A DNA stretch of 64,000 nucleotides from Abditibacterium sp. (GTDB lineage: Bacteria > Armatimonadota > Abditibacteriia > Abditibacteriales > Abditibacteriaceae). Positions 1 to 64,000 of the stretch are shown here, piece after piece. The position numbers were made by a program, and so were the translations under genes. Under the pieces are notes generated by a model. That model searched no databases, was not told the DNA's origin, and worked only from the letters and a program-made list of their open reading frames with translations. Positions within the stretch are counted from its first letter, which is position 1, and every line of letters starts with the position of its first letter. Location of the stretch: NCBI GenBank assembly GCA_965246885.1, contig OZ251992.1, positions 800,001 through 864,000 on the forward strand, read 5' to 3'.

Positions 1-574
1 CGTCGAGGAGTTTGCCGGGGCGCGGCGTTTTACCTTCCAAGTCGGCGATGACGAATTTTTGGCCGACCCCGCCGAGGGCGAAAGCATCTCGTGCAACGGC
101 GTGTGCTTGACGGCGCTGGATTTGACGGCGCGGGCGTATTCCGTCGTCGCCGTCGAGGAAACGCTGCGCCGCACGACGTTGGGCGCCCTGCGCGAGGGTG
201 ATGAAGTGAACCTCGAACGGGCGCTCAAAGTGTCGGCGCGCTTGGGCGGCCACATCGTGCAGGGGCACGTGGACGGCGTGGCCGATGTCGTCGCGGCGCG
301 CGAGGAAGGCGAAAGTTTATGGGTGACGTTCCAACCGCCTTGGACGCTGATGAAGTATGTCGTGGAGAAGGGTTCGGTCTGCTTGGATGGCGTCTCGCTC
401 ACAGTGGCGAACGTGGCGTATGACAAGTTCTCGATTGCCCTCATCCCGCATACGCGCGAAGTGACCAACGCGAAATCGTGGCTCCCCGGTGCGCGCGTCA
501 ACGTCGAAGTGGACATCCTCGCCAAATACATCGAGCGTTTGACGAAGTGGACGCGCACCCAAGAAGCGCAGTAG
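1..574 (+). CDS. ribE: riboflavin synthase alpha chain (5' partial)
   Basis: Frame is open from position 2. Motifs SISCNGVCLT, VNLERAL, GGHIVQGHVDG, EKGSVCLDGVSLTV, VNVEVDILAKY. Confidence 0.96.
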   Translation, partial: VEEFAGARRFTFQVGDDEFLADPAEGESISCNGVCLTALDLTARAYSVVAVEETLRRTTLGALREGDEVNLERALKVSARLGGHIVQGHVDGVADVVAAREEGESLWVTFQPPWTLMKYVVEKGSVCLDGVSLTVANVAYDKFSIALIPHTREVTNAKSWLPGARVNVEVDILAKYIERLTKWTRTQEAQ

Positions 575-580
575 ACCCCG

Positions 581-1834
581 ATGACCCCGCCATTTTCCAC
601 CATCGAAGAAGCACTCGCCGATTTCAAAGTCGGCAAGATGGTGCTTGTCACCGACGACGAGCACCGCGAGAACGAGGGCGACCTGATTATGGCGGCGCAG
701 TTTTGCGACGCCAAAGCGATTAACTTCATGCTGCGCCGCACGTCGGGCATCATCTGCGTTCCTTTGGAGGGGCGGCGCTGCGACGAGTTGCAACTGCCAG
801 CCATGACGCAAAGCTCGACCGACCGGAGGGGAACGGCCTACACCATTTCGGTGGACGCGCGCGACGGGACGACGACTGGCATCGCCGCGAGCGAGCGCGC
901 CCGCACAGTCCAACTGCTCGCCGACCCCCATGCCAAGCCGGAAGACTTTCTGCGCCCCGGCCACACCTTTCCTTTGCGCGCGCGCGAGGGCGGCGTATTG
1001 GCACGCGCCGGGCACACCGAAGCGGCGGTAGATTTGGCGCGGCTGGCCGGATTAACTCCGGCGGGCGTCATTTGCGAGGTGGTGGACGATGAGGGCGAAC
1101 CGGCTCGCTTGCCGTTTTTGCAGAACTTCGCCCGCGAGCATGACATCAAGCTCATCACGGTTGCGGAACTCATCCGCTATCGGCGGCAAACCGAGAAGTT
1201 AGTGACGTTCGTCGCGCAGGCGCGTTTGCCGACGCAGTTCGGCGAGTTCCGGGCCTTGGCGTACGAGGCGAACTTGGACAAGACGCCGTATGTGGCGCTC
1301 GTTAAAGGGGAAATAAAGCCGGAAGAGCCGACGCTGGTGCGCGTTCATTCTGGGTGTCTCACGGGGGACGCGCTGGGGTCGCTCCGGTGTGATTGCGGGG
1401 AGCAGTTGCACGCGGCGCTCGCGCAAATCGAAGCGGCGGGAAGCGGCGTGTTGCTGTATATCGAGCACCACGAAGGAAGGGGCATCGGCATCCTCAATAA
1501 GATACGCGCCTACTCCTTGCAAGACGGCGGCGCCGACACGGAGCAGGCCAACCACGCCCTTGGCTTTGCCTCCGATGCGCGAGATTATGGCATCGGAGCG
1601 CAGGTGCTCTACGATTTGGGCGTGCGGAAGATGCGTCTGCTCACCAATAACCCCTCCAAGCGTGTGGGGTTGGACGGCTACGGCTTGGAAATCGTCGAGC
1701 GCGTCCCGATTCGCCCGACAGTGAGCGCGGAGAACCGCTTCTACTTGCAAACCAAGCAGGACAAGATGGGTCACATAGACATCGTGCCGGTCGAGAAGTT
1801 GGACGAGCAAAGCGAGGAGGCGCCGTCGGGGTAG
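581..1834 (+). CDS. ribBA: bifunctional DHBP synthase / GTP cyclohydrolase II
   Basis: DDEHRENEGD, RAGHTEAAVD, VRVHSGCLTGD..GSLRCDCG, EGRGIG, LLTNNP. Confidence 0.97.
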   Translation: MTPPFSTIEEALADFKVGKMVLVTDDEHRENEGDLIMAAQFCDAKAINFMLRRTSGIICVPLEGRRCDELQLPAMTQSSTDRRGTAYTISVDARDGTTTGIAASERARTVQLLADPHAKPEDFLRPGHTFPLRAREGGVLARAGHTEAAVDLARLAGLTPAGVICEVVDDEGEPARLPFLQNFAREHDIKLITVAELIRYRRQTEKLVTFVAQARLPTQFGEFRALAYEANLDKTPYVALVKGEIKPEEPTLVRVHSGCLTGDALGSLRCDCGEQLHAALAQIEAAGSGVLLYIEHHEGRGIGILNKIRAYSLQDGGADTEQANHALGFASDARDYGIGAQVLYDLGVRKMRLLTNNPSKRVGLDGYGLEIVERVPIRPTVSAENRFYLQTKQDKMGHIDIVPVEKLDEQSEEAPSG

Positions 1835-1879
1835 AGCACGTTTCCCGGCGGGCAGGGCGCGCTTTGGCTCAAACTGGCG

Positions 1880-2374
1880 TTGATGAATCCAACACCACCT
1901 GCGCGCCGGACATGGCTCATTATCTTCGCCGCGCTGTCGGCGACCGTGTTTGTGTATGGGCTACTTGCCTATCTCATCGAGCACAACCCGCAGTCGCACC
2001 GCACGGTTAATCCGGCGAGCGTGGCGACGATGCGCCCGCTACTCATCCTGCTCGCGCTGGGAATGTTGGGAGCGTCGGTCGCGTGGCTGCGCTTTCGGGT
2101 GGACGGGAAGATAGGCGAGGACGGGCGGGAGCTTCTGCTGACGCCGGGGCAGTTCCAGACTGACTCGATTGTCTCCCTCGCGCTGAGTGAGGCGTGTACC
2201 ATCTACGGGTTGCTTCTCTTCTTTTTGGGCGCGCCGCTCCGCGAATATGCGCTGTTCGGGCTGGGAACACTGCTCGTGAACTTCGCGTTCATCCTACCGC
2301 GCGGTCTCGCGTTTTGGGCGGCGTGGGAAAAGCAAGCGGCGGCGGGCGACAATCCGTTAAACCCTATGCCATGA
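1880..2374 (+). CDS. hypothetical integral membrane protein (about 4 TM)
   Basis: Four hydrophobic segments. Stop overlaps the ribH start (ATGA). ATG at 1883 is the likely start. Confidence 0.75.
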   Translation: MMNPTPPARRTWLIIFAALSATVFVYGLLAYLIEHNPQSHRTVNPASVATMRPLLILLALGMLGASVAWLRFRVDGKIGEDGRELLLTPGQFQTDSIVSLALSEACTIYGLLLFFLGAPLREYALFGLGTLLVNFAFILPRGLAFWAAWEKQAAAGDNPLNPMP

Positions 2375-2841
2375 CAACACACGAAGGGCGCCTTGGGGCG
2401 CCGTCCGAATTGAAAGTCGCCATCGCCGTTTCGCGCTTCAACGAGCTAATCACCGAGCGGTTATTAGAAGGCGCGCTGTGGGCGTGGAAGCGGCACGGCG
2501 GAAGCGAGGAGAACGTCGAAGTCGCGCGCGTTCCGGGCGCCTTCGAGCTTCCGTTGGCGGCCAAGGCGCTGGCGGCGACGGGGCGTTTTGGGGCGGTCGT
2601 GTGTTTGGGCGCGGTAATTCGCGGCGCCACGACGCACTACGACTATGTGTGCTCGGCGGCGACTTCCGGGATAGCGAGCGTGGGTTTGGAAAGCGGTTTG
2701 CCAGTTGTGTTCGGGGTGCTGACAACCGACACCTTGGAGCAAGCGTTTGAGCGCGCGGGGTCAAAAGCTGGCAACAAGGGCGCCGAAGCGATGGAGGTCG
2801 CGCTCGAAATGAGCGACCTTTTGCGCCAACTGAAGTCGTAA
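2371..2841 (+). CDS. ribH: 6,7-dimethyl-8-ribityllumazine synthase
   Basis: SRFNELIT, VPGAFELP, LGAVIRGATTHYDYV, FGVLTTD, GNKGAEA. ATG at 2371 lies inside ORF 2194..2841. Confidence 0.97.
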   Translation: MTTHEGRLGAPSELKVAIAVSRFNELITERLLEGALWAWKRHGGSEENVEVARVPGAFELPLAAKALAATGRFGAVVCLGAVIRGATTHYDYVCSAATSGIASVGLESGLPVVFGVLTTDTLEQAFERAGSKAGNKGAEAMEVALEMSDLLRQLKS

Positions 2842-2843
2842 CG

Positions 2844-3668
2844 ATGGAAATTCCAATCACCGCCCCCTTTGATCTGCACTGCCACGCCTTGCCTGACTGG
2901 GACGACGGGCCGGACAATCTCGACGGCTCCCTTGCGCTGTTAGGGCGGGCGGAAAGTGCCGGAACGCAAACGCTCGTCGCCACCCCGCACATCGGGCGCA
3001 AGTGGAAGCACCGCGAGAATCACTCCTCCGAAGCCATCGCGGATGCCGTCGAGCGGTTGAACGCCGCCGCGCGCGCGCGCGGCTTGTCTATCCGCGTCGT
3101 GCCCGGCGCTGAGCTTTTGATGGGCGCCATAGATATTGGCGGCGCCGACGAAATCAAGGCTTCGTGGACATACGGCAACGCGGGCAAGTGGGCGCTGATC
3201 GAATCGCCCGGCGTGACGTGGCCCACGTTTGGGAACCATATCGTCTACGAACTGGCGCGGCGTGGCATCCGCAGTGTTTTGGCGCACCCCGAACGCTACG
3301 CCGACGTGCAAAAGGACGTAAACGTATTGGCGACCGCGCTGGGGCAGGGCGCGTTGGTGCAAATCACGGCGGGCGTCCTGTCGGGGCAGATGGCCGACAA
3401 AGCGATGAGCCGTTGCGCGGCGCAGTTGCTGCGCGCGGGTATGGTGCATCTGGTGGCGTCCGATGCGCATATGGCGGAGCACACCATGCCGGGAGAAGTG
3501 GTCGCGCACGTGGTGGAGCGCGTCGGCGAACTGCGCGCGCGCCAGATTTTCGAGGACAACCCGCGCGCCGTGTTGGAAGGCGGCTCCGTCGCGCCGCAGT
3601 TCGACGTCGCGCCCCAAGCGGCGGCAAGTGGAAGTTTTTGGGGAAAACTGTGGGGCAGGGGCGGCTAA
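2844..3668 (+). CDS. CpsB/CapC (PHP-type) tyrosine-protein phosphatase
   Basis: DLHCHALP..DDG, ATPH, LAHPERY, VASDAH. Adjacent to Wza/Wzc-like genes. Confidence 0.92.
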   Translation: MEIPITAPFDLHCHALPDWDDGPDNLDGSLALLGRAESAGTQTLVATPHIGRKWKHRENHSSEAIADAVERLNAAARARGLSIRVVPGAELLMGAIDIGGADEIKASWTYGNAGKWALIESPGVTWPTFGNHIVYELARRGIRSVLAHPERYADVQKDVNVLATALGQGALVQITAGVLSGQMADKAMSRCAAQLLRAGMVHLVASDAHMAEHTMPGEVVAHVVERVGELRARQIFEDNPRAVLEGGSVAPQFDVAPQAAASGSFWGKLWGRGG

Positions 3669-3809
3669 ACGACGCGCCTTGACACTCGCCCCCTTCATAC
3701 GGATGCACGAAAAAGCGGGGAACGCGCACACTCTAAGGAAGTGGCGTGACCCTTTTGGGCTGTGCGGCGTCTAACGTCCGCTCGGCACCTCTTGCTCGAA
3801 CCCGTTCTT

Positions 3810-5801
3810 ATGAAATCGTTTCTTTGGATCTTTTCTCCGCTTGTAGGCTTAGGCGGTGCGTTGATGTGTGGTGCACCTGCGAGCGCGGGCGCGAGCGCGG
3901 CTCCGGCTCGTCCGCTTCCGGGCGCGGCGGCGCCCTTGGCCGTTGACGCGGCGCGCTACGTGTTGGGGCCGGATGACGTCGTTTCGGTGGCCGTCGTGCG
4001 CCACCCCGAATTTTCCGCCGACAACGTGGTCGTGCCCAGTTCCGGCTCGATTGTTCTGCCCGTTGCGGGCGCGGTTCGTTTTGCGGGGCGCACGCTCGCC
4101 CAAGTGGATGCGGAGATCACGCAAAAGATGCGCGTGCGTTTGGTGCATCCCGAAGTTAACGTCGCACTCACCCGCCCGCGCCCGCGCCCGCTCTACGTTC
4201 AAGGCGCCGTCAAAGCGGGCGGCGTGTTGGAATTCAAGAACGGCTGGCGCATCACTCAAGCGCTCGCGGCGGCGGGCGGCTTGTCGAGTGACCCCGACTT
4301 GGCGGCAGTCTCGCTCACGCGCGGCGGACGAATCATTCTGGACGAGAAAATCTCCCCGATCCTGAGCGACGCGACGGGCAAGTCGAACATCGCGCTTGAA
4401 GTCGGCGACACGCTGCGCTTTTATGGGCGCGTGGTGAATGTGAGTGTGAGCGGCGCCGTCGCTAAACCGGGCTTCTTCGCCATTCCGCGCGGCGGCGGAG
4501 TCGTCGAAGCGGTCGGCTTGGCGGGCGGGCCGACCGAAACCGCTTCGCTGTCCAAGGCCACCATCCGCCGCGCGACGGGGGCGGTCATCGCCGTCAACTT
4601 GTTCAAGGCGCTCCGCGGAAACGACGCCTCGCAAAACATCCCCTTGCGCGAAGGTGACACCATCAATGTGCCCGCCACCCTCGACCGCGTTTCCGTCTTG
4701 GGCGAAGTGAAAACGCAGGGCGTGGTGCCCATTGAGGACGGGCGCACGCTCCATGTTTCGGACGCCGTCGCCCGCGCAGGCGGCCCGACCGAATACGCCG
4801 CTCTCACGCGCGCCACCATCGGCCACGCCAACGGCACCACGCAACCCGTCAACTTGTATAGCATCATCTCCAAGGGCCAAAAGAGCGCCGATTTTGCGCT
4901 CCTTCCCGGCGACGTCATCAACGTCCCGCGCGCGCGCGGCATCACTGTGACGGGCGAAGTCAACAAGGGCGGCATTATTCCCCTCGAAGAAGGGGGAGAG
5001 CCGCGCGTCTTGGACGCCATCGCTGCGGCGGGCAACCTCGTTTCAACGCTTAAGCCCGAACGCGCCCACATTTCCATCGCGCGCATCCAACCCGACGGCA
5101 AAACCTTCCCCATCATTGTGGACGCGGCGGGCCTCCTCAACCAGACCGATCTGGGCCAAAACGTGCGCTTGCAAGACGGCGACGTCGTCTCCGTCTCGGC
5201 AGTTGCGCGCGCCCTCGTGACGGTGAACGGCAACGTGAAAACGTCCGGTCAATACGAGATAGATGCGGGCGACGGCGTGCCCGAAGTCATCGCCCGCGCA
5301 GGCGGCGCAACCGACGATGCGGCCTTGTCGCGTATCTCCATCGCGCGGCGCGGCGACAAGCAACCCGTGTTTCTGTCGTATGTGGACGCCATCAAACGCG
5401 GCGGCGCGCGGCCCGATTATCCCCTGCAAAACGGTGACGTCATCACCGTCGCGCGCAACGAGTCGCGCGCAACGGTGCTGGCGGCGGTCAACAAACCCGG
5501 CAACTACGCCTTGCCCGAAGACCGCGTGGCCACCATCGGTGATTTAATCACCTTTGCGGGCGGCACCAGCTTTCAAGCCAAAACGCGCGAAGTGGCGCTT
5601 CTGCGCAAGACCCCGTCGGGCGTCAAGCAGTGGGTGTATCCGATGGACAAGCCGAACAAGGAAGGCGTCTTGGCGGTGGATGTCCCTGTACAAGCGGGCG
5701 ACGTGCTGTATGTGCCCACCGTTAAAACCAGCCCCTCCACCCTGAGCAATCTCGCCGGTATTTTAGGGGCCGTCGGCTCCGTCCGTTACACTTTCAAATA
5801 A
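3810..5801 (+). CDS. polysaccharide export protein (Wza/KpsD-like, Poly_export plus multiple SLBB repeats)
   Basis: Signal peptide, YVLGPDDVVSV..G.I.LP domain, then about 6 repeats of V.V.G.V..PG...A.AGG...A.L.....L..GD.I.VP. Confidence 0.9.
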   Translation: MKSFLWIFSPLVGLGGALMCGAPASAGASAAPARPLPGAAAPLAVDAARYVLGPDDVVSVAVVRHPEFSADNVVVPSSGSIVLPVAGAVRFAGRTLAQVDAEITQKMRVRLVHPEVNVALTRPRPRPLYVQGAVKAGGVLEFKNGWRITQALAAAGGLSSDPDLAAVSLTRGGRIILDEKISPILSDATGKSNIALEVGDTLRFYGRVVNVSVSGAVAKPGFFAIPRGGGVVEAVGLAGGPTETASLSKATIRRATGAVIAVNLFKALRGNDASQNIPLREGDTINVPATLDRVSVLGEVKTQGVVPIEDGRTLHVSDAVARAGGPTEYAALTRATIGHANGTTQPVNLYSIISKGQKSADFALLPGDVINVPRARGITVTGEVNKGGIIPLEEGGEPRVLDAIAAAGNLVSTLKPERAHISIARIQPDGKTFPIIVDAAGLLNQTDLGQNVRLQDGDVVSVSAVARALVTVNGNVKTSGQYEIDAGDGVPEVIARAGGATDDAALSRISIARRGDKQPVFLSYVDAIKRGGARPDYPLQNGDVITVARNESRATVLAAVNKPGNYALPEDRVATIGDLITFAGGTSFQAKTREVALLRKTPSGVKQWVYPMDKPNKEGVLAVDVPVQAGDVLYVPTVKTSPSTLSNLAGILGAVGSVRYTFK

Positions 5802-5834
5802 GCAGATAGCGTCCTCCCCCGCGACCACTCCATC

Positions 5835-8054
5835 ATGCAAAACGGTAAAGACCCACACTTCGCTATGACACCGCCTTCGTCCGATGAGCGCAATGGCAAC
5901 GGCGTCTCGGTTTTGGCGACGCACAGCGAACCGGGTTGGAGCGCCTCTTATGCGCGCGAGCGCGAGGAAGACGACTCCTTTCAGTGGCACAAGCTCATGG
6001 CCATCGTGCGCCGCCGCCGCAAGACGGCGTTGGCCACCTTCGCGGCTATATTGGGTCTGGGCGCCGTTTACTATGCCCTCGCGCCGCGCATCTATCAAGC
6101 GCAGGCCGACCTGCGCATCTCCAGCCCCAATTCGGGATTCGGCTCCTCATTGGGCGACTCCTTGCCCGCTTTTGCCGGTCTGCTCGACACCACGCGCGCT
6201 GGCTCGCAGGAAACCGAAGCCGCCATCTTAGGCTCCAAGCCGATGCAGCAGAACGCGCTCAAGCAGTTGTCCCCGCGCTACAGTGGCAAGGGCGCCCGCG
6301 CCATGCACGTGGATATTCGCCCGCTCCACTCGACCGAGATCATCTCCGTTGTGGTGTCGGGCCGCGACAAAAACGGCGCCATCGCTTATGCCAACGCCAT
6401 CTGCGACACCTACCTGCGGGAGAACCAGCGCAACAGTTCCGACGTGTATCGCGGCACGGCGGCGTATGTTTTGACCGAGCTAAAGAAAACCCGCGACGAA
6501 CTCGACCGTGCGCGCGCGGCGGTGCGCGATTACAAGGACAAGCACGGCGTGGTTGACCTGAGCCGCGAAGGGGAAGCGCGCGTGAAACTGCTCGGCGACC
6601 TGACGGCGCAGTATCAAAGCGCTGTCGCCGACGCCAACGGCGCGCAGCAAGGGTTGGCCTCGCTGCAAAATCAGTTGCCCGCCCTTGCGCCCGAACAGGA
6701 AGCCTCGCGCACCCTCGTGCAAAGCCCGCGCGTGGTGCAACTGCGCCAGCAACTGACCAGCCTCGAAGCGCAGAACTTGCAACTGCGCCAAGAGTTCACA
6801 CCCACTTCCCCCGAAGTGCGCGAGGTCGAAGGCAACATCGCGGCGCTTAAAGCGCAACTGGGCAACACCATCCAATCGGAAGTTTCCTCCTCGGTGCGCC
6901 AACCGAACGTGTTGCGCACGCAAGTGCAAAGCGACATTTCCAAGACGCGCACGCTGATCCTGACCAGCCAAGCCCGCGCTGATGCCCTCAAACAGTCCAT
7001 TGCTCAGGAACAGCAGAAACTGCGGGCGCTTCCGACCAACGAATTCCGTTTGTCGCAATTGCAATCCGACCTTGCCATCGCCGAGCGAACGTATGGCCTG
7101 CTTTCCGATAAATACCAAACGCTGCGGATTTCGCAAGAAGCGCCTTCGGCCAATGCACGCATCATCGCGCGCGCCGATGAAGCCGTGCTGGTGTCGCCGA
7201 TATTTCGCACCACTTTGCTGGCGACTCTGCTCTTGGGCCTCGCGGCGGCGCTGGGCGTGGCCGCGCTGTTAGACCGCATAGACGACCGCATCTTCGGCGA
7301 GGACGACGTGCGCTCCCTAACGGGCCTGCCCGTGCTCGCTCAAATCCCGTTGCTCAAAAACGTGCCGCGCCCGCTTATCCATTTGGCGTCGGTGCCGCCC
7401 TCGCTGTTGGAAAGCTACCGGATGTTGCGCACGCAACTGGTGCTGTCCGCGCCGCGCGGCTCAATGAAGACCATCCTTGTCACCAGTAGCCAACCGCACG
7501 AGGGAAAGTCCACTACCGCCTCCAACATCGCCATTGCGATGGCGCTCAACGGTCATCGCGTCATCCTCGTGGACTGCGACCTGCGCCGCCCGCACATGCA
7601 CGTCAACTTCGAGATAGACAACAGCATTGGACTCACGTCGGTGGTGGCCGGCGTTAACACGCTCGAAGAAGCCCTCGTGGACTCGGCAGTCGAAGGGTTG
7701 CGGTTGTTGCCCGGTGGCCCGATGCCCCCCAACCCGCCCGAACTGCTCGACGCCCTGCCGACCCGCCAGTTGATCGCCCTTCTGCGCGACATGGCCGACG
7801 TCGTAATTCTCGACTCGCCGCCCGTTTTGATGATGGCCGACGCTCAAATCGTGGCGACGATGGCCGATGGGGTCGTTCTCGTCGTTTCGGCGCACGAAGC
7901 CAAGCGTCATGCGACCGAGCGCGCCGTTTCGCTGATCGAGATGACCGGCGCGCGTTTGCTCGGCATCGTGCTCAACAAGCAGGACGTGCGGTCTGGCAAC
8001 TACTACGGTTACTACCAGCAAAGCACCTACGCCCTCGATGCCCACGCGAAGTAA
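5835..8054 (+). CDS. wzc: Wzc/GumC polysaccharide co-polymerase with BY-kinase domain
   Basis: Two TM segments flanking a coiled coil, ESYRMLRT, Walker A SSQPHEGKST, LVDCDLRRP, ILDSPP, C-terminal Tyr cluster NYYGYYQQSTY. Confidence 0.93.
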   Translation: MQNGKDPHFAMTPPSSDERNGNGVSVLATHSEPGWSASYAREREEDDSFQWHKLMAIVRRRRKTALATFAAILGLGAVYYALAPRIYQAQADLRISSPNSGFGSSLGDSLPAFAGLLDTTRAGSQETEAAILGSKPMQQNALKQLSPRYSGKGARAMHVDIRPLHSTEIISVVVSGRDKNGAIAYANAICDTYLRENQRNSSDVYRGTAAYVLTELKKTRDELDRARAAVRDYKDKHGVVDLSREGEARVKLLGDLTAQYQSAVADANGAQQGLASLQNQLPALAPEQEASRTLVQSPRVVQLRQQLTSLEAQNLQLRQEFTPTSPEVREVEGNIAALKAQLGNTIQSEVSSSVRQPNVLRTQVQSDISKTRTLILTSQARADALKQSIAQEQQKLRALPTNEFRLSQLQSDLAIAERTYGLLSDKYQTLRISQEAPSANARIIARADEAVLVSPIFRTTLLATLLLGLAAALGVAALLDRIDDRIFGEDDVRSLTGLPVLAQIPLLKNVPRPLIHLASVPPSLLESYRMLRTQLVLSAPRGSMKTILVTSSQPHEGKSTTASNIAIAMALNGHRVILVDCDLRRPHMHVNFEIDNSIGLTSVVAGVNTLEEALVDSAVEGLRLLPGGPMPPNPPELLDALPTRQLIALLRDMADVVILDSPPVLMMADAQIVATMADGVVLVVSAHEAKRHATERAVSLIEMTGARLLGIVLNKQDVRSGNYYGYYQQSTYALDAHAK

Positions 8055-8075
8055 ATTGCCGCGCCGCCCCGATTT

Positions 8076-9470
8076 GTGCGCCGCTCGCTCCTCTGGCACA
8101 CCATGAGTTTTTTACAAACTGCCGCCCTTGAAATGCTGGTGTGCCTACCGTTTTGCATTAGTTTGTCGCGGCGCACCGGCCTGCTTTCGCCCGCCGCGAC
8201 TTCGGCCAACTTCGCCTTCGCGTGCCTGCTGTTCGCCTTCGTTATCAAGTGGACGAACTTTGATTTGTGGTCGCTTCCCGTCGGCGGTATCGCATTTCGC
8301 CTCACTGCCACCGAGGGCGCCTACATTGCCGCCGCGCATATCTACACCTTTTTCATCCTGCTCACCTATTGCAGCGCGTGGGGCATCCGCCAGCGCAAGG
8401 CGCCCGAAGCCGGGGAAGCGCCCTCCAAAATCGCGGCGAGGATTCAAAAAATGGCGCGCCGCGCGCGTGGCTTTCATAGCCTGTTCGCGCCCGCTCTCTT
8501 TACGGGGTGCGCGCTTCACTTTCTCTTCGCCCTCCTTCCTAACCTCCAAAACTTCTACTTCACGGATCGTTCCAACATCCTCATCGGCCCCATCTTGTTG
8601 GTTTCCACAATTCTGTGCTACTATTCTTCCAAGATGGCCAGAAAGTCCTACTTCGTCTTCTACCTCATCTGCTTCTTCTACTCTTTCGGGATTATGCTCG
8701 GCTCTTACTCGCGCATCATCCCTTTAATCTTCCTCGTTTTGGCGCTTTGCGTTTCGATAGATTCCAGCATCAAGAAGCCTTGGCTCCGTGTATCGGGGGC
8801 GACGGTCTTGGGTATCTTGACCGTCTTCTTCATGATCTACTCGCTGCTCGGTCGCACCTACCGCGACGACGGTTTGAACTACGCGCTCGTTTGGAAGACG
8901 CTCCAGCAATCGGCAGACCCGGCCAACGCTTACATCCTTACGACCGCTCTTACTAACGTCTTTCATGGCGTCCTCTTGTTGGCCGAATGCATGGACACTA
9001 CTGGCGCGGCTTACTCCTCTTCTTATCAGTGGCTTTCCTTGTCTCCTTTCCCCTCCTTCATTGATGGCTGGGATCAAGTATTGGACGAGCAGATCAGAAT
9101 CAACATCTACACACCGTTCAGCACCTTCGCCGAAGCCTACTTCTTCTCCCTTGTGCCGCAAGTCGCGCTGATAGCCATTTATTTTGGCTGCACCCGGACG
9201 ATGACCCGCTTCCACGCCAACCACTCCGGCTGGCGGAGGATATTCATCACTTCTTTCAGTTTGTTGTGCTGGGCTATTATGAGCCAATATCCCGTCCGCA
9301 ACATCCTCCGCATCTTTTTGTTGGCGACGGTTTTGTGCGCGGTGTTGCGCGTGCGTCGCCCTAAAACGGCTCCGCGCCGGGGGAGCGCGCCGCCCTTTGC
9401 GCCGCGTGGCCCCATCGCCGTGCAAACTGGCCGCGTCGGGGGGCCGCGCTTGAACGCACCTCCCCGCTAA
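8076..9470 (+). CDS. polytopic membrane protein, putative Wzy-type polysaccharide polymerase
   Basis: About 10 TM segments with a large loop near the C-terminus. Directly follows wzc. T-rich, lower-GC core. Start uncertain (8076 GTG or 8103 ATG). Confidence 0.6.
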   Translation: MRRSLLWHTMSFLQTAALEMLVCLPFCISLSRRTGLLSPAATSANFAFACLLFAFVIKWTNFDLWSLPVGGIAFRLTATEGAYIAAAHIYTFFILLTYCSAWGIRQRKAPEAGEAPSKIAARIQKMARRARGFHSLFAPALFTGCALHFLFALLPNLQNFYFTDRSNILIGPILLVSTILCYYSSKMARKSYFVFYLICFFYSFGIMLGSYSRIIPLIFLVLALCVSIDSSIKKPWLRVSGATVLGILTVFFMIYSLLGRTYRDDGLNYALVWKTLQQSADPANAYILTTALTNVFHGVLLLAECMDTTGAAYSSSYQWLSLSPFPSFIDGWDQVLDEQIRINIYTPFSTFAEAYFFSLVPQVALIAIYFGCTRTMTRFHANHSGWRRIFITSFSLLCWAIMSQYPVRNILRIFLLATVLCAVLRVRRPKTAPRRGSAPPFAPRGPIAVQTGRVGGPRLNAPPR

Positions 9471-9473
9471 AGC

Positions 9474-10190
9474 GTGCAACTCTTCGACTTTTCCGCCGCT
9501 TCTCCCGCCGCTAACCTTGCCTTGGACGAGGCTTTGCTTGACGCTGCCGAGGAAGAAGGCGGCCCGCCCACGTTACGATTCTGGGAATCGCCGACACCCT
9601 TCATCGCGCTCGGCTACACCAACCGCGCGGCGACCGAAACCGACGAAGCGGCCTGCCGCGCGCACGGCGTCCCTATCCTGCGCCGCGCGAGCGGCGGCGG
9701 GACTGTTTTGCAAGGGCCGGGGTGCTTAAACTATGCGCTCATCGAGCGCATCGGGGGCGACGGAACTTTCCACGTCGGTGCGACGAACGAGTGGGTAATG
9801 TCCCGCGTGCGTGGCGCGCTCGACCCATTACTCGGCGGGGAAGTTTTGCTCCAAGGCACCACCGACCTGACGTGGCGCGGGCGCAAGTTTTCCGGCAACG
9901 CGCAAAAGCGGCGCGCGCGCTGCTTTCTCTTTCACGGCACCGTTCTCCTTGACTTCAACCTCGCCTTCGTGGGGCAATTGCTACGACCTCCCTCGAAAGA
10001 ACCTGCCTACCGCGCGGGGCGCCCGCACGCCGCCTTCATCGGCAACGTGCCTTTGGAACGCGCCGCCGTTAAAGCCGCGCTCGCCCTCGCGTTTGGCGCC
10101 GATGAAGCTGCGACCGATGTGCCCCGCGCGCGTGCGGACGCCCTTGTCGCCGCGCGCTACGGGCGCGACGAGTGGAACTTCCGCTTTTAA
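9474..10190 (+). CDS. lipoate-protein ligase A family (catalytic domain only)
   Basis: NLALDEALL, RRASGGGTVL, KFSGNAQ, HGTVL. Confidence 0.9.
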   Translation: MQLFDFSAASPAANLALDEALLDAAEEEGGPPTLRFWESPTPFIALGYTNRAATETDEAACRAHGVPILRRASGGGTVLQGPGCLNYALIERIGGDGTFHVGATNEWVMSRVRGALDPLLGGEVLLQGTTDLTWRGRKFSGNAQKRRARCFLFHGTVLLDFNLAFVGQLLRPPSKEPAYRAGRPHAAFIGNVPLERAAVKAALALAFGADEAATDVPRARADALVAARYGRDEWNFRF

Positions 10191-10274
10191 CCGTGTGGGT
10201 AGAGCGCCGTAAAAGCGGCGAACCGAACCGCCTTCCCAACCATCAGGAACAGGGCGGCCCCTACGCCCCCCGCC

Positions 10275-11702
10275 ATGACTTTCGCCGCGCTTGGAGCGCC
10301 TCCCCTTGCCCCCGGCACCCTCGTCGGGGCGGGCCGCTTCGCGCTCGAAGAGGAAATCGGGCGCGGCGGCTACGGCATCACTTACCGCGCGCGGCGCGTC
10401 GAAACGGGGGAAGCCGTCGCGGTCAAAGAGTGCGTGCTTTCCTCCTGCACCCGCGAGAGCACCCTCGTGGCCCCATGTGACGACGCGGCGGCGGACGCGC
10501 TTGCCGTCTGGGGCGAGCGCGTTGTGGCTCAGACACTCCAGTTGGAATCCTTGGAGCACCCGCACTTGGCGCGCGTGTTCGAGGCGTGGGCCGAAAACAA
10601 CACGGTTTATCTCGCAATGGAACTGTTGGAAGGGCCGACGTTGGCGGAGCACATCGGGGAGCACGGGCCGCTTTCCGTTGACGAGGCGCTCCTTCATGCG
10701 CGCGCGGTCGCCGATGCCTTGGGCGCGCTCCACCAACGCGGGCTGGCGCACTTGGATGTCAAGCCGGAAAACATCGTCCTTTCGGAGCGCGGCGCCGTGT
10801 TATTGGACTTCGACTTGGTGCAACCGTGCGGGGTGGAGCAGGTCTCGACGCGGCCCCTGTCGCTCGCGGGGCGCATCGGCACCCCCGGCTATGCGCCGCC
10901 CGAAGCGTATGGCGAAGTTGCCCCTCAAGGCGCGCGCTCGGACATTTATTCGCTCGGCGCCACCTTGTATTTCCTGCTAAGTGGGTGTATACCGCCTGCG
11001 GCGGTTGACCGAGCGGCGGGCATCGAACTCCCCGCGCTTTCGGTCGCGCCGCATTTGGGAGAAGCCCTTGTCGCCGCGCTGCAATTGCCCATCGAAGCGC
11101 GCCCCGCAACCGTCGCCGAACTGCGCGAACTCTGGGTTGCTCCCCCACCGCCGCCCGCGCCGGAAGAGGATTATTCCTTCTCGGCGCACGCCGCCAACCT
11201 CGCGCAGTCCAAGTCGTCCACCGGCATCTGCCGCGTTGTGCTTACGACGAGCAACCCCAAATTCCCGCCGCGTTGCGCTTGCTGCTTTGAGCGCGCCGAC
11301 GACGGCGTGTCGCTCATCCTTCCTTCCGCGTCGGGTCGGCAATACATACCGGGTTGCGCCGCGTGCCTGCGCCATCAGCACGTGGCGCGCGCCTCGGCCA
11401 ACGGCACCGGTTGGGGATTGATTTTGTCGTCCGTTTTGGCGCTTGCGGGCGCGTGGCTGTCCATCCTCATTGACTCGCCCGTGCTGATGGTGTTGTGCAT
11501 TTCTGCTCTTGTCATCTGCTTTGGAACGATGGCCTACGGCGCCCTCAAATCCTCGCGCGCCGAGGAGATGCTCAAGTCCACCTGCTGCCACTCGGTCGAA
11601 CCGGTCGCGTATAACTTCAATGGCCGCGCCCATATTTGGCGCTTTAAGAACATGATGTACGCCGAAGAGTTCAAGAAAAAGAACGCGGAGTGGGTGGTTT
11701 GA
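10275..11702 (+). CDS. Hanks-type Ser/Thr protein kinase with C-terminal Cys-rich/2-TM region
   Basis: IGRGGYGITY, VAVKE, HLDVKPEN, LLDFD, GTPGYAPPE, SDIYSLGATLY. Confidence 0.9.
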   Translation: MTFAALGAPPLAPGTLVGAGRFALEEEIGRGGYGITYRARRVETGEAVAVKECVLSSCTRESTLVAPCDDAAADALAVWGERVVAQTLQLESLEHPHLARVFEAWAENNTVYLAMELLEGPTLAEHIGEHGPLSVDEALLHARAVADALGALHQRGLAHLDVKPENIVLSERGAVLLDFDLVQPCGVEQVSTRPLSLAGRIGTPGYAPPEAYGEVAPQGARSDIYSLGATLYFLLSGCIPPAAVDRAAGIELPALSVAPHLGEALVAALQLPIEARPATVAELRELWVAPPPPPAPEEDYSFSAHAANLAQSKSSTGICRVVLTTSNPKFPPRCACCFERADDGVSLILPSASGRQYIPGCAACLRHQHVARASANGTGWGLILSSVLALAGAWLSILIDSPVLMVLCISALVICFGTMAYGALKSSRAEEMLKSTCCHSVEPVAYNFNGRAHIWRFKNMMYAEEFKKKNAEWVV

Positions 11703-11713
11703 GCCGCGCGCCT

Positions 11714-12364
11714 TCAGTGTTCATCGTCCAACCAGCCGCGCTTGAGCGCGTAGCGCACCAACTCCACGCGCGACGTGAGGCCCAGCTTCTCGAACAAGCG
11801 GGTTTTGTAGCCTTCGACGGTTTTGCTCGAAACGTGGAGGCGCACCGCCATGTCTTTGTTGGAATACCCCCACGCGACCAAGCGCACTACCTCGACTTCG
11901 CGTGTGGACAAGGGAATGTCGCTTTGGAACACCTGCCCCAGTTCGTCGCCCGCAACGGGCAGGAGGTCGGGCGCGAAGTGCGTTCCGCCTTCCGCGACGG
12001 TTCGGATGGCGGCGACCAACTCCCCGGCGGCGGCGTGCTTCAAGACGTACCCCGACGCGCCCGCTTCGACGAACGCGCGCACATGGGCGGCGTCGCCATA
12101 CGCCGATAGCCCCAGTATCTTTACCCCCGCGCACCCGGCTTTGATGCGCGCCGCCACCTGCGCGCCGTTGAGTTGTGGGAGCGACACATCGAGTACCGCC
12201 ACGTCGGGCGACACTTCCCGCACCACGCGCCACGCGCTTTCGCCGTCCCCCGCCGCGCCGACGACTTCCATATCGCTTTGCGTGTTGATAAGGAGCACCA
12301 GCCCCTCGCGCACAAGCGCATGATCTTCGGCCACAAACACCCGCAGCATTTGGTCAGGTCTCAT
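11714..12364 (-). CDS. NarL/LuxR-family response regulator
   Basis: AEDHALVREG, DVAVLDVSLP, GASGYVLK, HTH LSTREVEVVRL..TVEGYKTRL..KL. ATG at 12364. Confidence 0.94.
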   Translation of the reverse strand: MRPDQMLRVFVAEDHALVREGLVLLINTQSDMEVVGAAGDGESAWRVVREVSPDVAVLDVSLPQLNGAQVAARIKAGCAGVKILGLSAYGDAAHVRAFVEAGASGYVLKHAAAGELVAAIRTVAEGGTHFAPDLLPVAGDELGQVFQSDIPLSTREVEVVRLVAWGYSNKDMAVRLHVSSKTVEGYKTRLFEKLGLTSRVELVRYALKRGWLDDEH

Positions 12365-12430
12365 AGTTGCATCTTGAAAACAAGTCTTGAGTGTGACAGG
12401 CGGAGTCGGATTTTCTCCAAGTTGCCACCG

Positions 12431-12608
12431 GACAGACCGCAATCGCCGCCCCGCCGACGCACGCCGACGAACGACAGACGTCGGCGTGCCGCTCCGGGAC
12501 GTCGGCGGACAAAGGACAGACGTCTGTCACTGAGCGGCGGACGTCTGTTACTGAGCGGCGGACGTCTGCCACTGAGCGGCAGACGTCTGTCACCGCGTCG
12601 CCGCCCTC
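12431..12608. repeat. 21-bp-period array A (GACGTC palindromic cores)
   Basis: GACGTC at 12477, 12498, 12519, 12540, 12561 and 12582. Degenerate in-phase units at 12435, 12456 and 12603. Confidence 0.93.
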
Positions 12609-12614
12609 TGGCCG

Positions 12615-14177
12615 TCAAAGCCCATTCTTATCTAGCGAGTAATCGGTGTCCAGCGGGACGCGCGCGAAAATGGTGGTGCGGCGACCGACCTCGCTTTCGA
12701 TTTGCAAGACGCCACCGACCGAATGAAGGCGCTCGCGCATCCCAACCAAGCCCAAGCGGTTTCCGACCGCCTCGTCCGTCAAAAAGCCGCGTCCGTCGTC
12801 CTCGACAATGGCCATCAGTTCGCCGACCGGTTGTTGCAACAACACGCTGACGGTGCGCGCGCCGGAATGACGCGCGACGTTGGTGAGGGCTTCTTGGACG
12901 ACGCGATACAGCGCGACTTCGATTTCCGGCGCAAAACGGGCGCCGCGATTTTCCAGACCGAGCACGTCGAACTGCGCGCCGATGCCCGTCGCGCGCGCCC
13001 ATTCGCTCACCAACTGCTGCAACGCCGACGGCAAGCCGAGTGTATCGAGCGAGGGCGGGCGCAGTTCGCGCGCGAGCGAGCCGACTTGCTCGCCCAGCGC
13101 GCCCAGTTGGCCTTGCAACCCCGCGACGCGGCGTTCCAATTCGATGGCGACCGCTTCATTGTGCGGAAGCAGGCCGCGTAGCGTCTCGCGCACAAAGTCG
13201 GCTAACCCACCCACGTTCATCGCCACGACGGTGAGGGTTTGGCCCATCTGATCGTGCAATTCGCGCGACAAACGGAGCCGCTCGGCTTCCTGAGCTTCGA
13301 CCAAGCGCGCCAACAAGCGGCGGCGCAGGTCGGCCAATTCTTCGCGCGCGGACTTGGCTTGGCCTTGCATCTCCTCGTGCGAGCGGCGCAGGATGATTTC
13401 GGCTTCTTTTTGCGGCGTAATGTCGGACAGCACGCCCATCATGCGGGTCGCTTCGCCGCTCGCGTCGCGGGCGAAGATGCGGCCCATCGTGCGCACCCAA
13501 ATAATCTCGCCGTCCGAGCGCACCAAGCGGTACTCCATTTCGGTGACGTCGTCGGTTTGCAGCGCGGCGCTCGTTTGCGCGGCGATGCCCTGCGCGTCGT
13601 CATCGTGGATGTGGATGAGGAAGTCAGAAACGAGGCGCGGCATTTCCGTTCCTTGTCCAAACAGTTGCTGCTTTCCGTCGTTCCACGCCAACCCTCCCGT
13701 TACGATGTTCCAGTCCCACACGGCGGTGCCACTCACGGCGAGGGCGAAACGCAGCCGTTCCTCGCCCTCGCGCAAAAGCTCTCCGGCGCTCAGGGTGTCT
13801 TCGACGTCGGTGAGCGTGCCGATCCACTCCGTCACGATGCCCTCGTGTCGCACCGGCACACCGCGCACCGCCACGCGCCGGTATTGGCTGTCGAAGCGGT
13901 GCAAGCGGTAGGTTGTCTCGAAGGCTTGCTCGGCTTGCGCCGCGTTCATCCACACGGCATGTAGCGCTGGCCCATCGTCGGGATGCACTTGCGACAGCCA
14001 GCCCAGACCGCGCGCTTCCTCTGCCGTTTGTCCGGTGAACTCGTGCCAACCGGGTTCATCGTCGAAGAACTCGCCGCCCGGTGTCGTGCGCCACACGACA
14101 AGGGGCGACGCCAGCACAAGGGCACGGTAGCGTTCGCCCGCTTCGCCCAGTGGCGCGTCTTCGTCGAATGGGTTCAT
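12615..14177 (-). CDS. PAS-PAS sensor histidine kinase (HisKA_3/UhpB-NarX type)
   Basis: Two PAS/PAC domains, ERLRLSRELHDQMGQ, YRVVQEALTNVARHS, EDDGRGF, GLVGMRER. Cognate regulator lies downstream. Confidence 0.93.
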   Translation of the reverse strand: MNPFDEDAPLGEAGERYRALVLASPLVVWRTTPGGEFFDDEPGWHEFTGQTAEEARGLGWLSQVHPDDGPALHAVWMNAAQAEQAFETTYRLHRFDSQYRRVAVRGVPVRHEGIVTEWIGTLTDVEDTLSAGELLREGEERLRFALAVSGTAVWDWNIVTGGLAWNDGKQQLFGQGTEMPRLVSDFLIHIHDDDAQGIAAQTSAALQTDDVTEMEYRLVRSDGEIIWVRTMGRIFARDASGEATRMMGVLSDITPQKEAEIILRRSHEEMQGQAKSAREELADLRRRLLARLVEAQEAERLRLSRELHDQMGQTLTVVAMNVGGLADFVRETLRGLLPHNEAVAIELERRVAGLQGQLGALGEQVGSLARELRPPSLDTLGLPSALQQLVSEWARATGIGAQFDVLGLENRGARFAPEIEVALYRVVQEALTNVARHSGARTVSVLLQQPVGELMAIVEDDGRGFLTDEAVGNRLGLVGMRERLHSVGGVLQIESEVGRRTTIFARVPLDTDYSLDKNGL

Positions 14178-14196
14178 CGGGTGGTCGCCTCCAAAC

Positions 14197-14229
14197 AAAA
14201 CAACGAAGGCGAAGGGCCTTCGTTGTTTT
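14197..14229. terminator. perfect 14-bp stem-loop with A/T tails
   Basis: aaaacaacgaaggc-gaagg-gccttcgttgtttt. It lies only about 20 nt upstream of the kinase start. Confidence 0.7.
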
Positions 14230-14246
14230 TAAGTGTGACAGGGTTC

Positions 14247-14363
14247 TTAGCGGCGCTCTACGTAATCGCCCAGCTTGAGCTTCGCCAACCCCGCCGAAAT
14301 AACGACGGCGGCGCCGGTGAGAAACCACAGCCAGCTTCCAATGTCTTTGTCGAGTTTTTCCAT
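14247..14363 (-). CDS. small single-TM protein (38 aa), absent from the ORF track
   Basis: MEKLDKDIGSWLWFLTGAAVVISAGLAKLKLGDYVERR. GGGA upstream of ATG, followed by a stem-loop. Confidence 0.55.
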   Translation of the reverse strand: MEKLDKDIGSWLWFLTGAAVVISAGLAKLKLGDYVERR

Positions 14364-14437
14364 AATAGTCCCGGTGAACATCCAGTTAGATGCCACGCTT
14401 GCCCCGGAAGTTCATGCTTTTGGGCCGGTGCTGCAAT

Positions 14438-16204
14438 TCAGATCTGCTCCAGCGTCTCGATGCCCAGCAGACCCAATCCGGTCTGAAGCGTGCGAGCCGT
14501 CAGGTCGCACAGCGCCAGACGCGATGCCCGCACCTCGTCGGGCGCGTCCAACACGCGGCAGTCGCGGTTGAACGCCGAGAACGCGCCCGCCAACTCATAC
14601 AGGTAATCCGTCAGCGCGTTCAAGCGGTAGTCGCGCCGCGCCGCGCCAAGCGCCTCCGCGAAGCGCAATAAGCACTTGCCAAGTTCCACTTCCGCCGGTT
14701 CTCCCAAATGTGGCGCCGCCAGAGCCATGTCTATGCCGCGCTCGCTCGCGCGGCGGAAGATGGAGCGCACGCGGGCGAAAGCGTATAGCAAGTAAACCGC
14801 GCTGTTGCCCGACAGCGCGAGCATCTTATCCCACGAAAACAGGTAATCGGACGCGCGGTTCTGCGACAGGTCGGCGTATTTGACGGCACCAATCCCCACG
14901 ACGCGCGCGATATGTTCAAGGGCCGCTTCGGGTAGTGCGGGGTTCTTTTCGCGCACCACTTCGAGGGCGCGGCTTTGGGCTTCGGCGAGGAGGGTGGCCA
15001 GTTTGACCGGCGCCCCGTCGCGGGTTTTGAGCGGCGTCTTGTCTTCGCCCAAGACTGAGCCAAACGCGACGTGTTGCGCCCCAAACTGCGCATCGGGCTT
15101 CCAGCGCGCGAACGCCGCGAAGACTTGGCGGAAATGCCCCGCTTGCGGTGCCCCGGTCACGTATAAAATCTTCTGCGCGCCCAGTTCGTCCAAACGATAT
15201 TCCAGCGTCGCCAAGTCGGTCGTCGCGTACGTCGCGGCGCCGTCGCGCTTGCGCACGATGGCCGGAAAGTCCGTCCATTCGCCGTCGCGCGAAATCAGAA
15301 AGGGGTCGTCTTTGGGTGCGAGCGTCCCGTCCGAAAACACGCACACCGCCCCGTCCGATTCGCGCGCCACGCCCTTGGCTAAGAGTTCCTCGACCAAGCC
15401 CGGTAAACGCGGGTTATAGAACGATTCGCCCAGCGTTTGGTCGAAGGAGACGCCCAGCAACGCGTAAATGGTGTCGAACTGCTCTTGCGACAGTTCGCGC
15501 ACGCGGCGCCAAATGGCGAGGTTCTCCTCGTCGCCCGCTTGAAGCGCCGCCACTTCCGCGCGCGCAGCGTTCTCGGTGGCTGGGTCGGTTTTGCCGCGCT
15601 CGTTGATAAGTTTGTAAAGCCGCTCCATCTCGCCGATGGGGTCGGACGCAAGCTGCGCTTCGTCCAACTCGCTTTTCCAGCCGACGATGATTTTTCCGAA
15701 CGCCGTGCCCCAGTCGCCGATATGGTTATCAGAAACCACCGCGTGCCCCTGAAAGCGCAGAAGGCGGACAATGGCGTCGCCAATGATAGTCGAGCGGATG
15801 TGTCCGACGTGCATCGGCTTGGCGACGTTGGGCGAGGAAAAGTCCACGACGAACCGCTCCGGCGCTTCGGCCAACGGCACGCCCAACCGCTCATCCGCGC
15901 GCGCTTTGTCAAGGGCGGCTTCGATCCAATCCGTCTTGAGCCGGAAGTTGAGAAACCCCGGCCCCGCGATTTCGGGCGGCTCACAGATGGCGCTCATATC
16001 CAAGCGCGCGAGAACCCCCGCCGCGATGTCGCGCGGTTTTTGGCGCAGAGTTTTGGCAAGCGGCAAGGCGCCGTTCCATTGGTAGTCGCCGAACTGCGGG
16101 TTCGAGGAGGGCACGACTTGCAGTGCGTCGGAGGTGACGCCCGTCGTGTCGAAAGCGGCAAGGGCGGCGTCGAGGGCGGATTGGAGGATGGTTTGGGCGG
16201 ACAT
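14438..16204 (-). CDS. argS: arginine--tRNA ligase
   Basis: FGDYQ.NGAL, VDFSSPNVAKPMHVGHIRST, HIGDWGT, KYADLS, GNSAVYLLYAFAR. Confidence 0.97.
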   Translation of the reverse strand: MSAQTILQSALDAALAAFDTTGVTSDALQVVPSSNPQFGDYQWNGALPLAKTLRQKPRDIAAGVLARLDMSAICEPPEIAGPGFLNFRLKTDWIEAALDKARADERLGVPLAEAPERFVVDFSSPNVAKPMHVGHIRSTIIGDAIVRLLRFQGHAVVSDNHIGDWGTAFGKIIVGWKSELDEAQLASDPIGEMERLYKLINERGKTDPATENAARAEVAALQAGDEENLAIWRRVRELSQEQFDTIYALLGVSFDQTLGESFYNPRLPGLVEELLAKGVARESDGAVCVFSDGTLAPKDDPFLISRDGEWTDFPAIVRKRDGAATYATTDLATLEYRLDELGAQKILYVTGAPQAGHFRQVFAAFARWKPDAQFGAQHVAFGSVLGEDKTPLKTRDGAPVKLATLLAEAQSRALEVVREKNPALPEAALEHIARVVGIGAVKYADLSQNRASDYLFSWDKMLALSGNSAVYLLYAFARVRSIFRRASERGIDMALAAPHLGEPAEVELGKCLLRFAEALGAARRDYRLNALTDYLYELAGAFSAFNRDCRVLDAPDEVRASRLALCDLTARTLQTGLGLLGIETLEQI

Positions 16205-16219
16205 AGCGAGAGAGGTGAT

Positions 16220-17599
16220 TTACGCGAGCGCGGCAATTTCTGCTTTGAACTCGCTTTGCATGGCATGCGCTTGCTCGTCGGTGCGGGCTTCGAGGATGAG
16301 GCGGACAATCGGCTCCGTCCCGCTTCCGCGCACGTGAACCCAACCCCCGTCGGAAAAGTCGAGGCGCAACCCGTCGCGTTCGTCGCGGGCGGCGTCGGGG
16401 TATTTGGCTTTAAGATGCGCGAGCAGGGCGGCGAGTTTCTCGCGCGGGAAGTCGTGGGTGGTCTTCAATATGGTGTAGCGCGGCAGTTCGGCGCCCACTT
16501 GCGCGGCACCCTTGCCTTCAAGCGCGAGAAACTCAAGTGTGAGCGCAATGGCGGCGATGCCGTCGCGCCCCAACTGCATCTCCGGCCAAATCACGCCGCC
16601 GTTGCCTTCGCCGCCAATGGCCGCGCCGACTTCGAGCATCTTGCCGGACACATTCGCGTCGCCGACAGGAGCGCGGTAAAAAGCGCAGCCATATTGTTTG
16701 GCGAGGGTTTCGACGGCGCTGGAAGTGGAGAGGTTGGTGACAACGGGGCCGAGCTTTCGGTTCTTGAGGACGTGCGCGACGGCCCACACGAGCGAGTAGT
16801 CCTCGCCGATGGGCTGCCCCGCGTCGGTCACGATGGCCACGCGGTCGGCGTCGGCGTCGTGGGCGAAACCGATGTCCGCGCCGCGCTCCTTCACCGCGCT
16901 CATCAGTTGCGCCATGTTCTCGTTGAGCGGTTCGGGATTGTGCGCGAACAAGCCGTTGAGTTCGCCGTTGATGATGGAGGTGTCGCAGCCCAGCCGGTCG
17001 AGTAGGAGTGGCGAGATGGTGCCGCCCGCGCCGTTGCAAGCATCGAGAACGACGCGGAAGCGCCGCGCCCGTATCGCTTCGACGTTTACCAAGGAGAGAA
17101 TCTTGGACAAATGCGCTTCGATAGCCTCGCCCGCCGTGTCGTGTTCAAGCGCGCCCATCCGCGTCCAATCGCCGCAACGAAACCAGTGGTCGGCGTTGAT
17201 GCGGATGACCTCGCCGCCCTGCGCTTTGTCCAGATACATCCCCGATGGCTGGAAGAACTTGAGCGCGTTCCACTCGACCGGGTTATGCGACGCGGTGATG
17301 CAAATCGCGCCCGCCGCGCCCAAGCGGTGGATGGCGAACTGAAGCGTCGGCGTCGAAACCACGCCCAAATCCAACACCCGCGCCCCGCCCGCGAGTAATC
17401 CCGCCAAGGCCGCGTGCCGCATCATCTCCCCCGTTGGCCGCGTGTCCCGCGCCAAGAGAACAAGCGGGCGGTCGCTCGTTTGGCCAAGATACGCCGCGTA
17501 GGACTGGACGAAATCCAGCGCCACCCCCGGCGTGAGAGAGTCGCCCACCACGCCGCGAATCCCCGACACCGACACCATGAGTTGAGAAGAATGAGCCAT
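16220..17599 (-). CDS. alpha-D-phosphohexomutase (phosphoglucosamine mutase / PMM-PGM)
   Basis: SVSGIRG, ITASHNP, DADADR, GGEGNGG, RGSGTEP. ATG at 17599. Confidence 0.92.
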   Translation of the reverse strand: MAHSSQLMVSVSGIRGVVGDSLTPGVALDFVQSYAAYLGQTSDRPLVLLARDTRPTGEMMRHAALAGLLAGGARVLDLGVVSTPTLQFAIHRLGAAGAICITASHNPVEWNALKFFQPSGMYLDKAQGGEVIRINADHWFRCGDWTRMGALEHDTAGEAIEAHLSKILSLVNVEAIRARRFRVVLDACNGAGGTISPLLLDRLGCDTSIINGELNGLFAHNPEPLNENMAQLMSAVKERGADIGFAHDADADRVAIVTDAGQPIGEDYSLVWAVAHVLKNRKLGPVVTNLSTSSAVETLAKQYGCAFYRAPVGDANVSGKMLEVGAAIGGEGNGGVIWPEMQLGRDGIAAIALTLEFLALEGKGAAQVGAELPRYTILKTTHDFPREKLAALLAHLKAKYPDAARDERDGLRLDFSDGGWVHVRGSGTEPIVRLILEARTDEQAHAMQSEFKAEIAALA

Positions 17600-17633
17600 T
17601 GAGAAGCGCGCCAGTTTAACGGCTGGCTCGGAA

Positions 17634-18686
17634 TTATTGGCCATACATTGCCATGTCGCGCGCTTCTGGTTTGAGACGAACGTTAATGTCAAGTGGCCAA
17701 GCGTTCTCACGCGAAAGCCGCAAGTGGAGCGAGATGGGCGTCTTTACAGTTTTCCAACCGCCACGCGGTGCTTCCGTCCAGACCACGTTGAACACATCGT
17801 CACCAATAGGCAATTTGGCCCCAAGTGACGAACGGTTTCGCATTCCGAAACCGGCGGGCCAGATTTCTGAGCCTGTGCCGTTGTTATCGAAGAGACGGAT
17901 TCTTCGCCCATTCGCATCGAGTAACCCGAACTCTAACAGTGAAAGGTTCAATTGCTCGTTCATGCCGCTCATCTGTTGCTTGCGAACGCGCACCAGAATA
18001 TCGTTCCCTCGTGGTGTGGAGGAGAACCAGCGCGCCTCCACAAACTGAAAACCCGCTTGACGTGACACCTGCGGGCGCGGGAACGGTTCGTCAGGACGCT
18101 TGACGACGATGTCGAATGGCGCGTGCGCGGCCACCGACCAGAATCGGTATTTGTATTTGCTATTCTCCGTAGTTTTGAAGTAGCCAGAGGTCGGTGCCCA
18201 GCTGGAAGGGGCTTGGAACGAACGGCTAATTTTGAAGTAACCGCGTGCGCGCACTTCCTGTGCGTCGTGCGGCACCGACGACAAACGAAAGCGCACAGTA
18301 ACGCCCGAATCCGCAATGAGAAAGGAGTAGGGGAGTTCGTCTTTGGCCGCGCGAGCCTCTTTCCACTGCTGCGCCGCGCGAGGACGGTATTCTAAGTGAA
18401 AGGTTTTCGGCTCAATCCAGTATTGAGGGGTGAACGTGTAAAAAGGGCGTGGCGCCTCGACTTCGCCCCACAACTTGACCTGCGTCTTCACAGCGAACTT
18501 GTAGCCCTGCGCCACATCGCTGGGAGTGACGGCGACTCGCTCCCAAGTTAACGGCGACAGCCGGGGTGGCCCTTTAGTCTGCTCAGCGCGCAAACTCGCC
18601 CGATGGTTGAACCACCACGCCCCGCCGCCCAGCAGGACGACGGGGGCGGTCATCCACCACAACTCGCGGCCAAGGCGCTTTTTCAT
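17634..18686 (-). CDS. hypothetical protein with N-terminal membrane anchor
   Basis: 350-aa ORF with N-terminus MKKRLGRELWWMTAPVVLLGGGAWW. Lower GC than its neighbours. Confidence 0.75.
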   Translation of the reverse strand: MKKRLGRELWWMTAPVVLLGGGAWWFNHRASLRAEQTKGPPRLSPLTWERVAVTPSDVAQGYKFAVKTQVKLWGEVEAPRPFYTFTPQYWIEPKTFHLEYRPRAAQQWKEARAAKDELPYSFLIADSGVTVRFRLSSVPHDAQEVRARGYFKISRSFQAPSSWAPTSGYFKTTENSKYKYRFWSVAAHAPFDIVVKRPDEPFPRPQVSRQAGFQFVEARWFSSTPRGNDILVRVRKQQMSGMNEQLNLSLLEFGLLDANGRRIRLFDNNGTGSEIWPAGFGMRNRSSLGAKLPIGDDVFNVVWTEAPRGGWKTVKTPISLHLRLSRENAWPLDINVRLKPEARDMAMYGQ

Positions 18687-18704
18687 GGGGTGAGTGTACG
18701 GGGG

Positions 18705-19235
18705 TCAGCTTTCTTCGTTGGGTTGAAAGAGGCGGTTGGCTTTGAGTGTCCAGCTGAGGACGGCGGGTTCGGCATTGGCGGTTTCGCCGCGCTTGAAGAG
18801 GATGGGGGTAGTGGGGTTTTGGGCGGTGTAGGAGCGCACGACTTCGGGGCTGAGCAGGTCAACGTCCCACACGACGAGGGTGCCCGCCGCGAAGTAGTCG
18901 GCGCGCTTTTGGGCCATCTCCTCCTCCATTGCGGCGCCGTAGTCGCCTTCGGAGCGCACTTCGACGGCGAAGACGGGCGCTTCGGGAAAGAACTTCATGC
19001 CCGCGCGCGGCCCGGTGTGATAGGCCGCATCGGGCGAGAACGACTTGCGGTGGGGCAAATCGCAGCGAAAGCCTTTGTTGTCGCCAACGGCTTGGCCCCG
19101 GCGCACCTGTTCTATATACAATCGCAGCGAGAAAGTGATCTCGTCGCCCGCGTATCCGGGTTCATCTCCTGTTGCTATATATTCAACAATCTCCCCATTA
19201 ACAATCTCATCTTGTTCCGTGTCTAAAGCGACCAT
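18705..19235 (-). CDS. Uma2 (DUF820) family PD-(D/E)xK endonuclease-like protein
   Basis: EIVNGEIV, SPDAAY, PVFAVEVRS, KRADYFAAGTLVVWDVD. GGAGGT RBS. Confidence 0.9.
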   Translation of the reverse strand: MVALDTEQDEIVNGEIVEYIATGDEPGYAGDEITFSLRLYIEQVRRGQAVGDNKGFRCDLPHRKSFSPDAAYHTGPRAGMKFFPEAPVFAVEVRSEGDYGAAMEEEMAQKRADYFAAGTLVVWDVDLLSPEVVRSYTAQNPTTPILFKRGETANAEPAVLSWTLKANRLFQPNEES

Positions 19236-19247
19236 AAAAGCACCTCC

Positions 19248-19278
19248 AAAAAAGGCGCGACCCACTGGGCCGCGCCTT
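19248..19278 (-). terminator. intrinsic terminator after pdxS
   Basis: aaggcgcg...cgcgcctt stem followed by a T run on the minus strand. Confidence 0.7.
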
Positions 19279-19298
19279 GAGTTTATCCCTGCTCCCGC

Positions 19299-20213
19299 TC
19301 ACCAACCGCGCGAACTCATCAGTTGCGAGTCGTCTAATTTGCGCGCTTCGAGGGAGTCCATCGCTTCGCCTAAGCCGGTCGAGATTTCGGCTAACTTCGC
19401 GGGGTCGTTGTAAAAGTTGACGGCGTCCACGATGGCGCGCCCACGCGCTTCGGGGTCGCCGCTTTTGAAGATGCCAGACCCGACGAAGACGGTTTCGGCG
19501 CCAAGCATCATCATCAAGGCGGCATCGGCGGGGGTAGCGACGCCGCCCGCGCTGAAGTTGGGGACGGGCAACTTGCCATGTTCGGCGACCCACACCACGA
19601 GTTCATAGGGCGCGCCCAGATTCTTGGCGGCGGTCATCAGTTCCTCCTTAGGGAGCGACGCGAGGCGGCGGATTTCGCCGTGAACCACGCGCAAGTGCCG
19701 CACGGCTTCGACAACGTCGCCCGTCCCCGGCTCGCCTTTGGTGCGAATCAGGGCGGCGCCTTCGCCGATGCGACGGAGAGCCTCGCCTAAATCTTTGCAA
19801 CCGCACACGAACGGCACTTTGAAGTCGTGCTTGAGAATGTGGAACTGCTCGTCGGCGGGCGTGAGGACTTCGGACTCGTCTATGAAGTCCACGCCGAGGG
19901 CTTCGAGAATGCGCGCTTCGGCGATGTGGCCGATGCGACATTTGGCCATCACGGGGACAGTCACGGCGGCTTGGATTTCGCGGATCATTTGCGGGTCGCT
20001 CATGCGCGCGACGCCGCCGTGCTTGCGAATATCGGACGGCACGCGCTCCAACGCCATCACCGCGCACGCGCCCGCGCGCTCGGCGATGCGCGCCTGTTCG
20101 ACGTTGGCAACATCCATAATGACGCCGCCCTTGAGCATTTCGGCCAGTCCGACCTTAGTGGCAAACGTGGCGACTTGCGCGGCGCCGTTCAAATGTGTTC
20201 CGTTGGTTTCCAT
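19299..20213 (-). CDS. pdxS: pyridoxal 5'-phosphate synthase lyase subunit
   Basis: [52 protein letters not shown]. Confidence 0.97.
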
Positions 20214-20285
20214 GATGCTATCAAGAGGCATGACGCCCGCGCAGGTTCGCCGTGCCTTTGTGGGGGAGTTATTGCGCGGCGCCAT

Positions 20286-20867
20286 TTAAGGGAAGGCGTC
20301 GAGAAGTACGGCCCCGTCCCGCTCCAGCGCAGGCCACGACTTCGTGTGGAAGCGGAAACAGCATCGGTTACCCACCGAGGGAGGCGCCCAACTGTGGGCG
20401 ATATGAGCTTCGTGAACACAAGTCCCCAACCACTTGCGCTCGTTCTCGTTCAACTGCGCGGCGTCAAGTTCAATCCACTCCAGCTTTTGCCATTCGATGC
20501 TGCGCTCCGGCCAGACAATGCCTTCTGAGTCGAAGTCAAAGCCCGCTTGCCACGAGGTCACAAAGCCAGAATCCAGTTCCTTGGCTCGGAAAGCGACCGG
20601 CCAGCCCAGCAGTTGCGCGGCAACGGCTTCCCTGTTTTCGGCGCGCGTCGAAGCAATCGTGTCGCTTGTAGCCAATGGCTCCCGCACTTCGCGCTCGTAT
20701 TGCTCCCGTCGCTGCTGCTCGTGCGCTGCCCACTGCTCGGCGGGCAGAGGCTCCATGTTGCTCAGGAGTTCGAGGAAATTAGCCATGATGAGCGCCTCCT
20801 CTTCGTCTTCCTCATATGGCGTTTGCCACTCTTCCTTCGTTTGCGCGCGGCGCTGTTCGAGATTCAT
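20286..20867 (-). CDS. hypothetical protein
   Basis: 193-aa acidic ORF filling the gap between the SDR gene and pdxS. Confidence 0.65.
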   Translation of the reverse strand: MNLEQRRAQTKEEWQTPYEEDEEEALIMANFLELLSNMEPLPAEQWAAHEQQRREQYEREVREPLATSDTIASTRAENREAVAAQLLGWPVAFRAKELDSGFVTSWQAGFDFDSEGIVWPERSIEWQKLEWIELDAAQLNENERKWLGTCVHEAHIAHSWAPPSVGNRCCFRFHTKSWPALERDGAVLLDAFP

Positions 20868-20882
20868 TGGCGCGAAGTTTCC

Positions 20883-21635
20883 TTACAAATGAATCCCACC
20901 TGCGACTTCGATGCGTTGGCCGTTGATCCATCGGGTGTCGTCGGAAAGGAGCGAGGCGATGACGCCGCCGATGTCTTCGGGCTGTCCGACGCGGCCCAAG
21001 GCGGTTTGGGCGGCGATTTGCGCGCTGAGTTGTTCGTTGTCGCGCACATGACCGCCGCCGAAATCGGTCTTGATGGCGCCGGGAGCAACGACGTTGACGG
21101 CGATGCCACGCGCGCCCAATTCTTTTGCCATGTAGCGGCTGAGAACTTCGACGCCGCCTTTCATCGAAGCGTAGGCGCTGGAGCCGGGATAAGAGAAGCG
21201 CGCCAAGCCAGACGAGATGTTGATGATACGCCCGCCATCCGCCATCAACGGCAGCAGCTTTTGCGTCAGGAAAAAGGTGGACTTGAGGTGGACGTTCACC
21301 ATCTGGTCGAACTGCGCTTCAGTTGTTTCCATGAACGGCGCATACAAACCGACGCCCGCGTTGTTGACGAGGAAATCGAAGCTCTCGCGCCCGAACGTCG
21401 TATGGAGCGCTTCTTTGACGCGGCCCGCGAAGGCGTCGAAAGTTTTGGAGTCGGACACATCCAGTTGCAGCGCAACCGCTTTGCGCCCGACGGCTTCGAT
21501 TTGTGCGACGACTGCGCGCGCTTCGTCCTCTTTGGAGTGGTAGGTCAACACCACGTCGCGCCCCGCCCGCGCCAAATGCAGCGCCATCTCTTTGCCCAAG
21601 CCCCGGCTCCCGCCCGTAATCAGTGCGATTTTCAT
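20883..21635 (-). CDS. short-chain dehydrogenase/reductase
   Basis: TGGSRGLG, LVNNAG, YASMK, NVVAPG. Confidence 0.95.
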   Translation of the reverse strand: MKIALITGGSRGLGKEMALHLARAGRDVVLTYHSKEDEARAVVAQIEAVGRKAVALQLDVSDSKTFDAFAGRVKEALHTTFGRESFDFLVNNAGVGLYAPFMETTEAQFDQMVNVHLKSTFFLTQKLLPLMADGGRIINISSGLARFSYPGSSAYASMKGGVEVLSRYMAKELGARGIAVNVVAPGAIKTDFGGGHVRDNEQLSAQIAAQTALGRVGQPEDIGGVIASLLSDDTRWINGQRIEVAGGIHL

Positions 21636-21695
21636 ATTCGGTACGGTTGCGTGCGTGCTTCGTGCCATCCGGAGAAGAATCGCGGTGTCACGGGC

Positions 21696-22418
21696 TTAAG
21701 GCGATGGAACTTCGGGGCCGGTAACGCCTGCGCGGTAGCCTTTGCCATTCCATGTGTGCGGCGTGAAGCGCGACGTGTTTTGGTTGCTGTCGTAAGATTG
21801 ATGCATCAAAAAGAAGCGTCCATCCGTTCCCCGCGCCGGTAGATAACGCTCGCCGCCGCCGGGTTCGCTCATGGTGGTGCAATCGTCCGAGAACGCTTGA
21901 CCGCGTAGGCCACTCGGCAAGGTTACCACGATCATCGGCTCGGAAGAAGACGAAAACGAGGCGTTTTCAGACGACCACTCTACAACCAATACGCTCCCGC
22001 GATGGGCGCGCGTGTCAAAGGGCGTTGTGCGAACACTCATCCCCATTACGCCTTGACTTTGAACGTCGCCCAGCACCGCGCGGTTGACGCGGCGGGGGGT
22101 CTTCGAACGCGAGCGTTTGCCTGCGCGCGATGCGAAGCGCGGCGCCGCTATCGGTGCAAAGATGTCTAGCGTAGTGCGAGGATTGTCGCCAATTTGCCAG
22201 CCGTGTAGTAATACCACGACCCCTTCGAGTTGCACGCGTTGGCAGAACAGGGTCTTCGCGCCGCGTGGTAGTCCAGCCCGAACAACGGCAGGCGCCGCCA
22301 CAATTCGAGCAGCTTGCAGTGTCGGTTTCGAGAAAACCGGCGCAGTTTGGGCGCCTGCTTGCGCCCAAAGGCCGCAAGTCAGGGCAAAGGCGAGAATGAT
22401 AGGATGAGAGCGTTTCAT
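21696..22418 (-). CDS. hypothetical secreted protein
   Basis: Signal peptide MKRSHPIILAFALTCGLWAQAGA. ATG at 22418. Confidence 0.7.
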   Translation of the reverse strand: MKRSHPIILAFALTCGLWAQAGAQTAPVFSKPTLQAARIVAAPAVVRAGLPRGAKTLFCQRVQLEGVVVLLHGWQIGDNPRTTLDIFAPIAAPRFASRAGKRSRSKTPRRVNRAVLGDVQSQGVMGMSVRTTPFDTRAHRGSVLVVEWSSENASFSSSSEPMIVVTLPSGLRGQAFSDDCTTMSEPGGGERYLPARGTDGRFFLMHQSYDSNQNTSRFTPHTWNGKGYRAGVTGPEVPSP

Positions 22419-22444
22419 GTGAGAAAAATCGGCAGCGCGGCGCT

Positions 22445-23326
22445 TCACGGAAAAAGCTGGTCGCAGCGTTCGCGCGCAAAAGTTTGAAGGCCCTCGTCCA
22501 ACGCACGGAGCGGAAGCGGCAACAGCGCGGTGGGAAACGGGGCGGCGCTTCGCCATGCCCCCACCAGTTGAAGATGCAACTCCATGAAATGCTGCGTGTC
22601 GCAATCTACGGCGAGCGCGAAGAACAAATGCGCGTAGTCGTCGGGCTGCTCCCAGAAGTTAAGTAGCCAGTAAGCCGCGAGCGCATTGTGCCGCTTTAGC
22701 ACGTCGCGCAATACTCCCAAGGCGGGTTCGGGCGGCAAACCGGCGACGGGACGCATCACCTCGGCCTCGCCACAAGGAACAGGCGCATCCGGGTTCGCGG
22801 GCACGAAGTTGCGCGCCAAAACGCGAAAGGCGAGCGGCGGTAGCGTCATCTCGTCGGGCGAGTTCGGGTTGACGAGTAGCTTTTCGACTCCGAAGTTAGC
22901 GGCCATATCGCACGCGGTTTGGCCAGCCACAAGCGCGACAGAAAGCGTGTCGCCCTCGACGGGTAGCGAACCTTTGAAGGCGACCCGAATATGTTCGGGA
23001 CTGGTGAAGGCGTAAAACGCGGTTTCTTCCCGGAACACCATCGCGTGAACGCGGCGACCTTCGGCGGTTTCGAGGTCAGCATCGAAGACCGGCACCCATA
23101 GCTTCGCGCTTAAGAGCGCCCGCCACATTGCGCCGTGATCGCTTTGCGCCGCGCGCCGCAGGGTTTGTATCGCGGCTTCAAGTTCGGCGTTTTGTGGCAG
23201 TTGATCGTGGGTGCGACTGCTGCCCAAAAGCATCAAGCGCGGCGTGCCTTCGATAAGCGTCGCGGCGGAAACGATGGGATTGTCTCGCGGCGCGGCGTCC
23301 TGTTTCTTGAAGAGGTTCCACATCAT
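22445..23326 (-). CDS. SseB-like domain protein
   Basis: ALLSAKLWVP...YAFTS...LLVNPNS pattern resembles the SseB N-terminal domain. Confidence 0.55.
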   Translation of the reverse strand: MMWNLFKKQDAAPRDNPIVSAATLIEGTPRLMLLGSSRTHDQLPQNAELEAAIQTLRRAAQSDHGAMWRALLSAKLWVPVFDADLETAEGRRVHAMVFREETAFYAFTSPEHIRVAFKGSLPVEGDTLSVALVAGQTACDMAANFGVEKLLVNPNSPDEMTLPPLAFRVLARNFVPANPDAPVPCGEAEVMRPVAGLPPEPALGVLRDVLKRHNALAAYWLLNFWEQPDDYAHLFFALAVDCDTQHFMELHLQLVGAWRSAAPFPTALLPLPLRALDEGLQTFARERCDQLFP

Positions 23327-23473
23327 ATCGCTCTGTTTGTTTTTGACGACGCGCGACCTTCGCCACTCGCCTATCCTTACACTGACAAGTGCTTTTGGCT
23401 CGCGCGCGGGCTTGCTTTGTACCGCGCTTTACCCGATGCCAGTTCCGGCATCGGTGCGCGACGTGATGCTGAA

Positions 23474-24382
23474 CTAACTGGGAAAGCCCGAATCGCCCGG
23501 CGTGATGTCAGGGTTGAGGAACTCTTTGATGGTCTCCGAAACGGACACGTTTTGCGGCACGCAGTAGTTCGCGGGCACATCGAACTCAGCGCTACGCCTT
23601 AAAAGGTAGCCCCATTTAGATGGGGAGTACAGCTCTGCGGTATAACGGCCCGGCGGCGCGAAGATTTTGAAGTCGCCGTTGCCATCTACGTGGCCGGTAT
23701 ATCCGGATACCCCTCCCTGCACACCGCCGAGAGCCGTCGAGTCGTCGTAAAGCAGCACTTGGCCATCGGTGCGCCTCAGCCACACTTGCCATGTCGTCGG
23801 GTCGAGCGCGGCTTTCAAATCGTTTTCGCTCAGTTGGTTTTTCGCTTTGATGCGCGCCCGCAGTGCGGGCGTGACCTGAGCAGTGTGACCGTAAGCGCCG
23901 CCTGTGGGTTTAGGACGGTTGATTTCGATTGTAACGTTTTGGCGCGTGTAAAATCCTTCGGCAACCGGTTTGAAGTCGCTTATGGCCAGACCTGACGCAG
24001 ATTGCCCGTCCTTGGCGACGATGCCCACCATATACACACCGGGAGCAACCGAAACCTTGAAGTCCCCATGTGCATCGAGCCGCCCTTTGGCGACGAGATG
24101 CATACCGTTTGCGAAGACGCCGATCTCAACTCCTTCCTGACCTGCCGCCCGTTCACTTTGGCTGTCCGGTTCGCCCTGCGTGTGAACGAACAGCGTGCCA
24201 TAAACGCCCTGAGAAACCGCAACCGGTGCGCCGGGCTTGCGGCCCGGTTTGGCGGATTTCGTGGTGGGCGATGGCTGGCGCGGCGCGCTTTGCGCCGCGT
24301 TTTCCAACATGCCGCAACCCGACAGCGCGCTCAGGATCGCAAGCGCGGCCAACCCCCCACGATTGTTTTTGCTTTTCATCAT
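23474..24382 (-). CDS. lipoprotein with two related beta-sandwich (carboxypeptidase-regulatory-like) domains
   Basis: Lipobox LSGC. Repeated segments DAHGDFKVSVAPGVY..QNVTI and DGNGDFKIFAPPGRY..QNVSV. Confidence 0.7.
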   Translation of the reverse strand: MMKSKNNRGGLAALAILSALSGCGMLENAAQSAPRQPSPTTKSAKPGRKPGAPVAVSQGVYGTLFVHTQGEPDSQSERAAGQEGVEIGVFANGMHLVAKGRLDAHGDFKVSVAPGVYMVGIVAKDGQSASGLAISDFKPVAEGFYTRQNVTIEINRPKPTGGAYGHTAQVTPALRARIKAKNQLSENDLKAALDPTTWQVWLRRTDGQVLLYDDSTALGGVQGGVSGYTGHVDGNGDFKIFAPPGRYTAELYSPSKWGYLLRRSAEFDVPANYCVPQNVSVSETIKEFLNPDITPGDSGFPS

Positions 24383-24417
24383 TTGCGGTTGGTCATCCAG
24401 ATTTCGCTGTTGAAGCG

Positions 24418-25275
24418 TTATTTCAACACCAGACCCGCATCGGTAAAGCGCATCCGTTCAGGCGAGATGTTGAACGCTTGTTTCAAGTTGTCGCGCGCGA
24501 GGGAGCGGCCCAGTTTGATCGTCTTCTCGTCGTGGTGCTGCCCGCCCGCGACGACGGTGAACTCTGCCATAACAGGCCAGATTAGCAGAGTCTCATACGT
24601 CAGTTGCTTGTCGTGATCGTTTAGCACCGCAAAGTTCTGATCCCTCAAGAGCAGGCCGCGCACTTGTTCGCGGAGCGCCTTCGTTTGCGCTTCAGTGGGC
24701 GGTGTGGGCGGGCCTTTGCGATGCAAATTAGTAAGCGCCACTTCGCGCGACACCGTCAGGTAATACGACACCGCGCGCGACACATCGTTCATTTGCAGGC
24801 TTTTGTCGGGGTTCTTCGAGAGGTCTCCCTTGGCGGCCTGCAAGCAGAAGTTCAGAAACTTCTCGGCCTCGGCGGGATCGCCCTTGCCCGCGATGGCGCG
24901 GGCGAACAGTTTGGGCGCGAGCGAGGGCGCAACCGGCTTGAACAAAAGCACCGACGCGGGCGCTTTGGGCGCGGGTTTATCCGTCGAAGCGGCGCCTTCG
25001 GGTGCGGCGGTTTGGCCTCGCCCCCTTTGCTGCGAACGCTCCGACCGCGAACGCTCTATCGCTTGATCCACAAGCAAGTCCGTCGTTCGTTGGTCGCCTT
25101 GCCGAACCACGTTGAAATAGTCGTTCCAACGCTGCGTCTGGTTTTCAAAGAGTTGCGATTGGCTCCAGGGATTGTATTCGTAGTTGCCCGTAGAAGGGTT
25201 GAAACTGGTATCGGCGCGCGCCATCGGCGTCAGCGATAGCAAGACAAGTGCGCCCAAAAGAAGTTGACGTTTCAT
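24418..25275 (-). CDS. secreted protein, DUF6683-like
   Basis: Signal peptide ..MARA. Paralogous to 25290..26141 (D.SRA, P.EAQ..ALR, KQ..ETL.I, GLV). Confidence 0.75.
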   Translation of the reverse strand: MKRQLLLGALVLLSLTPMARADTSFNPSTGNYEYNPWSQSQLFENQTQRWNDYFNVVRQGDQRTTDLLVDQAIERSRSERSQQRGRGQTAAPEGAASTDKPAPKAPASVLLFKPVAPSLAPKLFARAIAGKGDPAEAEKFLNFCLQAAKGDLSKNPDKSLQMNDVSRAVSYYLTVSREVALTNLHRKGPPTPPTEAQTKALREQVRGLLLRDQNFAVLNDHDKQLTYETLLIWPVMAEFTVVAGGQHHDEKTIKLGRSLARDNLKQAFNISPERMRFTDAGLVLK

Positions 25276-25289
25276 AGATTTGCTTGCTC

Positions 25290-26141
25290 CTACGAGATGA
25301 CGAGTCCCCCCTCGTCGAAGGCCAAGCGCTTGGGGTCAACGCCGACCATGCCTTTGAGATTGATGTCGGCAAGCCCGCGAAAGCCCGTCTTGACTTGCTC
25401 GCGCTTGGAAGCTTCCAACTTGGGCGCGACGTTCTCGATGCCGTAGTCCACCAAGAAGGTGAGAATAACGAGGGTTTCGTTCATCTCCTGCTTTTGCGCG
25501 TTGCTCAGGGCGCGAAACGACTTATCTTCCGATAGCGCGGTGCGAATCTTGCCGCGCAGGGCGCCGATTTGCGCTTCGCTGGGAAGCGTGCCGGAGCGGT
25601 GGTAGTAGTTGGCCGCGATGCAAAACGCAAGAGTGCGCGCGATGTCGGTCGCGGGCGCGTTCAGTTGCTTCGAGCGGTCTTTATAGCCGTTCACGAAAAT
25701 GGTAAACAGCTTCTCAAAGGCGGCGCGGTTCTCCGGGTGCTTGGTGCCATCGGCAAAGGCGGCGGCCAAACGCGCGGGCATCACAGATTTTCCGGTGTGA
25801 TACATGGTGCCCTGATACTTGGCGAAGCGCACCGCCTCGGAACGCTCGCGCACGGGTATGGCTTTAAGGCGCGCCGCGCGGCGGCTTGAAGCGGAACTGT
25901 GGGAACCGGCGCGACTATGAATGCGCGATTCCGCCATGAGCAATTGGGAGTTCATCAGCGAGTTGCTGTAAATCCGGTTGATGTTCGACTGGTAGATCTG
26001 GGTCATCGTGTTGTTATACGGGTTGACCCAGCCGCTCGAATAATAGTTGTTGCTCATGTCCAACTGGGCCTGAGCGCGTGGCGCGAGGACGCCCACCAAC
26101 AGCGTACCGCTCAAAGCGGCGGCGAAGAGAGACTTGTTCAT
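25290..26141 (-). CDS. secreted protein, DUF6683-like
   Basis: Signal peptide ..RAQA. DIARTLAF, PSEAQIGALR, KQEMNETLVI, GVDPKRLAFDEGGLV. Confidence 0.75.
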   Translation of the reverse strand: MNKSLFAAALSGTLLVGVLAPRAQAQLDMSNNYYSSGWVNPYNNTMTQIYQSNINRIYSNSLMNSQLLMAESRIHSRAGSHSSASSRRAARLKAIPVRERSEAVRFAKYQGTMYHTGKSVMPARLAAAFADGTKHPENRAAFEKLFTIFVNGYKDRSKQLNAPATDIARTLAFCIAANYYHRSGTLPSEAQIGALRGKIRTALSEDKSFRALSNAQKQEMNETLVILTFLVDYGIENVAPKLEASKREQVKTGFRGLADINLKGMVGVDPKRLAFDEGGLVIS

Positions 26142-26154
26142 GGTAAAAGTCTGG

Positions 26155-26712
26155 TCAGACGTTGCGCACTGCTCCATCGAGAAGACACATCCACACCAAC
26201 TGGTCGGCGACGCCCTTGGTGTTCACGTTTTTGTGGGCGAAGCGAAACGCATCTTGCATGGCGCGCAGGCTCGCTTCCGTTTGGCGCCCAAATACGCCGT
26301 CGAGTGCCACAGAAGGCGGGGCCGGTTCGTAACTGGTATTGTTGAGGAGGGTTTGCAGGGCGCGCACTGCATCGCCGCTCGCGCCGCGCCGCAATGTTGG
26401 GCAGAGCGCCGCCCACGTTTTTGGCCCGACCACGCCGTCGGCGCTCAAGCCGTGCGCGCGCTGGAACTTCTTCACGGCGGCTTCGGTTTGCTGTCCAAAC
26501 GTGCCGTCCACGTCGCAACGATAGCCGCGCGCCCGCAACAGATATTGCAGCGCGCGAATGGTGTTGTCAAAGGCTTCGGTATCCGAATGTCTCGAAAGGC
26601 GCGGCCACTGCGTGTCCCTTTGCGCGCGTGCGCAAGGCGTGAAGTGAGGCGCAAGCACACTCGGCGCCAGAAGAGACGCGCCCACAAGAAATAGAAGGTG
26701 TCGTTTCATCAT
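26155..26712 (-). CDS. secreted peptidoglycan-binding protein (two PG_binding_1 domains)
   Basis: IRALQYLL..VDGTFGQQTEAAVKKFQ..GLSADGVVGPKTW, then a second repeat VRALQTLL..LDGVFGRQT. Confidence 0.9.
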   Translation of the reverse strand: MMKRHLLFLVGASLLAPSVLAPHFTPCARAQRDTQWPRLSRHSDTEAFDNTIRALQYLLRARGYRCDVDGTFGQQTEAAVKKFQRAHGLSADGVVGPKTWAALCPTLRRGASGDAVRALQTLLNNTSYEPAPPSVALDGVFGRQTEASLRAMQDAFRFAHKNVNTKGVADQLVWMCLLDGAVRNV

Positions 26713-26768
26713 GTCCCTTTCAAACGGTTCGCCTTTATAGCTGCAAACCGAAAGCCAATCCCGTCATA

Positions 26769-27365
26769 TTATAATTCCCGGCGCCCCCGGAGCGCCCCGG
26801 CAATGGTCACTTGGTCGGCGTAATCCAAGTCGCCGCCAAAAGGGAGGCCGCGCGCGAGTTGGGTCACTTTGACGCCGTGCGGGTCGAGGGCGCGGGCGAC
26901 GAGGCTGCCCGTCGTTTCGCCTTCGACAGTCGGGGACAAGGCGAGGATAACCTCACTGATGGATTCTTTGGGAAGGCGGACAACCAATTCGCTGATGTGG
27001 AGCTTTTCTGGCCCGATGCCTTCAAGTGGGTTGAACAGGCCGCCCAAGACGTGATACCTGCCGAAGAACTCGTTGGAGTTTTCGATGGCCAAGACATCGC
27101 GCGCTTCGGCAACGACGCACAAGAGGCCGTTTTCGCGCTTGGGGCTGGCGCAGATGTCGCAGATCTCCACGTCGGTGAAGTTGCCGCAGTTGTCGCACGG
27201 GCGGATTTTGGCCTTCACGTCGCGGATGGCGCCCGCCAAGTCTTCGTTCTGCTGTTTGTCACGGCGCAGGAGCGCAAACGCAAGGCGCTGCGCCGACTTT
27301 GGCCCGACGCCGGGGAGCTTTTCGAGTTCGTAGAGCAGGGCTTCGAGGGGGCGGGGATAAAGCAT
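26769..27365 (-). CDS. recR: recombination mediator RecR
   Basis: LPGVGPKSAQRLA, CDNC..CDIC zinc finger, GRYHVLGG, EGETT, GGDLDYAD. Confidence 0.97.
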   Translation of the reverse strand: MLYPRPLEALLYELEKLPGVGPKSAQRLAFALLRRDKQQNEDLAGAIRDVKAKIRPCDNCGNFTDVEICDICASPKRENGLLCVVAEARDVLAIENSNEFFGRYHVLGGLFNPLEGIGPEKLHISELVVRLPKESISEVILALSPTVEGETTGSLVARALDPHGVKVTQLARGLPFGGDLDYADQVTIAGALRGRREL

Positions 27366-27377
27366 TTCGGGTCGCCA

Positions 27378-27448
27378 AAGAACCCAGAGCGTAAGCGACA
27401 GGCACGCACAAGTGTTTAGCGTGCCCGTCGCTTACGCTCTGGGTTCTT
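27378..27448. repeat. 30-bp inverted repeat (REP/MITE-like palindrome)
   Basis: aagaacccagagcgtaagcgacaggcacgc, 11-nt loop, gcgtgcccgtcgcttacgctctgggttctt. One mismatch. Confidence 0.9.
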
Positions 27449-27773
27449 AGAAAATGCCCTTGGGAAGGGAACCCATCAGGCCTGCGGGCATGGCGGCGTT
27501 CATTTTGTCGGTCTTGTGCTTTTCGGCTTTGTCGGCGGCTTCGCGCAGGGCCGAGACGACGAGGTCTTGCAGCATCTCGATGTCGGAGGGGTCAACGATT
27601 TCGGGGGCGAGCTTGATGTCGAGGATTTCGCCTTTGCCGTTGGTCGAGATTTTGACCATGCCGCCGCCGGAGGAGGTTTCGAGGCGGGTGTTTTCGAGTT
27701 CTTCTTGGGCACGCGCCATGTCTTCTTGCATCTTTTGAACTTGCTTTTGTAAGCCGGGAATGTTGGGTAGCAT
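27447..27773 (-). CDS. ybaB: YbaB/EbfC nucleoid-associated protein
   Basis: QKMQEDM..AQEEL, SGGGMV, DIEMLQDLVVSA. Directly upstream of recR. Confidence 0.95.
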   Translation of the reverse strand: MLPNIPGLQKQVQKMQEDMARAQEELENTRLETSSGGGMVKISTNGKGEILDIKLAPEIVDPSDIEMLQDLVVSALREAADKAEKHKTDKMNAAMPAGLMGSLPKGIF

Positions 27774-27845
27774 TGATGTTCCTTGGAAACGCGCCCAGTT
27801 TAACTACGCGCGGCGCAAAGGCCCAAACTAAGGAGTAGATTTCTT

Positions 27846-29180
27846 ATGGCTCATTTCCGCTACGAAGGGTTCGACCAACTGGGCAAAGCGCGGCGCGGCA
27901 CCGTTGAGGCGGGCGACCAGAACTCCGCACTCGTCGGCATCCGCTCGCAAGGCGTCAACCCCACGCGCGTCGAACCCATCGCCGCGCCCGTTCCGCGTCC
28001 CCGCCCGCAAGTCGCGCCCTTCGCCCCGCCCCCCGAAGTCGAAGCGCCCTTGCCCGAAGCGCCGCAACGCTTTATTCCCGGCACGTCCGGCTCGCGGCCC
28101 AACCCCGGCACGAGCGCTTCAGCCATGCTCCCGCGCCAGCCGCTTTTGCGCTGCAACTCCCGCGACATGGCGCTTTTCTACCGCAACATGGCTTCGCTTA
28201 TCAACGCTGGAACCGGCATCGGTGCAGCCTTGAAATCTATGTCAACGGCGGCGTCCAACGGCGCGCTGCGCCGCGCGTGCGCGCAAATGGCGGAGCGCTC
28301 CATGACCGGCACGCCGATGAGCGACATGATGCCCGCCTTCCCCGGCGTCTTTTCGCCGTTGCAAAATGGCATCGTCGCGGCAGGCGAGCGCGGCGGCCTC
28401 CTTGTCGCCGCGTTTGAGCGACTTGCTAACTATTGCGAGCGCGATCACGAACTGCGGACGATGGTGATAGGCCAACTGGCTCATCCCGGAATCGTTGCCA
28501 TCGCTGCGCTTTTTATTCCCTCCATCGTCACCCTCGTGCTGCTGGGCGGGCACGCTTGGGCGGTGGGCATGGTGCCGGTCATCGAACGCATCGTGGCCTT
28601 CATTCTGCTGCTCGTTGTGTGGCACTACGCTAAGCCTTTCGTTCCCTCTGAGAATCCCGTTAAGGCGGTGTGGGATCGGGTGCGCCTTCAAATTCCTGTC
28701 TTCGGGCGGGTCGTGCGTAGCTTGGCCACCGCCAAGTTTTGCCGTTCGTATGGCGCGCTTTATAGTGCGGGCGTTGGCCCCGGCGAAGCAATTCGGCTTT
28801 CGGCGGTGGCGTGTGGAAATATGGCTATCGGCACGGACTCGGTAGCGCAAATTTCCAACATTGAAAAAGGAAGTTCGCTCACTCAAGCACTGCGTTCAAC
28901 CAACCACTTCCCGCCATTGTCTTTGCAGATGATGCAAATCGGCGAGCAGACGGGCGACATTGACACCTCAATGGACAAAGTCGCTGATTTCTTGGAGCAG
29001 GACGCCGAATCTGCCATCCGCAGAGCTATTCCCTTGATAGGCATTTTGATGCTCCTGTTTGTGGCTTACTTCCTTGTGCTGCCGCAATTGAAGCAGATGG
29101 TCGAGTTCATCAGCAAAATCTACGACAACGCCGCTGACCCTGATGGTTCGTCAACGACCCCAACTTTTGGCGCACAGTAA
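27846..29180 (+). CDS. pilC: type II secretion F / PilC inner-membrane platform protein
   Basis: N-terminal F.Y.G.D..G...G.VEA, two T2SSF domains (AGERGGLL..FERLA; MMQIGEQTGDID). Confidence 0.88.
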   Translation: MAHFRYEGFDQLGKARRGTVEAGDQNSALVGIRSQGVNPTRVEPIAAPVPRPRPQVAPFAPPPEVEAPLPEAPQRFIPGTSGSRPNPGTSASAMLPRQPLLRCNSRDMALFYRNMASLINAGTGIGAALKSMSTAASNGALRRACAQMAERSMTGTPMSDMMPAFPGVFSPLQNGIVAAGERGGLLVAAFERLANYCERDHELRTMVIGQLAHPGIVAIAALFIPSIVTLVLLGGHAWAVGMVPVIERIVAFILLLVVWHYAKPFVPSENPVKAVWDRVRLQIPVFGRVVRSLATAKFCRSYGALYSAGVGPGEAIRLSAVACGNMAIGTDSVAQISNIEKGSSLTQALRSTNHFPPLSLQMMQIGEQTGDIDTSMDKVADFLEQDAESAIRRAIPLIGILMLLFVAYFLVLPQLKQMVEFISKIYDNAADPDGSSTTPTFGAQ

Positions 29181-29972
29181 ATGAGCAACGACGACCCATA
29201 CTTCGTTTTAGGCGTGGCGCGCACCTGTTCCGGGGAGGAACTCAAGCTCGCTTACCGCAAGTTGGCGCGCGAGAACCACCCCGACATGGCGCGCGACAAA
29301 GGGGCCGCCACCATCCGTATGACGCGCATCAATGCGGCGTGGGCGCTGGTCGGCGACCCACAAAAACGCTCCGCGTTCGATGCGCGCTGGCGTTTGGACG
29401 AACTCGACCGCGCCCGCCGCGCCGAGCCAATCCGCGCCGCCAGCGTTCCCAAACCCCCTGCGCCGCCCCCATCCACCCCAACTAAAACCGCCCCGCCGCC
29501 GCGACCGCCCAAAGCCGAAGCGCCCCCGCCCGCACCCCCCCAAACCAAATCGAAAGCCGCCCCGCGCCGCCCCGCGTCGGTTTCGACCGGTGCCGCCCGC
29601 CACGCGCGCTTGGCCGAAGCCTCCCGCCTCCTCTTCAAACAGAACAAGCCCAACGAGGCGCTCGACGTGTGCAAGTCCATCCTCAAAAGCGACTTCCGCA
29701 ACATCCCCGCGCGCGAACTGATGGGCGAAGCCTACCTGCGCTTGGGCCAAACCGACCGCGCCCTCGCCGTCTGGGAGCAAGCCCTCGTGCTCGCGCCCGC
29801 CAACATTACCCTGCGCCGTCGCTGGCTCAGCCTCATGACCCCCGAAACCCGCGCCGTTTACGAGCAAAGGGTCGCCTTGCCCAAGTCCGCTCCCGTTGCC
29901 ACTAACCTGCCGCGCCCCAAAACTTCGCCCAGTCTCCTCTCGCGGCTGGTGGGGAAACTCAAGCGGCGTTAG
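29181..29972 (+). CDS. J-domain protein with Pro-rich linker and TPR
   Basis: DPYFVLGV..YRKLARENHPD..INAAW..LVGDP, TPR-like ELMGEAYLRLGQTDRALAVWEQAL. Confidence 0.88.
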   Translation: MSNDDPYFVLGVARTCSGEELKLAYRKLARENHPDMARDKGAATIRMTRINAAWALVGDPQKRSAFDARWRLDELDRARRAEPIRAASVPKPPAPPPSTPTKTAPPPRPPKAEAPPPAPPQTKSKAAPRRPASVSTGAARHARLAEASRLLFKQNKPNEALDVCKSILKSDFRNIPARELMGEAYLRLGQTDRALAVWEQALVLAPANITLRRRWLSLMTPETRAVYEQRVALPKSAPVATNLPRPKTSPSLLSRLVGKLKRR

Positions 29973-30002
29973 GGCGTGGAACGCCGCACCATACTCTAAC
30001 CA

Positions 30003-30908
30003 ATGTTCCCCCTGTCCATCTTCGCCCGCAAAAAGGCCGACAAAATCCCGCTTGCAATGGTCGCCCTTTCCGACGCGCCGTCCGCTCAAATCGCGTGCGA
30101 CGCGGGGCTGGACGCCCTGCTTGTGGGCGATTCTTTGGGCAATACCGCGCTTGGTTTCGATTCCACTCTCCCCGTCACGATGGACATGATGGCGCACCAT
30201 CTCGCCGCCGTCGTGCGCGGCGTCAAAGCCTCCGCGCGCCCCGACACGCCCATCATCGCCGATATGCCCTTCGGCTCCTATGCGACGGTGGATAAGGGCG
30301 TCGAAAACGCGGTGCGCTTGATGCAAGGGGGCGCGCACGGCGTGAAAATTGAATCACCGCCTCTGTCTCTCACACACTCTATGTTGTTGCCTTTGTATGC
30401 TGCTCTGCGCTCGACGGGCGTTCCGGTGATGGGGCATATTGGCTTCACGCCACAATCGCAACTCGCTCTGGGCGGCGTCGTGCAAGGCAAAACGGCGGAC
30501 GAGGCTCTCTCCCTGCTCACCCAAGCCAAGTTCGTGTCGGCATCGGGATGTTTCGCCGTTGTCTTGGAAGCCACCACCGAGGAAGTGGCGAGCAAGATCA
30601 CCGACTGGCTTCCCTGCGCTACCATCGGCATCGGCGCCGGTAACGGTTGCGATGGGCAGGTGTTGGTGTGGCACGACTTAGTGGGCATTTCGGCACGGAC
30701 TTTGAAGATGGCCAAAGCCTACACTGACACGCGGCAAAATTGGCTGGATGCTCTGGCCCAATACAAGCGCGAAGTCGAGGGCAAAGCGTTCCCCACCACC
30801 GACAACAGTTGGCACATGGCGCCCGACGAGCGGGAACAGTTTGTGCAACTGCTGGAAGGTGAATGGGAAAAGGATTTCGGAGCTTCCGACCCCTTCGCCA
30901 ATGACTGA
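30003..30908 (+). CDS. panB: 3-methyl-2-oxobutanoate hydroxymethyltransferase
   Basis: LLVGDSLG, ADMPFGSY, MGHIGFTPQ, IGIGAG..CDGQVLVWHD. Confidence 0.96.
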   Translation: MFPLSIFARKKADKIPLAMVALSDAPSAQIACDAGLDALLVGDSLGNTALGFDSTLPVTMDMMAHHLAAVVRGVKASARPDTPIIADMPFGSYATVDKGVENAVRLMQGGAHGVKIESPPLSLTHSMLLPLYAALRSTGVPVMGHIGFTPQSQLALGGVVQGKTADEALSLLTQAKFVSASGCFAVVLEATTEEVASKITDWLPCATIGIGAGNGCDGQVLVWHDLVGISARTLKMAKAYTDTRQNWLDALAQYKREVEGKAFPTTDNSWHMAPDEREQFVQLLEGEWEKDFGASDPFAND

Positions 30909-31767
30909 ACTCCCCATGCACCTCTTCTCCGACCCGCGCGCGATGCAGCGCCAGTGCGCCGCTTGGCATTGCCAGAGCCAAACGATTGGTTTCGGGCCGA
31001 CAATGGGCGCGCTTCATGCCGGACATTTGGCGCTGGCCCGCCGCGCCAAGGCGGAAAATGATCGGCTGGTGGCGTCCATCTTCGTCAATCCCGCACAGTT
31101 CGGCCCGCACGAGGACTTGAATCGCTACCCGCACCCGTTCGAGCGTGACTGCGAACTGTTGCGCGAGGCCGGTTGCGACGCCATCTTCGCGCCGACCAAG
31201 GAAGCGATGTATGGCGACACCGACTTCCGGCACGGCACGTGGGTGGACGTGACGCCCTTCGATGAGATGTGGGAAGGCGTGACGCGCCCCGGCCATCTGC
31301 GCGGCGTGGCGACGGTCGTGACCAAGCTGTTCAACATCTGCGCCCCGACGCGCGCTTATTTTGGTGAGAAAGATTTTCAACAGCTACGCGTCGTGCAAGC
31401 GCTCGTGCACGACCTCAATTTCCCAACCGAAGTCGTGCCGTGCGAGACTATTCGTGAAGCCGACGGCTTGGCGCTGAGCAGTCGCAATGCATATCTTTCG
31501 CCCGACGAGCGGCAAAGCGCGGCGGTGATTTTCCGGGCAATGCAAGCCGGGAAGCAACTGGCCGGGGTCGGCGAGAAATCCGTCGCCCGCATCGGCGAGG
31601 AGATTGGCCGCGTGTTGCAAAGCGAGCCGGAACTCAAGCCGCAATACGTGGCAGTTGTGGACGCCGACAGGCTCGCGCCCTTGCGCGAACTGACCGGCAC
31701 CCCCGCGCGCATCCTGTTTGCGGGACACTTGGGCAAAACGAGGTTAATTGACAACTTAGCGCTGTAG
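30901..31767 (+). CDS. panC: pantoate--beta-alanine ligase
   Basis: PTMGALHAGH, SIFVNPAQF, RPGHLRGV, FGEKDFQQ, DGLALSSRN, RLIDN. Start at 30901 or 30916. Confidence 0.96.
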   Translation: MTELPMHLFSDPRAMQRQCAAWHCQSQTIGFGPTMGALHAGHLALARRAKAENDRLVASIFVNPAQFGPHEDLNRYPHPFERDCELLREAGCDAIFAPTKEAMYGDTDFRHGTWVDVTPFDEMWEGVTRPGHLRGVATVVTKLFNICAPTRAYFGEKDFQQLRVVQALVHDLNFPTEVVPCETIREADGLALSSRNAYLSPDERQSAAVIFRAMQAGKQLAGVGEKSVARIGEEIGRVLQSEPELKPQYVAVVDADRLAPLRELTGTPARILFAGHLGKTRLIDNLAL

Positions 31768-31787
31768 TTCTGCGATTCCCGCAACCC

Positions 31788-31922
31788 GGCGGACGATTCG
31801 CGTGCGCGCGCGGACGGAAGAATTAGGTGCGCGGACGAAATAACTGGTTGCGCCGACGAAAGAATTAGGCGCGCGGACGGTTCGCCGGTGTGGGCGGATG
31901 CTCCGCCGATGACGGCGGACGA
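31788..31922. repeat. 21-bp-period array B (GCGGACG cores, variable linkers)
   Basis: GAC/GAT core at 31792, 31813, 31834, 31855, 31876, 31897 and 31918, each preceded by GCG or GCC. Confidence 0.88.
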
Positions 31923-31964
31923 GAAAACTACCTCTGTCATCGCGTCGCCGACGCCCCTCTCGCC

Positions 31965-32933
31965 ATGAAAACCGCCTTTTTTACTTCGCCCCGCTTCGGT
32001 GAACACGACAACGGTTCCGGTCATCCCGAACGGCCCGCGCGCATGGAAGCCATCAGCGCCGCTTTGCGTGAGGTCGGCCTCTGGGAAGCGCTCGACCACC
32101 GCGCCTTTGAAATGGCGTCCGAAGCTGATTTGGAAACCTGCCACACCCGCGCCCACATCGAGCGCGTCCGGCAAATGGCCCAAAGCGGCGGCGGGATGCT
32201 CGACGGCGATACGGGCGTCGGCCCCGCCTCTTTTGAGGTGGCGGGTCTGGTTGTCGGCGCCGCCATCGAAGCGGTGCGATTGGTTATGCAGGGTGAGGCG
32301 CGCAACGCGTTCGTCTGCTCTCGCCCGCCGGGACATCACGCCGAAAGCGGGCGCGACCCCTATGCCCCTTGGGGCTTTTGCTTGTTCAACGCCGTCGCCA
32401 TTGCCGCGCGCGCCGCCCAGCGCGACTGGGGCGCGGCGCGCGTGGCCATCCTCGACTTCGACGTGCATCACGGCAACGGCACGCAGGAGATTTTCTATTC
32501 TGACCCGTCCGTCCTCTTCGTGTCGCTGCATCAGTCCCCGCTTTTCCCCGGAACCGGCGCGGCATCCGAAAGCGGGAGCGGCGCGGGCGAGGGATTCACC
32601 GTCAATTACCCGCTTCCGGCTGGTTCGAGCGGCGCCGTCTACCACCGCGTTTGGGGGAGGGTCGGGGCGCGCGTGCGCGAGTTCAAGCCCGATTTGATCT
32701 TGCTTTCCGCGGGTTATGACGCGCACGACGGCGACCCGTTGGGCGGCATGCAACTGACCTCGGACGACTTCGGCGCTCTTGTTTACGACGCCCAAAGTTG
32801 GGCCGACGAACTGTGCGGCGGCAAACTCGTCGCCCTCTTGGAAGGCGGCTACGACCTCAATGCCCTCGCCGCGAGCGTCGCCATCACCTTGGGCGTATTG
32901 AGTGGGAGAATAGTGGAGGAGTTGCACGGGTGA
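31965..32933 (+). CDS. histone deacetylase family (Zn-dependent) protein
   Basis: HPERPAR, RPPGHHA, GFCLFN, DFDVHHGNGTQ, SAGYDAH..DPLG, LEGGY. Confidence 0.95.
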   Translation: MKTAFFTSPRFGEHDNGSGHPERPARMEAISAALREVGLWEALDHRAFEMASEADLETCHTRAHIERVRQMAQSGGGMLDGDTGVGPASFEVAGLVVGAAIEAVRLVMQGEARNAFVCSRPPGHHAESGRDPYAPWGFCLFNAVAIAARAAQRDWGAARVAILDFDVHHGNGTQEIFYSDPSVLFVSLHQSPLFPGTGAASESGSGAGEGFTVNYPLPAGSSGAVYHRVWGRVGARVREFKPDLILLSAGYDAHDGDPLGGMQLTSDDFGALVYDAQSWADELCGGKLVALLEGGYDLNALAASVAITLGVLSGRIVEELHG

Positions 32934-32936
32934 ACC

Positions 32937-33560
32937 TCACGGCGCCTCTATCGTATACGGCGTTCCAGCGAGGGGGTTGGGGCGCTTTGCAAAGGGCACG
33001 GCGGCATACTTCCGGTTCCACTTGGCGAACAGCGCCGCGACGGGCGCGGTTTTCTCGACAGAATCGGGCCTGCCGTGTGGGGCAATCACGTTCGCTTTGC
33101 CAACGTAGGTGTTCTGGCGCAAACATTCAAGCAATACGAAACCGTGTTGCATCCCGTCGTGGGGCGGGTAAACTTTCCAGTCGCGCAACACCGTTTGCGC
33201 GACGCGGCGCCTTGCCTTATCGGAAAGAGCAAACAGCGCTCGGTGCTCGCGTCCTCCGGCTTGCTGTGCCCAGAAGCGGACGATGGCCGCCACTTCGCGC
33301 GCGTCGTTGCTCCGTTCCAAGCGCTCCGCCAGAAAGACCGCCACCGCGTCGGGAACAGAGCCGCCGCCGTGTTCCCATGTTTGCCCGCGATACTCCTCCA
33401 AGAAGGCGCTCTTGTCGCTCGCGCCGTTGTACAGCAGGTGGAAGCGGTTCCAGCCGAGCGTGGTGCTGGGCACCATGCGCGCCACGAAATCCAGCGCCGT
33501 CGCGCCGCCAATGACTAAAACTCCGGCGACAACGGCGCGGCTCCAAAAGCGGGTTTTCAT
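32937..33560 (-). CDS. hypothetical protein with N-terminal TM/signal
   Basis: MKTRFWSRAVVAGVLVIGG. Co-directional with the upstream gene. Confidence 0.65.
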   Translation of the reverse strand: MKTRFWSRAVVAGVLVIGGATALDFVARMVPSTTLGWNRFHLLYNGASDKSAFLEEYRGQTWEHGGGSVPDAVAVFLAERLERSNDAREVAAIVRFWAQQAGGREHRALFALSDKARRRVAQTVLRDWKVYPPHDGMQHGFVLLECLRQNTYVGKANVIAPHGRPDSVEKTAPVAALFAKWNRKYAAVPFAKRPNPLAGTPYTIEAP

Positions 33561-33581
33561 GGCGAGTCCCAAGAAAAGACG

Positions 33582-35564
33582 TTACTCGAAGCGCGCGTTC
33601 CACAGGGTGGCGTCACCCGTAGCGACAAGAGTGAGCTTTTGCCAGCCGCCCTTGCCGCCGAAGTAGAGCAGGGTGGCGCCGCCTTCGTGCTTGAAGGGGG
33701 TGCCGACGACGCTGAGAGTGGGCGAGTCAATGCGCAACGTGGTGGCGCCGGACGGGACGCAGACCCAGCCGCTCGCGCGTTCTCCGGCTTTGAGGGTGAC
33801 GGGTGCGCGGGCGACTAAAGCGGCGTCGCTCAGGGGCGCGTTGAGGGCGGCGGGGAGGTAGAGCGTGAGCGACTTGCGCGCGGCGAAAGTCGTTTGGAGC
33901 GCGGCGTCAAGGGAGCCGAGCAAGTCTTGCGTGCGGATAAGCGCGCGGCGCGCGGCGATGTTTTGGGTTCCGGCCCCGCGCGCCGACAAGGGCGCAAACG
34001 CGCGGCCCAACAAGGGCGCGCCGTAGGTGCGCTCGGCCATGACGCACAACCCCTGCAAGAACTTGAGGTCGGAGGGGCTACCGTCCAAGCGCGGCGCGGT
34101 CGGGTCGGACGCGACGAAAAAGCGGCGCGCGGAAGCGGCGACGCGTTCGACGTGGAGTAGGGCACCGGCGTGAAAGTCGGGGCTGGGGTCGAGCGCGCCA
34201 GAGTTTTGCGCGGCCCACAGCATGCCAAGCGTTTCGCCCAAAGAGCCGTTGCCGTAGTTTTCCAAGGGCGCTTTAAAGCCGCCAAAGGGTGGCAGGGCGA
34301 CGTGGCCGTATTCGTGGAACAGTTCGCGCGTCCACTCGGCTTCGGAGCGCGCGTAGCCCGCTTTCCAGAACATGATCTCGCCCGGTGCGGTGCCCTCGGT
34401 TTGCCCGGCCAAGGCTTGCCAAGGCTTCATGAGCGCCGTCGGTTGCGCGACGAATATTTTGGGTTTGGGGCCGGTGTTGATGGGTGGCATTTTGGGGCCG
34501 AGTGCGGTGAGCACGACGGGGTCGTCGTCGTCTTGGGGCCACAGCGCCGAAATTTCGAGAAGGTAGAGGGTGGTGACGCCTTCTTGCTCGCCGCGCGAGT
34601 AGAGGTTAGTGGCGCCCAATTGGGTAGCGAAGAGGGCGTGGACGCGCAAGAACTGCGCGGCCAAGGCTTGTGCGCGCGCGGCGTCATCGCGGTTGGCGCG
34701 CGTGAGGAAGGGCGAAGCGTAAAAGACGCGCACGGTTTGGCGCCACTGTCCGGCGTTGGGGCCGAGGGCGATGCGCTCGTAACCCGCGACCATGCGGTTG
34801 AGCTTGACCGAGCCGGGCAAGCGGTCGAGCGCGGCGTCGGTTTCTTCGGCGCCAAGCCCCGCCTTGGGTCGGTAGAAGGGCGGGATTTGGACGAGCGACT
34901 GGTTGCGTTGCGCAGGCGGGAACAGTTGCCCTTCGGTGACGAGGAAAGCCGTTTTGGGAAGCGCGTCGAGCGGGGAGCGTCCGGCGGGGGCGGGGGCGAA
35001 ATCGAAGCGGCGGGCGTGCCACATGTCCTCGTGCGAGCGCGTGGCGATGCCATCTAACACGTCATCGGGTGCCACAAGCGGCAAGCCGCCGCGCAGGAGG
35101 GCGTTGAGTTCGGACTTGGCGTCGCGCACCAGCCGGTCGTCGGGCAAGACCCGCGCGTGTGCGAGCAAGGTCTTGGCGCGCACTAAGGCGGTGATGGCTT
35201 CGTCGCGCTGTCCGAACTGGTCGGCGGCGCGGCCCCAGCGCGCGTGCGCTTCGATGGCGAGGGGGGTGAGGCGGTCGGTGAGCGGGTCGTCGGGAAGCGC
35301 CGGGAGTGCGAGCGCGTTGCCGCCAGCGCTGGCGCCGAGGGCTTTGAGCGCGCTTTGAGCGGCACCGCGCAAGACGCTAACGGAGGCGGGGTTGTTGTCA
35401 TCCAACAGCGCCTGTCCTTTGGCAATGGCGTCCTGAGTGGCAAGGGAGATTTTGTCGTCGGGCGCCGGGGCAGGGGCGAGGGGGGCAAGCTCTTGGGCGA
35501 ACGAGGGCGCGGCGAGGGCGAGTAAGCACAAAAGCGCGCAGGGGCGCACAAAAAAGGGGGACAT
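33582..35564 (-). CDS. secreted protein with HExxH zincin-like motif
   Basis: Signal peptide ..PSFA, ELFHEYGH followed by GETLG (candidate third Zn ligand). Confidence 0.7.
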   Translation of the reverse strand: MSPFFVRPCALLCLLALAAPSFAQELAPLAPAPAPDDKISLATQDAIAKGQALLDDNNPASVSVLRGAAQSALKALGASAGGNALALPALPDDPLTDRLTPLAIEAHARWGRAADQFGQRDEAITALVRAKTLLAHARVLPDDRLVRDAKSELNALLRGGLPLVAPDDVLDGIATRSHEDMWHARRFDFAPAPAGRSPLDALPKTAFLVTEGQLFPPAQRNQSLVQIPPFYRPKAGLGAEETDAALDRLPGSVKLNRMVAGYERIALGPNAGQWRQTVRVFYASPFLTRANRDDAARAQALAAQFLRVHALFATQLGATNLYSRGEQEGVTTLYLLEISALWPQDDDDPVVLTALGPKMPPINTGPKPKIFVAQPTALMKPWQALAGQTEGTAPGEIMFWKAGYARSEAEWTRELFHEYGHVALPPFGGFKAPLENYGNGSLGETLGMLWAAQNSGALDPSPDFHAGALLHVERVAASARRFFVASDPTAPRLDGSPSDLKFLQGLCVMAERTYGAPLLGRAFAPLSARGAGTQNIAARRALIRTQDLLGSLDAALQTTFAARKSLTLYLPAALNAPLSDAALVARAPVTLKAGERASGWVCVPSGATTLRIDSPTLSVVGTPFKHEGGATLLYFGGKGGWQKLTLVATGDATLWNARFE

Positions 35565-35630
35565 GGAAGTGGATAATCAGCGAGCGTTAATTTTTCCGAC
35601 GCTTGCGCGGGGCTGTGGTTGCGCGCGCCG

Positions 35631-36671
35631 TTAGTGGCAAGCGAGCGAGTCCAGCACGTCGCTGGGGATGTGCTCGTTGGCGGCGCCGACCTCGGACTCA
35701 AAGGCGAAGACGCGGTTGGACGCTTCGCACACCCACACCAGCACGCGCGTCGGCGCGGTCTTGCGGCGCATAACGAGGTCGAAGAACACCGTCGCCAAGC
35801 GCGCGCGCGGATCGCGGGCGTGGCCGTAGTACACGAGGGCGTCGTGGCCGTTGATGGGTATGGTTTCGCCCTCGGCGCGGCGCAGCGTGAGCGCCTTGTT
35901 CTTGAAAGCGATGTTGTAGTCCGCCCACTCCTCTAAGGTCTTGCCTTCAAGGAGGACGTTGGCAACGGGAAAGCGCTGCACGCGCAGCCGTTCGGCGGGC
36001 CGTCCCCATCCCGCCATACCGGTGGGTTTGGGGCGCACCCATTCCCAGTCGAGCTTGGAAACGAGCATCTGCGAGCGCGCGAGCGGAAACTCGTCGGGGA
36101 TTTCGAGGGCCAACTCAAAGGCGGCCCAGCAGTCCCAGCCGCCCTCCCCGTCGCAGTCGAGCGACCCTAAAATCTCGCCCGCGACGCGCTCTACCCGGCG
36201 CGGCGCCTCGTGGTTCTGGCCCAGCAGGTGCGCGACCACGACGCGCTTGCACGTTTCGCACTCCCACGCCACGCCGTATCCGCTACTCGCCGCGCCCGTC
36301 GTGTCGCTCGTCCAACCGAATGAGACGACGCGGTTCTTGCCCTTGCGGTGCTTGGACACGAGGTGTAGCCCGTCCAACTGGGTGAAGGGGCGCTTCTCCT
36401 TTTTGGCAGTTTTGGCGAGCGTGGCGAGGAAGTTCTCGACGGTCTTTTCGACGTTGACGGCGGTTTTGGGGGTTTCCCACTTGATTTCCAAGCGCGCGCC
36501 ATCGGGGTCGTCTATGCGCAGGTCGCCGCGCGCGCGGTCGCCAAACACCTTGCCGGGGTTCCACTCGACCGGCACGTGCAAGGTCACGCCCTGCCAGCCA
36601 AGCGCATGGCGCGCGCGGCCCCATAAGGGCGGAGCGGCGGGGGCTTCGGGGGTAGTTTTGCCGTCTTTCAT
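35631..36671 (-). CDS. hypothetical protein
   Basis: ATG at 36671 within ORF 35631..37031, whose upstream part is the antisense shadow of polX. Contains WECETCKR and WVCEASNR. Confidence 0.7.
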   Translation of the reverse strand: MKDGKTTPEAPAAPPLWGRARHALGWQGVTLHVPVEWNPGKVFGDRARGDLRIDDPDGARLEIKWETPKTAVNVEKTVENFLATLAKTAKKEKRPFTQLDGLHLVSKHRKGKNRVVSFGWTSDTTGAASSGYGVAWECETCKRVVVAHLLGQNHEAPRRVERVAGEILGSLDCDGEGGWDCWAAFELALEIPDEFPLARSQMLVSKLDWEWVRPKPTGMAGWGRPAERLRVQRFPVANVLLEGKTLEEWADYNIAFKNKALTLRRAEGETIPINGHDALVYYGHARDPRARLATVFFDLVMRRKTAPTRVLVWVCEASNRVFAFESEVGAANEHIPSDVLDSLACH

Positions 36672-36683
36672 ACTCGAAGTATC
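36669..36683. promoter_or_regulatory. overlapping back-to-back -10-like hexamers (candidate bidirectional promoter)
   Basis: CATACT on + (36669-36674) and GATACT on - (36683-36678), between divergent ATGs only 12 bp apart. Confidence 0.5.
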
Positions 36684-38387
36684 ATGCAAAACGCCGCCCT
36701 CGCCCGCCAGTTCGAGCAAATCGCCGCGTATCTCGAACTGGCGGGCGACTCCATCTTCAAAATCCGCGCCTACCGCGAGGCCGCCGCCGCCATCGCCGAC
36801 TACCCCGCGCCCATCGAAGACGCCGACCTCGACGCCATCGAGGGACTGGGCACCGCAACCATCGCCAAGTCGCGCGAGTGGTTCAAATCGGGCAAAATCC
36901 GCGTCCTGGAGTCGCTCAAAACCCAGTTCCCGTCCGGCCTGCTCGACGTGTTGCGCGTGCCGGGACTTGGCCCGAAGAAAGTGCAACTGCTGTGGAAAGA
37001 AAAGGGCGTGGACTCGCTCCCGAAATTCCAAGCCGCATTAGAAAACGGCGATTTAGTGGGCCTCGCCGGATTCGGCCCGAAAACCCTCGACAATCTCCAG
37101 ACCGCGCTGCGACGCATGAGCGAATTGACCGCCCGCACCCCGCTCCCCGAAGCGACGGCGCTGGCGGCAAAGATACTCGCGCATCTGGCGGAAAAGGCGC
37201 CGGGCGTGCGCGTCGAAATCGCCGGGGACTTGCGGCGCGGGTGTGATACGGTTGGCAAGTTGATCCTCGTGGCGAGCGGGCAGGAAACGGAGGATAGACG
37301 GCGAACGCTGGATGATTTCGCTGAGTTTCCGGGGTTTGAGGCTGTCACTGAGCGTGGGAGGCGCCGTGTTTTGGCTCTCACTTTCGAGGGAATCGAGTGT
37401 GAACTCCACGCCACGTCCCCTGATCTTTTTGGCTCGGCGTTGTTCTTTCACACTGGCTCGAAGGCGCACTACGCGAAAAGCGGGGCTACCGCCTCCTTCC
37501 AATCAACTTCCGCCGCGCCCGATTGGAAGGAGGCGGTAGCCCCGCTTTTCCCCACCGAGCGCGAACTCTACGCCCACTTCAACGCCGATTACATCCCGCC
37601 CGAACTGCGCGAGGGGCAGGGCGAGTGGGAGTTGGCGCGCGCTCACAAACTCCCGAATCTCATCGAAACCTCTGACATCAAGGGCGATTTGCACACGCAC
37701 TCGACGTGGAGCGACGGCGTTGCCACCATCCGCCAGATGGCGGCGGCGATGAGCGCGCGCGGCTACGCCTATTTCGCGGTGTGCGACCACTCGAAGGCGC
37801 TCGCCATGACGAACGGACTCGACGCTTTTCGCGTGCGCGAGCAAGCCCACGAAATCGCCGAAGTGCAAGCCGACTTTCCCCACCTTCGCATCTTGCGCGG
37901 CATCGAGTGCGACATCCTGCGCGACGGGAGCATGGACTTGGACGACGAACTGCTGAGCGAACTCGACTTTGTCGTCGGCAGCGTTCATTCCGCTTTTAAC
38001 TTGCCCCTCGCCGAGCAAACCGACCGCATCATCAAGGCCATCCAGAACCCGCACGTTGACCTCATTGGCCACCCGACGGGCCGCGTGTTGGGCGTGCGCG
38101 CGCCGTATGATGTGGACGTGCCCGCCCTCATCGCCGCCGCTAAAGAAAGTGGTTGCGCGCTCGAAATCAACGCCAGCGAGCGCCTCGACCTCAAGGATGA
38201 ACACGCCCGTCTCGCCCGCGAAAGCGGCGTGATGCTGTGCATCAACACCGACGCGCACGGCCCCAAAATGCTGCCCAACATCGCCTTCGGCGTCGCCGTC
38301 GCCAGACGCGCCGGATGCGAGGAGCGCGACGTGCTGAACACTAAGTCACTCGATGAGTTGCGGCTTTGGCTCGGAAAGCGCGTCTAA
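36684..38387 (+). CDS. polX: PolX-PHP family protein with altered polymerase site
   Basis: FKIRAYREAA, VPGLGPKK, HTGSKAH, YIPPELRE. PHP motifs DLHTHSTWSDG, CDHS, GSVHS, GHPTGR, INTDAH. Confidence 0.92.
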   Translation: MQNAALARQFEQIAAYLELAGDSIFKIRAYREAAAAIADYPAPIEDADLDAIEGLGTATIAKSREWFKSGKIRVLESLKTQFPSGLLDVLRVPGLGPKKVQLLWKEKGVDSLPKFQAALENGDLVGLAGFGPKTLDNLQTALRRMSELTARTPLPEATALAAKILAHLAEKAPGVRVEIAGDLRRGCDTVGKLILVASGQETEDRRRTLDDFAEFPGFEAVTERGRRRVLALTFEGIECELHATSPDLFGSALFFHTGSKAHYAKSGATASFQSTSAAPDWKEAVAPLFPTERELYAHFNADYIPPELREGQGEWELARAHKLPNLIETSDIKGDLHTHSTWSDGVATIRQMAAAMSARGYAYFAVCDHSKALAMTNGLDAFRVREQAHEIAEVQADFPHLRILRGIECDILRDGSMDLDDELLSELDFVVGSVHSAFNLPLAEQTDRIIKAIQNPHVDLIGHPTGRVLGVRAPYDVDVPALIAAAKESGCALEINASERLDLKDEHARLARESGVMLCINTDAHGPKMLPNIAFGVAVARRAGCEERDVLNTKSLDELRLWLGKRV

Positions 38388-38396
38388 CCTCTTCGC

Positions 38397-39881
38397 ATGA
38401 ACTTCCAATCCATCTACGGCTTCGAGACCGAATACGGCATCACGGTCGAGGGCGCCGACGCATCGGCGCTCATTGCCGCGTCGCGCGAAGTGGTCAAGGC
38501 CTACTCGTCGCTTGGCCTGCCCGCCGTAACGCGCTGGAATTATCGCGCCGAAGACCCGCGCAACGACCAGCGCGGCTTTCACGTCGAGCGATTGTCCGTT
38601 GACCCGGTTGACGCGCAGTTCGACCGCCCCGGCGAACGCGCGCACTCGCCCGAATCCGACCGGTGTGACCATCTCCTTGCCAACGGCGCGCGCTTTTACA
38701 ATGATCACGGGCACCCCGAATACTCCACGCCCGAATGTGCCGACTTGAGAAGTCTCGTCGCGCACGACAAGGCGGGCGAACGCATCGCCCTCCAATGCGC
38801 GCAGATTTATGGCGCCCGCATCGGCAAGAGCGTCGAGATTTGGAAGAACAACACCGACTTTCACGGCGCGAGTTACGGCTCGCACGAATCCTACTTGGTG
38901 CGCCGCGATGTCGCATGGGATGCCTTCGTCGCGGGCCTCGCGCCGTTTTTGGCGACGCGCATTATCTTCTGCGGCGCCGGAAAAGTCGGTTGCGAGGAGC
39001 GCGGGCACGACTGCGACTACCAACTCTCGCAGCGCGCCGACTTCTTTTCGGTGCTTCAAAGCGTGGATACGCTCAACAACCGCCCGCTCGTCAACACGCG
39101 CGACGAACCGCACGGCGACGCGCGCGCCTTTCGCCGCTTGCACGTCATCGCGGGCGACGCCAACATGAGCGAATGGGCCATCGCCCTGCGCGCCGGAACG
39201 ACGAACTTGGTCGCGGCGCTCATCGAAAGCGGCTGGCAGTTGGGCTTTGAACTGCGCGACCCGGTGCGCGCCATCAAGCACATCTCCCGCGACGCCAGCT
39301 ACAAATGGCCCGTCGAAACCTCACGCGGGAGCCTGAGCGCCGTAGACGTGCAGCGCGCTTACTTGGAAGGCGCCCGCGAACTGAACCTTCCCGGCTCCGA
39401 CTGGGTCTTGGAAGAGTGGGCCGAGGCGCTCGATACCCTCGAACGCGACCCGATGGAACTCTTCGACCGCTGCGACTGGGTCGCCAAAAAGCTGCTCCTC
39501 GACCAGTTCGCCGAAGCCGAAGACCTCGACTGGAAGCGCGACCGCCTCAGCTTGCAATCGCTCGATCTCGCTTATTGCAACGTCCACCCCGACGCCGGAC
39601 TTTACGCCGCCTTAGTCGAAGATGGCGCCATGCGCACCCTCGTCACCGACGCAGAAATCGAAGCCGCCCGCCAAGCCGCGCCCAACAACACCCGCGCAGG
39701 GGTGCGCGGCGCCCTCGTCGGGAAGTTCGCGGCGCAAATCAAGCAACTCTCTTGGGGCGCCCTCGAAACCCGCGCCGGGACGCGCTTGGCCCTTCCCGAA
39801 ACGGGCGACTTCGGGGAGATGCTCGCCCAAGTCGCGGCGGCGGGCGATATCGAGGAGTTAGCGGGGAAGTGGGGGGAGTAG
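38397..39881 (+). CDS. dop: Pup/UBact deamidase-depupylase (Dop/PafA family)
   Basis: IYGFETEYGI, LANGARFYNDHGHPEYSTPEC, KNNTD.HGASYGSHESYL, LSQRADFF, NTRDEPH, RRLHVIAGDAN. Confidence 0.9.
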   Translation: MNFQSIYGFETEYGITVEGADASALIAASREVVKAYSSLGLPAVTRWNYRAEDPRNDQRGFHVERLSVDPVDAQFDRPGERAHSPESDRCDHLLANGARFYNDHGHPEYSTPECADLRSLVAHDKAGERIALQCAQIYGARIGKSVEIWKNNTDFHGASYGSHESYLVRRDVAWDAFVAGLAPFLATRIIFCGAGKVGCEERGHDCDYQLSQRADFFSVLQSVDTLNNRPLVNTRDEPHGDARAFRRLHVIAGDANMSEWAIALRAGTTNLVAALIESGWQLGFELRDPVRAIKHISRDASYKWPVETSRGSLSAVDVQRAYLEGARELNLPGSDWVLEEWAEALDTLERDPMELFDRCDWVAKKLLLDQFAEAEDLDWKRDRLSLQSLDLAYCNVHPDAGLYAALVEDGAMRTLVTDAEIEAARQAAPNNTRAGVRGALVGKFAAQIKQLSWGALETRAGTRLALPETGDFGEMLAQVAAAGDIEELAGKWGE

Positions 39882-39886
39882 ATGTG

Positions 39887-40693
39887 TTACACCCCCGCAA
39901 TCGGCGGCAATATCGGCTTCGCCGCTTCGCAATGGGCGCGCGCGAAGTCGCCAAAGAGGGCGAACTCTTCGTCCGACGCGAACGCGCGGCGGGGGACGAT
40001 GAAGGCGCTGCGCGGTTGGTCGAAGAGGAACAAGTGCGTGGGCGTCTGGGCCACGCGCTCGATGCCCGACCACGCGGTTTGCGTCGTCGTCGGGTTGTAG
40101 GATAGTTGCACCCCGTCCGCCGATAGCGTGAAGGTGCTGGGGTTTTGCAGAATCGGCAACTTGGACTGGGCTTTTCTACTCGTACTGAGGATGAACCACC
40201 AAAACGCGACCAGCAGCACCATCGGCAACAGCAGGGAAACAAGGCTTACCAACGGCGAATTGCTCGCTCCCGCATGGGAATAGCGATACGAGTGCGGCGC
40301 CGCCATCTGTGCTTTGACCACCAGACCCGCGAACAACGTGAACGCGAGCAATAATCCCAGCAGGCGAAGCAGTCGCGTCTTATATGAGGCGGGCGAGGTG
40401 AGGAAAAACCAGAACGCCATCAGAAACACCAGAGGGCCGACGCCGGCGACGAGGTTCATCACCGGCAACATGCCCGCTCCCGTAGCACCATAGCGAGTAG
40501 AAGGCGGCACCATCCCCGCTTTGATGATGATCATACCGGCAATTAGAACCCCTAAAAACACCGGAACAAGCCTGCGGACAACCGAGGTGTTTCGAGAACC
40601 GTTGCCTTTGGCGCCCTTACTAAGGAAGTTGGAAAGAGCATCCGCGTCGGCACTTTCGAGTTGGTAATGCGCCGTGAGAATCGAAGAAGTCAC
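39887..40693 (-). CDS. YcxB-like membrane protein with duplicated TM hairpin
   Basis: GTG at 40693. Four TM segments and C-terminal AWSGIERVAQT..LFLF..AFIVPRRAF. Confidence 0.7.
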   Translation of the reverse strand: MTSSILTAHYQLESADADALSNFLSKGAKGNGSRNTSVVRRLVPVFLGVLIAGMIIIKAGMVPPSTRYGATGAGMLPVMNLVAGVGPLVFLMAFWFFLTSPASYKTRLLRLLGLLLAFTLFAGLVVKAQMAAPHSYRYSHAGASNSPLVSLVSLLLPMVLLVAFWWFILSTSRKAQSKLPILQNPSTFTLSADGVQLSYNPTTTQTAWSGIERVAQTPTHLFLFDQPRSAFIVPRRAFASDEEFALFGDFARAHCEAAKPILPPIAGV

Positions 40694-40731
40694 GCCCCTA
40701 TTTTCCCCCAATGCGGGCGCGGTTTCAAGGC

Positions 40732-41640
40732 TTATTCCGGTTTGAGCAATTCCCCCACCACTGCGCCCAGATGCGACACGAAGGCGCGCACGCCCACCCG
40801 TTCGTCGCGGCCTTTGCGCCGCAGGAGGGCGATGGTGCGGTGCGGGCGCGGGTTGGTGAGGGCGACGGCGCGCCAGCCGCGCGCTTGGCCGGGGTGGAGC
40901 GATTCTTGGAGCATCGGCGCGGGCAGGATGGCGGGCAATTGGGCGGCGACGGCGGCGCGAAAGACCGCTTCGGTCGAGGGGAACTGCGCCAAAATGCGCG
41001 GCGCGATGCCCGCACGGGCGAGGGCGTCGTCCAAGATGGTGCGAAGCGGCGACGGCGACGGGCACAGCAAGCCCACCCCGTCCAAATCGGCGACGCGCAC
41101 CCGCGCGTGCATCCCCAAACGGTGCGATGGCGGCAACCACAGCGCCAAATCTTCATCGAAGAGCGGCTCCGCGTTGAGGTTCGGTGCGGGCAGGGTGCCG
41201 ATGGCCAAGTCCAACTCCTCGCGGGCCACCGCCCAGCCGAGTTCCAGCGCGGGCAACGTCTCGACCTCGATTTGTAGCCCCGACTGTTCAATCGCCCGCG
41301 CCACGACGGGCGGCAAGAGGTAGTCGCCTGTGCTTTCAAGCGCCCCGACGCGAAGCGGCTCCAACGGCGCCGCCTCGTCCTGCCCCAACGCCGACACCGC
41401 CTCGTCCATCTCGCGGAGCACCCGCTCGGCGTAGGGCCGGAACCGCTCGCCCGCGACAGTGAGTTGCACCCCGCCCGCCCCGCGATGAAAGAGCGGCGCC
41501 CCCAATTCGTCTTCCAACTGCTTGATTTGCTGCGACAGCGTCGGCTGCGACACATACAGCTTTTGCGCCGCGCGCGTAAAATGCGCGGCATCGGCGACCG
41601 CCAGAAAGTAGCGTAGGTGACGAAGTTCCACGCATCCCAT
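40732..41640 (-). CDS. LysR-family transcriptional regulator (CynR-like)
   Basis: ELRHLRYFLAVADAAHFTRAAQKLYVSQPTLSQQIKQLEDELG. Confidence 0.95.
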   Translation of the reverse strand: MGCVELRHLRYFLAVADAAHFTRAAQKLYVSQPTLSQQIKQLEDELGAPLFHRGAGGVQLTVAGERFRPYAERVLREMDEAVSALGQDEAAPLEPLRVGALESTGDYLLPPVVARAIEQSGLQIEVETLPALELGWAVAREELDLAIGTLPAPNLNAEPLFDEDLALWLPPSHRLGMHARVRVADLDGVGLLCPSPSPLRTILDDALARAGIAPRILAQFPSTEAVFRAAVAAQLPAILPAPMLQESLHPGQARGWRAVALTNPRPHRTIALLRRKGRDERVGVRAFVSHLGAVVGELLKPE

Positions 41641-41790
41641 TGTAAAGCGAACGCGCGCCACCCGACAATTCGATTTTCCAATCGCCCCCATCGCGCGGGC
41701 GCCAATCCGCTTTATTCGCCGCCTCCCAATGGCGCCGATGGGAAGTAAGTCTTGGACTTGCGCGCCCCGATGCAGGAAAATGATTGGCCT

Positions 41791-42030
41791 ATGGCTTACG
41801 TAATCACCCAGCCCTGCGAGGGCGTTAAGGACGGCGCGTGCGTGGAAGCGTGCCCGATGGATTGCATCGGAACGGATGACTCGCACAACCAGATGTTCAT
41901 CAACCCCGCCGAGTGCATTGACTGCGGCGCGTGCGAAAGCGCCTGCCCCGTCGCGGCGCCCTTTCTCGATGTCGCCGTGCCCGACAAGTGGCGGCACTAT
42001 ATCGAGTTGAACGCCGCGTTCTTCGGCTAA
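41791..42030 (+). CDS. dicluster ferredoxin (FdxA-like)
   Basis: MAYVITQPC..KDGACVEACPMDCI..ECIDCGACESACP. Confidence 0.93.
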   Translation: MAYVITQPCEGVKDGACVEACPMDCIGTDDSHNQMFINPAECIDCGACESACPVAAPFLDVAVPDKWRHYIELNAAFFG

Positions 42031-42130
42031 ATTGGAAAACCCAATAGCTCCCATTCAAACCAAGTTTTGGACGCGGCGCCGGAACTGCCCTAAGCTGCTT
42101 AGCGCGAAAGCGTAAAGGAGACAAACAACA

Positions 42131-42370
42131 ATGGCTTATGTAATTGCCCAGCCGTGTATCGGCGTGAAAGACAAGGCGTGCGTCGAGGTGTGTCCGGTGG
42201 ACTGCATTCACGGCGACGACGACAGCCCGCAGATGTATATCAACCCCAGCGAGTGCATCTCGTGCGGCGCGTGCGAGCCGGAATGCCCCGTCGAAGCGAT
42301 CTACGAGGACTCCGCCCTGCCCGCCGAGTGGAAGGAATACACCCAAATCAACGCCGACTTCTTCGGCTGA
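42131..42370 (+). CDS. fdxA: dicluster ferredoxin (FdxA-like)
   Basis: MAYVIAQPCIGVKDKACVEVCPVDCI..ECISCGACEPECPVEAI. AAGGAG RBS. Confidence 0.95.
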   Translation: MAYVIAQPCIGVKDKACVEVCPVDCIHGDDDSPQMYINPSECISCGACEPECPVEAIYEDSALPAEWKEYTQINADFFG

Positions 42371-42377
42371 ACCACCC

Positions 42378-42406
42378 AAGACCCGGCCCGCTTGGGCCGG
42401 GTTTTT
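42378..42406. terminator. intrinsic terminator between convergent genes
   Basis: acccggccc-gctt-gggccgggt followed by tttt. Confidence 0.8.
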
Positions 42407-43173
42407 CAGTTGGCGCTCGTCTGCTTCACCGGAGTCTTGGACGCCGTGCGGACGCAATACAGCGCGACGCCGAGCGGGTCGTGAAGCGACACCAAGTCCG
42501 GCTTCTCGCCGTTCGGCTTTGCGCGTTTGGCCGCCGCTTGCGCCATGTTGTTGTGGCACGTCACGCACGCGGGGGAACTCGCGGGAATCGGGCACGCCAC
42601 CACTTTCCATTCGCCGACGTGCTTCTGGGCGCCATCGTCGGGCTTGGCTTGATTCAACACTGCGTAAGCGACCGGCAAGAAAGCCTCTTCCTTGGGAGCT
42701 TGTTTCGCCAAGGCGTCATCCCCCGCTTGCGCTTGCCCCCACGCTTGTTTACCGTAGAATCGCTCTGGGCCGTAAATGCGCGAAGTCATTAACAGTGGCC
42801 CCTGAACACGGTCTGCCACAAACCGCAAGAGGGGATCGCGCGGGCGTCCAACAAGGTAGAACACGACTTGCTGTTTCGTCTCTTGCAACTTGGCTATAGC
42901 CGCCCTTTCGGGTGGTGACTCCGGGTAAAAGGGGCCATGTGCGCTGATACGCGGCACCAGCCGACTGTAACCAAAGCTCCCGTCGCGCGGCACAACCGCG
43001 AAGCGGGCTTGCACGACGCGGTCGAGTTCTTCCAACTCGCGCGAAGGAAAGACAGACGCCGGTTTGGGCGGGGCGGGAGCGACCGTCGCATCCCCGCGCT
43101 TAGCCACCACAAAAGCTGAGGTCGCGGCCAGCGCCAACACGCCGACCAGCGCGAGCGAAGAAGAGCGTTTCAT
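42406..43173 (-). CDS. exported protein with a single CxxCH heme c motif (DUF3365-like)
   Basis: N-terminal signal/TM, ACPIPASSPACVTCH...DPLGVALY. Confidence 0.7.
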   Translation of the reverse strand: MKRSSSLALVGVLALAATSAFVVAKRGDATVAPAPPKPASVFPSRELEELDRVVQARFAVVPRDGSFGYSRLVPRISAHGPFYPESPPERAAIAKLQETKQQVVFYLVGRPRDPLLRFVADRVQGPLLMTSRIYGPERFYGKQAWGQAQAGDDALAKQAPKEEAFLPVAYAVLNQAKPDDGAQKHVGEWKVVACPIPASSPACVTCHNNMAQAAAKRAKPNGEKPDLVSLHDPLGVALYCVRTASKTPVKQTSAN

Positions 43174-43261
43174 GAGCGTTGCTCCTTGGAGAGTGACGCG
43201 CTTGTGAAGTTGCGCGGTTCGGGGCAACTTTTTCGCGGGCCGGTGGTCTGTAGGGGCACTC

Positions 43262-44089
43262 ATGCGCTTTGCCGTCCCTCTTCTTGCCCTGCCGTTGTTG
43301 TTGGCCGCCGCTCCTGCCGCCCTTGCCGCGCCAACTGACCGCGAAATTGCCCTCTCCGGCGCCACTCCCGACTTGAAGTCGTTGCAACTCGACTCGCCGC
43401 ACGTCTACGACTACACCTTCGCTGTCGCGCCGACGGACTGGCGCGTCGCTTCGGGCGTGTGGGAGATGACGAACCGGTGGAGTTGCTCGCCCGGCTGGAG
43501 TTGGTTCGGCGGGAGAAGCGACGAAACGGCGGCGATCTGGAACAAGCGCAAACTGATGGGCGACCAATCGGCGCAGGTCTACTTCGCCTTCAAAATGGGC
43601 ATGACGGGCGTTGGGCAATGGCCCGAATACCCCTCCGATGCCGCCGTCACCATTTGCGGCGACGGCAAGAATTTGGGCACCGGCTACACCTTTATCGCGG
43701 GCGCCTACGATAACTCCTGCTCGGTCTTGCTGCGCAACGGCGTCGAAGTCGCGCGCTCGACCGCGCCCGAAGCTATCCTCCCTCGCCTGACCGATGGCAA
43801 CCCCGGCAACGAACGGATGCACCGCCGTTGGTGGTTCGCCCGCGTCGAGAAAGAAGGCGGCACCGTGACGGCCTACCTCGACGAAAAGCCCGTCGTTTCC
43901 TTCACCGACCCCAAGCCCATCGCGGGCGGCCAAACGGCGATCTGGACATACAACAATGGCCTGATGCTCGCCCGCGTGCAGCTTTACTTCGAGCGCGAGC
44001 AGAAACCCGCCTTCGCCCCCCAAATTTTACAAGTGGCCACTCCCACAACCCCCGCCAAAGCGGGAAAGGTGCGCGTGGCGAAGCGGTAG
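43262..44089 (+). CDS. hypothetical secreted protein (ConA/LamG-like beta-sandwich, tentative)
   Basis: Signal peptide ..ALAA. Trp-rich with C-terminal VTAYLDEKPVVSFTDP. Confidence 0.7.
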   Translation: MRFAVPLLALPLLLAAAPAALAAPTDREIALSGATPDLKSLQLDSPHVYDYTFAVAPTDWRVASGVWEMTNRWSCSPGWSWFGGRSDETAAIWNKRKLMGDQSAQVYFAFKMGMTGVGQWPEYPSDAAVTICGDGKNLGTGYTFIAGAYDNSCSVLLRNGVEVARSTAPEAILPRLTDGNPGNERMHRRWWFARVEKEGGTVTAYLDEKPVVSFTDPKPIAGGQTAIWTYNNGLMLARVQLYFEREQKPAFAPQILQVATPTTPAKAGKVRVAKR

Positions 44090-44242
44090 AGGGTAGATGC
44101 TCGACCGGAGGCTCCCAAACCGCCGCTTTAGTGGTTGGTAGGCCCTCTCTTTGGCGCGATAAACGCTAAGATAAAAGGGTGATTTCGCGCTTTCCCCTTC
44201 TCCCCCTGCGGTGGCGTTGTATTTGTTCTCGGAGTGACCCCT

Positions 44243-44881
44243 ATGAACACCGCTAAAATCGGCGTGCTCGTGTCGGGCGACTCCAAGGGCACCAACTTTC
44301 AGGCGATACTGGATGCCATCGCTCGCGGCGATTTGGACGCGCGTCTCGCGCTCCTTGTCGCCACCAACGAGCATCATGGCGCCGTCGCGCGCGCGCGCGA
44401 CGCCCACATCAAAACGCTCGTGTTGCCCATCAAAGGGATGGAGCGCGACGCGTGGGATGCCCGCGTCGCCGACGCGCTGTATGAGGAGGGCGTCTCGATT
44501 GTGGCGCTCGCGGGCTACTTGCGCTTCGTCACGCCCACACTGCTCGAAGCGTTTCCGCGTCGCATCCTCAACGTTCACCCCAGCCTGCTCCCCTCGTTTG
44601 GCGGCAAGGGGATGTTCGGCGCGCGCGTTCACCGCGCCGTGTTGGAGCACGGCTGCAAAGTGTCGGGGTGCACCGTCCATCTGCTCGATGAGCGCTACGA
44701 TACGGGGCCGATTTTGGAGCAAGCCTGCGTCGTGGTCGCCGAAGATGAGACGCCCGACTCCCTCGCCTTGAAAGTACAAAAAGAGGAGCACCGCATCTAC
44801 CCGCGCTGCTTGCAAGCGATGGTCGAAAACCGCATCGTCGTCGAGGGTCGCCGCGTCATTTGGCGACGCAAGGAGACTTAA
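44243..44881 (+). CDS. purN: phosphoribosylglycinamide formyltransferase
   Basis: VLVSG..GTNFQAI, LAGYLR, LNVHPSLLPSFGG, SGCTVH..YDTGPI, EHRIYP. Confidence 0.96.
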   Translation: MNTAKIGVLVSGDSKGTNFQAILDAIARGDLDARLALLVATNEHHGAVARARDAHIKTLVLPIKGMERDAWDARVADALYEEGVSIVALAGYLRFVTPTLLEAFPRRILNVHPSLLPSFGGKGMFGARVHRAVLEHGCKVSGCTVHLLDERYDTGPILEQACVVVAEDETPDSLALKVQKEEHRIYPRCLQAMVENRIVVEGRRVIWRRKET

Positions 44882-44887
44882 GGCACT

Positions 44888-45466
44888 ATGAAGTTCACCG
44901 TGTTTTGCGCTTTGGCTGGCCTGCTTCTGACCGGGTGTCACGGCGGTGGCGCGTCTGCGGGAACGCCCGACGCGCCCGAAGAGATCACCCACGTTTTCAG
45001 CCGCGACGCAGGCGGTCATGACGTGATCAACGCCGGTTTTTTCAAAATCACCCCGCCAAGTGGGTGGAGATGGGTCAAACATCAGCCGGACGGCTTATTT
45101 CAGGTCAGGATTTTATCGCCTGAAGCGGGTAACCCCATCGGAAGTTTAAGCGTGCGAATCGTTGTGGCGAATCCGGGAGAAACGCTGGAAACGGTGAGGG
45201 CCGATGCGCAGAAAAGGAACTCTTCGGTGTTTTCCAACTACCAGTTGCTTCTCAACGGGAATATGATGATGGATGGCAATGCCGCTTGGTCGGAAGAATT
45301 CACCGCAACCAAGGATGGACAGCCCTATTGGTGCCGGGACATTTGGGCGTTGCGGGGCGGCAAGCTCTACCAAATCAGATGTCTCGTGGCGGATACAAGA
45401 CCGGGAGTTTGGATATTGGATTTTGAGAAGACCATTGACTCGTGGCAATGGCAGCCGTCCTCATAA
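44888..45466 (+). CDS. lipoprotein (PsbP/DcrB-like, tentative)
   Basis: Lipobox LTGC, FKITPPSGW, C-terminal FEKTIDSW. Lower GC. Confidence 0.7.
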   Translation: MKFTVFCALAGLLLTGCHGGGASAGTPDAPEEITHVFSRDAGGHDVINAGFFKITPPSGWRWVKHQPDGLFQVRILSPEAGNPIGSLSVRIVVANPGETLETVRADAQKRNSSVFSNYQLLLNGNMMMDGNAAWSEEFTATKDGQPYWCRDIWALRGGKLYQIRCLVADTRPGVWILDFEKTIDSWQWQPSS

Positions 45467-45516
45467 TTTGCCGACGCAAGGAGAATAAAACGGCGGCGGC
45501 CCATTCGCCGGGCCGG

Positions 45517-45642
45517 GCGGACAAGTGGCGCGACCCGGTGGACAAGTGGCGCGGCCCGGTGGACGAGTGGCGTGACCCGGCGAACGAGTGGCGCGACCCG
45601 GCGGACGAGTGGCGTGACCCGGTGGACGAGTGGCGTGACCCG
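45517..45642. repeat. 21-bp tandem repeat array C (6 units)
   Basis: Consensus G(C/T)GGAC(G/A)AGTGGCG(T/C)GACCCG. Cores at 45520, 45541, 45562, 45583, 45604 and 45625. Confidence 0.95.
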
Positions 45643-45681
45643 TTTTCCCGAACCGCGACTGATTAGGGAACACTGAGGGCG

Positions 45682-48546
45682 ATGCCGCGTTCTCTTTCTC
45701 CCGCGCCGCGCCAATCGCGGCTGACGTGGGGTATGGCGCAGGGGTTGGTTATTGCCCTCGCGCTGCTGTTCTTGCTGCGTCCGGGCGCGCTCGGCGGCCT
45801 CGCGCACACGTTGGAATGGGACACGTTGGATTGGTGGTTTGGGTTGCGGGCGCCGCGCAGTGCACGTTCGACGGCGATTCTGGCCGTTGACGAGGCGACA
45901 ATCGCGCGGTGGAACGGGCGGGTTTTCGAGGCGCGCGACGTGGCGTTGGCGCTCCGCGAACTCAAAGGGCGCGGCGCCAAAGCGGTGGCGCTGGATTTCC
46001 CGTCGTTGTGCGAGGTGCCGCTCGGCGCGTCCGATGCGGACGAGTTGGCATCGGCGATGCGCTTCAACGGAGCGGTCACGCTTCCGCTTGCGCTGCGTTT
46101 GGGTTCGGGTTCGGAAATCCCGACGAGTCCGAGCGTAGAACGGTTTGCGTTCGCGCCGGAGGAGCGCCTCGCGCCCGACGACGCGCCCCTTGCGCGCGCC
46201 GATGCCATTGTGGGGTCTCCCGGCGCGTTGATGGATGCGGCGGCGGGTGCGGGACACACCAACTTCGAGTTCGACCGCTTTGGCCGCGTACGGGCGTTGC
46301 CCCTTGATGCGCGCTTGACGGCGCCGCTTGGCGGGAATCTGAACGGGCGCTTGTTTCCCTCGCTGGCGTTGGCGACGGCGAGCGCGGCGGGGCTGGCGGC
46401 GCCCGCTCGGGAGGAGCCGATGTTGCTCAACTTTGCGCGCGGCGGGGGGGACGAAAGCCGCGCTTTTCCGGTTGTGTCGCTCGCGGCGGCGCTGCGCGAT
46501 CCGCGCTTGTTCGAGGCGTTCCGGAATCGCGCGGTGGTGGTGGGGGTGACGGCGCGCTCGTTGTGTTCGCGCTTCCCCACGCCGGGCGGGGCGCGCGTGC
46601 CGGAGTGCGTCTTGTCGGCGGAGGCGCTGGACAACCTGCTTTCCGACCGGGCGCTGCGCCGCGCGCCGCCGGTGTTGCACTGGTTTTTGACGATTCTGCC
46701 TGCCTTGGTGGTGGGCGGCTTGGCGGCGGTGTGGCGTCCGGCGAGTAGCGCCGTGCTGGCGCTGTTGTGCGCGCTCGTGGTGGCGCTAATTTCGTTTGGG
46801 ATGTTCGGGCGCGACGTGTGGCTGGACACCAGCGTGCCTTGGTTGACCATCGGCGCCGCGTGTCTGGTGGGCGTGGTCGGGCGGGCGCGGCGCCAAGAGC
46901 GGGACACCATTTCCATCGCTTCGACGGTGGACGCGCTCGCGCAGGTGGCGGACTTGGTGACGGTGGGGCGCAACCCGACGGAGCTTTTGGAGCGCGTCCT
47001 GTCGTTTGCGGCCAAGACGCTGGGCGCGAGCGGCGCGTCGGCGCTATTGTTGGAGGGAGACGGCCAGCATCTCAAGTTCGTGGCGGCCATTGGCCCGCGC
47101 TCGGCGCCGCTCGTGGGGCAGTTGGTGGCAATGGGCGAGGGCTTGGTGGGGCGGGTGGCGCGCGAAGAACGGGGGATGATCTTGGGCGATGCCGGGGAGC
47201 ACGCGGGGCGCTTCGACTTGTTGACCGGTTTGGAAACGCGCTCGCTGTTGGCGGTGCCGCTTCGGGTGCGCGGGGAAGTGGTAGGGGCGCTCGAAGTGGT
47301 GAACCGCGAAGGGGAACTGCCGTTTTCGCCCGCCGACTTGGAGCTATTGCAAGCCATCGCCAATCAAGCGGCGGTGGCGCTGGATAACGTGCGCTTGTAT
47401 AACCGGCTGGCCTTTCGCGTCGAGCAGTCGCAGGACGCGCTCGCCGTTGCCAACCGCGAACTGCAAGCGGACAAGGCGCTCATGCAAACGGTGCTGTTCT
47501 CGATGACCGATGGGCTGGTCGTGACGGACGAGTCGGGGCGCATCCAACTGGTGAACGAGGCCGCTGTGCGCTTGTTGCCGGAACTGGCGGGGGAGGAAGT
47601 GCTGGGCGAACGGCTGGCGCTCGTGCTGCCCGACTTCGCTTTGGGCGCCATTCCGCCGTCGCCCGAAGGGGACGAAGAGGAGCCGGTCATCCTGTTTCGC
47701 GGCTCGCTCGACGCGGTGCGCGCGGTCGAGGGACACGTGGCGCCGCTTCGCGGGGGGCACGGCGAGTTGGCGGGATTGGTGGCGGTGTTCGCCGATGTCA
47801 CGCAGCGCCGCCGCATCGAGCAGGCCAAAAGCGACTTCGTGTCGTTCGTGGCGCACGAGATGCGCTCGCCGCTCACTTCCATCGCGGGCTTTTCGGCGAT
47901 GCTGTCGCGCGACGAAGGAGCGGGCGCGGGGCAAAGCGCCCTGTCTCCTCCGACGCGCGCGCGGTTTTTGGGACTGATTCGCGGCGAAAGCGAGCGGCTC
48001 ACGCGGCTGATTAACACCCTTCTCGATACCGCGCGTTTGGAAGCGGGACACGCCATTGAACTCAACCGCGACGCGCTGGAGTTGGCGCCGCTGATTCAGT
48101 TGGCCTTGGAAACGCAGCGCGCGTATTCGAGCCGCCATACCCTGCGCGCCGACCTGCCGCCGCACTTGCCACCCGTTTTTGCCGACGCCGACAAAGTGCT
48201 GCAAATCCTCGTCAACCTGCTTTCCAACGCGCAGAAGTACTCGCCCGGCGGCGAGATTACACTCTCCGCGCGGACGCGCGGAGAGAGGGTGGAACTGAGC
48301 GTGCGCGATCAAGGGCCGGGGATTGGGCCGGGGCAACGCGAACTGCTGTTTTCCCGTTTTGGCCGGGGGCCGCAGTCGGCGCAAGGCGTGGGGGCGGGCG
48401 CCAAACCGACGGGGACGGGGTTGGGCTTATTTTTGACCAAGCACTTAGTCGAAGCGCACGGCGGCGAAATCTGGGTGGAAAGCGAAGTCGGGCAGGGCGC
48501 AACGTTTCGCTTCACCCTTCCCACCGAAGAGAGTTTTGCTTCTTGA
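45682..48546 (+). CDS. CHASE2-GAF-PAS sensor histidine kinase
   Basis: CHASE2 (ILAVDEATI, DRFGRVR), 3 TM, GAF (TRSLLAVPL..GALEVVN), VAHEMRSPL, NLLSNAQKYS, DQGPGI, GTGLGL. Confidence 0.93.
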   Translation: MPRSLSPAPRQSRLTWGMAQGLVIALALLFLLRPGALGGLAHTLEWDTLDWWFGLRAPRSARSTAILAVDEATIARWNGRVFEARDVALALRELKGRGAKAVALDFPSLCEVPLGASDADELASAMRFNGAVTLPLALRLGSGSEIPTSPSVERFAFAPEERLAPDDAPLARADAIVGSPGALMDAAAGAGHTNFEFDRFGRVRALPLDARLTAPLGGNLNGRLFPSLALATASAAGLAAPAREEPMLLNFARGGGDESRAFPVVSLAAALRDPRLFEAFRNRAVVVGVTARSLCSRFPTPGGARVPECVLSAEALDNLLSDRALRRAPPVLHWFLTILPALVVGGLAAVWRPASSAVLALLCALVVALISFGMFGRDVWLDTSVPWLTIGAACLVGVVGRARRQERDTISIASTVDALAQVADLVTVGRNPTELLERVLSFAAKTLGASGASALLLEGDGQHLKFVAAIGPRSAPLVGQLVAMGEGLVGRVAREERGMILGDAGEHAGRFDLLTGLETRSLLAVPLRVRGEVVGALEVVNREGELPFSPADLELLQAIANQAAVALDNVRLYNRLAFRVEQSQDALAVANRELQADKALMQTVLFSMTDGLVVTDESGRIQLVNEAAVRLLPELAGEEVLGERLALVLPDFALGAIPPSPEGDEEEPVILFRGSLDAVRAVEGHVAPLRGGHGELAGLVAVFADVTQRRRIEQAKSDFVSFVAHEMRSPLTSIAGFSAMLSRDEGAGAGQSALSPPTRARFLGLIRGESERLTRLINTLLDTARLEAGHAIELNRDALELAPLIQLALETQRAYSSRHTLRADLPPHLPPVFADADKVLQILVNLLSNAQKYSPGGEITLSARTRGERVELSVRDQGPGIGPGQRELLFSRFGRGPQSAQGVGAGAKPTGTGLGLFLTKHLVEAHGGEIWVESEVGQGATFRFTLPTEESFAS

Positions 48547-48632
48547 ACTTCCACTTAGGGGTTGACGTCCACCATCGGGCGGGAGTTCTCACTGTCGCCT
48601 GTTCAGCAGTCGCCCCTCTCGCAGGAACAACC

Positions 48633-49130
48633 ATGCTCAAGAAACTATTGATTGGAGGCATCTTGGGAGCTTGCGCTCTCACTGGCCTGTCTCCCGTCGC
48701 GCGCGCCGATGGCGACCGCGACACCCGTGACCGCGATTATCGCCCCGCGCCGTATTACGGCGACCGCGACGATTATCGCCCCAACCGCGACCGTGACCGC
48801 GACTACCGTGACCGCGACGACGCCCGCGACCGCGACTACCGGCGCGACCGTGACCGCGATACTCGTGACCGCGATGACTACCGCCGCAACGACTACCGCC
48901 GCAACGATTACAATCGTGGCGGCAACTACGGCTATAGTGGCGGTATCACCGTCTACGGCGGCGGCACTAACCGCCCCCGTTACGATGACCGCTATGACCG
49001 TCGCCCCCGTTACGACGACCGCTACGACCGTCGCCGCCGCTATGACGACCGCCCGCGCTACGACAGCCAAGGCCGCATCATCACCGGCGCCATCGTGGGC
49101 GGGATTCTGGGCGCCATCATCGCCCGCTAA
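48633..49130 (+). CDS. secreted low-complexity D/R/Y-repeat protein with C-terminal glycine-zipper-like tail
   Basis: Signal peptide ..ARA, DRDYR and RPRYDDRYDR repeats, GAIVGGILGAII. AGGA RBS and a terminator follows. Confidence 0.85.
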   Translation: MLKKLLIGGILGACALTGLSPVARADGDRDTRDRDYRPAPYYGDRDDYRPNRDRDRDYRDRDDARDRDYRRDRDRDTRDRDDYRRNDYRRNDYNRGGNYGYSGGITVYGGGTNRPRYDDRYDRRPRYDDRYDRRRRYDDRPRYDSQGRIITGAIVGGILGAIIAR

Positions 49131-49135
49131 ACGGC

Positions 49136-49173
49136 AACAGCCCCGCTCACCCATATGAGCGGGGCTGTTCTTT
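49136..49173. terminator. intrinsic terminator between convergent genes
   Basis: aacagccccgctca-cccata-tgagcggggctgtt followed by cttt. Confidence 0.85.
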
Positions 49174-49193
49174 AACTGCGGAGCAGTTTAGCT

Positions 49194-50744
49194 TTAGCGG
49201 CGGGCGCCGACAAAGATGTTCCAGTTGCGGCCCTCGAACAGGTTGGACACCATGACGCGGTGCCCCGACCCGGACGCATGGACGAACAGGCCGTTGCCCA
49301 TATACAGGCCGGTGTGGTCAATGCGCGTGCCCGACGCCGAGAAGTACAAGCGGTCTCCCGCGTGCAGGTCGGCGGGCGCGACGGCCATGCCGATGCGCGC
49401 TTGTTGGGCGGCGGTGCGGGGCAACTGCACGCCGCACGCGGCGAAGGAGTGCTGGATGAGGGACGAGCAGTCAATGCCGCGCCGTCCCGTGCCGCCGTAA
49501 ACGTAGGGCGTTCCTAACCAGCGTAGCGCTTGGGCGACGGTGGCGCTTTGCGCGGCATAGCGGGCGCCCGCGCCGGACACGCTTCCGCCGGGGCCGGGAG
49601 TGGCAACGATTTGCGAGGACACGTCCACCGTTTGCTCGGTCATGGACAAGTAGCGAGTGGGCAGCCAGCCGGTCGAGCGGTCGCTCATCAACACCGCCGA
49701 CCACGCGCCGCTTTGCCGCAGAACCGCGAGACGCGTTCCCATGCCGCACTTGAAAAGCGTGACGGCGCTGGCTTGGGGCAAGCGGCGGATGCGCGCGCCC
49801 GCCGAGGAGATTTGCCCGACGCGCGCCACGCCGCCTGAGGGCCTGATGGGAGTCGTGGTCGCGGCGCCCGCGTCGCCACCGCCGCCCGTATTGGGCGCGG
49901 CCTCGTTTTGGCCCATGACGCGCACTTCGCCGCCGAGCGCCGAGCGCGCCATTTGGCCGTAGCCGCCGCGCGAAGCGAGCGCGCCGCGCCGCGTGTCAAC
50001 GACGGAGGACGAGCCGAAGATGGGCGTGTTTTGCGGGATTTCGCGCACGGTCGAAACGGGAGCGCCCGCGCCCAAGTTGAACTCGCCCGACGCGTACACG
50101 CCGCCGCCCAAAGGACGCGGCTCGGCCTGCGCGTGTGCGGGAGTCGAGGGCGTGCTTTGCGCCGACGCGGTGTAGGTGGCTTTGGGGCGACGGCCAACGG
50201 GCGTGGAAAGCGGCACGCGCGGGGCGTAAACGCTGGGCGCTTGGTAAGTCAGTTGGCCCAAAGGCACAATCACGGTTTCGCCCGCGATAGGAGCGACGGC
50301 GTCGCCGTTGCGCGCACGGAGCGAGGCGGCGGAAACGTCGTTGCCTGCGGCGCGAAAGCGAAGGGCGATGGAGTCCCACGTGTCGCCTTGGCGCACGGTG
50401 TCGCTGACGGCACGGGAAAGCGAGCCACTGCCAGAGCGCACCTCGGAAAACGCGGGCGTTTGGACGACGGGCGCGGCGATGGGCGCTTGCCCTTCGCTTT
50501 CGCCGGGAACGCGCAGAAGCATCGAGCCAAGGGGCACCGCGTCCTCGTTCGTGAGACCGTTAGCGGTGCGCAGGGCGCCGGGGGTGACGCCGTATTTGGC
50601 CGCGACGCCCGCGAGCGTTTCTCCCGCCGTGACGGGGTAATACACGTCGGCGCGCGCGCTGAGCGAAAGCCAGAGCGCCCCGCCCGAAAGCAAGAAGAAA
50701 GATGAAACGGGTTTGCGCGCCCGCGACCGCGAAGTGAAAGCCAT
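49194..50744 (-). CDS. LysM-LysM-SH3-NlpC/P60 cell-wall endopeptidase
   Basis: YPVTAGETLAGVAAKYGV, VRQGDTWDSIA, SH3-like ..TGWLPTRYL, GTPYVYGG..DCSS, DHTGLY..FVHAS. Confidence 0.93.
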   Translation of the reverse strand: MAFTSRSRARKPVSSFFLLSGGALWLSLSARADVYYPVTAGETLAGVAAKYGVTPGALRTANGLTNEDAVPLGSMLLRVPGESEGQAPIAAPVVQTPAFSEVRSGSGSLSRAVSDTVRQGDTWDSIALRFRAAGNDVSAASLRARNGDAVAPIAGETVIVPLGQLTYQAPSVYAPRVPLSTPVGRRPKATYTASAQSTPSTPAHAQAEPRPLGGGVYASGEFNLGAGAPVSTVREIPQNTPIFGSSSVVDTRRGALASRGGYGQMARSALGGEVRVMGQNEAAPNTGGGGDAGAATTTPIRPSGGVARVGQISSAGARIRRLPQASAVTLFKCGMGTRLAVLRQSGAWSAVLMSDRSTGWLPTRYLSMTEQTVDVSSQIVATPGPGGSVSGAGARYAAQSATVAQALRWLGTPYVYGGTGRRGIDCSSLIQHSFAACGVQLPRTAAQQARIGMAVAPADLHAGDRLYFSASGTRIDHTGLYMGNGLFVHASGSGHRVMVSNLFEGRNWNIFVGARR

Positions 50745-51001
50745 GATGTGCGAAGAACGACCGCCGACAAAAACTCTCTCCGAGACCGACGCGCCTTTAG
50801 CGGTCTGCCCCAAACGCGCCCCCTTTTGAGGCGCCGCGCCCGGCGCCCGGTCAAAGCGCCGCCAACATTTTAACCTAATCTTCACCCTGCAAGTGTGAAG
50901 GGCACCCGTTTTGCTTCGGACGCGCCGCTTTTCCCCCGTCAAAGCCACGTTTTGGCCAAACGCCGCCCGCTTGCGGCGCCTTAGCGGTTAAAACTACCGG
51001 C

Positions 51002-51454
51002 ATGGCCCAGCATCCCGACCCCTGCGACATCTGCGCGCGCCTCGACCGCATCGCGGCGAGCGACTACCCGCCCTTCATCCACGAACTGCCAACCGGCTTT
51101 TTCGTGCTTGGCGACTCGCAGCAGTTCCCCGGCTACGCGCTTCTCTTGTCGAAGGCGCCCGTCGCCGAACTCGAAGAGTTACCCATGCCCGCGCGCATGG
51201 CGTTCCTGCGCGACGTGGCGCTCTGTTCCCAAGCCGTTGCCGACGTTGTGCGCCCGCACAAGATGAACGTCGAATCGCTCGGCAACGTCGTTCCGCACCT
51301 GCATTTCCACTTCTTCCCGCGCCAGCTATCCGAGCCGGAGCCGACCAAACCCGTCTGGACGCAGCAGCACGAAGGAGCGCCCTTTGACCCCGCCCGCGAT
51401 GGCGCGCTGGTCGCCCGCCTGCGGGCGCGGGTGGTAGAGTTGGCGCGCGCTTAG
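51002..51454 (+). CDS. HIT family protein
   Basis: CDIC, FPGYALL, LGNVVPHLHFHFFPR. Confidence 0.92.
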   Translation: MAQHPDPCDICARLDRIAASDYPPFIHELPTGFFVLGDSQQFPGYALLLSKAPVAELEELPMPARMAFLRDVALCSQAVADVVRPHKMNVESLGNVVPHLHFHFFPRQLSEPEPTKPVWTQQHEGAPFDPARDGALVARLRARVVELARA

Positions 51455-52206
51455 TCGCCGTCGTAGTGCTTGGTGGCGGCGGGGTCAGTCCACATGGCGT
51501 CGAACTGCCCCGCGCTCACGGTGAACTTCGCGTGCCCATCGGCGAACAAGAAACTCCCGCCCGTCGGGTGCCACTGTGCGTAGTAGAAAGGCGTGCCGGA
51601 GTAGCCGTAGGTCGCGCCGCCCGCGTCCATGTCGGGGCCAAACCAAGGCAGCATTTCGTCGCGCATGATGCGCGTTTCGGCGGCACGGGCGAACATCGAG
51701 TCTTTGACGGTGTGCGGCTGCACGGTGTTGGGGTTGGCGGGGTCGGAAAGGATGTTGTTTTGGCTCGATTCCCCGGCGACCACCGAATACGCGCCGCTCG
51801 TGAAGCGATACGAGGAGCCGTAGCACGCGGCGTAGGAGCTTTGCTTGGTGGCGTCGAGGGCGCAGTCGCCGTCCGACGCGATGGCTGGCCCGCCGATGTC
51901 GTTGGGGCACTTGAACACTTGCAGGCTCCGCGTGTAGGGCTGCAACTCCAACTCGACGCCCTTGTGGCCGGGGTTTCCAGAAGCGGGGACGGAGTTGTAA
52001 GCGTAAAATATCGGCCACGTTTCGTCGTTGTCTTGGACGTATTGCAGGGTGCCCAAGCCGATTTGCTTCATGTTCGACAGGCAGTTAACGTCGCGCGCCT
52101 TTTGGCGGGCGCGGGAGAACGCGGGGAACAGGATGGCCGCAAGAAGGGCGATGATGGCCACGACGACGAGGATTTCGAGCAGGGTAAAAGCGGAGCGGGT
52201 TCGCAT
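51451..52206 (-). CDS. prepilin-type N-terminal cleavage/methylation protein, DUF1559-like, H-X9-DG domain
   Basis: SAFTLLEILVVVAIIALLAAILFPAFSRAR..CLSNMKQIGL, FKCP, HPTGGSFLFADGHAK. Confidence 0.93.
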   Translation of the reverse strand: MRTRSAFTLLEILVVVAIIALLAAILFPAFSRARQKARDVNCLSNMKQIGLGTLQYVQDNDETWPIFYAYNSVPASGNPGHKGVELELQPYTRSLQVFKCPNDIGGPAIASDGDCALDATKQSSYAACYGSSYRFTSGAYSVVAGESSQNNILSDPANPNTVQPHTVKDSMFARAAETRIMRDEMLPWFGPDMDAGGATYGYSGTPFYYAQWHPTGGSFLFADGHAKFTVSAGQFDAMWTDPAATKHYDGD

Positions 52207-52294
52207 GACAAAAGGGGCGCACCGCTTGCTTCGCCCGAAAACAGGGGAGAAGTGCCGGTTGCCCGTTCTGCCCGAAGCCGGAACGGTCAACGAG

Positions 52295-52393
52295 TGCTTC
52301 CCTCCGCTGGTATGATCCAGATCAGGTGATTGGGGTCGGCTCCAAGCCCTCTCAGCCGCATCTCCGATTGGTCGGATGGCGGCGCCCCCAGCA
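52295..52393 (-). ncRNA. TPP (thi-box) riboswitch aptamer
   Basis: Minus strand reads TGCTGGGGGCGCC..GGCTGAGAGGG..GACCCCAATCACCTGATCTGGATCATACCAGCGGAGGGAAGCA. It has the CUGAGA motif, the ACCUGAUC..GCG.AGGGA core and P1 pairing UGCU/AGCA. Confidence 0.93.
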
Positions 52394-52455
52394 AACGCTG
52401 CGTTATTTGATTAGGTAACAGTGTGACGGCTTGCGGCGCCCGCCGGTTCGCTTCC

Positions 52456-53271
52456 TTAGTTCGCGCAAAGTGGCACGAGGCTTTGATACATCTCGCGCGC
52501 GGCATCGGCGGCGGGCAATTCCCATAAGCGCTCGCTGAACATTTCGATGGAAAAGGCGCCGTTGTAGCCATTGCTTTCCAAGGCGGCGATAATGGCGGGC
52601 AAATCGAGGTGCCCTTGGCCGGGAAGTTCGCGGTCGGCGTTGCAATCGGAGAGTTCGCCCGGTTTGTTCTTCATGTCGTCGAGGTGAACGTGTTTGATAA
52701 AGGGCACGGTTTGCGCGTTGATATGCTCGAACTTGGTGGCGGTGCAATGATAGTGCGCGGGGTCGAAGAGGACGCCGAAGTTGGCGGCGCCGCTCAAGCG
52801 GGCGATTTCAACGGCGCTTTGCAGGGTTTTGACGGCGCCCCAGTTGAACTCCAAGCACAGCGTCACGTTCATCGGCGCGACGGCGGCAGCGAGTTCGCCA
52901 AACAGTTCGCCATAGCGTTGGAGCGGGTTTTCGAGTTCGCCGATGGGTCGGTAGTCGGTGCCCATCACCATGTTTTGCGGCGCTCCGCCGCCCATTTCGG
53001 CGAGAAAGCGCGCTTTTTCGAGAATGGTCGCACGGTTGGCGGCGCAGCTGGCGTCGTCGCCGTACGCCTCGGCCCCGCAAAAGAAGCCGCCGATGCCGCG
53101 CAAGCCGCGCGCGGCGAGGGCGTTCTTGACTTGGACGGCGCCCAGCCCTTCCAGTTGGCCGAGCGCGAACTCGACTTGTGTAAAACCCGCCGCCGCGTAC
53201 GCGTCGAGGGCGGTTTCGAGGCTGTCGAAGCGCGTCGAAACCGAGTTGATGCCCAATTGAGACCGTTGCAT
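52456..53271 (-). CDS. sugar phosphate isomerase/epimerase (xylose-isomerase-like TIM barrel)
   Basis: LCLEF, LFDPAHY, HVHLDD, RELPGQG, FSIEMF. Confidence 0.9.
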   Translation of the reverse strand: MQRSQLGINSVSTRFDSLETALDAYAAAGFTQVEFALGQLEGLGAVQVKNALAARGLRGIGGFFCGAEAYGDDASCAANRATILEKARFLAEMGGGAPQNMVMGTDYRPIGELENPLQRYGELFGELAAAVAPMNVTLCLEFNWGAVKTLQSAVEIARLSGAANFGVLFDPAHYHCTATKFEHINAQTVPFIKHVHLDDMKNKPGELSDCNADRELPGQGHLDLPAIIAALESNGYNGAFSIEMFSERLWELPAADAAREMYQSLVPLCAN

Positions 53272-53377
53272 AATCGCCCCCCAGTTTGCCGCTTCGCTAC
53301 GTTACCAACAACGATAGAACAACAGGAGGCACAATGTTCAAGAGGGGGAAGCGAATTGGGTGGCAACGGCTTCCGCT

Positions 53378-53713
53378 TCACTCGTTAGACGAAGCCAAAC
53401 GTTGCTTTGGTAGGAGGTGAACCAAGCACAGCAACGGTGGAAGGACAAATATGGAGGGGAGGTAGAGGAGTGCCAGTTCGTGCCGTAAAAGGCTACACAT
53501 CAAAGAACTCACAGCTACCACTGCGAAGCAGAACCAAACGCTCGCAACGCGTTGCCCCCGAAGCATACGTACGCCGATAATTCCAACTAACAGGAACACG
53601 AGCGAGGGGAGCAGACGGAACTGAACGCCCATCAAATCGGGATGGGCGACGTGTCGGGCGGCGACTCCCGCCGCGAGTGCCAAGCCCAGCACCCACGCGA
53701 GAAGGCGCTTCAT
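53378..53713 (-). CDS. small membrane protein (4 TM)
   Basis: Hydrophobic 111-aa ORF with ATGA overlap to the upstream gene. Confidence 0.65.
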   Translation of the reverse strand: MKRLLAWVLGLALAAGVAARHVAHPDLMGVQFRLLPSLVFLLVGIIGVRMLRGQRVASVWFCFAVVAVSSLMCSLLRHELALLYLPSIFVLPPLLCLVHLLPKQRLASSNE

Positions 53714-54201
53714 TCCGGCACCCCTTCGATGGAAGTGATGACACCGCGCGCGTCCACATGAACGGCCAACGGCAGCTTTTGCGGCGCGGAAACGAGCGGG
53801 TCAACGTCGGCAATGCGAGAGCGCGCCACAATTTGGGACGGCTGCGCCAGCCACTTCGCCTTGTCGAGCGACATGGCGGAGCCAACGCAAACAAGGGCGG
53901 CGGTTTCATGGCTTCTGTTCGCCGCGTCCAGCCACGCCGCGACGGGGACATCCTGACACGAACACGAGCCGCGAAAAACGATGGTCGCCGGGAACTTGGG
54001 CGTATACGGCGCGCCGTCCGCTTGCGAGAGCGACAGGCGCGGCAGGAGCGAGCCTTCCTTGAGTCGCATGTTCTGTGCGAGGTTGACGAGATGATTCCAC
54101 GTCAACACTTCGCTTTTGATGGGCGGGCCGCTAATGGCCATCACGCCCATTTGCAGCACCACGACGCCGACCAACAGTTGCGCCATCGGCGGTTTAGCCA
54201 C
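53710..54201 (-). CDS. hypothetical protein, possibly thioredoxin-like fold with N-terminal TM
   Basis: TM, then LPRLSL..ADG, IVFRGSCSC, P.AVHVDARGVI. Confidence 0.55.
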   Translation of the reverse strand: MAKPPMAQLLVGVVVLQMGVMAISGPPIKSEVLTWNHLVNLAQNMRLKEGSLLPRLSLSQADGAPYTPKFPATIVFRGSCSCQDVPVAAWLDAANRSHETAALVCVGSAMSLDKAKWLAQPSQIVARSRIADVDPLVSAPQKLPLAVHVDARGVITSIEGVPE

Positions 54202-54297
54202 TTTGCATCGCCGCCTTTTTGCGGCGCGGGCGCCCAGAGGCTCGCGCCTTCAAAATCCAGAACGCGGACGCCGAATCGCGCGATAGGGTGTGAATCT

Positions 54298-54723
54298 TCA
54301 TCCGCGACAGGCCACGTCCTTGAAACAAGCACGGCCCCGGTTGAAGCGAGACCAGTCCGTAATAGGCGACAAGCTATCGCCTACGCCCCGGCTGATGTCC
54401 ACTCCGTCCTCAACCCAGCGCACTTTGTCTTGTCCATCGAACACGCTCCGCACCGTCAAAAGCGGCTTGCCATCGGCATGGGTGTCCACTTCAAGGAACT
54501 CGAACTTTTGGCCACGCATAACGGCTACCCGCTTTTGGAGGCGCCATTTGGAACCTTTTTGGGAAAAGTCCGCGACGCGAGCCGACGAGGAGTAGGTGCC
54601 ATTGTTAAAAGCAGCGTCGGCGGCCCGCAGACTTTGCAGAACGCCTGCGTTGATGTCAGCACGAGCGTGGGGGCAGAGGATGAAAAGCGACGCGACCGCC
54701 GCTGTGGGAAGAGAGTGTTTCAC
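54298..54723 (-). CDS. hypothetical secreted protein (possibly truncated)
   Basis: GTG at 54723, signal peptide ..HARA, 10 bp after the upstream gene. Confidence 0.55.
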   Translation of the reverse strand: MKHSLPTAAVASLFILCPHARADINAGVLQSLRAADAAFNNGTYSSSARVADFSQKGSKWRLQKRVAVMRGQKFEFLEVDTHADGKPLLTVRSVFDGQDKVRWVEDGVDISRGVGDSLSPITDWSRFNRGRACFKDVACRG

Positions 54724-54733
54724 GGCATCTCGG

Positions 54734-55387
54734 TTAGTTCGGGCACATGGTGTAGGCGTATGCATCAGGAGCGTTTGGAGGCGCCGGACAACTAAAATCG
54801 TAAGTCGCGTTTTCCCCGACGGATTTGACGTGGCCATCCACGAACAAACAGTTCTTCCTCTCAAGGTGTCTGGCACCATTCCCTGGGCTTGCGAGAAAGA
54901 ACTGCAGACCCGTGTCGTAGGAAGAAGGGCCAACTTCGTATGAATCGAAACAAAGGATGGTGCGGTCGGGAGCGGCTACTTTGCTGGAACTCATGTTGGT
55001 GATGTACAAATTGATGGCATACGAGGTGTAGGCACTAAATTCTGTGAAATTGACCCGTGCCGAAGATGGGCATTGATAAAGCCGCGCGTCTTTGAGATAC
55101 GGAAGAACCCTTTTTGTCCAGCCCACTCCCTGCCCATAAGGAAGAGTGGTGGCGTTCGCTGGAACATTCAACTCATCGCCATTCCAAGCGACAGGAAGAC
55201 GCCCCGCGTCCGCTTCGTACATTTGCAACGCCAAGCCGATTTGCTTGAGGTTGCTTTGGCACTGTGTCGAGCGCGCCTGCTCGCGCACTCTGGAAAACAC
55301 GGGGAAAAGGATGGCCGCCAATATCCCGATGATCGCTAACACCACAAGGATTTCCACGAGGGTGAACGCTGCTATTTTTGTTTTCAA
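54734..55387 (-). CDS. prepilin-type N-terminal cleavage/methylation protein, H-X9-DG domain
   Basis: TTG start, [61 protein letters not shown]. Confidence 0.92.
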
Positions 55388-55401
55388 TGATGCTGGCCTC
55401 G

Positions 55402-55432
55402 AACCCGGCCAGAAGGTTATTCTGGCCGGGTT
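55402..55432. terminator. perfect 13-bp intercistronic stem-loop
   Basis: aacccggccagaa-ggtta-ttctggccgggtt. Confidence 0.75.
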
Positions 55433-55438
55433 TTGATG

Positions 55439-55864
55439 TTAGGCTGGTGGGCCGCCGCACGTCGTTAAAGCGACCCACGGTACTTGGCCGGCAAATGCCA
55501 TCGTTCCAGTGATGCTGCCCGCGCAGCCTGCTGCACTGTAGCCAGTAAGAACCACTGTAGTCGGTCGAGGCACTGGTGTGCAAACATAGCCAGTCGGAAA
55601 GAAGCTCTGCCGACAAGTGCGCGATGGATCAGGGGTGTTAACTCGTCTGAGAGACACAGTGGGCGGCGTCCTATTCGTAAAAGGCCCCGTGCCGACGGAG
55701 CATTGGGCGGGATTAGCAACTTCGTCGTAAGTGCCAAAGCAGGCGCCGAACGCAGAAGGCGCATAAGCGATGGTCAATAAACCAGCCGCAGCAACCAGAC
55801 GCTTTGCTGAGGAAATCAGCAAGAGAAGTTTCCGAGTTGTAGAATGGTGTCTGGGAGTTCTCAT
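55439..55864 (-). CDS. small Cys-rich secreted protein
   Basis: ATG at 55864 with AGGCGG upstream, long signal peptide ending SAFG/A, 6 Cys in the mature part. Confidence 0.7.
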   Translation of the reverse strand: MRTPRHHSTTRKLLLLISSAKRLVAAAGLLTIAYAPSAFGACFGTYDEVANPAQCSVGTGPFTNRTPPTVSLRRVNTPDPSRTCRQSFFPTGYVCTPVPRPTTVVLTGYSAAGCAGSITGTMAFAGQVPWVALTTCGGPPA

Positions 55865-56041
55865 TGGGCCGCCTAAGAATCGAAGCGGGCCACGACAAAT
55901 CTTACATCCCGAACTCACTTATCACAAGAGAAATAAGGGGGGGGGATGGGAGTGTTCTCAGTATTCGGCACGGTAGCCCCGCTCTATGCTTGGAGGGCCG
56001 CATTTCGCCTAAAATAAAACCCGTTTCCAACGGAAAAACAT

Positions 56042-57058
56042 ATGGCACGACCAGTTACCCTTTTCACCGGCCAGTGGGCCGACCTGTCCCTATCCGAACT
56101 CGCGCCCCTCGCCAAGCAGATGGGCTTTGACGGACTCGAACTCGCCTGCTGGGGCGACCACTTGGACGTGGAGCAGGCCGCCCACGACCAAAGCTATTGC
56201 GACGCGCAAAAGAAAATCCTCGCCGACAACGGGCTGTCGCTTTTCGCCATCAGCAACCACCTCGCGGGTCAAGCCGTTTCCGACAAGGTGGACGAGCGCC
56301 ACAAAGCGATTCTCAGCCCGCGCGTGTGGGGCGACGGCGACCCGAAAGGGGTCAATCACCGCGCCGCCGAGGAGATGAAGCTGACCGCGCGCGCCGCCAA
56401 GAACCTCGGCCTCAAGATCGTCAATGGTTTTACAGGTAGCCCCATTTGGCCTTACCTGTATTCGTTCCCGCCCGTTGGCCCGACCGTCATAGATGATGGC
56501 TTCAAGTCCTTCGCCGCCGACTGGAACCCCATCCTCGATGTCTTCGACGAGTGCGGCGTCGTGTTCGCCCTCGAAGTCCACCCGACCGAGATCGCCTTCG
56601 ACATCGTGACGGCGCAGCGCGCCATAGACGCCTTGGGTGGCCGCAAAACCTTCGGATTTAACTACGACCCCTCGCATCTCGGCTATCAAGGCGTGGACTA
56701 CGTGCGCTTCTTGTATGAGTTCGCCGACCGCATTTACCACGTCCACATGAAGGACGTCTATTGGTCGCCCACCCTGACCCGTTCCGGCGTGTTCGGCGGG
56801 CATCTGAACTTCGGCGACCACAACCGCTATTGGAACTTCCGCTCCTTGGGGCACGGCTCCGTCAACTTCGAGGAGATCATCCGCGCCCTCAACGACATTG
56901 GCTACCAAGGCCCGCTCTCCAACGAGTGGGAAGACTCCGGCATGGACAGAGTTCACGGCGCCACCGAAGCCGCCGCCTTCATCAAACGCTCCGACTTCAA
57001 ACCCAGCGACCGCGCCTTCGACGCCGCGTTTGATAAAGAAGAGCAGCCGGAAGGCTAA
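56042..57058 (+). CDS. sugar phosphate isomerase/epimerase (AP endonuclease-2 TIM barrel)
   Basis: [45 protein letters not shown]. Confidence 0.92.
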
Positions 57059-57103
57059 AGTGGGCAAGCGACAAGCGCGGCGAACGGGATGTTCGCCGCG
57101 CTT

Positions 57104-58114
57104 CTACGTTTGGTCAGGCGAAAGTCCCGGCGCGTTGTCAGCGCACCAGTCGCGCACGGTCAAGCGCGCTTCGAGCCGTTCGTGGTGCGTGAACGGGCCT
57201 TGCGCGGAGACGCCAACGCTTCGCTCGGTATCGCGCCCCTGGAGGGCGAAAGGGGAAGGCGCGAGACTTTGAAACGAGTAGCCGGGAACCAGATGCAGCG
57301 CGAACGAGCGCGCAATGGCAATTAGCAAAGGGCTTTCCTGCATTTTTCGGTGGTGGCAAATACGGCCTTCGCGCTGGTAAGCGGAGAAGTCAAAGATGGG
57401 CGGACGGTCGAGGTGGGTGAAGCGAACGCCGAACCTGCGCTCCATCCCGTCGGGCCAGTCATAACACGCGATGAGCGCGGCGCGCACGAGTGACTCGAAC
57501 TCGCTCCGCGTGCCGTTGCCAAAGCGAAGCGGGTGTTCTTGGTCTTCGACGGGCAATTCCAAAAACTCGAACGCGCCCGCCAAACGTCCGCGCCTGTCTT
57601 GAAGGAGCGGCCACAACCGCTCGGCGAAGAACTCAGCGCCTTGTCCCAAGCGTCTCATTTCGCGCCAACGCGGAGAATCTTTGGGCCAATGGGTGTCAGG
57701 GGAGAAGCGCACCGCGCGATTGGTGACGGTGCTTTGTAGGAAGAACTCCAAACGCCCGCGCCATAACACCCGCCACACGCCAGTTTTGTCTGCGCGCGGG
57801 TCAGCGAGGGAAATGGCCCGCGCCCACGCGCCGTGATGGATTTGGTGTTTGAACTCGGCCCGCATCGCGCGTAGGTCAGTGCTTTGAGCGGTCTGCACGA
57901 ACCAATTGCCGTAGCGCAGGGACGACATTTGTGGTCGCATGGGGCCATCGCTGAACACGCCGAAGAAGTCGGGAGAGTCCTCGATCCAGAACCAGAAGAA
58001 ATCGGGCGCACGCCAGATGTGCCAACGCTCCCGGCCCCATTCACGGCGCGTCTCAACGACCAGAAGCGGGTGGTGCGAGGTGCTAAAAAGCGGGTCGCGG
58101 TTGAAGGCCAGCAT
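57104..58114 (-). CDS. hypothetical protein (Trp/Arg-rich)
   Basis: 336-aa ORF filling the gap between two plus-strand genes. Confidence 0.65.
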   Translation of the reverse strand: MLAFNRDPLFSTSHHPLLVVETRREWGRERWHIWRAPDFFWFWIEDSPDFFGVFSDGPMRPQMSSLRYGNWFVQTAQSTDLRAMRAEFKHQIHHGAWARAISLADPRADKTGVWRVLWRGRLEFFLQSTVTNRAVRFSPDTHWPKDSPRWREMRRLGQGAEFFAERLWPLLQDRRGRLAGAFEFLELPVEDQEHPLRFGNGTRSEFESLVRAALIACYDWPDGMERRFGVRFTHLDRPPIFDFSAYQREGRICHHRKMQESPLLIAIARSFALHLVPGYSFQSLAPSPFALQGRDTERSVGVSAQGPFTHHERLEARLTVRDWCADNAPGLSPDQT

Positions 58115-58138
58115 GGAAAGGGGTTAACTGCGCCCGTT

Positions 58139-58891
58139 ATGAGCAATTACAAACAAGCGGTCGCGCGCTGGTCTTTTGGGGCGTTGCCGCTCGATGCGTT
58201 TCCGCAGGTGCGGGCAATGGGGATTGAGGGCGTGGAGATGCCGCCGTCCGCAGAGATAGCGCCGTTACGGGACATGGGGTTCACCATCGTGTCCATTGGC
58301 GGGCACACCACCCTCGAAGATGGGCTGAACAAGCGCGAGAACCATACGCGCATCCAAGATGAACTGGGGAAGACCCTCGAAACTGCGAAGCAGTTTAGCA
58401 TCCCCAATCTCATCGTTTTCTCCGGCAACCGCAACGGCAAATCGGAGCAAGAGGGCGCCCACAACACGGTTGAAGGGTTAAATATGGTCAAGGGGATGGC
58501 GGAAGCGGCGGGCGTCACGCTCGTCTTGGAGCTACTCAATTCCAAAGTAGACCACCCCGATTACCAATGCGACCACACGGCGTGGGGCGCGCAGGTCGTG
58601 TCCGCCGTCAACTCGCCGCGCGTCAAGCTCTTGTACGACATCTACCACATGCAAATCATGGAAGGCGACCTCATTCGCACCATCAAGACCCACATCGGGC
58701 ACATCGGGCACTTCCACACGGCGGGCAATCCGGGCCGGGGCGACTTGAACGAGAAGCAGGAAATCTACTACCCCGCTATCGCCCGCGCGATTAACCAAGC
58801 GGGTTACACCGGCTGGGTCGGCCACGAATACAGCCCCAAAGCGGCGCCACTTGAATCCTTACAAGAAGCGTTCGACGCTTGGAATGTTTGA
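58139..58891 (+). CDS. hydroxypyruvate isomerase family TIM barrel
   Basis: LELLNSKVDHPDY, LLYDIYHMQIMEGD, HFHTAGNPGR, VGHEY. ATG at 58139. Confidence 0.92.
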   Translation: MSNYKQAVARWSFGALPLDAFPQVRAMGIEGVEMPPSAEIAPLRDMGFTIVSIGGHTTLEDGLNKRENHTRIQDELGKTLETAKQFSIPNLIVFSGNRNGKSEQEGAHNTVEGLNMVKGMAEAAGVTLVLELLNSKVDHPDYQCDHTAWGAQVVSAVNSPRVKLLYDIYHMQIMEGDLIRTIKTHIGHIGHFHTAGNPGRGDLNEKQEIYYPAIARAINQAGYTGWVGHEYSPKAAPLESLQEAFDAWNV

Positions 58892-58914
58892 AAGGAACAC
58901 GAAGCGGGGATAAT

Positions 58915-58946
58915 AAAGGGGGCGAAGCGGAGGCTCGCCCCCTTTT
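58915..58946 (+). terminator. intrinsic terminator
   Basis: aaagggggcgaagc-ggag-gctcgccccctttt. Confidence 0.7.
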
Positions 58947-58949
58947 ATC

Positions 58950-59567
58950 ATGTTCTGGAAACGACTTTACCCCGTTGAAAAGCTCGCAGTTGCGGGCGCA
59001 ATGGGTTTAGTGGCGGCGCTCTTTGTGTTTCCGATGTTCGCGCGGTCGCGCGACACTGGCGTGCGTCGCGCGCCGTGCCAATCGAATCTCAAACTGCTCG
59101 GCCTCGCTTTCGCGCAGTACGAGCAAGACCACAACGACCAATTCCCACCCGCCAAGGCGGATGGCGCGGCGTATGGTTGGGCCGGTTTGCTCTTGCCCTA
59201 CACGAAATCAACGCAACTTCTCCAGTGTCCAAGCGAGCCGCACGATGGGCAACCCAAGCCCAAACTCACCGGATACACAGATTACTGGTATGACTCGCGC
59301 TTGTTCGGTCGCGCAATGGGCGATCTGGGCTTACCCGCGCAAGTGTTGATGTGTGGAGACGGCAACGACGGCACGGAAACGACAAACGCGCGCTACGCGC
59401 TTTCCAGTTTTCCACCCAAATGGACAAACGACGAAAAATCGCCGATGTTCCGGCACGAGGGAGCGGCCAATTACCTCTTCGCCGATGGGCACGTCAAGGG
59501 CATAACGCCGCCGGACGCGGTGGCGCTGTGGAGTCCGCAGGGGCCGCCAACCAACGGCAACCCATAG
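58950..59567 (+). CDS. H-X9-DG / DUF1559-like protein with degenerate prepilin leader
   Basis: KRLYPVEKLAV..FPMFAR..CQSNLKLLGLA, LQCPSE, HEGAANYLFADGHVK. Confidence 0.88.
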   Translation: MFWKRLYPVEKLAVAGAMGLVAALFVFPMFARSRDTGVRRAPCQSNLKLLGLAFAQYEQDHNDQFPPAKADGAAYGWAGLLLPYTKSTQLLQCPSEPHDGQPKPKLTGYTDYWYDSRLFGRAMGDLGLPAQVLMCGDGNDGTETTNARYALSSFPPKWTNDEKSPMFRHEGAANYLFADGHVKGITPPDAVALWSPQGPPTNGNP

Positions 59568-59581
59568 GGGTGCCCACGCTT

Positions 59582-60046
59582 TTACGCCGCCTCGCCGATG
59601 CTTAAAATCTCGAATTGCACCTGCGGGTTAATGTGGACGATGTCGCCGACTTTTTTGCCCAGCAGGGCTTGACCGATGGGCGACTCTTCCGACGCGGCGC
59701 CGTCGGTGAACTCCATTTCTTCGCTGCCCACGATGGTGTATAAGCGCTCCGCTCCGTTGGTGAGGTTCTTGATTTTGACGGGCACGCCTAGCACGACACT
59801 CTCGAAACTGCCGCCTTCAACGATGACGGCGTCTTCGAGGCGCGATTCCAAGCCGGAGATGCGTCCTTCGAGGATGCCAAGGGCTTGGCGGGCGGCGTGA
59901 TACCCGGCGTTTTCGCGCAGGTCGCCCAGTTCGCGCGCGTCTTTGACTTCCAAGCGCAGGTCAACGCGGTCTTGTTTGAGTTGTTCGAGTTCGGCTGTGA
60001 GGCGTTCAAAGCCTTCGCGCGTGAATTGCGCTTGAAATCCTGCCAT
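59582..60046 (-). CDS. greA: transcription elongation factor GreA/GreB
   Basis: TREGFERL..EL, ARELGDLRENAGYHAAR, SPIGQALLGKKVGD. Confidence 0.94.
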   Translation of the reverse strand: MAGFQAQFTREGFERLTAELEQLKQDRVDLRLEVKDARELGDLRENAGYHAARQALGILEGRISGLESRLEDAVIVEGGSFESVVLGVPVKIKNLTNGAERLYTIVGSEEMEFTDGAASEESPIGQALLGKKVGDIVHINPQVQFEILSIGEAA

Positions 60047-60060
60047 GTGTGATGCTCCGA

Positions 60061-60129
60061 AAAAGTAGAAAAAGGCGGCGCATCGCGCTCGCCCCGATGG
60101 GGAGGAACTCTCCTGTCCCCCTCAGTTTA
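60061..60129 (-). promoter_or_regulatory. greA leader with -10-like TAAACT, a hairpin and a terminator-like hairpin
   Basis: TAAACT at 60129-60124, gggga..tcccc stem at 60120-60099, ggcg-a-gcgc-gat-gcgc-cgcc then TTTTT at 60093-60069. Confidence 0.6.
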
Positions 60130-60352
60130 AGCGCCTAACGCCCGCATTGACAGAGGCTTTGCGTTTGGGCCTTGAATTTTCCCGCCCAATTGCAGAAGCT
60201 AAGGGGGTCGTTTCCGCGTCTGGCCCCGCGATTGGCCCTCCTCAGGGAGGCATCCGATTTGCGGCAAGGGTGCGGCGTTGCTCGCGGAGTGGCTTCGGTT
60301 CGTTTGTTCCGATTGCCGCTTCCCCAAGAAAAAACTTCGGAAGAAGACTCCT

Positions 60353-60589
60353 ATGCAAATGCGTAAAATCATCATCGCCCTGGCTTTGGCCATTGTCACT
60401 GCCGCCGCAGTGTCCGTCCCGTCCGCCCAAGCGCAGACTTATCCGTCGGTCGCCGGTTTGACCGCGTTCTCGCCCGAATGCAACTTCATGTCGAAGCCCG
60501 GCTACTTGCGCTATCGCTACTATCAGACGTCGAAGGATTTCATCTCGTATGAAACCGCCGCCCGCGTCGTGACCGAACAAGGCGGCTAA
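60353..60589 (+). CDS. small secreted protein (78 aa)
   Basis: Signal peptide ..AQA, mature TYPSVAGLTAFSPECNFMSKPGYLRYRYY.., strongly biased codons, terminator follows. Confidence 0.8.
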   Translation: MQMRKIIIALALAIVTAAAVSVPSAQAQTYPSVAGLTAFSPECNFMSKPGYLRYRYYQTSKDFISYETAARVVTEQGG

Positions 60590-60602
60590 TTGCTCCGCTT
60601 CC

Positions 60603-60636
60603 AAATAACCCGCGTCCCCAACGGCGCGGGTTGTTT
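60603..60636 (+). terminator. intrinsic terminator
   Basis: aaataacccgcg...cgcgggttgttt. Confidence 0.75.
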
Positions 60637-60653
60637 GCGTTTAGTGTGTCCCC

Positions 60654-60815
60654 GTTTGGCGGACGTCCGCCAAACAGCGACAGACGTCCGCCGAACATTC
60701 CCAGACGTCCGGCGCCGAAAAGCGGACGTCCGCCGACGAATGACAGAGGTCTGTCACCGCCCGACAGACGTTTCTGGGCGTGTCGCCGCCCTCCGCTTTT
60801 CCTCGACGGACGTAT
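60654..60815. repeat. 21-bp-period array D (GACGTC palindromic cores)
   Basis: GACGTC at 60662, 60683, 60704 and 60725. In-phase variants GAGGTC 60746, GACGTT 60767, GCCCTC 60788 and GACGTA 60809. Confidence 0.92.
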
Positions 60816-60941
60816 TTCGTCGGCTCACCGGCGGCTTTTAGGCGGTGACGGGAGATTTTCTTTGCCATCCGGGGCGACTTTGGACGGGTTCGGGTGTCTG
60901 TTTTTTGGCGCCGCTTGTTTTTGAGCGCGCCCAAGGACTTC

Positions 60942-63332
60942 GTGCTTTACCCCACTCCTCGCTTTTTTTACCCCCGCTCCGCCGCCCTCGTCGGCGGATT
61001 GCTGTTGCTCGGCTCGCCCACATGGGCGCAAACACCCGTCGCCAATTTGCCCATCGCACCGACACTTCCCACCCCAACGCCGCCCGCACCGGTTGCCGCG
61101 CCCGCTCCGGTTCCGGCACCTGTCGCAGTCAGGCCCTCTCTCGACGCGACCGCCATTTCCGTCAACATCAACGGGCGCACTGTCGCTTCCGACCCCGCGC
61201 CGCGACTGGTCGGGGGCACCGTGTATGTCCCTCTGCGCGGGGTGTTGGAAGCGCTCGGCGCGCAGGTGAACTTTCTGCCGTCGGTGAACCGCATTGACAT
61301 CGTGCAGAGCGGCAAGACTTATTCGCTGCGCCCCGAAAAGAGTGGGGCCATCGCCGATGGGAAGTTGGTGGATTTGGCGCAGTCCAAGAGTTTCGACGGG
61401 CGCACTTTTGTGCCGCTTCGCGCCCTCGCGCAGTTGTTCGGCTATGGCGTGGCGTGGCAGAGCGCGACGCGCACCGTCGCCATCACGAGTAAGGAGGGGC
61501 TGGCGATTGGCTTTGTGGATCACCGCCAAGCCCTGAATAAGGCCGGAAATATCGGGGTGGGGGTGGACTTCGCCGCGTTTGCGCCCGAACAGGTCAATAC
61601 GCTGTTGGACGAAGCCAAAGCGTCGGGTGCGGGCTTGATTAAGTTCCGCTTTGACTGGGGCACGCTCGAAGCGGATAAGGGCGCGGCGTTCAACTGGCCA
61701 GTGTATGACCGCATCGTCAAAGCGGCGCGGGAGCGGGGATTCGTGATTGTGGGCATCTTGGGCGACACGGCGCCTTGGGCGTCGGTGAACATCACTGGCG
61801 ATGCCCGCGTGAAGCGCCTGTCTCCACCGCGCCCCGAAACATACTCGGCGTGGCAGAACTACGTGTCGCGTGTGGTGGGCCGCTACAAAAATGACGTGCA
61901 AGCGTGGCAAGTGTGGGAAAACCCCGACGCCGCGAACTTCTTTTCCGTGCCGCGCACCTACCGCCGCTTGGCATCCATCGCGCTCGACGCGGCGCACAAG
62001 GCGGACAAGAACGCGGTTGTGCATCTGGCCGAACCCGGTGCCGTTGACCTTACCTTTCTGGACGACCTTAATCGCAACGGTTTGACGGCCAAGGCCGACG
62101 GAGTGGCGGTCTACCCGGTCGCGGGCTTCCAACCCGGCACACTGGAAGCGCCCGAAGCGTTTCTGAGGCCGTATGGCGCGCTACGTTCCTCGCTCGTGCC
62201 GCGCGATGGCAAGGCGCGCGACTTTTGGGTGGGCGGCGTTTCGTTTCCGGCCTCGGACGACCCGGCGCTGCCCGCGTTTTCCGAGCGCGCGCAGGCCGAT
62301 TTCGCCGTTCGTTGCCTTGCTTTGGGGTTGGTGGCGGGCGGCGGCAAAGCCTTTTACAGCAGTCTGCGTGACGCTCCGGGCTTTCGGGCGGGGCGCGGCT
62401 TGGTGCGCGCCGACGGGGTGCCGCGCCCTGCGCTGGCGGGTGTGGCGGCGCTGTCCAAAGCGGTTGGCAATCTGCCGTTTGCGGGCGCGCTCCAAGCCGA
62501 TGACAACGCTGTTGTGCTGCTTTTCGACAACAAAATTGAAGGGACGCTCGTCGCGTGGTCGCCGCGTGGCGGGGCACAGTTGCAACTGTCGCCGCTCGGC
62601 TTGCCCGCACCGGCGCCCGGTTTGATTGAAGTGGCCACCCGTCCCGATTCGGAGGTGTTCGACGCGACGGGAAAAAGTCTGGGACTTACGAGCGGCCCCT
62701 TGGCGCTTGGCAGTAGTCCGGTCATCATCACGCGCATTGGCGGCGAAACAGCTAAAGCGGTGCGCGCCCAAAGCGCCTCGTTGCAACTGCAAAACCCACT
62801 GCGTTTTGTGGGCGCGGCGGGGGCGAGCGTTGACCTTGGCACCGGAGAAGAAGCGGGATTAAACTTCCGTCGTTACGCCGCCTACGGCGGCGAAGCGCAG
62901 ATCTACTCTTCCTTTGAAGGCAAGAAGGGGTTGACCACAACGCCCCCCACGTCGGCGCTCGATCCCAATTCCGCCAACCCCTTCATTTATCTGGATGTGG
63001 ACGACGATTACTTGTACAACGCGCCGGGGGTGCCCGTCACGGTGACGCTGGAAGTGAAGCGCCCACCCGTCCAAGCCCAGAGCATCTTTACCTCGACGGC
63101 GGGGTTCCGTTTGGAATATGACGGGCAAGGCGGGCCGAAGACCACGAAATGGGTCGAAGTCGAGCCGGGAGAGGGCTGGGTGACGCTCTCGTTTGATTTG
63201 CCCGACGCCAAGTTTGCCAACTCGAACGGCTACGACTTGCTGGTCAACGCGGGCGGCTCGAAGATGGCGTTGACCTTTGGGCGTATCACTCTCGCGCCGA
63301 AACCGGCAACAGCCATAGCGCAAACGCCATAA
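60942..63332 (+). CDS. secreted protein with copper-amine-oxidase N-terminal-like (stalk) domain and clan GH-A-like TIM barrel
   Basis: GTG at 60942 with AAGGA. Two GTVYVPLR / GRTFVPLR repeats, then FRFDWGTLE..FNWPVYDRIV..VGRYK..WQVWENPD. Confidence 0.85.
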   Translation: MLYPTPRFFYPRSAALVGGLLLLGSPTWAQTPVANLPIAPTLPTPTPPAPVAAPAPVPAPVAVRPSLDATAISVNINGRTVASDPAPRLVGGTVYVPLRGVLEALGAQVNFLPSVNRIDIVQSGKTYSLRPEKSGAIADGKLVDLAQSKSFDGRTFVPLRALAQLFGYGVAWQSATRTVAITSKEGLAIGFVDHRQALNKAGNIGVGVDFAAFAPEQVNTLLDEAKASGAGLIKFRFDWGTLEADKGAAFNWPVYDRIVKAARERGFVIVGILGDTAPWASVNITGDARVKRLSPPRPETYSAWQNYVSRVVGRYKNDVQAWQVWENPDAANFFSVPRTYRRLASIALDAAHKADKNAVVHLAEPGAVDLTFLDDLNRNGLTAKADGVAVYPVAGFQPGTLEAPEAFLRPYGALRSSLVPRDGKARDFWVGGVSFPASDDPALPAFSERAQADFAVRCLALGLVAGGGKAFYSSLRDAPGFRAGRGLVRADGVPRPALAGVAALSKAVGNLPFAGALQADDNAVVLLFDNKIEGTLVAWSPRGGAQLQLSPLGLPAPAPGLIEVATRPDSEVFDATGKSLGLTSGPLALGSSPVIITRIGGETAKAVRAQSASLQLQNPLRFVGAAGASVDLGTGEEAGLNFRRYAAYGGEAQIYSSFEGKKGLTTTPPTSALDPNSANPFIYLDVDDDYLYNAPGVPVTVTLEVKRPPVQAQSIFTSTAGFRLEYDGQGGPKTTKWVEVEPGEGWVTLSFDLPDAKFANSNGYDLLVNAGGSKMALTFGRITLAPKPATAIAQTP

Positions 63333-63507
63333 GTGTCACCTTCCAACCGTGCGCAACCTCCAGTGCGCGCGGGTGTCCATTAGGAGCGTTCCCGTCACTT
63401 CTCTGGCCGTGCTGCGCTTGCAAACAAGCGGGGTATGGCATCAGATTGGCAACGGGCGACGCGGAGTTTTCAGAGGAATTGCTCGCACAACTTGCTTCTT
63501 GAGTCGC

Positions 63508-63536
63508 TTTACAAGAGGGGTGAGAGCGGTTAAAAT
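63508..63536 (+). promoter_or_regulatory. sigma70-type promoter for the SLH gene
   Basis: TTTACA, 17-bp spacer, TAAAAT. Confidence 0.65.
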
Positions 63537-63775
63537 GGGAGCGCCTTTGTTTTTCACTTTCTTGCCGCCCAAGGGCGGGTAGACGAAAAACAATCCATAT
63601 GCAACGCCCAAAGGGGCCGCGTGAATAGGGGAGTGGAGAAGACAACGAAGAAAAAGAGCCAAGTGACGGAGGCAACATGGATACTCCGCCGCTCACCTCT
63701 TCCACTTCGTTCGAGGCTCGCCCCAGTTCATTGCGCCGCTTTGTTCGTTATTTTGTCAGGTTTTTCAACCATACT

Positions 63776-64000
63776 ATGAAGCGATTCACCCAAATGGCGG
63801 CTTTGATGGCCGTCGCGGGCTTGCCCGCAATCGTTGCGCCCGGCCTTATGGCTTCGGCGCACGCGCAAGACGCCGCCCCCGCTGGCGGCATGGCCAAAGA
63901 GTTCCAAGACGTTCCGGTGGGCCACTGGGCCTACCCCGCGCTGCAAAAGTTGGCGGCGGCGGGCGTTTTGGAGGGCTATCCGCCCATCGGCGACTATCGC
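63776..64000 (+). CDS. S-layer homology (SLH) domain protein, 3' partial, absent from the ORF track
   Basis: [58 protein letters not shown]. Runs off the window. Confidence 0.88.

Follow-up and report, generated by a model that had tools for sequence, protein, structure and literature searches.

The question raised by this locus is why a TPP riboswitch should stand ahead of a gene for a prepilin-type protein of the DUF1559/H-X9-DG family, for which, to our knowledge, no function is known. The locus lies in a 64,000-nucleotide stretch of an Abditibacterium sp. contig, which is called the window here and to which all coordinates refer. The pairing of the riboswitch with the pilin-like gene is confirmed as a real observation, and its first interpretation, as a thiamine-capturing pilin, is partly supported. 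In this member of the Armatimonadota, a thiamine auxotroph, the product of the gene is, in our judgement, somewhat more likely than not an extracytoplasmic component of pilin type with a part in thiamine acquisition. A riboswitch is a pointer to the metabolite which its gene serves, and TPP and cobalamin switches were found to mark two members of DUF1559.

The sequence-only reading had placed a canonical TPP aptamer at 52393-52295 on the minus strand, and this was borne out by an Rfam search of the 64-kb window, in which an RF00059 (TPP) match at 52399..52282 (-) encloses these positions, spans the full model (1-105) and scores 69.0 bits, the gathering score being 54.3, with an E of 1.8e-11 for the window. 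It is the sole Rfam match in the window to reach the gathering score, and the whole 3.56-Mb genome has this one RF00059 match (E 2.3e-13) and no second TPP riboswitch. When 20 aptamers from relatives were aligned, the core elements CUGAGA, ACCUGA and CG.AGGGA did not vary. Between the aptamer (52282..52399, -) and the start codon of the pilin-like gene lies a leader of 75 nt (52207..52281, -), which is the putative expression platform. Upstream, a co-directional xylose-isomerase-like TIM-barrel gene (52456..53271, -; PF01261, 103.3 bits) ends 57 nt ahead of the aptamer. Downstream, the transcription unit is bounded by a HIT-domain gene (51002..51454, +; PF01230, 42.6 bits), and since this gene is convergent, the TPP switch can control no gene other than the pilin-like one, as had been claimed. 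The convergent HIT arrangement is kept in a genome of the same genus (L012), in which the upstream context is different, and the switch therefore travels with the pilin-like gene. A neighbouring DUF1559 paralogue at 54734..55387 (-; 65.5 bits) served as an internal control, and its upstream region (L223) gave no Rfam match at E<=0.01.

The remaining signals proposed for this region fared less well. The CACACT hexamer at 52420..52425 (-), proposed as a -10 box, is there in the letters, but it found no promoter support, as a consensus scan of 51300-52600 showed the minus strand to be free of sigma-70-like sites. The hairpin gggcg..cgccc followed by TTTT is likewise in the sequence, but it was not supported as a terminator by the consensus scan of the same interval or by a separate crude hairpin scan of the leader, both of which were without a terminator-like site. 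The crude scan detected such hairpins in 10 of 20 related leaders and not in the present one. When the aptamer was locked in the folding calculation, the rest of the leader was predicted to form one extended, imperfect hairpin of -38.3 kcal/mol, with its 3' arm ending at the AUG, and in the unconstrained fold the aptamer segment GGAGGGAAG was predicted to pair with CUUCUCCCC. The predicted accessibility of the start region was nearly equal (0.35 against 0.38) whether the aptamer was free or locked, the overall z-score from thermodynamic folding was -0.52, and inspection of the sequence before ATG 52206 revealed no obvious Shine-Dalgarno element. The folding and terminator scans permit no choice between translational occlusion and weak termination in this leader, and the lack of a terminator and of a clear difference in accessibility counts against the capture reading.

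The regulated gene, P0001 (51451..52206, -), is a frame of 251 amino acids which starts at ATG 52206, ends at 51451 and has the N-terminus MRTRSAFTLLEILVV. The class III signal (AFTLLE) and the H-X9-DG motif read from the letters were both recovered by profile searches, with matches to N_methyl (PF07963, 26.4 bits), TIGR02532 (24.0 bits) and TIGR04294, the H-X9-DG model (20.3 bits; cut-off 19). The match to DUF1559/SBP_bac_10 (PF07596) scores 36.8 bits against a cut-off of 23.3 and covers only profile positions 2-27 of 268. Near the C-terminus the motif W-H213-X9-D223-G224-H is found, as H213-PTGGSFLFA-D223-G224, and H213, D223 and G224 are common to at least half of 55 paralogues. At the N-terminus, F7 and E11 are invariant across 103 orthologues, and the cleavage motif is followed by a helix that is hydrophobic and has Glu at +5. 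The residue at -1 of the predicted cleavage site is Ala (S-A|F-T-L-L-E) and not the canonical Gly, which counts against thiamine capture by a pilin-type protein; the orthologue consensus likewise has Ala (A-F-T-L-I-E), and Ala at this position is tolerated by prepilin peptidases.

In the AF2 model of the protein (pLDDT 95.4), residues 9-59 form an N-terminal helix of pilin type, and the best PDB matches of the model in the VIA-wide search are type IV pilins and pseudopilins, all of them weak (Z 5.5-3.7). PilA4 is the top match (6xxd_A, Z 5.5, rmsd 3.9, 123 aligned), with the T2SS pseudopilin GspG/EpsG (4lw9, Z 4.6) and ComP (5hz7, Z 4.2), a DNA-binding minor pilin, also found at these low Z values. 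Foldseek, run against the PDB, returned nothing at E<=0.001, the best E being 0.14. The protein resembles minor pilins and pseudopilins in these weak structural matches, in its N_methyl motif and in its Glu at +5, whereas it differs from them in the Ala at -1, in a clade-specific insert of about 110 residues within the pilin fold, in having a vitamin as its would-be ligand and in being encoded outside any pilus/T2SS cluster. In its globular part 30 residues are near-invariant and specific to the clade; Tyr/Phe/Trp, Arg, Glu/Asp and His are frequent among them, and they include Y70, H81, E85, Y125, Y133, R134, R179, R182, E184, F189, Y200 and W212. The soluble domain, predicted at about residues 30-251, also has a conserved Cys42/Cys100 pair. 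In the ESM Atlas the globular part matched unnamed clusters only, which come from Planctomycetota, Verrucomicrobiota and Armatimonadota. The ThiB, ThiY/NMT1, ThiT, YkoF and TonB-dependent receptor families were not among its Pfam and NCBIfam matches at E<=0.01; known thiamine-binding or vitamin-binding folds were likewise absent from the weak Foldseek and VIA-wide matches, an absence which excludes no family. No sequence or fold likeness to a known thiamine-binding protein was seen in these searches, and this again speaks against the capture of thiamine.

A riboswitch beside a single gene could be incidental, being the remnant of a lost thi operon or controlling something else, and the loss of the de novo pathway together with the solitary position of the gene in the present genome would fit such an origin. 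The linkage was followed in a survey of 151 Armatimonadota genomes, in which the matches to P0001 divide cleanly, 53 of them scoring >=166 bits and the other 35 <=127 bits, a split which was set once the scores were known. The sequence-only reading had asked about orthologues lacking the riboswitch, and the outcome was the opposite: each of the 53 orthologue matches (51 genomes) has a TPP site ahead of it on its own strand, 51 of the matches lying directly downstream at 37-232 nt and two standing second in a tandem pair, against 0/35 of the paralogue matches. The orthologue is single copy in 49 of the 51 carrier genomes, and its TPP site is the only one of the genome in 46/51. An incidental association is contradicted already by this survey and is highly improbable, as the riboswitch is kept in every orthologue match, in many families of the phylum and at these distances, the synteny is kept within the genus, and the operon partners are thiamine genes.

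The same linkage was observed in an independent GenBank set of 79 loci with relatives of P0001. All six of the best full-length matches with upstream DNA (44-53% identity) carry RF00059; the Rfam scan found it in 0/14 further loci, and a regex scan, which recovers 21/22 known sites, found no TPP core in the remaining ones. Moreover, TPP sites also precede the genes of another pilin-like subfamily, with 8 matches at >=270 bits and the others at <=162: a site lies ahead in 7/7 cases with upstream DNA, which adds seven genomes. Counted together, 58 of the 126 TPP sites found have a pilin-like gene behind them. The clade-specific residues are not common to both TPP-linked subfamilies, which is a further point against the capture of thiamine. 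Taken across the phylum, the pairing suggests a component of vitamin uptake that has yet to be described, and a literature search, conducted partly on titles and the beginnings of abstracts, returned no paper on TPP or cobalamin riboswitches controlling prepilin or DUF1559 genes.

The genes which follow the orthologue, and the metabolism of the genomes which carry it, connect it to thiamine. Thiamine pyrophosphokinase (TPK) is co-directional downstream in 20/50 loci and an SSF transporter in 16/50, one or both being present in 23/50; the other 27 loci have neither gene downstream, which weighs against the capture of thiamine by the encoded protein. The SSF partner is putatively a true ThiV, and both this assignment and its substrate are predicted from Pfam SSF matches only. 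At one locus an NMT1/THI5-like protein and an APH-family kinase are found beside the gene instead. Among the carriers, 3 genomes have thiC and 48 do not, whereas 83 of the non-carriers have it and 17 do not; the Fisher test value of 3e-21 overstates this association because the surveyed genomes are related. A thiE match is absent in 42 of the 51 carriers. The present genome agrees with this auxotrophy, as a genome search gave no match to ThiC, ThiE, TPK, ThiT, Thi4 or ThiG. ThiB reached 25.5 bits, below the cut-off, and was set aside. A tblastn search with the TPK, SSF, NMT1 and APH proteins of the relatives returned nothing in the present genome, and a further search for APH gave only weak partial matches. 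One PnuC-family gene was considered as a thiamine carrier and rejected, as the NadR-like kinase frame which follows it probably indicates nicotinamide riboside uptake. TPK and the SSF partner are thus absent and ThiL alone is present, so that the route from a captured ligand to TPP is not accounted for in this genome, and this too counts against capture.

The operon and auxotrophy evidence would fit equally well a secreted or pilus-displayed enzyme which makes external thiamine derivatives transportable, as a TMP/TPP phosphatase or as a hydrolase freeing thiamine or HMP from degraded or bound forms, rather than a protein that binds passively. The near-invariant H81, E85, R134, D169, R179, R182 and E184 of the clade, together with the family-wide H213-X9-D223-G224-H225, could be the residues of such an enzyme, and the locus which pairs the gene with an NMT1/THI5-like protein and a kinase is in line with it. 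We consider this possibility unlikely, as no enzyme family or fold was among the P0001 matches in Pfam, NCBIfam, Foldseek or the VIA-wide search. Further, the present genome has about 56 pilin-like genes and the H-X9-DG motif is common to 51/56 of them, which makes a thiamine-specific catalytic site unlikely. TPK also takes free thiamine, and no processing would be needed if free thiamine were available.

For the capture of thiamine, the reading which we prefer, the following sequence of events can be proposed. When TPP is plentiful the aptamer would fold and expression would be off, and when TPP is low the protein would be made. It would be exported via its class III (prepilin) signal and then either stay tethered through its N-terminal helix or become part of a short pseudopilus which a type IV filament machine assembles. 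The clade-specific insert may capture thiamine or a phosphorylated form of it outside the inner membrane and pass it to an inner-membrane carrier, which in many relatives would be the co-transcribed SSF symporter, thiamine pyrophosphokinase acting thereafter. The present genome has six secretin-domain (PF00263) and two prepilin-peptidase (PF01478) matches, with no linkage seen to the P0001 gene, and no match to the TonB-dependent receptor barrel (PF00593). With secretins and no such receptor match, the protein may replace the riboswitch-controlled TonB-dependent receptors of other organisms, in which case passage through a secretin would be presumed. The PilC/GspF gene which had been pointed out at 27846 is indeed a T2SSF platform gene (27846..29180, +; PF00482, 142.4 bits) and may supply machinery, though it is unlinked, lying about 23 kb from the pilin-like gene with DnaJ-TPR, panB and panC genes as its neighbours.

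The pilin fold and class III signal, the number of secretin-domain matches and of pilin-like genes, and the missing likeness to a known binding pocket would also suit a structural or tip pilin which binds no vitamin and belongs to a starvation-induced filament for adhesion, motility or cell contact, bringing the cell to thiamine producers. Such a role is quite improbable, as the gene belongs to a dedicated orthologous group which is strictly riboswitch-linked and nearly always single copy, and its frequent translational adjacency to TPK and the transporter is better suited by a direct role in salvage. A cobalamin-controlled clade of the same family would, moreover, require a second vitamin-specific behavioural filament.

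Pilin-borne capture of thiamine can be compared with the known riboswitch-controlled uptake systems. Among the transport and salvage members of TPP regulons, the available portion of PMC2211319 lists thiBPQ, thiXYZ and thiV, as well as omr, which stands for an outer-membrane receptor with homology to btuB; PMC10881298 presents thiV as a sodium:solute symporter for the pyrimidine or B1. The present system shares with these regulons the aptamer family, the position in the 5' leader, the SSF and/or TPK companions in 23/50 loci and the enrichment in auxotrophs. It differs in that the first gene is a prepilin-type DUF1559 member, a class absent from the transporter lists compared as far as their available text extends, and in that P0001 is the only regulated gene in the present genome. 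As regards the outer membrane, btuB encodes a TonB-dependent vitamin receptor under a cobalamin riboswitch; omr is such a receptor under a TPP riboswitch, as reportedly is OMthi in Bacteroides. These receptors and the present candidate are alike in that an extracytoplasmic first step of uptake is placed under the vitamin's own riboswitch, for B1 as for B12, whereas here a beta-barrel is absent and the pilin-fold candidate would depend on a type IV filament machine and possibly on a secretin as well.

By analogy, the archaeal bindosome may be regarded as the closest functional precedent. In the available excerpt of PMC3047682, Sulfolobus sugar-binding proteins carry class III signal peptides and are assembled by the Bas system. 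A pilin-type signal on a candidate solute-capture protein and a proposed type IV filament-like assembly are common to both. On the other hand, the bindosome consists of canonical ABC-transporter binding proteins of Archaea, whereas the present organism is a bacterium, the globular part of the protein is itself a predicted pilin fold with an insert, its partner in the relatives is an SSF secondary carrier, and no ABC transporter is adjacent in the present genome. If the proposal is true, it would provide a bacterial counterpart of the bindosome and a vitamin route across the envelope of diderm bacteria with no TonB-dependent receptor match, and it would bear on the competition for B1 and B12 among auxotrophs in soil and freshwater communities. 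Through the TPP and cobalamin switches the orphan DUF1559 family is brought to a testable hypothesis, with specific proteins, candidate ligands and 30 candidate contact residues.

A survey of cobalamin riboswitches upstream of H-X9-DG genes, which the sequence-only reading had suggested, was positive. In another DUF1559 clade 43/53 matches lie behind cobalamin-clan riboswitches, and the only cobalamin riboswitch of the present genome also precedes a DUF1559 gene. The broader claim that the whole family consists of ligand-specific pilins is a conjecture, and an Rfam search found a known riboswitch within 500 nt upstream of 0/54 of the other pilin-like genes in this genome. Upstream of them a single microRNA model matched; it reached 37 bits, where the gathering score is 124, and was dismissed as chance. 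It is conceivable, though doubtful, that DUF1559/H-X9-DG proteins in general are ligand-specific pilin-fold receptors of a type IV filament/secretin-based, TonB-independent nutrient capture, the riboswitch-controlled members being the B1 and B12 receptors. If this were so, the latter would give a first handle for de-orphaning DUF1559, which has dozens of paralogues per Armatimonadota genome. In one planctomycete, according to the accessible part of PMC10632474, no paralogue group is larger than DUF1559, which has 68 copies there, two of them essential.

The RF00059 (TPP) match in the window, at 52399-52282 on the minus strand, covers the full model and scored 69.0 bits (E 1.8e-11, Rfam search of the 64-kb window) against a gathering score of 54.3, in agreement with the TPP aptamer recognized in the sequence-only reading. 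It is the sole gathering-score match of any Rfam family within the 64-kb window and the only RF00059 match in the whole genome, G000 (3,555,033 bases in 2 contigs, 92.7% marker completeness). The ATG at 52206 lies 75 bases 3' of the match and opens a 251-codon frame ending at 51451. The encoded protein, P0001, has the N-terminus MRTRSAFTLLEILVVVAIIALLAAILFP and carries W-H213-X9-D223-G224-H near its C-terminal end. Its assignment as a prepilin-type H-X9-DG protein was found to hold, as Pfam N_methyl (26.4 bits) and the NCBIfam prepilin cleavage/methylation domain TIGR02532 (24.0 bits) and H-X9-DG domain TIGR04294 (20.3 bits, cut-off 19) were all matched, along with Pfam DUF1559/SBP_bac_10 at 36.8 bits over profile positions 2-27 only. 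The DUF1559 family is of unknown function according to a 2023 planctomycete study (PMC10632474). The next gene (51002-51454, HIT domain by Pfam) is convergent, and the pilin-like gene is therefore the sole gene which the switch can govern, as had been proposed. Elsewhere in the window, two side-by-side DUF6683 paralogues (158.6 and 77.8 bits) were seen at 24418-26177 (-). A 195-aa frame at 48543-49130 (+) with a signal-like N-terminus, a long low-complexity Arg-Asp-Tyr repeat run and a hydrophobic tail could be a chance product of GC-rich DNA.

The search of 41 relatives turned up 22 TPP sites, spread over 17 genomes, and a clear P0001 orthologue is the first downstream gene at 7 of these sites: three in the window's genus (the window's own site included) and one in each of four further families of the phylum. 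The other sites lie ahead of thiC, thi4, thiE or thiG, and one is truncated by a contig end. One same-genus genome has the same arrangement, convergent HIT orthologue included. In a sample of 151 genomes of the phylum, 103 genomes yielded 126 RF00059 sites between them (115 sites exceed the gathering score), and a search with P0001 yielded 88 matches at E<=1e-30. The 88 matches fall on either side of a wide gap in score: 53, from 51 genomes, score 166-580 bits, and the other 35 reach 127 bits at most. The dividing line was set after the scores were seen. Orthologues lacking the riboswitch, which had been named beforehand as evidence against the proposal, were not encountered in this sample: the coordinates place each of the 53 high matches behind a TPP site of the same strand and contig, at 37-232 nt in 51 cases and as the second gene of a tandem pair in the other two, and place no low match (0 of 35) in that position. 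For 46 of the 51 genomes this is the sole TPP site. Moreover, in an independent GenBank set of 79 loci with P0001 relatives, RF00059 was present at all six of the best full-length matches for which upstream DNA was available (from Armatimonadota and Fimbriimonadaceae MAGs, 44-53% identical) and at 0 of 14 other loci scanned with Rfam; a core regular expression which recovers 21 of the 22 known TPP sites gave 0 matches at the remaining loci. An incidental association of riboswitch and pilin-like gene is contradicted by the genome survey and is considered highly improbable. The orthologous group is linked to thiamine acquisition about as strongly as genome comparison allows. Tandem duplicates of the orthologue behind one riboswitch were observed at G052:C3:37322-38775 and G065:C264:3578-5065, and a further DUF1559 gene lies 3' of the orthologue at three loci (L157, L161, L173) from three genomes of one genus. 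Two close homologues (P0100 and P0111, 53-54% identity) occur in MAGs labelled Chloroherpetonaceae and Cytophagales, reflecting either mis-binned Armatimonadota DNA or a broader range of the clade.

The downstream survey covered 146 co-directional frames behind 50 orthologous genes (the window's excluded), scanned against Pfam. Thiamine pyrophosphokinase (TPK; PF04263, mostly with PF04265) was found at 20 of the 50 loci, a sodium:solute symporter family (SSF) protein (PF00474) at 16 and one or both at 23, typically as pilin-like gene, TPK and SSF in that order, the stop codon of one gene overlapping the start codon of the next. The SSF-family thiV is a known TPP-regulon member (PMC2211319, PMC10881298); we infer the identity of the SSF genes here as thiV, and also their cargo. 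At L027 1354-4329, from a Fimbriimonadaceae MAG, the TPP riboswitch and pilin-like orthologue are followed by an NMT1/THI5-like protein and an APH-family kinase, a putative salvage module distinct from TPK-SSF. ThiC (PF01964) was found in 86 of the 151 genomes, in 3 of 51 carriers of the orthologue whereas in 83 of 100 non-carriers (Fisher p 3e-21, overstated since the genomes are kin). ThiE (PF02581) was matched in 9 of the 51 carriers, where 2 matches are fragmented and 5 weak (~100 bits). The carriers thus appear to be mostly thiamine auxotrophs. With ThiC and ThiE both absent, intact thiamine rather than a precursor would be needed, and such a need fits the adjoining TPK. In two carriers with a second TPP site (G128:C10:72979-74814 and G048:C1:1958539-1959085), thiC/thiE matches are in pieces, one with an internal TAA, which looks like a decaying de novo pathway. 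In two others (L119 on G064:C5 and L120 on G130:C29) the second TPP site precedes one or two frames of ~220 aa, multi-span-looking membrane proteins which are candidates for an unrecognised thiamine carrier.

In the whole of G000, ThiC, ThiE, TPK and ThiT gave no match, and tblastn with relatives' ThiC, Thi4, ThiE, TPK, SSF, NMT1 and APH proteins found none either; a relatives' ThiG query gave a single weak partial match (30.6% identity over 85 residues, E 1.6e-5). ThiL is present at 290.9 bits (L102, C1:1710711-1711640), but no clear thiamine kinase was seen. ThiB was rejected at 25.5 bits against a cut-off of 93.4, and so was a PnuC-family gene as thiamine carrier, which is probably for nicotinamide riboside because a NadR-like kinase frame comes after it. 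Uptake of a phosphorylated form is one possible route to TPP with ThiL alone; three near-invariant arginines of the orthologue clade would be compatible with a phosphorylated ligand and prove nothing. No TonB-dependent receptor barrel was matched in G000, and the genome has 6 secretin-domain matches, 2 prepilin-peptidase matches and 56 pilin-like frames of 150-450 aa, 51 with H-X9-DG. The gene at 27846-29180 in the window is T2SSF, which settles the PilC/GspF gene noted earlier. The most likely reading, held with slightly better than even confidence, is that P0001 captures thiamine, or a phosphorylated form of it, as a pilin-type protein. Such a protein would act outside the inner membrane and would fill the place of the riboswitch-controlled TonB-dependent receptors of other diderm bacteria. 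It could remain fixed in the inner membrane, as bindosome proteins do, or be assembled into a pseudopilus under a secretin.

The AlphaFold2 model of P0001 (mean pLDDT 95.4, pTM 0.88), built from aligned sequences of 103 orthologues that are 51-81% identical to P0001, shows a helix spanning residues 9-59 alongside a mixed globular part. Foldseek returned nothing at E<=0.001, the best match being the type IV pilin PilA4 (6xxd, E 0.14). An independent structure search placed pilins and pseudopilins alone at the top, namely 6xxd_A (Z 5.5, rmsd 3.9, 123 aligned), 9iuf_A (Z 4.9), EpsG 4lw9_A (Z 4.6) and the DNA-binding ComP 5hz7_A (Z 4.2); these low Z scores would say pilin-like fold with a large insert, no more. 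Of the rival readings of P0001, a structural pilin of a starvation-induced filament is considered quite unlikely, and an extracytoplasmic enzyme acting on thiamine derivatives unlikely. The orthologues were also compared with 55 G000 paralogues. The N-terminal helix, Cys42/Cys100, Y56-x-Q58-D59-x-D61 and H213..D223-G224-H225 are family-wide. Thirty residues reach 90% conservation or more within the clade and occur in at most 16% of the 55 paralogues (exception G83, 27%): F67, A69, Y70, N71, H81, G83, E85, G105, Y125, S131, S132, Y133, R134, F135, S147, N150, N151, D169, F172, R179, R182, E184, M185, P187, F189, Y200, W212, G217, F228 and F235. This set is not common to the second TPP-linked subfamily. 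Ala, not the canonical Gly, precedes the predicted cleavage site in P0001 and the orthologue consensus.

Regarding the expression platform, 10 of 20 related leaders contain, by our scan, a GC-rich hairpin with a U-rich tract behind it, clear in L009, L016, L023, L024, L028, L106, L111 and L118, which is the usual transcription-termination OFF design; the same scan found none in the G000 leader. The CACACT hexamer, read earlier as -10-like, and the gggcg..cgccc hairpin with TTTT, also noted earlier, are present in the sequence, but a consensus scan found neither a promoter-like site on that strand nor a terminator-like site. With the aptamer locked, the remaining leader is predicted to form one long, imperfect hairpin of -38.3 kcal/mol, its 3' arm running up to the AUG, and in the unconstrained fold the conserved aptamer segment GGAGGGAAG is predicted to pair with the leader segment CUUCUCCCC. 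Both predicted folds would be compatible with occlusion of the start region upon TPP binding. The predicted start accessibility is nearly equal in the two states (0.35 vs 0.38), and no evident Shine-Dalgarno sequence was seen in the G000 leader.

Fourteen TPP sites in 12 genomes with neither thiC nor a P0001 orthologue, together with 2 second sites from carriers, were fetched, and 7 of these are followed by a pilin-like gene of another kind (231-251 aa). One tested protein of this second subfamily has N_methyl and DUF1559. When it was used as query, 8 matches scored at least 270 bits and no other exceeded 162 bits. A TPP site precedes 7 of the 8 (in one case at 47.9 bits, short of the gathering score); the eighth is truncated at a contig start. 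TPK-like and SSF-like frames occur at these loci also, judged from sequence without Pfam. Overall, pilin-like genes stand behind 58 of the 126 TPP sites of the 151-genome sample. At L117 (G135:C108), a TPP site of 48.0 bits, below the gathering score, lies ahead of a 103-aa frame with a resemblance, by eye, to the YkoF/MTH1187 thiamine-binding family. Seventy-four pilin-like proteins were placed in a quick maximum-likelihood tree, in which the first subfamily, the P0001 orthologues (11 rows), forms one clade (SH-aLRT 87) with one G000 paralogue as sister (98), the second (7 rows) forms a separate clade (98), and both group with a cobalamin-linked paralogue (90).

A cobalamin riboswitch (RF00174, 55.3 bits) lies directly 5' of another DUF1559/H-X9-DG gene at the GenBank locus L031, and the suggested survey for such switches upstream of H-X9-DG genes was run with its protein. 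Among 53 matches at E<=1e-35 in the 151 genomes, a listed RF00174 site stands 81-512 nt ahead of 28, in the same orientation, and about 3.5 kb ahead of two more. For the other 23, 20 upstream regions were fetched and three left unfetched; a cobalamin-clan riboswitch is on the right strand in 15 (12 RF00174, 1 RF01482, 2 RF01689), and the five regions without one include one cut by a contig end. In total 43 of the 53 matches have a cobalamin-clan riboswitch, and 21 of 22 in the top group (at least 239 bits). The sole RF00174 site of G000 (36.9 bits; riboswitch and gene at G000:C1:3011030-3012122, outside the window, L141 1501-2593) lies ~120 nt ahead of a 287-aa DUF1559 and N_methyl gene, monocistronic in appearance, which contains C-D-G-H-V-K and has an H-X9-DG-like end. 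This gene does not group with that of L031 in the tree, and the family therefore includes at least two cobalamin-controlled lineages. Both vitamin riboswitch types searched for in G000 (TPP and cobalamin) precede DUF1559 genes; for the 54 remaining pilin-like genes of this genome, the 500 nt upstream gave no match to a known riboswitch at E<=0.01. We found no paper joining a TPP or cobalamin riboswitch to DUF1559/prepilin-type genes in a search that left out most subscription journals. At L031 3766-5535 two frames follow the cobalamin-controlled DUF1559 gene, the first encoding a secreted protein of 199 aa that ends in a PEP-CTERM-like segment and the second of 386 aa with an FG-GAP/VCBS-repeat look, by eye.
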